This document shows positions 1-20,000 of a stretch of DNA of 20,000 bases, one piece after another (the first letter of the stretch is position 1; each line of letters begins with the position of its first letter). Source of the stretch: an uncultured virus (IMG/VR IMGVR_UViG_3300009466_000002) (lineage: Duplodnaviria; Heunggongvirae; Uroviricota; Caudoviricetes). The notes under the pieces are model-generated. The model saw only the letters and a program-made list of their open reading frames with translations. It ran no database searches and was not told the DNA's origin. Location: the IMG/VR virus record IMGVR_UViG_3300009466_000002. One strand, given 5' to 3'. Position numbers and translations under genes: made by a program.

Positions 1-737
1 AGGTCTTCGGCTTCTTTCAGGCCCCCTCCGATTTGACCGACTTGGGCAGCAACAATGCCGAAGACTTCAATGACTTCGTTGGAAGTTACACCCGCGAGTG
101 CGATCGACCGTTCTCGGATGGAATCGATGCGTTTTCCAACTTCGCCAGTTAGCGAGACGATCTTCTCGTAGGGATCAGTAATTTCTTTCCCACCTCTTAA
201 GACTCTATTTGTTGAGGCTAGGGTTGTCTGTGTCTTTAGGATGGTTTCTCGTAGCTGGATCTCGCGTCCAATGGTCTCTTTGAATAGACCGCCGAATGCG
301 GCTTGGGTTATTTTGGCCGCTTCGTTGATTGCATAAAGGCTAAAAGCTATTCGGGTTAGCTTGCCTACTAGGGTCTCGGCGGCTTTGCCTGCTGTCTCAA
401 GCGTGCCTTTTATGACGGCACCGGCGTCTCCTACGCTCTTGCTGCTTTCGCTAGCGACTGTGCCAACAGTGCGTAACTGACCAGCGACTTCATTGATGCT
501 GCTAATGGGGCCTACAGGAAGTTTGCTGGCTACCCTGTAGAAATCTTGGATGCTATTAGTCGCACTTGTTATGTCCTTTTTGAGGTCTGCAAAGTTCTTG
601 CTTACATCAGAATAGTTTGGTATTTCAAGTTTGATTTGTCTTAGCTTAGTAGCTTCGTCTGCTAAGCGTTGTACGCCACCAAGTTTGCGCTCGGCGTCCT
701 GAGTTTCAGCTGTAACTTTGAGCTGAAAGTCAGCCAC
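1..737 (-). CDS. Tail tape measure protein, N-terminal part (runs off the left edge; missing from the ORF track)
   Basis: I translated it by hand from GTG at 737 (MADFQLKVTAETQDAERKLGGVQRLADEATK...IALAGVTSNEVIEVFGIVAAQVGQIGGGLKEAED) and it is open to base 1. It is Ala/Gly/Thr-rich and helical, and lies directly downstream of the tail chaperone frameshift pair, which is the canonical tape measure position. Confidence 0.85.
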   Translation of the reverse strand, partial: MADFQLKVTAETQDAERKLGGVQRLADEATKLRQIKLEIPNYSDVSKNFADLKKDITSATNSIQDFYRVASKLPVGPISSINEVAGQLRTVGTVASESSKSVGDAGAVIKGTLETAGKAAETLVGKLTRIAFSLYAINEAAKITQAAFGGLFKETIGREIQLRETILKTQTTLASTNRVLRGGKEITDPYEKIVSLTGEVGKRIDSIRERSIALAGVTSNEVIEVFGIVAAQVGQIGGGLKEAED

Positions 738-764
738 CTCTGCGCCCTATTCGCTATCCGTATG

Positions 765-1244
765 TTACGGCTGCCTTTCGGCCGGGGTTAGAAGTGCAGT
801 GAGGGCGTGAACGGGTAGGCGACGTTGTCTACCGAGCTCGGTGAGGATGAAACGCGTGGGTTGGTCGGGTCCTTCGGCTTCGGTTGTGGAGGGGCGCCAG
901 TCGGGGAAGGGTAAGAACTCCTGCACCTTGGTCTTGGGTGCGGCGCGTTTGGAACCGGAGAAGCCGTGCGCGATTTGGAGGAGAATCTGGGTGAGGCGAG
1001 CTGTGGGTAGAGCCCTGAGGTTCGCCCGAGATTGTTCGTGATCGTCGAGTTGGCGCAGCGCCCATCGGATGGTGCCGATGGGGGTGCGAAGGAAGCGCTC
1101 TCGGGGGAAGTCGTCCCCGAGAGGGGACATGCGGAGGCGGACGTAGATGGCGTCCCAATCTGTGAGTGGAGAGCGAAGGTGCTCCTCACACTGTTTCAGG
1201 ATTTGGTCGGGGGTGGGCTGAATTCCGGTTCGTCCTCGGGGGGC
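765..1244 (-). CDS. Tail assembly chaperone, T-like extension (expressed as a G-T fusion by -1 frameshift)
   Basis: The frame of ORF 765..1130 stays open upstream to the slippery site at 1244-1250 (APRGRTGIQPTPDQILKQCEEHLRSPLTDWDAIYVRLR-MSPLGDD...). It lies immediately before the tape measure gene. Confidence 0.8.
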   Translation of the reverse strand, partial: APRGRTGIQPTPDQILKQCEEHLRSPLTDWDAIYVRLRMSPLGDDFPRERFLRTPIGTIRWALRQLDDHEQSRANLRALPTARLTQILLQIAHGFSGSKRAAPKTKVQEFLPFPDWRPSTTEAEGPDQPTRFILTELGRQRRLPVHALTALLTPAERQP

Positions 1245-1747
1245 TTTCCCTCGCTTTCAGGCTCGGGCCAGCCGTCGCGCTCCCAGGCAATCATCTGGAA
1301 GACCTCTTCCATGAGCTTGGTGGGCATGGATTCGGTGTCGGCCTCGGTCCAGTCGGGGACTTTTTGCCAGTCCTTGGTTTTGGGCAGCTTGACCTCAGCG
1401 CGGTGCTGCATGAAGAGGGTGACAAAGGCCACCTGCTGCTCAACAGCGCCAATGCCGCTGCGCTGCATCTCCTCGAGCTCGGTGGCGTAGTCGTAGAGGA
1501 CGTCTTGATTGTCGTTGCTGGCGTTGCTGAGAAGGTCGATTGCCTCTTTTGTAGAGATGCCCTTGTCTTCGGCTATACGTTTAGCGAGCTTGATGGATGC
1601 GAAGGTTGATCGTGATTGTTTGCGCGACAGCGCTTCGATTCCTTTGGCTTCACCGGGGACGAGATCGTTGTAGATCGGAAAGCGGAAGGGACCAATCGCG
1701 TGGTATTCCTCGGGGGCAAAGAGAAGCGAGGCGTACTTACTCATCAC
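1196..1747 (-). CDS. Tail assembly chaperone (lambda gpG-like)
   Basis: 183-aa acidic helical protein between the tail tube and tape measure genes, with G-GGA-AAG (Gly-Lys) near its 3' end. Confidence 0.8.
   Translation of the reverse strand: MMSKYASLLFAPEEYHAIGPFRFPIYNDLVPGEAKGIEALSRKQSRSTFASIKLAKRIAEDKGISTKEAIDLLSNASNDNQDVLYDYATELEEMQRSGIGAVEQQVAFVTLFMQHRAEVKLPKTKDWQKVPDWTEADTESMPTKLMEEVFQMIAWERDGWPEPESEGKPPEDEPEFSPPPTKS
1244..1250 (-). other. Programmed -1 ribosomal frameshift slippery heptamer GGGAAAG
   Basis: The plus strand reads ctttccc at 1244-1250, phased G GGA AAG in the chaperone frame. The -1 frame is open and continuous with ORF 765..1130. The heptamer is the same as in lambda G-T. 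Confidence 0.88.
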
Positions 1748-1970
1748 GAATAGGGAGCGCTACCTGCCACGCACGGAATGGCGCGGGTTGGTTGACGAGC
1801 TCGGGGGGTAGTTCGATCTCTACTGTAGCGTCGGCATACGCTAAGCGTATAAACTGGCTCTGGACGAGGGGTTCAAGGTAGAGGGCTCCGCAGTGGAGCG
1901 TGGAGCCTTCCACCGAACAATTAACTGCAAAGACCGTGTTGATTGGGTCTATAAGAAGATCGTGCTGCAT
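1737..1970 (-). CDS. Small hypothetical protein (77 aa) between tail tube and chaperone
   Basis: ATG-started ORF that fills the gap and overlaps the chaperone start; protein-like composition; no family recognised. Confidence 0.65.
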   Translation of the reverse strand: MQHDLLIDPINTVFAVNCSVEGSTLHCGALYLEPLVQSQFIRLAYADATVEIELPPELVNQPAPFRAWQVALPIRDE

Positions 1971-1976
1971 AAGTGC

Positions 1977-2003
1977 AAAGAAAAAGGGCCCATTGCGGGC
2001 CCT
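1977..2003 (-). terminator. Intrinsic terminator downstream of the major tail gene
   Basis: The minus strand reads AGGGCCC-GCAAT-GGGCCCT followed by TTTTCTTT, about 20 nt after the stop of 2026..3039. Confidence 0.8.
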
Positions 2004-2025
2004 AGTGGTTTGACACGCTCGGGGA

Positions 2026-3039
2026 TCAGGCGGTCTTGAAGGTGGCGGTGAGGCCCTGGAGTGGGCGCTTCACACCGGAGGCAGAGGCGGCGCCGGAGGC
2101 ATCCACCGCTTGGGTGATGGCGCCATCGGCCACGACGAGGCGGTAGATGGTGGCGGCTGCCAGGTCCGCGCTCGGGTTGATGGTCACCACGTTGGTGCCG
2201 GCGCCACCGAGGGTGACGGTGGCGGGAACCTTGGCGCCGGTGGAGGCGTTCTCCAGGCTGAAGCCGGAACCGTCGGCTTGACCCAGGGCGAGTTGGGTCA
2301 GGGCTGTGGTGCCGTCGCTGGTGTAGGTGACGGTGATGTTGTCGCCGACGGCGTGGCTGTCGGCGTTGTTCACCGGGCTCACTGCGGCCTGGCGGGTGCC
2401 GTTCACGAGGAAGAGCAGGCTGGAGAGGACGCCGCCAGAGCTAATGGCCGAGGCGCCGGCGTCGTAGCGACCGAAGACGGGCCGGGCGCGGGACATCAGG
2501 TCGAACGAGATCTCGGTGAGGCCCTCAGCGGTGAGGTTCTCCGAGTAGTTCTGGATCACGGCGTTGAAGCCGGTGAAGTCGTAGATGTAGTTGCCCGAGG
2601 TGCCGTCGGCTTGGCCCAGCTCCTTGAGGAACTCGATGTAGATCTCGTAGTCCTTGTTGTAGCGGGCTTTTTGGATCAGCTCGAAGCCTTCGTTGTAGCC
2701 GCCGCGGAAGATGGGGCAGTCCTGGCCGGCAGGGACTTCGGTGTCCTTCAGGAAGTAGGCGGTCACCGATGCCTGCACGGAGGACCCGGTGATCACGCTG
2801 TCCATCCAGCCGTCATCACCCAGGAGACGGAACTCCTGGTTGTTGTCGTTGATCTGGAAGCTGGTGTTGGTGATGCCCTGGAGCTCGACGTAGCTGGCGC
2901 CGGTGTCGAGGGTGGGCAGGGTGATCGCGCCCGCGGTGGAGCGGGTGGCGAAGTAGCGGCAGGGTGGGGTCAGATCCACGGCGCGGACGATGGTCCGGTG
3001 CGCCTTGTGGAACGACAGCCCGATGGCGTAGTCAGCCAT
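2026..3039 (-). CDS. Major tail tube protein with C-terminal Ig-like (Big_5/SbsA-type) domain
   Basis: 337 aa, with a TAAGGAG Shine-Dalgarno upstream and a terminator downstream. The N-terminal part is beta-rich and tube-like (FRLLGDDGWMDSVITG...FTGFNAVIQNYSE...ISFDL). The C-terminus shows the Big_5-type pattern VSPVNNA...NITVTY...VTINPSADLAAATIYRLVVADG...TATFKT. Confidence 0.8.
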   Translation of the reverse strand: MADYAIGLSFHKAHRTIVRAVDLTPPCRYFATRSTAGAITLPTLDTGASYVELQGITNTSFQINDNNQEFRLLGDDGWMDSVITGSSVQASVTAYFLKDTEVPAGQDCPIFRGGYNEGFELIQKARYNKDYEIYIEFLKELGQADGTSGNYIYDFTGFNAVIQNYSENLTAEGLTEISFDLMSRARPVFGRYDAGASAISSGGVLSSLLFLVNGTRQAAVSPVNNADSHAVGDNITVTYTSDGTTALTQLALGQADGSGFSLENASTGAKVPATVTLGGAGTNVVTINPSADLAAATIYRLVVADGAITQAVDASGAASASGVKRPLQGLTATFKTA

Positions 3040-3051
3040 TGTTGGGACTCC

Positions 3052-3525
3052 TTAAGGGATCGGGGGGTTCAGGACGGCGCCGCGGATGCGTGCCGTGAGG
3101 GACTCGAAGGTCGCCTCGGTTCGGGCCAGGTACGTGACTTGGTCCCGGGGGAAGGCACGGGAGAGGCGACGGGCGATGTCCAGCAGGGATGCCGGCATGC
3201 GGGTGCCTTCCTTGGTGCCGTAGTTCGTGAAGCGGACGGACCAGCTCTCGAAGGAGATGACGCCGCCGACCGAACCGGGGCTGGTGATCTCGGGGACGTC
3301 CTCGATGACGCACTCGATGCCGGTGATGGTCCAGTTGGAGGGGACCATCGAGGCGCCGGTGACGTAGACCGCGGGAACGCGGCTGGAGTCGGGGAGCGTG
3401 TAGTACCCGGGCCAGGCGGTGTACGCCTTGAGGGTGGTCCCGTCGCTCTCGTAGAGGTCGAGGATGTGGAGCTCAAGGGTGCGCCGCAGCGCGGTGACCG
3501 GTGGGCACTGGGTGGAGATCGTCAC
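3052..3525 (-). CDS. Putative tail terminator/completion protein (about 157 aa; true start GTG 3525, not 3912)
   Basis: The GTG at 3523-3525 overlaps the TGA of the upstream gene (GTGA). The protein-like part begins VTISTQCPPVTALRR. Function is inferred from its position just before the tail tube. Confidence 0.6.
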   Translation of the reverse strand: MTISTQCPPVTALRRTLELHILDLYESDGTTLKAYTAWPGYYTLPDSSRVPAVYVTGASMVPSNWTITGIECVIEDVPEITSPGSVGGVISFESWSVRFTNYGTKEGTRMPASLLDIARRLSRAFPRDQVTYLARTEATFESLTARIRGAVLNPPIP

Positions 3526-3896
3526 TGCTGGGCCTCCAGCGCGGAGCGCAGCAGTTGGCCGAACTTGGCGGGGGCCTCCTCGAGGGGGGCTTTGGTCCAG
3601 GGACGGCCAGGGAAGCGGAGGCCGGTGGTGGCAACTCCGCCCTCGTGGACTTGGCCGGCGTATTCGACGGGCCAGGTAAAGGTGATGGAGCCGTCGGCGT
3701 TGACGACTCGGGTCTGGCTGGCGCGAAGGCGGCCGGTGTCCACGATGTCCCGCACTTGGGGCGGGGTGGGGTACTCCCACTTCGCGGCCGAGATTTCCTC
3801 GGTGAAGCGGGTGTCGAGCCAGGTGCCGAGTTGGCGGGTCGCTTGCGCGACGGCCGTGTTCAGCGCTTGGTTCAGTTGGCGTTGAGGGCGGGCCAT
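3522..3896 (-). CDS. HK97 gp10-like neck/tail completion protein
   Basis: Motifs IVDTGRLRAS, YAGQVHEG and PGRPW are typical of the HK97 gp10-like family; position in the neck cluster fits. Confidence 0.8.
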   Translation of the reverse strand: MARPQRQLNQALNTAVAQATRQLGTWLDTRFTEEISAAKWEYPTPPQVRDIVDTGRLRASQTRVVNADGSITFTWPVEYAGQVHEGGVATTGLRFPGRPWTKAPLEEAPAKFGQLLRSALEAQQ

Positions 3897-4294
3897 CAGA
3901 TGGGTCCTCCAACGACGCGGAAGGTGCCTTCGATGGATTGGCGCAGGTCCTTCCGGTGGAAGGAATCCATGGCCAGGTCGAAGACGAGCTCGAAACGTCC
4001 TCGGTAACCGTTGATCACGGCTTCGGCTTGGGAGCCGTTGGTGATGCGGGGGTCGAGGAGTGCCGGGCTGAGCAGACGGCCTCGGCAGGAGTAGGTGGTG
4101 GCGTCGGTGCCGGACTCGGGCTTCCAGGTGGGGGCCTGGAGGGTGAGGGCGGCGAGGTATTCGACGATCTCGGTGGATTGGGTGGCGTTGCCGGTGGTGG
4201 GATCTGTGGTGGCCAGACCGGTGCCGACTTCAAACGCGAGCTGGGCGTTACCCCAGGGGGCGTAGGCGGCAAGGGTGGTGGCCGAGATCGCCAT
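3896..4294 (-). CDS. Putative head closure / head-tail joining protein
   Basis: 132-aa beta-rich ORF coupled between the adaptor and gp10-like genes. Function is inferred from synteny. Confidence 0.55.
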   Translation of the reverse strand: MAISATTLAAYAPWGNAQLAFEVGTGLATTDPTTGNATQSTEIVEYLAALTLQAPTWKPESGTDATTYSCRGRLLSPALLDPRITNGSQAEAVINGYRGRFELVFDLAMDSFHRKDLRQSIEGTFRVVGGPI

Positions 4295-4296
4295 GG

Positions 4297-4605
4297 CTAC
4301 AGCGCGAATCCACTGAGGGGCCTGCTATCGAGCAGGCGCTTGTACTCCTGGCCGTAGAGGGTTGAGTCGAAGCCCGAGCCTGTGGGGGCGCCGGACTTGG
4401 TCTCGATCTGGAGGCCGATCTGCATGGTGCGGGTGGCCAGCAGGTGGGCAGCGAGGTAGCTGACGGCTTCGGTGTGGACGGTCCCCCAGGTTTCGGAGGG
4501 CGTGGACCGGCCCGCCTCGGCGAGAGTTCCTTCTACGACCGAGAGCGATTGCTCGCCGAACTCGGGGAAGCGGAGGAGGAACTCAGCGCTCGAGGGGACT
4601 GCCAT
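4297..4605 (-). CDS. Head-tail adaptor, DUF4054-like
   Basis: The pattern FLLRFPEF...YLAAHLL...STLYGQEY matches DUF4054-type adaptors that accompany DUF2184 capsids. Confidence 0.8.
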   Translation of the reverse strand: MAVPSSAEFLLRFPEFGEQSLSVVEGTLAEAGRSTPSETWGTVHTEAVSYLAAHLLATRTMQIGLQIETKSGAPTGSGFDSTLYGQEYKRLLDSRPLSGFAL

Positions 4606-5018
4606 TAGCCGTTACCTTCGGTGATGGCGCTGATGCGCTTGCCGATGGCGTTCTTCACGCGGATGCGGGAGTCCTTTGCATCCCAGAGGCGGAGTTGCTC
4701 GGTGTCGAAGCTGTCCTCGATCAGGCGCAGGGCGTCTTGAAGGGGGATGTCCGCGAGGGACTTGTTGGCTTCGGCGGGAGCTGCTTTGGCCTCGGTCACG
4801 TCCTCGGTTTCGATGCGAAGGGCACCGAGCTTGAGGAGGTTTTTGACCACGTCGTAGTCCTTGATCCGGGCCCAGACGTCCTCGGGGAAGTCACGGGTGA
4901 CACCCGAGGAGAGCTGGATGCTGTCGGTCAGGCCGCCGCCGTTGACGAACGAGAAACCGATGGAGCACTCCTTGTCCATCGGGGGGTTTTCAAGTTCAGG
5001 GCGGTAAACGATGATCAT
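4605..5018 (-). CDS. Hypothetical protein downstream of the major capsid gene
   Basis: 137-aa ORF with high-GC3 codon usage, coupled to the adaptor gene. The helical C-terminus is ...LRLWDAKDSRIRVKNAIGKRI. Confidence 0.7.
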   Translation of the reverse strand: MIIVYRPELENPPMDKECSIGFSFVNGGGLTDSIQLSSGVTRDFPEDVWARIKDYDVVKNLLKLGALRIETEDVTEAKAAPAEANKSLADIPLQDALRLIEDSFDTEQLRLWDAKDSRIRVKNAIGKRISAITEGNG

Positions 5019-5060
5019 GACTGAGTGAAGAGATTGTGCTGACCCATTCTGACTGGGTTA

Positions 5061-5086
5061 GAAAAGGCGAAAAGTTACGCCTTTTC
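5061..5086 (-). terminator. Stem-loop over the capsid stop codon (possible terminator or mRNA stabiliser)
   Basis: Perfect 9-bp inverted repeat GAAAAGGCG (5061-5069) / CGCCTTTTC (5078-5086), with the capsid TAA inside the 8-nt loop. Confidence 0.55.
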
Positions 5087-5992
5087 GAGCACCAGTGCGC
5101 TCTTGGGGTAGTAGAGCGAGAGGCCACCGATGCGTGCGTGAGCAGCAACGGTGAACTCGAGGGCCTGGCGCAGGGGAGGCAGGAACTCCAGAGCCTGGGG
5201 GATGTGCAGTTGCAGCTTGTCGGGGCTGCGGTCGTACACCACGATCCGGTCTTTGGACAGCGTGCCGCCGGACTTGCCTGCTTCCAGCTCGTTGATCGGC
5301 TCGATGGCCTGGATCATCGGGTTGGTGCGCAGGAAGAACTCCATCACCGTGGTGTCCGAGGTGGTCGAACGGGGGGTGGTGGAGATGATGCGGTACACGT
5401 TGTAGGGCACCAGCATCGTGTTGGGCATCTCCTTCATGTTGGAGTTCTGAACGAGGCGGGTGGGTGCCTCGTTCAGAAGGGCCAGCATCTCGTCGGTGGT
5501 GACACCGGCGGTGTCGAACCACTTGTCGGGGACAAGCTTGTCGACTTGATCGTTGTTGAAGAAGCCCTTCATGCCGGAGGGGGCGTCGCCGAAGTAGGCG
5601 ATCTCCTGCACTTTCTCCTCGTAAGCGCGACGGACGGCGTTGGCCCGGCGCTGCTCGAGGTTCATGCCGGGCACCATGGCGGCGGCACGGGTTTCTTGGA
5701 TGGTGTAGGCGAAGGAGGCACCCAGCGAGCGAATCGGGTGGGTGACTTCCTTGCGCAGGACGTCAGCGCGGGGCAGGTCCTGGGCTTTGTCGCCGATGAC
5801 CTTCATCGAGCCTTGCTTGTCGAAGACTCGGTAGGTGTAGGAATCAGCGCCGTTGCCGACCTCGGAGGAGATGGGGATCAGGCTGCTGTACTTGATGTCG
5901 GCGTACTCGACCTCGAAGGTGCGAGCCAGGATGGTTTCCAGCTCGCGGGCGAGAAAGATGCCGACCTCGTCGTTACGGATTTCGGTGGTCAT
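5075..5992 (-). CDS. Major capsid protein, DUF2184-type (HK97 fold)
   Basis: Likely start is ATG 5992 (MTTEIRNDEVGIFLARELE). Motifs DLPRAD, YTIQE..AA, IAYFGD...GFFN, PNTMLVP and GGLSLYYP are typical of DUF2184 capsids. It follows the protease and decoration genes. Confidence 0.9.
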   Translation of the reverse strand: MTTEIRNDEVGIFLARELETILARTFEVEYADIKYSSLIPISSEVGNGADSYTYRVFDKQGSMKVIGDKAQDLPRADVLRKEVTHPIRSLGASFAYTIQETRAAAMVPGMNLEQRRANAVRRAYEEKVQEIAYFGDAPSGMKGFFNNDQVDKLVPDKWFDTAGVTTDEMLALLNEAPTRLVQNSNMKEMPNTMLVPYNVYRIISTTPRSTTSDTTVMEFFLRTNPMIQAIEPINELEAGKSGGTLSKDRIVVYDRSPDKLQLHIPQALEFLPPLRQALEFTVAAHARIGGLSLYYPKSALVLEKA

Positions 5993-6009
5993 GGGAGGAA
6001 GCTCCGTGA

Positions 6010-6621
6010 TCAAGTGTCGGCGGAGTAGGTCATGCCGGGGATGTCAATCTCCAGCAGAACCAGGCCGGCGGCGGTGGTTTCAGACAGCCAACGAGCGCCG
6101 GTGATGGCGACGGTCTTGTTGGCAACAGCGGTCTTGGTGAAGCGACCGAGGAAGGCGCCGGTGACGGTGCCGGAGTGGTCAGCGTTGTAGAAGCGGACCG
6201 CGTCGCCGAGGGCGATGGCGGTGGCGCTGTACACCCAGATCACACCTTTGGAGACCACGTTGACGGTCTCGGTGTTGGGATAGCCGTAGCGGCCATCGCT
6301 GTACACCGGGGTGGGGTTGGGGGTGTAGGTGGAGCCGAGGCTTGCGCCTTCGAGCACCTGGGAGCTGACGGCGAGGCCCTGGATCAGGGTCGCGTCCTCG
6401 GCGATCTTCACCGCGAGAGCGTCATTGCTGGTGGGGCTGTTGTCGGTCTGGACCAGCACGCCATAGGGGATGGCGGCGCCGGATTGGTTGCGGTAGCTGC
6501 GGCAGACGTATGCCTGCAGGTCAGCCAGCATGCCCTCGTGACCGGCGACTTCGCGCAGCGGGTAGCTGCCTTGGGCGCCGGAGGGGTTGGCGACGGTGGT
6601 GGCGGTAAAAGTAACGGCCAT
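6010..6621 (-). CDS. Capsid decoration/cement protein
   Basis: 203 aa between scaffold and capsid, with an AAGGAG RBS. Motifs AIPYGVLV...VNVVSKGVIWV...GDAV resemble cement proteins of DUF2184 phages. Confidence 0.75.
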   Translation of the reverse strand: MAVTFTATTVANPSGAQGSYPLREVAGHEGMLADLQAYVCRSYRNQSGAAIPYGVLVQTDNSPTSNDALAVKIAEDATLIQGLAVSSQVLEGASLGSTYTPNPTPVYSDGRYGYPNTETVNVVSKGVIWVYSATAIALGDAVRFYNADHSGTVTGAFLGRFTKTAVANKTVAITGARWLSETTAAGLVLLEIDIPGMTYSADT

Positions 6622-6633
6622 GGAAGGAACTCC

Positions 6634-7899
6634 TTACTTAGTGGCGGTGAGGGGGCGCTTCCAGGCATCCGCTTGCCGTGCTCGGTAGGAGTCCACCGGG
6701 GAAGCGGAACCGCGACCGGCGCCTTTGAGGGCGTCGCGCAGGGAAGTGGTGCTGTCGGCGCGATCTTCCTTGGTCTCGGGCTCTTCGCCTTCGGCCTCGG
6801 GAGCGTCACCTTCGGCCTCGTCGGCTTTGTCCTCGTCGTCAGCGCGGGCGCTGAGGATGCCGTCCACGACGCCTTGGATGTAGGCGGGGGAGGCGTCTTC
6901 GCGAGGAGCGGAACCGGTGAGGTTCTCGAAGGCTTGGGTGTAGAGCGCGTCATCGTCGACGCCGTCGAACTTGAAGTCCTCGGCGAAGGCGGGGGCGAGG
7001 CGCTGGAGGGTCGTCAGGCGAGCAGCGACGAGCTGGTCGAGCTCGGCGGTGTCGATGCGGGCGGCGCCGGACTCGAGCTCGGTGACGCGCTCGTCGAGAG
7101 CGTCGGCTCGGCCTTCAGCGGCCTCTTTGTCGTAGGCGAGGGCGTCGATCTCTTCCTGTTGGGCGTCGAGCTTTTTGGTGAGCTCGTCGCGCTCGGTGGT
7201 CACAGATTTCAGCTGGCGCTCCATGTCCCGTGCGAAGGACTGGACCGCGCTAGCTGCTTCTGCGGGCAGATCGATCTCCAGGCCGTCGAGTTTGACGGTG
7301 GCCATAACGGGAGATGCAGTTGTACAGGGCTGGAGCGCCGGATCGATGGCGACGGCGTCGGCCGCGTCCATGCGATCCATGAGAAGGCGTACCTCCGGGC
7401 CAGCCCGGCCACGGGGCACGATGGCGATGTGGTTTACCCGGATGTTGCGTTGGACACCGGCGTACTCTTCGCCCTCGGGTGTTAATCCGGGGGTGGGGTC
7501 GAAATCGACCTTGTAGCCAGCGGACACCTCAGTGGCGTCTTTGCGTTTGATCTTCTCGATGGCGTCTTGGTCAGTGACGACCAGAGCGACTTCGACGAAT
7601 CCGTCGTTGTACCGAACTTGACTACCGGAGTAGCCGACTTGGTACTGCTTGGTGTTCGCGGCGTCGAGAAGAACCGGGGGGTGGCCCCACGTCGCGGGTT
7701 TCATACCGAACGTGGTGAGGGAATCAGGGTTGCTGACTTCCTCGGGTGGGCGGTATTCCCGGACTTGGGATCCATCTGCGCGGCGGTAGAGCTGAGTGCC
7801 CGTCCGCGCTGCACGACACCACACTCGGAGGTAACCCTCGTCGGTGGTTTCGCTGCCTGTGATAGGCGCGAAGTCGTAGCGAGAAACAGATGTTTCCAT
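6634..7899 (-). CDS. DUF2213 prohead protease fused to a coiled-coil scaffold
   Basis: N-terminal TDEGYL...ARTGTQLY...EYRPPEEV...T.GHP...EVSAGY...QRNIRVNHIAIVPRGRAG is the DUF2213 signature. The C-terminal half is acidic and coiled-coil. Confidence 0.9.
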   Translation of the reverse strand: METSVSRYDFAPITGSETTDEGYLRVWCRAARTGTQLYRRADGSQVREYRPPEEVSNPDSLTTFGMKPATWGHPPVLLDAANTKQYQVGYSGSQVRYNDGFVEVALVVTDQDAIEKIKRKDATEVSAGYKVDFDPTPGLTPEGEEYAGVQRNIRVNHIAIVPRGRAGPEVRLLMDRMDAADAVAIDPALQPCTTASPVMATVKLDGLEIDLPAEAASAVQSFARDMERQLKSVTTERDELTKKLDAQQEEIDALAYDKEAAEGRADALDERVTELESGAARIDTAELDQLVAARLTTLQRLAPAFAEDFKFDGVDDDALYTQAFENLTGSAPREDASPAYIQGVVDGILSARADDEDKADEAEGDAPEAEGEEPETKEDRADSTTSLRDALKGAGRGSASPVDSYRARQADAWKRPLTATK

Positions 7900-7906
7900 G
7901 GCACCA

Positions 7907-7929
7907 CATTACGTGCTTCGCGTGTAATG
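7907..7929. promoter_or_regulatory. Inverted repeat CATTAC-N11-GTAATG in the divergent protease/HTH intergenic region (candidate operator)
   Basis: cattac at 7907-7912 and gtaatg at 7924-7929, inside a 62-bp gap between divergent genes. Confidence 0.35.
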
Positions 7930-7961
7930 AGTAGCCTTAAACGGTAAGCGGATAGAGCTCT

Positions 7962-8177
7962 GTGGCCATTCACAGGCAGTTGGCGCTGTGTCGTCGTATT
8001 AGAGGCTTAAGGGAGTCGAGTGGGCTCACACAAATGCAGGTTGCAGAGACACTTTGTGTGAGTCAGGCGGCGTACAGCAGGCTGGAAAAGGGAGAGGTTG
8101 AGATTTCACTCTCAAAGTTGTTTGTTTTGGCTGAGCTCTATGGGATGTCGTTGCACAAGCTGATCGACGGGATTTAG
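7962..8177 (+). CDS. XRE/Cro-C1 family helix-turn-helix regulator
   Basis: RIRGLRESSGLTQMQVAETLCVSQAAYSRLEKGEVEISLSKLFVLAELYG is a classic HTH_3 pattern. Confidence 0.92.
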   Translation: MAIHRQLALCRRIRGLRESSGLTQMQVAETLCVSQAAYSRLEKGEVEISLSKLFVLAELYGMSLHKLIDGI

Positions 8178-8347
8178 GCGTTCCAGACTTCGGTGTGCCA
8201 TACAACGGCACCTTCGCCGATGAGGCGTTGGCGGATATCCGGGGCTTCGTGGACGGGGCAGAGCAGGGTCTGGGCGCCGGCGTGGTTCCAGAACCAGATG
8301 CGGGTGTAGGCGTGCTCGGGGAGCTTGGCCGGTTTCACGTCACTCAT
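8174..8347 (-). CDS. Small hypothetical protein (57 aa, MSDVKPAKLPEHAYTRIWFW...)
   Basis: The ATG at 8345-8347 overlaps the TGA of 8344..9189 (ATGA coupling). Confidence 0.65.
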   Translation of the reverse strand: MSDVKPAKLPEHAYTRIWFWNHAGAQTLLCPVHEAPDIRQRLIGEGAVVWHTEVWNA

Positions 8348-9189
8348 CGGCGACTGGTCTTGCCGGAGCACTTCCACTTGGCGCGGGAGAGGCACAGCGG
8401 CGTGTTGCGCTCGGCGCCGGAGCAGTTGTAGCCCTCGGATTTCATGTCGCCGAAGCTGCGGGCGCAGTAACGGTCGCCTTTGTCGGTGCCGGGGGCGATC
8501 TTGTAGCCCTTGGCGCCGTAGCGGACGGTGTTTTTGCGGCCGGTCTTGGGGTTGGTGACGGTTTTGGCGTATTTCTTGCCGTCCTCGGTGTCGCGGCGCA
8601 GGGGCGGCTGAAGCTGGACCGGGGCGTAGTGCTGGATGTAGTTGTCGCGACGGGGTTTGCGGTAGCCGGGCTCGTAGCGGCGGCGCAGCTTCTCCACCGT
8701 CAGGTTGTGGGTGCGCATGCCGCTGCGGAGTGATGCGCGGGTGGCTTTGCCGGCCTTGTACATGGCCCCGCCTACAGCGGTGGCGCGCTCGATCTCGGAT
8801 TGGGCGGCTTCGGCGATGGCACGCTCGGCTTCTTGGTTGGCGGTCTTGGCAGCGGTGCGCAGGCGCTCGGTCTTGGAGGGCGGGCGCATGTTGTTCAGGG
8901 CCTCGCCGCGGAAGCGCATTGAGGGTTTCGGAGCCGTGGCACGGTGGACGGCCGCGGTGATTCCGCGTTGGGCGGTGCGCTGAATTGCAGTGGGGCTGCC
9001 CAGGAGAGCCTTGCGGCTGCCTTTATTGAGGAGTACGGCACCGACAGCACCGGCGGTAAGGCCGGCGGCGATGGCTTTGCCTGTGGGGAAAGAGCCCTTT
9101 TGGCGGCAGGTTTTGCTCGCCGCGATGTGGCTTTGGCCACAAGGGCGGCCCTGGGCATCGAGGCGGAGAGTGGCGGGAGTTAAGGCCAC
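8344..9189 (-). CDS. Accessory head-region protein with Cys module, hydrophobic helix and basic Cys-containing C-terminal domain
   Basis: 281 aa. N-terminal RLDAQGRPCGQSHIAASKTC, then KAIAAGLTAGAVGAVLL. C-terminal domain KKYAKTV..PKTGRKNTVRYGAKGY...YCARS...WKC. Confidence 0.8.
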   Translation of the reverse strand: MALTPATLRLDAQGRPCGQSHIAASKTCRQKGSFPTGKAIAAGLTAGAVGAVLLNKGSRKALLGSPTAIQRTAQRGITAAVHRATAPKPSMRFRGEALNNMRPPSKTERLRTAAKTANQEAERAIAEAAQSEIERATAVGGAMYKAGKATRASLRSGMRTHNLTVEKLRRRYEPGYRKPRRDNYIQHYAPVQLQPPLRRDTEDGKKYAKTVTNPKTGRKNTVRYGAKGYKIAPGTDKGDRYCARSFGDMKSEGYNCSGAERNTPLCLSRAKWKCSGKTSRR

Positions 9190-9192
9190 AGC

Positions 9193-10191
9193 TCAGATCG
9201 CGAGTTGGTCGAGCTCGGGGGTGAAGCCGGCGGCGTAGACGGAGTCGCGGCGGCGACGGTTGGAGTTGGTCCAGACCTGGGTGCTATTGCGCTGGAGAAT
9301 CCGATCGATCTCACCGGCCTGTTTGATCGAGAGGTTCGTCAGCTCTTGTCGAGAAGCGCCTCCAGCTTTTGCTTTTTCGTACTCGGCTTTCCACTGTGGG
9401 TTCTTAGCGGCGATAGCGGTTTGCGCCTTTCTGCTGTTCTGCCTGTTGCGGACAAAGGCACGCCCCGCTCGATTGCCAATAGCTTCTCCAGCACCGCGAG
9501 CTGCACCGGTTGCCGCGCCGTAGAGAGCGCCAGCTCCAGCGCCAGCTGCTGCCTGAGCTAGGCCGGCTCCCGGCTTACCTGTAAGAGCACCAGCGATAAA
9601 ACCGCCGGCAGCACCCATGAGCGCGCCTTTAATAGCGCCGGACTTGGCTTCTGCTTTGGCGCGTCCCTTAACGCTGTAATTAGCGTTGGGATCGACTTTC
9701 TGCGCTGCCCCCTTGGTGCATTTTTCGCCCTCGGAGATGGCGCCGTTACCGCATTTGAGGTCAAGGCGCTCAGCGGCGTCGAGGCGGGCACGGATGTAGG
9801 TGCGACTGCGGTTTTGGATGCCGAGCTCGCAGGCGGTCAGGTACTCCTGAGGGGTGAGGGAGTCCATCTTCTTCATGTAGCCGCCGTCCTTCATGGACTT
9901 GCCGCAGCTGCCGTCGCATTTGCCTTTGCGGCCCTTGGACATGCAGCCGCACTCGGCATCCATGGGCTTTTTGCCGTACATACCGTCGGCAGCGGGCTTG
10001 GTGTTCTTGGCGCCCTTGGCACTGCGCTTACGGGAGTGGGACTTGGCACCGTCCATCTCTTCGCTGCCCATCTCCTCCTCTTCTTCGCCCTCGGGCTTGA
10101 TTTCGATCTCGATGGAGGGCTTGCTCTTGTCGGCGCGGCCTTCGCGGAGACCCTTCTCGTAAGCGGCGGACTTCTTAGAGGGGGTAGCCAT
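9193..10191 (-). CDS. Accessory head-region protein with Cys module and glycine-zipper segment
   Basis: 332 aa. Disordered charged N-terminus, then RLDLKCGNGAISEGEKC, then GALMGAAGGFIAGALTG...AAAGAGAGALYGAATG; it ends RRDSVYAAGFTPELDQLAI. Confidence 0.8.
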   Translation of the reverse strand: MATPSKKSAAYEKGLREGRADKSKPSIEIEIKPEGEEEEEMGSEEMDGAKSHSRKRSAKGAKNTKPAADGMYGKKPMDAECGCMSKGRKGKCDGSCGKSMKDGGYMKKMDSLTPQEYLTACELGIQNRSRTYIRARLDAAERLDLKCGNGAISEGEKCTKGAAQKVDPNANYSVKGRAKAEAKSGAIKGALMGAAGGFIAGALTGKPGAGLAQAAAGAGAGALYGAATGAARGAGEAIGNRAGRAFVRNRQNSRKAQTAIAAKNPQWKAEYEKAKAGGASRQELTNLSIKQAGEIDRILQRNSTQVWTNSNRRRRDSVYAAGFTPELDQLAI

Positions 10192-10266
10192 GGCGGGAGG
10201 GCGCGTCCGCCCGGTTCCTGATAGGGACAGTTTATGGGCGTGTCATAAAAGAGATAAATGTCGTCT

Positions 10267-11142
10267 CTACCCGACAGGCGTTGGGGCGAGTTGCTCGAAC
10301 ACCGCGGCGCGGTTGAGGTTGACGAGCTCGGGGGAGAGTCGAGCGACGGCGGCGCTCACTTCTTGGGTGTGGCGCTCACGTTGTCCTGCGTAGTCGGCGT
10401 CGATCGCAGCGAGATCGGCGTCCCACGGGGCGAGGTAGCAGCGGCACCGTGGATGACAAGGAGCTTTGACCTCGGCGCGTTTGTAGATCTGGCCCGCTCG
10501 GGGGGCGCAGATATCGCAGGACCGATCATCCGCTGTGGCGTACCACATACAAAGGTCGATGCCTTGTGTGGCGTAGTACGTGTTGGAGGCGTCGTTGTAG
10601 GCGCGCAGTGACTCCGTGCGGACGATGGCTTCGGCGCGGGCTTTGACGACGCCGAGGCGGGAGCGCATGTCCTGGATGATCGACGAAGTCGGGCGACCTT
10701 CGGCGACACCCTGGGCCACGATCTCGGCTGAGGTGGTGGCGAAGCGTTCGCCGTGTTTGCGCAGGTAGCCCTTGGATTGGGCGGCGGCTGCAGCGGTTGC
10801 TTCGAGGGGGATCGAAACGTCGATGCGGGGACGGCCGGGGCGCATTTGCTCGGTGAGGTTGGACGCGACCTCGATCCCGCGGGTGCCGGCCTCGCCAACG
10901 AGGTTGCGCAGGAGCGTGTCGTAGGCGTCGACGCGGTCGGGGCGGAACGCTGGCACAAGATTCCGGAACTCCTGCAGGAGAGCGAGGTTGCGCTGGGTGG
11001 GATCGACGTAGCCCGCGCGCATGTGGACCCGAGCTCGGCGCACCAGGCGGTTGAAGCTTTGGTCGAGGACGCGGTTCAGTAGGCGCAGCGTGCTGTCCTC
11101 GGTGGTGCGGAGCAGCAGGTTGTAGCGCTCAACGACGTCCAT
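10267..11142 (-). CDS. Minor head morphogenesis protein, MuF / SPP1 gp7 family
   Basis: RAEAIVRTES...W.ATADDRSCDIC....G.IY....PCHPRCRC is the Phage_Mu_F signature. Likely start is ATG 11142 (MDVVERYN). Confidence 0.92.
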   Translation of the reverse strand: MDVVERYNLLLRTTEDSTLRLLNRVLDQSFNRLVRRARVHMRAGYVDPTQRNLALLQEFRNLVPAFRPDRVDAYDTLLRNLVGEAGTRGIEVASNLTEQMRPGRPRIDVSIPLEATAAAAAQSKGYLRKHGERFATTSAEIVAQGVAEGRPTSSIIQDMRSRLGVVKARAEAIVRTESLRAYNDASNTYYATQGIDLCMWYATADDRSCDICAPRAGQIYKRAEVKAPCHPRCRCYLAPWDADLAAIDADYAGQRERHTQEVSAAVARLSPELVNLNRAAVFEQLAPTPVG

Positions 11143-13816
11143 GAAGGGCAGGGTGCGAAGGCTTAGCCCAGCCCGCAGCATCACCTCGGATTAGACCCGC
11201 CATGTACTCCATCTGCGCGTCAGGAATCTCCGTGAATTTGCCCTGGTTCTTCAGAGCCCACAAACGCTCGGTTTTCAGCCCTGGGATGGGTTTGAAGCCC
11301 ATGCCTTCATAGATCGATTTGCGCTTCCCGCCTTTACCATCCGCCTTGTGAGGTACGGCGAACATGACGGCATTCTCGGGGAGCATCTCCAGCTGCGCCT
11401 GATACATGGCCTTGGTGGTGCGGATCAGCTGTTTGGCTTGGGCACCGGGCATACCCCCTTTGGAGTCATAGCTGCTGTCGATGGTGAAGCCGAGGCCGTA
11501 CTGAGGGAACTTAGATACGTTCCCTTTGCGCTCAGCGCCGAAGGTTAGAAGGCTGTCACCTACAGAACCAACTGACATCTGAGTGCCATTGGGCATTTCC
11601 CAGGTTGAGAAGTTGTTTTTCACATCGACGGCTCGAATTTGCCCACCTTGAGCTTTGAGAGCCATATGGGCTGCGGCGTTTTTAGCGCCCCCAACGAGTT
11701 GACGTGCTTGGCCCTGGAAACGCTCGGGGATTTTGTCCAGACCCGCCTTCACTTGCGCGGACGACATGGCGTCGATGGTCTTTTTGCTGAGCGAAGGCAC
11801 CAAGGCTTGGCGCTGCTTGTAGGCGAGCAGGCCACCGACGGCTAAAGCAGCGCCAGCTGCGGCACCGGCGGCTAAAGCGACTTTCGCGGCAGTTTTGCCC
11901 TGGCCGCTCTCGGGAGCCGAAGCGCCTTGGCCCTTCCTGCACTCATGCGCCTTCGGGATGTGGGAGGCGCCGCAGGGCTTTCCCAGGCGTCCGCCCTCCT
12001 TGAAGTCGGCGCGGGCGGCGAGGTAGGTGGCGGTGCGGACGAGCTCGGGGGAGACGTCGTCTTCGTCGCCGCGGCGGGAGATGATCCGGTCCGCTTCGGC
12101 AGCGGCGGCTTCGGGAGAGAGACCGCCTTGGGTGAGGGTGCGGATCAGCTCAGCACGAGAGCGGAGCCGGCGACGAGCGGCGCGGGGTTGGCCGGCAGCG
12201 CTAGGTGCTGCTGGACGAGGAGTGGCTTCGCGGGGGGAGCGGACACGGACAGCGCCGGTGAAGCCGTACTCGGATTGGAGTAGGCGCATGGCGTCTGCGG
12301 TCGTGGTGATCGGCCGGCCGGCCAGCTCGGAAGCGGCGCTGAGGGCGAGGCGGTCGGTGATGGAGTAGGTGCTGCTTCGGGTGCCGGCAACGCGGGTGGC
12401 GAAGTAGGCGGTGCGAACCAGCTCGGCGTGGGCGTCGCCGGCAACAGGGCGAGTCAAACCCATCCGGCCTGAGAGATAGCGCGCTCGGGTGAGGTCGGCG
12501 GAGCCAAGGATCTCGCCGTAGCCACGTTGGCGGAGAGAGGGGTCAAGGGCGCTGGCGCCTGCGGTGTTGCGGGCGATGTCGCCGACTTCCTTGTAGAAGT
12601 CGTTAAAACCGCGAACCGTGCGGCCATACACCGTGTTGGCGTAGGCGGCGGGGCTGCGGGTAAGGACACCCTCGATGTGACCTTCGAGCTCGCGGCGGAT
12701 TGCAGGGGAGTAGCCGGCAGAGCCTCCGGTGCTGCGGACCACGCCGCGCATGAAGGGACCGAGATCAGCTTCGTTGATGGCTTCGCGACCACCGGAGCGG
12801 GAGACGCGGAAGCCTTGTTGTTTGGCCAGGGCGATGAGGTCACCACGCTCGGTTTCGACCCGGGCGGTGATGGCGTCTTTGATGGAGCGGGTGGTTAGGG
12901 CCTCGTCGCCGGTGAGTTGGAACTGACGGGCGAGGTGCTCCTCGGCGGTGGGGCGAGCGAAAACGCTGAACTTGGAGTTGCGGTCAGCGCCAACGCCGGA
13001 CTCGGCGATGCTGGAGGTCCAGAAGGCTTGGCGGTGCTTTTGGTTCCAGGTGTAGAAGTTGTCGGAGCCGGCTTCGCGGTCGATGCGGTTGGTGTCGACG
13101 ACGAGTTGGCCGGCGTTGTCGCGCAGTGGGGCGCGAGACAACATCGCTTCACCGCCGGTGCCGAGGGTGGCGCGCATGGCGTCGGGACCGGAGACGGCCT
13201 CGGTGGCGAAGCGGGAGGCGGCAGCGCCAACGGCACCCGACACAGCGCCGCGGGTACGGGCTCTCTGAGCCCCGACTAACGGCAGCGAGTCGAAGACTCG
13301 GCTGATGCCTGCACGGGTGGCGCTGTTGATGTTGGCGCCGAGGCCGTTCCGGTAGCCGAACGTGTTGTTCTTCATCAGGATCGCGTGGATCCCGAGGCCG
13401 CCGGTGACGACGGCTAGGCCAATACCGATGGCGCGGGTGCGGTCTTCGAGCTTCTTCTGGAGCTCTTTCTTCTGCTGGATGTTGCCCGGGGCGACTTTGA
13501 CAGCGCCGCGGATGATGGCGCGCTTGCCGCCCTCGACCTCAGAGAAGTTGCCGCGGACGATGCCGCGGGTGATGCGGGAGGCGCCGCGTTGGATGTTGGC
13601 GAGGCCGCCGAGGGGGTCGGTCTTGACGGCACGGAGATGAGGGTCAGTGCCTTGGCCCTTGAGGCGGCAGTCCCAACTCGGGGGGATGCAGCGGTTGCCG
13701 CAGCGGACGTTGGGCGGGTTGCACTGGACGTTGCGCGTGGTCTTGCGGGCGTCGAGGCGGGCCTTGGCGGCGAGGTAAGCCGCAGTCCGGAAGCCTTCGG
13801 GAGTGGTGTTGTTCAT
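11129..13816 (-). CDS. Large (895 aa) two-module accessory head-region protein
   Basis: Long ORF coupled to the portal stop. It has two copies of RTAxYLAA..RxD followed by a Cys motif and ..KGQG, two hydrophobic helices, and a possible GNAT-like C-terminal domain. Confidence 0.85.
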   Translation of the reverse strand: MNNTTPEGFRTAAYLAAKARLDARKTTRNVQCNPPNVRCGNRCIPPSWDCRLKGQGTDPHLRAVKTDPLGGLANIQRGASRITRGIVRGNFSEVEGGKRAIIRGAVKVAPGNIQQKKELQKKLEDRTRAIGIGLAVVTGGLGIHAILMKNNTFGYRNGLGANINSATRAGISRVFDSLPLVGAQRARTRGAVSGAVGAAASRFATEAVSGPDAMRATLGTGGEAMLSRAPLRDNAGQLVVDTNRIDREAGSDNFYTWNQKHRQAFWTSSIAESGVGADRNSKFSVFARPTAEEHLARQFQLTGDEALTTRSIKDAITARVETERGDLIALAKQQGFRVSRSGGREAINEADLGPFMRGVVRSTGGSAGYSPAIRRELEGHIEGVLTRSPAAYANTVYGRTVRGFNDFYKEVGDIARNTAGASALDPSLRQRGYGEILGSADLTRARYLSGRMGLTRPVAGDAHAELVRTAYFATRVAGTRSSTYSITDRLALSAASELAGRPITTTADAMRLLQSEYGFTGAVRVRSPREATPRPAAPSAAGQPRAARRRLRSRAELIRTLTQGGLSPEAAAAEADRIISRRGDEDDVSPELVRTATYLAARADFKEGGRLGKPCGASHIPKAHECRKGQGASAPESGQGKTAAKVALAAGAAAGAALAVGGLLAYKQRQALVPSLSKKTIDAMSSAQVKAGLDKIPERFQGQARQLVGGAKNAAAHMALKAQGGQIRAVDVKNNFSTWEMPNGTQMSVGSVGDSLLTFGAERKGNVSKFPQYGLGFTIDSSYDSKGGMPGAQAKQLIRTTKAMYQAQLEMLPENAVMFAVPHKADGKGGKRKSIYEGMGFKPIPGLKTERLWALKNQGKFTEIPDAQMEYMAGLIRGDAAGWAKPSHPALHGRR

Positions 13817-15657
13817 CAGTACTGCTCCCAGCCGGCGCGGAGGGCTTCGAGTTCACCCTCGGGGACAGGGGAGAGCCCTGCCACATTCTGTCGAGGGAAG
13901 AGGGCGACCAGTCCCTGTTTGGCCGCGCGCATCGAGGCGAAGCCGGTGACGTAGGGGCCATCGATTAGGGCACCGTCGGGGCCGTCGAACCGCGCTCGGT
14001 AGAGCTTGTACGCCTTGGTGCGATGGGGGCCGAAGACGGTGAGCGGCGCAGCAGCGCTGGAGTCGGTGCGTTGGCCGTCGGGGCCGACGAGGTGGCCGGC
14101 GCGGATGTCGCCCTCGGTGTGGGTGACGCGGATGCGGAGACCCTGGGCTTCGTAGAGGTCGAAGGTGTCGCTGCGCGGAGGCGTGTCGGGGAGGACCGGT
14201 TCGTCCTGTTCAGACGGCTGTGCTTCTTCGGGTGGCGGGGTCTGCAGCGCCTGGGCTTGGGCGGCGTAGCTCATCATCGAGCTCTGGAAGGAGGCGTCGG
14301 CCTGGGTAATGAGTTGCTCGGTGACCGCCTCGTTGAGCGTGGTGTCGATGCTGTACTCGGTGCCGCCGAAGCGGGCTTCGCGCACTTCGAGAGCATTAAG
14401 GACACCGAGGTTGATGTACTGCGCGTCGACCTGCGCTACTTGGAGACGTAGGGCGGCGCGCTCGGTGTCGGTCTCGGTGAAGACGCTGGGGAATTCGACG
14501 GCCCAGCTTTGTGGGGGGCGGCCGCGGGTTGGTCCTTCGCTCGAGACGAGGATGTACTGGAAGACTTCGGTGATCGCAGTGCGGAGGTAGACCTCCTGCC
14601 AGCGCTCGACGAGGGAGGCCCAGACGCGCTCCTCGAAGCGGCCCTCTTTGCCAAGGCCGCCGGGGCTGTCGCCCATCAGGATTGAGGCGGGCCAGCCGGT
14701 GGCGGCTTGGAGGTCCTTGACGAAGGGGTCGGTCGCTGAGGCGATGTTGCTCAGGGCACGGTTGAGGAACTGCAGGTCCTCCTCGACGTCGACAACCATG
14801 CCGCCGTAGACGCTGCGGCTGAGGTTGTTGGCTTCGAGGCGCTTGCGCAGGTCGCTCTCGTTGCCGGAGGCGACGCGGTTGAAGAGGCCGGGGATCTTGT
14901 GGACGAAGAGGTCGGAATCGGTGGTCATCGACTCCAGGCCGGCCATGGCGCTCTCGTAGCGCTTGAAGGATTCCCAGATCAGTTGGAGGACGGATTGGCC
15001 CCAGCCGGTGTTGCGAACGCGGACGTTCCAGGGCAGGTAGAGGCCGTCGAAGCGCGCGATGCGGGATGAGTGAATGCGCACATTGACATAGCTGCCCTGT
15101 TGATCGGAGGTCAGGCGCTGGGAGGTGGTGATCCGGTAGTGCGACGGCTTGGAGTAGTCGGTGATCGAGTAGTCCTCGGGGATCAGCTCGTGCCGCGACA
15201 GGGGGACGTAGCCGCGAATCGCGCGGATGCGGGCGAGGTCGACGGGTTCCTCAGGCTCGAGGCCGTCGTCGATCAGCAGGACGAGACCGGCACCGCCGTA
15301 GAGGCGCTGGAGCTTGACGACCTCGGAAAGCGCCTGGTGGAACTGGGTGTCTTTGAGGTACTCCTCGAAGCCGGCGATCAGATCGTTGGCCTGGGGTTCG
15401 TCATCGCCGCCGAGCTTGATCGTGGTGCGGTGGCGCAGGATCTCGTCGGAAATGGCGTCGACGTAGCGACGGGGGATGCCGTGGGTATAGAGCGCTTCGA
15501 GTTCGCTCTCGGCTAGGAAGGTTCGAGAGCTGACAACGGTGCTAACTGTTTTGTCCTTGGCAGGTGTACCCATGCCGGTGAGGACGTTAACAAGTGCGCC
15601 ATCATTTCTAATACTACTTTTATCCTTCCGGAATGTATCGGTAGGAACATGCTCCAC
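13816..15657 (-). CDS. Portal protein, DUF1073-type, with C-terminal extension domain
   Basis: Motifs NVLTGMGT..DK, RLYGGAGLVL, IHSSRI.RFDG, GWGQSVLQ, P.SILMG.SPGGL and Y...GVL...EVR. It lies downstream of terL and upstream of MuF. Confidence 0.9.
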   Translation of the reverse strand: MEHVPTDTFRKDKSSIRNDGALVNVLTGMGTPAKDKTVSTVVSSRTFLAESELEALYTHGIPRRYVDAISDEILRHRTTIKLGGDDEPQANDLIAGFEEYLKDTQFHQALSEVVKLQRLYGGAGLVLLIDDGLEPEEPVDLARIRAIRGYVPLSRHELIPEDYSITDYSKPSHYRITTSQRLTSDQQGSYVNVRIHSSRIARFDGLYLPWNVRVRNTGWGQSVLQLIWESFKRYESAMAGLESMTTDSDLFVHKIPGLFNRVASGNESDLRKRLEANNLSRSVYGGMVVDVEEDLQFLNRALSNIASATDPFVKDLQAATGWPASILMGDSPGGLGKEGRFEERVWASLVERWQEVYLRTAITEVFQYILVSSEGPTRGRPPQSWAVEFPSVFTETDTERAALRLQVAQVDAQYINLGVLNALEVREARFGGTEYSIDTTLNEAVTEQLITQADASFQSSMMSYAAQAQALQTPPPEEAQPSEQDEPVLPDTPPRSDTFDLYEAQGLRIRVTHTEGDIRAGHLVGPDGQRTDSSAAAPLTVFGPHRTKAYKLYRARFDGPDGALIDGPYVTGFASMRAAKQGLVALFPRQNVAGLSPVPEGELEALRAGWEQY

Positions 15658-15722
15658 GGCGGTGTGGGCGAGGGGCGATGTACAAAGCGTATCGCTGGAG
15701 TGCGAAAGTTTTAGGGAAAAAG

Positions 15723-15740
15723 CTGTCTTTACAAAGACAG
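15723..15740. promoter_or_regulatory. Perfect inverted repeat CTGTCTTT-AC-AAAGACAG upstream of the portal gene
   Basis: 8-bp arms at 15723-15730 and 15733-15740, with a 2-bp spacer, in an AT-rich intergenic region. Confidence 0.5.
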
Positions 15741-15788
15741 TGTTGAGCGTATAGAAGTTGGCCTTCAGGCGTCAAACTCGGGGGTTTT

Positions 15789-15820
15789 GTGCGTAAGTCG
15801 AAAGGATCGTGCGTAAGTCG
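15789..15820. repeat. 12-bp direct repeat GTGCGTAAGTCG x2 (20-bp period)
   Basis: Exact copies at 15789-15800 and 15809-15820. Confidence 0.75.
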
Positions 15821-15898
15821 GGAAATACATTAAAAGTTTGGGAGTGGTTCGCTCGGCGGAGCGGCGCCGGTAGCCTGGTGAAGCGGCCATAGCAGCGC

Positions 15899-16210
15899 AT
15901 GGTGGACCATCACATTGATGGGTCCGTCCTTTGCTCGAAGCGGTGCGCGAAGTTGCAATTTCGCCAGGGGATCTTGGATTCCTGGGGGTGCGCTTGCGCG
16001 TATTGCGGAGCTCCGGCGGGCACGTTGGACCACGTCAAGGCAAAGCGGCGCGGTGGGTCGACGACAGCGCGGAACCTTGTGGCGGCGTGCTCGGGGTGTA
16101 ATCGGGCCAAGGGCACGGACGACTGGGTTGCCTGGTTCCGGGATCAGGTGTTCTGGGATCCGGGGCGGGAGGCTGCGATCTGTGACTGGCTGGGGGCGCG
16201 GGCGGCCTGA
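15899..16210 (+). CDS. HNH endonuclease (McrA/HK97 gp74-like, small)
   Basis: CAYCG....TLDHV....RGG.....NLVAACSGCNRAKG provides two CxxC pairs and the H-N-N core. Confidence 0.92.
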   Translation: MVDHHIDGSVLCSKRCAKLQFRQGILDSWGCACAYCGAPAGTLDHVKAKRRGGSTTARNLVAACSGCNRAKGTDDWVAWFRDQVFWDPGREAAICDWLGARAA

Positions 16211-16224
16211 CGCGCTCGGGTCGA

Positions 16225-17706
16225 TCAGATGTGAGCGAAGAAGCTGGCGGTGTTGGGCGTCTCTGGGATGGCGTGGCAGGCGAAGGCCAGGGCCATGACG
16301 CAGTCGTCGTGGGCGCCGGAGGCGGCTTCGCGGTTGCCGGATTCCTTCTGCTGGAAGGCGCGGAGTTCGTCGCCAATGACGCCCGCAGGGAAGATCAGTT
16401 CGTCGTGCTCGAGCAGGAAGAGGATGCGGTCGGTTGCCACGACCTTGCTCGGGCGACTGGTGCTGAAGGTTTCGATAGCGTAGTTGGGTAAGACGGTGGC
16501 CAGCGCTTCGGCGATGACGGCGCCCATCGCTTGCTTCTCCACGATTACCCGCTGCGGAAGGTAATCCTCAATCAGGGCTTTTACATGGCGCAAGCTGTAG
16601 TCGGTGCTCTTGCCGTTCTCGTGATACATCCCTACGACTTCGTAGGGGCGCTCGGTGATGTCCAGGACGATCGCTGTGAAGTAGTCGTTGCCGCCGGCGT
16701 TGGGGTCGACGCCGATGACGTAGGTGCGGCCGATGGAGCCGCACTCGCGCCAGTGGCCGCGGGAGGCGCGGCGGACCAGGGCGGATGGGTAGATCTGGGT
16801 GTCGGTGGCGCCAAAGGCCAGCTCGTATTCGGAGTCCCATGCGGCCTGGGTCATCCGGCGCGACTCGCGGGTCGTCTTGGCCCAGTTCGGGTTGGCGCCG
16901 TAGACGGGGTGCTGGGAGTAGTGGATCGCGACGCGGTTCCAGGAGTCGTTGACCTGGGCGAGGCGGGTGTTGAGCGCGCGGATGCGGCGGCCCTTGACGT
17001 AGTCGTACCAGTCGGGTGGGGTGCCTTGGTGCCAGAGCTGGCCGAACCAGTCGAGCTCGGTGTCGGGTGTCGAGGTGACGATGACCTTGGCGCGCTCGCC
17101 CACCATGGACAACGTGGGCATGGCACCGCGGTAGATCTCGGCGGCACCGTCGAGGAAGGCGCCTTCGTCCATGAAGAGGACGGAGCAGCTGGGGATGCCG
17201 CGGGCGGCGCGGGGTGAGGCGGGCAGGAAATACAAAGTGCCTCGGCCTTCGATGGCGATCTGGGTGTTGGAGTCGGTGAGGTAGCGGATTGACTCGCCCT
17301 CGATGGAGTTCGCCATGGCGCGCACGCGGCGGCCGAGCTCGGAGGCGTCTTGTTGGGTCTTCGAGAAGATCACTGCGGCGAAGCCGCGCTCGGTGAGGGC
17401 GCGGCAGAGCAGGTAGGAGCAGACCGTCTCGGAGGCGCCCATCTGGCGCGACTTGTTGATGATCGTGTTGGGGTGGGCGTTGATCGAGTTGACGAGGTCG
17501 ATCTGGTAGGCGTACGGGTCGAAGGGGGCCACGGTGCCGGCCGTGCGGATCCAGGTGCGGCGGGCGAACGACGGCCAGTCCTCGACGCCCGGGAGCTTGG
17601 TGACGCGGTGGGTGGGGTCGAAGTTGGCGGAGCGGGCTTTGCGTTTTGCCAGTTCGAGGCGGAGGCGGTCCGCCCGGCGTTGGAGCTGGGCGAGGGAGGC
17701 GGTCAT
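16225..17706 (-). CDS. terL: Terminase large subunit
   Basis: Walker A-like KSRQMGASE, Walker B LFMDEGAF, motif III VTSTP, and RNase H-fold nuclease motifs IGVDPNAGGNDY and HDDCVMALA. Confidence 0.95.
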   Translation of the reverse strand: MTASLAQLQRRADRLRLELAKRKARSANFDPTHRVTKLPGVEDWPSFARRTWIRTAGTVAPFDPYAYQIDLVNSINAHPNTIINKSRQMGASETVCSYLLCRALTERGFAAVIFSKTQQDASELGRRVRAMANSIEGESIRYLTDSNTQIAIEGRGTLYFLPASPRAARGIPSCSVLFMDEGAFLDGAAEIYRGAMPTLSMVGERAKVIVTSTPDTELDWFGQLWHQGTPPDWYDYVKGRRIRALNTRLAQVNDSWNRVAIHYSQHPVYGANPNWAKTTRESRRMTQAAWDSEYELAFGATDTQIYPSALVRRASRGHWRECGSIGRTYVIGVDPNAGGNDYFTAIVLDITERPYEVVGMYHENGKSTDYSLRHVKALIEDYLPQRVIVEKQAMGAVIAEALATVLPNYAIETFSTSRPSKVVATDRILFLLEHDELIFPAGVIGDELRAFQQKESGNREAASGAHDDCVMALAFACHAIPETPNTASFFAHI

Positions 17707-18188
17707 GGCGCCGGGGCGTCCTCGGGGTCAGCGGATTTCAGGAGGTCCAGGTCGCCGTCGGTGTCGTCCTCGGGGGCGGCTTCGCTGGGGATCTGGAGGA
17801 GGCCGTAGATCTGGGATTCCAGGTCGGAGACCGTGCGCTCGAGCATCTTGCGCTCCTGGTAGGCGGCGGCGCCGTTGAGGAGGGCGCGGGAGGCGGCGAT
17901 GCGGTCGGAGGCGCGGGCGTTCTCGTCGTGCATGATCTCCGTGAGCGTGGCGATGGCGTCGGGCATCAGCGCCAGGCCCTTGGACTCGGAGACGTCGATC
18001 AGCTCCTGTTGGAGGGCGTAGATGGCGCGTTGGACGACGGGCTTTTTGCGCCAGTTGTAGAGGGCACGCTCGGAGATGCCGAGGGCGCGGGAGACTTCGC
18101 GGCAGCTTTTGCCCCGGGCGAGGAGCTCAGCGGCCATCCGTTCGTTCTCGCGGAGGCCGTCGATCATGGAGGCGTTGCGGGGCGGCAT
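17703..18188 (-). CDS. terS: Terminase small subunit (N-terminal HTH)
   Basis: Likely start ATG 18188 (MPPRNAS). HTH: AAELLARGKSCREVSRALGISERALYNWRK. Oligomerisation-type segment: AIATLTEIM...DRIAASRALL. It overlaps the terL start (ATGA). Confidence 0.85.
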   Translation of the reverse strand: MPPRNASMIDGLRENERMAAELLARGKSCREVSRALGISERALYNWRKKPVVQRAIYALQQELIDVSESKGLALMPDAIATLTEIMHDENARASDRIAASRALLNGAAAYQERKMLERTVSDLESQIYGLLQIPSEAAPEDDTDGDLDLLKSADPEDAPAP

Positions 18189-18275
18189 GGGTTCCGAAAG
18201 GTGCCGAGATATGCCGAAGTTGCACCCATAACCTAACGAGAAAAGGTGTAAGAGAAACACCAGATCCGGAACGGG

Positions 18276-18500
18276 TTATTTGATGGGACGAGTGATGTGG
18301 TCCAGGGCAGCGCAGAACTCGTAGAGGGAGCGGTGGTCGTATCGCTGAAGGTCGCGGGCGGCGGCGAGGCGCGCGGCGTCGGTGAGGTCGTGGATCACGG
18401 CGCAGAGGGCGGCGTGCTCGGGTGTGGGGCGTTCGCCGGGGGCGGCGGCACCACGGCGGAAGGTGGCGACGAGGGTGTCGAGATCGAGCTGCAGGTTCAT
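18276..18500 (-). CDS. Small hypothetical protein
   Basis: MNLQLDLDTLVATFRRG... with high-GC3 codons; likely start ATG 18500. Confidence 0.6.
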   Translation of the reverse strand: MNLQLDLDTLVATFRRGAAAPGERPTPEHAALCAVIHDLTDAARLAAARDLQRYDHRSLYEFCAALDHITRPIK

Positions 18501-18698
18501 TAGCTCGGGAGTGGTGTGAAGGCCCAAGCGTGAGACGCCTCGAGGGAGTTCAGAGGCTTGGGCGCTGTCTTATGCAGGGTAGGGAAGGTGACTTGCGGGC
18601 TTGGTTGAACTATCTGGAATTTCCAGAAGGTTCGACCATATTCCGCACATCAGGAAAATGGTCTAGGGGGAGCGGTTACTGGGCTTTTTGGAAGTCGT

Positions 18699-18980
18699 CT
18701 AGCGTTGGGAAACGCGACGAAACTCTTCCAAGAATTCTTCGCCCATCAGCTCCACCAGTTCTCCATGGGTGGTGTTTCGAATGATGTGAAGACATTCCTT
18801 AAAACGCCGCTCGTTTTCTTCTTCGCTGATTTGAGGTTCAGCACCGTTAGCAAGGTAAGCGTAGGCTTCGTCGATGAGATTATGAGCGCGTTCGATGTCC
18901 TCTAGTTCACCGAACGCCACCCAGGTTTCAAGCTCATCAGTCAGACGCTTAATCAGGTCATTAGCGGTTTCATCTGTCAT
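18699..18980 (-). CDS. Small acidic hypothetical protein (93 aa)
   Basis: MTDETANDLIKRLTDELE...AHNLIDEAYAYLA..EP; ATG start; helical composition. Confidence 0.7.
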   Translation of the reverse strand: MTDETANDLIKRLTDELETWVAFGELEDIERAHNLIDEAYAYLANGAEPQISEEENERRFKECLHIIRNTTHGELVELMGEEFLEEFRRVSQR

Positions 18981-18998
18981 CGGTATTAGGGGTAATGA

Positions 18999-19369
18999 TT
19001 ACTGGGCTTGGTTGAGAGGCATCATTTCGCCGTACATGACGCCATCCTCTGGTGACCCAAGGACAAAGCATCCCCAGTAGATGCTCGACCGCCCCGTATA
19101 AGGATCAACAAAAGGATGCGTGACACTGTTGCACCAGTGGATTGGCCCAACGTGTCCGTGGTCAGAACTGATTTGCATAGTGCAGCAAGTGACTTGATTA
19201 GTGGAAGCGACTACTCGGTAATCCATAATCCATGTAGCTACAGCCCTAACAAACGCGGTCATTTGGCCGTTTTCGATTGCTGCGGTAACGGTGAGGTCAT
19301 CTGTGTCTGGTCCCCACCAGAAGGTTGCAAACTCATCGAGATCGTCGTCAGTGTGTTGTAGTCAGTCAT
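18999..19369 (-). pseudogene. Hypothetical gene, possibly frameshifted near its start (ORF track gives only 18999..19262)
   Basis: The frame of 18999..19262 is open upstream to about 19362 (LQHTDDDLDEFATFWWGPDTDDL...GQ-MTAF). The nearest ATG (19367-19369, ATG ACT GAC) is one base out of frame. Confidence 0.4.
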
Positions 19370-19410
19370 CGAGCTGCTCCAGTGCGCGGCGGATGTTCGT
19401 TTGCAGTCAG

Positions 19411-19713
19411 TCATGGTTCAGATGGGGGTGGGTTGGGTGTGCCCTGCTGCGGGCGGGGTTGGTAGCCGCCGAGCGACTGGCCTCGGGGGATGATGTTGGG
19501 CTTTGGCGTGGTGGGGCCTGGCCGGGTGCTGGCTGCGGTGTCGCTGCGCCGGAGCTTGAGCGGTGGCGGTCCACTAGGGCGGCTGGTGCTCTCGTGGTTG
19601 AAGCTGCGGCGCCAGTCGCGGTCGCGGTCGCGGCGTGTGCGACTGAGCAAGTAGCCGGCCATCGCAACGCCCGTGCAGAAGCCGCTGAGCCAGAGGGTGG
19701 TGGAATCTGTCAT
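19411..19713 (-). CDS. Small membrane-anchored, Pro/Arg-rich hypothetical protein (100 aa)
   Basis: ATG 19713 overlaps the upstream TGA. N-terminal hydrophobic LWLSGFCTGVAMAGYLL is followed by a basic patch and a Pro-rich tail. Confidence 0.65.
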   Translation of the reverse strand: MTDSTTLWLSGFCTGVAMAGYLLSRTRRDRDRDWRRSFNHESTSRPSGPPPLKLRRSDTAASTRPGPTTPKPNIIPRGQSLGGYQPRPQQGTPNPPPSEP

Positions 19714-20000
19714 CGCTCGGCCTCCTGCTGAAGGCGACGGGCCCAGTGCGTACCGTTGCCCAGATGGCCCTCGGATTCCCGGCTCAACCACGCCGCCACC
19801 TCGCGGATAGCAGCGCGGGCTTCGGGTTTCCAGTTGACGGCTTCCTCATCCATTTCCGAGCCGTACTCAATTCCGCTAATGGCGAGTGCCACGCGCTTCA
19901 CCAGTGACCTATTACTAATTTGGTAAACCTTTGATGTTTCACGTTCGGCGGCTTCCAATGATTCGATCCGGCCGGCCAATTTCAAGATGTTGGCGCTGGT
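19710..20000 (-). CDS. Hypothetical phage protein, C-terminal part (open to the right edge)
   Basis: The frame has no stop up to base 20000; it reads ...SLVKRVALAI...WKPEARAAIREVAAWL...RLQQEAER. Confidence 0.7.
   Translation of the reverse strand, partial: TSANILKLAGRIESLEAAERETSKVYQISNRSLVKRVALAISGIEYGSEMDEEAVNWKPEARAAIREVAAWLSRESEGHLGNGTHWARRLQQEAER

What the first reader, a model, noticed from the sequence alone, without database searches (positions are those of the whole stretch)
8344..13816. Family of modular head-region proteins sharing an RxD-CGxxxIxxxxxC module plus hydrophobic helix: candidate capsid-cargo/ejection system
Seen in sequence: three otherwise unrelated ORFs around the MuF gene carry four copies of one motif. 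(1) The 895-aa N-terminus, about 13649-13789: RTAAYLAAKARLD..CNPPNVRCGNRCIPPSWDCRLKGQG. (2) 895-aa internal, 11924-12037: RTATYLAARADFKEGGRLGKPCGASHIPKAHECRKGQG. (3) The 332-aa protein, 9709-9768: RLDLKCGNGAISEGEKCTKG, preceded by RTYIRARLDAAE. (4) The 281-aa protein, about 9094-9165: RLDAQGRPCGQSHIAASKTCRQKG. Cys spacing (CG-x3-I-x5-C) is identical in all four. Each copy is followed by a Gly/Ala hydrophobic segment (AIGIGLAVVTGGLGIHAIL; VALAAGAAAGAALAVGGLLAY; GALMGAAGGFIAGALTG; AIAAGLTAGAVGAVLL) and then an unrelated domain. Established knowledge: MuF-linked loci and phage polyvalent proteins carry effectors that are packaged in the head and delivered with the DNA. Inference: the Cys motif is a shared packaging or addressing tag (disulfide or metal-binding), and the downstream parts are interchangeable membrane-targeted cargos. 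I know of no named family for this module.
Basis: partly seen in the sequence, partly recalled or inferred. Interest (0 to 1): 0.88.

Follow-up and report, generated by a model that had tools for sequence, protein, structure and literature searches.

The report
Modular cargo proteins in phage head
Three genes in the head-building block of an uncultured, cyanophage-like virus encode swap-able "cargo" proteins whose units each start with the same short leader, a two-cysteine hairpin and usually a greasy helix, a header that also marks hundreds of multi-enzyme proteins that other phages probably inject into their hosts.

Summary
The window has exactly four CG-x3-I-x5-C motifs, all in the three named ORFs (0.0014 expected). 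Each has an R-x-D upstream and a Gly/Ala-rich uncharged segment downstream. The window is a siphophage-like head module: TerS, TerL, portal, 895 aa, MuF, 332 aa, 281 aa, DUF2213 protease-scaffold, cement, DUF2184 capsid. In 67 related viral contigs the capsid stays 84-98% identical, while the portal-to-protease slot varies in gene number, length and module order. C-terminal domains are swapped: GNAT-like here, LRAT/NlpC-P60 or protein kinase elsewhere. A profile of the motif finds 683 protein clusters. These include classic polyvalent proteins (ART-PolyVal, InPase, NUDIX, LPD1) with up to seven hairpins, one before each domain. No Pfam or PHROG family covers it. R-x-D marks module starts and is enriched in cargo, scaffold, portal and capsid. 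The R-L-D leader was seen only in contigs with a DUF2213 protease. Best reading (about 0.5): these are head-packaged, injected effector polyproteins. The leader/R-x-D is the targeting and prohead-protease processing signal. The hairpin plus helix heads each delivered unit. All function is inferred.

The parts
13816..15657 (-). portal protein (Phage_portal_3), with a C-terminal extension carrying three R-x-D
   Evidence: Pfam E 6.3e-56; R-x-D sites; C-terminus read
11129..13816 (-). 895-aa cargo protein (P0001): two leader-hairpin-helix cassettes, a ~430-aa conserved central domain and a C-terminal GNAT-like domain
13751..13801 (-). leader 1 of P0001 (residues 6-22, helix ending in R-L-D)
   Evidence: nearly invariant in 46 aligned homologues
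13667..13702 (-). Cys hairpin 1 (four-Cys variant; an extra Cys 7 residues upstream and one at loop position 4)
13373..13432 (-). hydrophobic uncharged segment 1 (residues 129-148)
12005..12073 (-). internal leader 2 of P0001 (residues 582-604), flanked by R-G-D and R-A-D
11939..11974 (-). Cys hairpin 2 (C-H-H-C variant)
11819..11881 (-). hydrophobic Gly/Ala-rich segment 2 (residues 646-666)
11180..11797 (-). C-terminal domain of P0001 (about residues 674-879), GNAT-like fold, ending at R-G-D
   Evidence: AF2 pLDDT 64-97 by 10-residue block, mostly 82-97; Foldseek and VIA top hits nearly all GNAT
10267..11184 (-). stand-alone MuF (SPP1 gp7-type) minor head protein
   Evidence: Pfam Phage_Mu_F E 6.6e-14, phrog_115 E 1e-26
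9193..10191 (-). 332-aa cargo protein (P0002): charged and Cys-rich N-half, leader, hairpin, Gly-zipper-like C-half
9760..9858 (-). leader of P0002 (residues 112-144) with two tandem R-L-D
9718..9753 (-). Cys hairpin 3 (two-Cys 'LKCG' variant)
9577..9627 (-). hydrophobic Gly/Ala-rich segment 3 (residues 189-205)
   Evidence: weak Gly-zipper_YMGG match E 0.027, below cut-off
8344..9189 (-). 281-aa cargo protein (P0003): 11-residue leader, hairpin, helix, helical middle part and a C-terminal small Cys module
9157..9189 (-). N-terminal leader of P0003 (residues 1-11, ending R-L-D)
   Evidence: 99 of 120 listed homologues have R-x-D in their first 13 residues
9106..9141 (-). Cys hairpin 4
9028..9075 (-). 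hydrophobic segment 4 (residues 39-54)
8347..8589 (-). C-terminal Cys-rich module of P0003 (residues 201-281), preceded by R-R-D; found as a stand-alone gene in another phage
6634..7899 (-). DUF2213 prohead protease fused to a scaffold-like C-half; 9 R-x-D against 3.3 expected
   Evidence: Pfam E 4.6e-43, phrog_530 E 7.9e-87
5075..6013 (-). major capsid protein (DUF2184) with R-N-D at residues 13-15

Best explanation
The 895-, 332- and 281-aa ORFs are split members of the phage 'polyvalent protein' class. They are arrays of effector and accessory domains encoded in a hypervariable slot of the head module, probably packaged in the capsid and expelled with the DNA. Each unit begins with one header: a short helix-forming leader ending in R-x-D, a 12-residue loop closed by two invariant cysteines (CG-x3-I-x5-C), and usually a Gly/Ala-rich hydrophobic helix. 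Proposed mechanism, all steps inferred: (1) The leader takes the precursor into the prohead, as the T4 capsid-targeting sequence does. (2) The DUF2213 protease cuts after Asp of R-x-D, removing leaders and splitting polyproteins into units while it also trims its own scaffold half, the portal tail and the capsid N-terminus. (3) Each released unit carries the Cys hairpin (a disulfide or metal clasp) and a helix, and on ejection these anchor the effector at the host membrane or join an ejection conduit. In the window the effector is a GNAT-like acyltransferase; in relatives it is an LRAT/NlpC-P60 enzyme or a kinase. Shown here: modularity, slot hypervariability, spread of the module and the R-x-D statistics. 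Not shown: packaging, cleavage and membrane insertion.
For: Head-module setting. The slot is hypervariable. In 34 loci holding both MuF and the protease there are 2-6 cargo ORFs and the interval spans 2152-7758 nt. Median identity to the window is 41% for p895 against 91% for the capsid and 80% for the protease. Modules are shuffled, and adjacent genes are fused with the leader kept internally. C-terminal enzymes are swapped: LRAT/NlpC-P60, kinases and GNAT-like in the window. The module profile finds 683 clusters at E<=1e-3, with up to 7 copies per protein. They carry ART-PolyVal, InPase, LPD1, NUDIX, lipase, DnaJ and kinase domains. 186 of 219 cargo-slot ORFs carry the hairpin. R-x-D: 408 observed against 153 expected in the 120 listed P0003 homologues. 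It precedes 77 of 79 hairpins and 50 of 52 'CW' modules. Observed/expected ratios are 1.92 in cargo, 3.09 in protease-scaffold, 1.79 in portal and 1.86 in capsid, against 0.18 in TerL, 0 in cement and 0.12-0.18 in two tail genes. Internal BLAST alignment starts fall within 5 residues of an R-x-D in 27% of cases against 9% at random. P1' is A/S/T in both cargo and scaffold. S-CBS4 (protease 38% identical) keeps R-x-D at the protease/scaffold junction, at two scaffold sites and at the capsid N-terminus. Its portal C-terminus carries a DUF5872-like module right after R-G-D. The R-L-D leader occurs in contigs with a DUF2213 protease (L141, L146 group, L147, L164, L168, L185, L188, L198). It is absent from hairpins in 4 of 4 checked records without DUF2213. 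Precedents: T4 internal proteins and Alt sit in the scaffolding core (passages of PMC9958956). SPN3US ejection proteins lose N-terminal propeptides at a 3-residue protease motif (passages of PMC10052503).
Against: There are no virion proteomics, no isolate and no known host, and every relative is metagenomic. Alignment ends are not enriched at R-x-D (8.7% against 7.2%), so R-x-D travels with the downstream module. It could therefore be part of each module rather than a scissile linker. Only 47 of 110 C-terminal Cys modules have R-x-D within 8 residues. [RK]-x-D enrichment in the scaffold halves of distant DUF2213 phages is mixed: present in phage grams (16 against 5.9) and phiEt88 (10 against 5.5), absent in RHEph04 (1 against 5.1) and LBR48 (4 against 5.5). 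The counts come from related sequences and are not independent. The leader/protease co-occurrence rests on a few lineages, and the records without DUF2213 are 24-100% complete. AF2 gives the header pLDDT below 50, so nothing structural supports a hairpin, a metal site or a membrane helix. Half of the hairpins in the representatives have no hydrophobic segment.
Confidence: 0.5

Rival explanations
1. One reading: the Cys hairpin itself is the packaging/address tag, binding MuF, portal, scaffold or capsid. The downstream parts are the cargo, and R-x-D is only part of the tag.
For: C, G, I and C are invariant or nearly so across 48 diverse copies. 186 of 219 cargo-slot ORFs have the hairpin. It sits at the head of each unit, and it is found in structural or packaging blocks in 5 of 5 contexts outside the family that were looked at.
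Against: It is repeated before every domain within one polypeptide, up to 7 times, where one tag would do. It occurs without leader or helix in ART-PolyVal proteins of phages lacking DUF2213. In one 315-kb record it also follows signal-peptide-like N-termini in small proteins. 33 of 219 slot ORFs lack it, though many of these are truncated.
Confidence: 0.2
2. Structural ejectosome reading: the hairpin plus glycine-zipper helix units are primarily membrane-inserting or pore-forming ejection proteins that build the DNA conduit, like T7 gp14-16 or P22 gp7/16/20. The attached enzymes are secondary passengers.
For: A hydrophobic Gly/Ala-rich segment follows 160 of 206 family hairpins within 100 aa. 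There is a weak Gly-zipper_YMGG match. JGI names P0002 relatives YcfJ or SlyB. A long helical middle part is predicted in P0003.
Against: The phage looks like a siphovirus: its nearest isolate S-CBS4 has a tape measure gene, and such proteins usually provide the conduit. S-CBS4 lacks the whole array yet is viable. Copy number and content vary from 2 to 6 genes, which is unlike an essential machine. Many hairpins have no helix.
Confidence: 0.15
3. R-x-D and the hairpin are not processing signals at all. They are a conserved structural cap and linker, or a junction kept by recombination, that happens to be shared by shuffled modules. The proteins act as intact polypeptides.
For: Alignment starts coincide with the R of R-x-D while ends do not. 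There is no experimental cleavage data. Enrichment in distant DUF2213 scaffolds is mixed.
Against: R-x-D precedes unrelated module types: hairpin, CW and DUF5872. The middle residue is free, so no nucleotide junction is conserved. R-x-D is enriched in the scaffold, portal tail and capsid N-terminus of the same phages and depleted in terminase, cement and tail proteins. Sites are conserved in S-CBS4 at 38% identity.
Confidence: 0.15

Closest known systems
Polyvalent proteins of phages and conjugative elements (Iyer et al. 2017, PMC5512222; passages seen)
   Same: They are multi-domain effector arrays encoded among late or structural genes next to MuF and portal, and are thought to be packaged and delivered on invasion. 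Hairpin-bearing relatives carry the class's signature domains: ART-PolyVal, InPase, LPD1, NUDIX and kinases. One hits DarB-like and minor-head PHROGs.
   Different: Here the array is split over three or more genes around a separate MuF. Units carry a leader/R-x-D, a Cys hairpin and often a hydrophobic helix. The paper proposes processing by a zincin-like MPTase, and none is present in the window. The words cysteine, linker and transmembrane occur 0 times in its main text, so this header appears not to be described there.
T4 internal proteins IPI-III and Alt with the capsid targeting sequence and gp21 protease; phiKZ/SPN3US ejection proteins and gp175/gp245
   Same: These are non-essential proteins loaded into the scaffolding core and injected with the DNA. 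N-terminal propeptides are removed by the prohead protease at a three-residue motif with fixed P3 and an acidic P1. Several motif copies occur per propeptide, and the protease trims itself. The T4 motif L/I-x-E and the roughly 10-residue targeting sequence are recalled, not seen in a call.
   Different: The protease family differs (DUF2213). The putative motif is R-x-D (basic P3, Asp P1). Nothing is shown experimentally. The Cys hairpin and hydrophobic helix have no counterpart that I know of in T4.
MuF polymorphic toxins of temperate phages (Jamet et al. 2017; recalled, not read here)
   Same: Variable C-terminal toxin or effector domains linked to the MuF head protein locus.
   Different: In that family MuF is fused to the toxin. 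In the window MuF is a separate 305-aa gene, and no Phage_Mu_F match was found in P0001-P0003 or in the 27 representatives scanned.
Phage P1 Dar antirestriction system (DarA, DarB, Hdf, DdrA/B)
   Same: Several large accessory proteins are packaged in the head, some are proteolytically processed, and they are delivered to protect or help the incoming DNA (passages quoted).
   Different: There is no sequence relation to the window proteins, and it belongs to a different head type.
Glycine-zipper membrane proteins (Gly-zipper_YMGG, YcfJ, SlyB)
   Same: They have Gly/Ala-rich small-xxx-small hydrophobic segments. JGI labels some P0002 relatives YcfJ or SlyB.
   Different: The Pfam match is below the cut-off (14.6 against 28.9 bits), there is no lipoprotein signal, and the setting is a phage head.

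Membership tests
Polyvalent proteins (Iyer et al. 2017) | Two or more unrelated effector or enzymatic domains in one polypeptide | tested here: inconclusive
   Window P0001 has one recognisable enzyme-like domain (GNAT-like) plus an unassigned ~430-aa domain. Homologues add LRAT and/or a kinase. Distant hairpin proteins have 2-8 Pfam domains.
Polyvalent proteins (Iyer et al. 2017) | Encoded by a phage or mobile element among late/structural genes, typically with MuF or portal | tested here: met
   The genes lie between portal and protease around MuF, with the same order in the related IMG/VR loci that span it.
Polyvalent proteins (Iyer et al. 2017) | Packaged in the virion and delivered into the host | not testable with these tools
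   No isolate and no proteomics; all relatives are metagenomic.
T4-type capsid-targeted internal proteins | Short N-terminal leader ending in the prohead protease motif | tested here: inconclusive
   99 of 120 P0003 homologues have R-x-D within the first 13 residues after a conserved x-L-T-P leader. That R-x-D is a protease motif is only inferred.
T4-type capsid-targeted internal proteins | Cleavage by the prohead protease and presence in the mature head | not testable with these tools
   Needs virion mass spectrometry or an in vitro protease assay.
MuF polymorphic toxins | MuF domain fused N-terminally to the variable toxin domain | tested here: not met
   No Phage_Mu_F match in P0001-P0003; MuF is the separate gene at 10267-11184.
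GNAT acyltransferases (C-terminal domain of P0001) | GNAT fold | tested here: inconclusive
   The AF2 domain has pLDDT 64-97 by 10-residue block, mostly 82-97. All Foldseek rows shown are GNAT or acetyl-CoA-binding entries, but the best E is 6.4e-3. VIA Z is 6.7-4.9 (rmsd 3.4 A over 128 residues for the top row) and nearly all rows are GNAT, yet Z is under 8. No Pfam match. The acetyl-CoA motif was not verified.
Pfam Gly-zipper_YMGG | Score at or above the gathering cut-off | tested here: not met
   P0002 184-230 scores 14.6 bits against a cut-off of 28.9, E 0.027.
DUF5872 (PF19197) | Pfam match in the window proteins | tested here: not met
   None in P0001-P0003. It is present in homologues such as P0017 (E 1.9e-9) as one of the shuffled modules.

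The most novel reading that the evidence does not exclude
The CG-x3-I-x5-C hairpin is a so far undescribed, widespread 'unit header' of phage-delivered effectors. It would be a redox- or metal-locked clasp placed before every domain of polyvalent proteins, marking where polyproteins are cut or handed over for delivery. In the DUF2213/DUF2184 phages it is coupled to an R-x-D site that reveals the unknown specificity of the DUF2213 prohead protease family (basic P3, Asp P1, caspase-like and unlike the Glu-specific T4/phiKZ enzymes). The result would be membrane-anchored enzymes released inside the host from a hypervariable, plug-and-play cargo slot.
Probability: 0.3. Interest if true: 0.85.

Novelty: new variant of a known kind. 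Interest (0 to 1): 0.66.

Why it matters
Phage-packaged effectors are among the first phage proteins a host meets, yet outside T4, P1 and the giant phages little is known about how cargo is chosen, processed and released. This locus provides three things. First, it gives a simple sequence rule (leader, R-x-D, Cys hairpin) that flags candidate cargo units in at least 683 protein clusters with no Pfam or PHROG name. Second, it gives a testable prediction of the cleavage motif of DUF2213 proteases; relatives of this protease were found in 1286 phage records. Third, it shows a natural swap-in slot carrying acyltransferase-, phospholipase/peptidase- and kinase-like domains, which is of interest for host-takeover biology and for engineering protein delivery by phage capsids.

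Tried and rejected
- Complex prediction of the protease-scaffold (alignment A4) with the leader-hairpin module (A1) gave no answer: score 0.00, mark 0.32, controls not run. It is not used either way.
- AF2 of P0003 (mean pLDDT 55.8) and of P0001 580-895 left the leader, hairpin and helix below pLDDT 50.
- The ESM Atlas search with P0003 1-60 gave no usable hit.
- tblastn of P0001 against 50,697 phage records found no match at 1e-3. blastn of 8000-14000 found only a 119-nt match to Roseobacter phage CRP-212.
- phmmer of P0001 against PDB sequences found 0 matches at E<=1.
- A literature search for 'DUF2213' gave 7 papers, none on cleavage specificity judging by titles and abstract starts. 'DUF5872' gave 1 paper. 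A T1-like capsid-processing search gave 1 irrelevant paper.
- The E217 paper says only that capsid residues 1-65 are unseen.
- Sf11 was pursued as a possible experimental N-terminus. My DUF2213 profile does not match gp41, gp39 or gp40, and the coverage start at residue 40 follows Lys, a tryptic cut. It is irrelevant.
- A simple 'DUF2213 implies RxD right next to the hairpin' rule failed for the L146 group, where the R-L-D lies 25-50 residues upstream.
- The degenerate DNA scan returned 58 stretches. Nine of the 47 loci analysed had no profile-supported hairpin and are taken as chance matches.
The window's own assembly is not held, and the nearest record, G001, is an 11.7-kb fragment identical over the overlap.

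Full report
**What is in the window**

All relevant genes are on the minus strand and form a head module:
- small terminase, 17703-18260
- large terminase, 16225-17706
- portal (Phage_portal_3, E 6.3e-56), 13816-15657
- an 895-aa ORF (P0001), 11129-13816
- MuF (Phage_Mu_F, E 6.6e-14), 10267-11184
- a 332-aa ORF (P0002), 9193-10191
- a 281-aa ORF (P0003), 8344-9189
- a DUF2213 protease with a scaffold-like C-half, 6634-7899
- a cement protein, 6010-6621
- a DUF2184 major capsid protein, 5075-6013
- connector and tail genes downstream

The window's own assembly is not held. An 11.7-kb IMG/VR fragment is identical over the overlap. The nearest isolate by protease is Synechococcus siphophage S-CBS4, at 38% identity over all 421 residues. 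One relative carries the NCBI label 'MAG: Cyanophage'.

The expectation is 0.0014 from residue shuffles and 0.097 from nucleotide shuffles. Each copy has R-x-D upstream and an uncharged Gly/Ala-rich segment downstream. The three proteins align with each other only over these module regions. None matches Pfam or PHROGs.

**A hypervariable cargo slot**

P0003 has 370 relatives, P0001 has 228 and P0002 has 401, all from metagenomes. Sixty-seven IMG/VR loci show the same gene order. In the 34 loci that hold both MuF and the protease, 2-6 cargo ORFs lie between them and the interval runs from 2152 to 7758 nt. Median identity to the window is 91% for the capsid and 80% for the protease, but 41% for the p895 family.

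Relatives of P0003 are mosaics of small modules in different orders:
- the hairpin plus helix
- a 'CW' module
- DUF5872
- a C-terminal Cys module that stands alone as an 81-aa gene in Roseobacter phage CRP-212

Neighbouring genes are sometimes fused, with the leader kept inside the fusion.

P0001 relatives share the first ~660 residues and then differ. They carry LRAT/NlpC-P60, a protein kinase, both behind further headers, or the window's own domain. AF2 models the window's domain well (pLDDT 64-97 by 10-residue block, mostly 82-97). Both fold searches return almost only GNAT acyltransferases, though with weak scores: best Foldseek E 6.4e-3, and VIA Z 6.7 with rmsd 3.4 A over 128 residues.

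**The module is much wider than this phage family**

A profile of 48 copies (C, G and C invariant; R, D and I at 90% or more) finds 683 clusters at E<=1e-3 among 1.84 billion representatives. There are up to 7 copies per protein, and proteins reach 3278 aa.

Pfam scans of 27 of these proteins show ART-PolyVal, InPase, LPD1, NUDIX, PolyA_pol/HD, ADP-ribosyltransferases, LRAT, kinases, lipases/esterases, DnaJ, histidine phosphatase and an ATLF-like peptidase. This is the domain repertoire of polyvalent proteins (PMC5512222). In these proteins one hairpin precedes each domain. That paper's main text does not contain the words cysteine, linker or transmembrane, and no Pfam model covers the hairpin positions.

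Contexts examined outside the family are all in structural or packaging blocks, but not in the portal-to-protease interval:
- L073 lies after a phrog_328 protease and phrog_1005 capsid, before tail genes.
- L141 lies after a DUF2213 protease, cement, capsid and connector genes.
- L147 lies upstream of a DUF2213 protease.
- L160 lies near TerL and hits DarB-like and minor-head PHROGs.
- L162 lies near TerL and tail fibres.

**R-x-D**

In the 120 listed P0003 relatives, R-x-D occurs 408 times against 153 expected. It lies in the first 13 residues of 99 of 120. It precedes 77 of 79 hairpins (those with at least 14 residues upstream) and 50 of 52 CW modules, but only 47 of 110 C-terminal Cys modules.

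Across the 67 loci the observed/expected ratios are:
- cargo 1.92
- protease-scaffold 3.09 (K-x-D 2.94)
- portal 1.79
- capsid 1.86
- TerL 0.18
- cement 0
- two tail genes 0.12 and 0.18

Internal BLAST alignment starts lie within 5 residues of an R-x-D in 27% of cases against 9% at random. Alignment ends do not (8.7% against 7.2%). P1' is mostly A, S or T, plus L in the LKCG type.

S-CBS4 keeps R-x-D at the protease/scaffold junction, at two scaffold sites and at the capsid N-terminus. Its portal C-terminus carries a DUF5872-like module straight after R-G-D. This places that module type inside the capsid, given the established knowledge that portal C-termini face the interior.

The R-L-D leader, sometimes 25-50 residues upstream of the hairpin, was found in contigs with a DUF2213 protease. 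It was absent from hairpins in the four records checked that lack DUF2213. These records span few lineages and are partly incomplete.

In four distant DUF2213 isolates, [RK]-x-D enrichment in the protease-scaffold protein is present in two (grams, phiEt88) and absent in two (RHEph04, LBR48).

**The hairpin itself**

Of 368 hairpins in the representatives, 200 have only the two Cys. In 85 a Cys at loop position 4 is always accompanied by a Cys 5-9 residues upstream (85 of 85, and never one without the other). Another 24 have His at positions 4 and 9. This coupling fits a second disulfide or a four-ligand metal site, but it does not decide between them. A hydrophobic segment follows 117 of 206 family hairpins within 50 aa, 160 of 206 within 100 aa, and 182 of 369 hairpins in the representatives.

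**Interpretation**

The cargo-family idea is supported. The claim that the Cys loop is the address tag is not.

The most economical model is that these are polyvalent-type, head-packaged effectors. The leader/R-x-D would be the targeting and processing signal of the DUF2213 protease, by analogy with T4 internal proteins and SPN3US ejection proteins. The hairpin, with or without the helix, would be the retained header of each delivered unit. Packaging, cleavage, metal or disulfide state and membrane insertion are all inference, and I put the whole chain at about 0.5.

Supplementary files of the papers cited were not consulted. The polyvalent-protein paper's external alignment files could hold a description of this motif that I did not see.

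Noticed in passing
window 7962-8177 (+): A 71-aa HTH_3/XRE-type regulator (Pfam E 1.6e-13) lies on the opposite strand between the cargo genes and the protease. S-CBS4 has an annotated 'transcriptional repressor' at the equivalent place, also antisense to the head genes.
   Followed up: partly
window 8174-8395 (-): A 73-aa ORF overlaps the 3' end of the 281-aa gene in another frame. Its start resembles the start of the extra ~500-aa hairpin-bearing cargo ORFs that overlap the same gene end in other loci (e.g. L038, L040, L063). In the window it has no hairpin and looks like a remnant. The recurrent overlap could also mean a frameshift link between the two genes.
   Followed up: partly
L072 (S-CBS4) 4113-5993: The S-CBS4 portal protein ends in a DUF5872-like module directly after R-G-D, the same module that is shuffled among P0003 relatives.
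   Followed up: partly
representatives P0245-P0390: There is perfect coupling between a Cys at hairpin position 4 and an extra Cys 5-9 residues upstream (85 of 85). A C-H-H-C variant occurs in 24 of 368.
   Followed up: yes
L152 (record G005, 315 kb, CheckV 100%): Two small ORFs (200 and 158 aa) carry the hairpin immediately after a signal-peptide-like hydrophobic N-terminus. This suggests that the hairpin can be extracytoplasmic in some proteins.
   Followed up: no
L201 (Rhizobium phage RHEph04) 402-3378: The MuF-to-protease slot of this distant DUF2213/DUF2184 phage also holds extra genes, including a 548-aa protein annotated lysophospholipase L1-like esterase and a DUF6011 protein. The slot may therefore be a general cargo site. 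LBR48 has a LysM protein there.
   Followed up: partly
window 9880-10050 (-), P0002 residues ~48-105: The N-half of the 332-aa protein has a Glu run followed by a Lys/Gly/Cys-rich stretch with six Cys in about 20 residues. It is conserved as the constant half of 401 relatives and is unexplained.
   Followed up: no
L071 (Roseobacter phage CRP-212) 8889-9134: The C-terminal Cys module of P0003 exists as a stand-alone 81-aa gene (gp45) among small genes next to the terminase of an unrelated marine phage (75.6% nucleotide identity over 119 nt).
   Followed up: partly
L202 (Escherichia phage grams) 3450-4562: The scaffold half of this T1-like DUF2213 protein has 10 K-x-D against 3.2 expected, mostly followed by A, G or S. 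This is a possible K-x-D version of the same motif in Drexlerviridae.
   Followed up: partly
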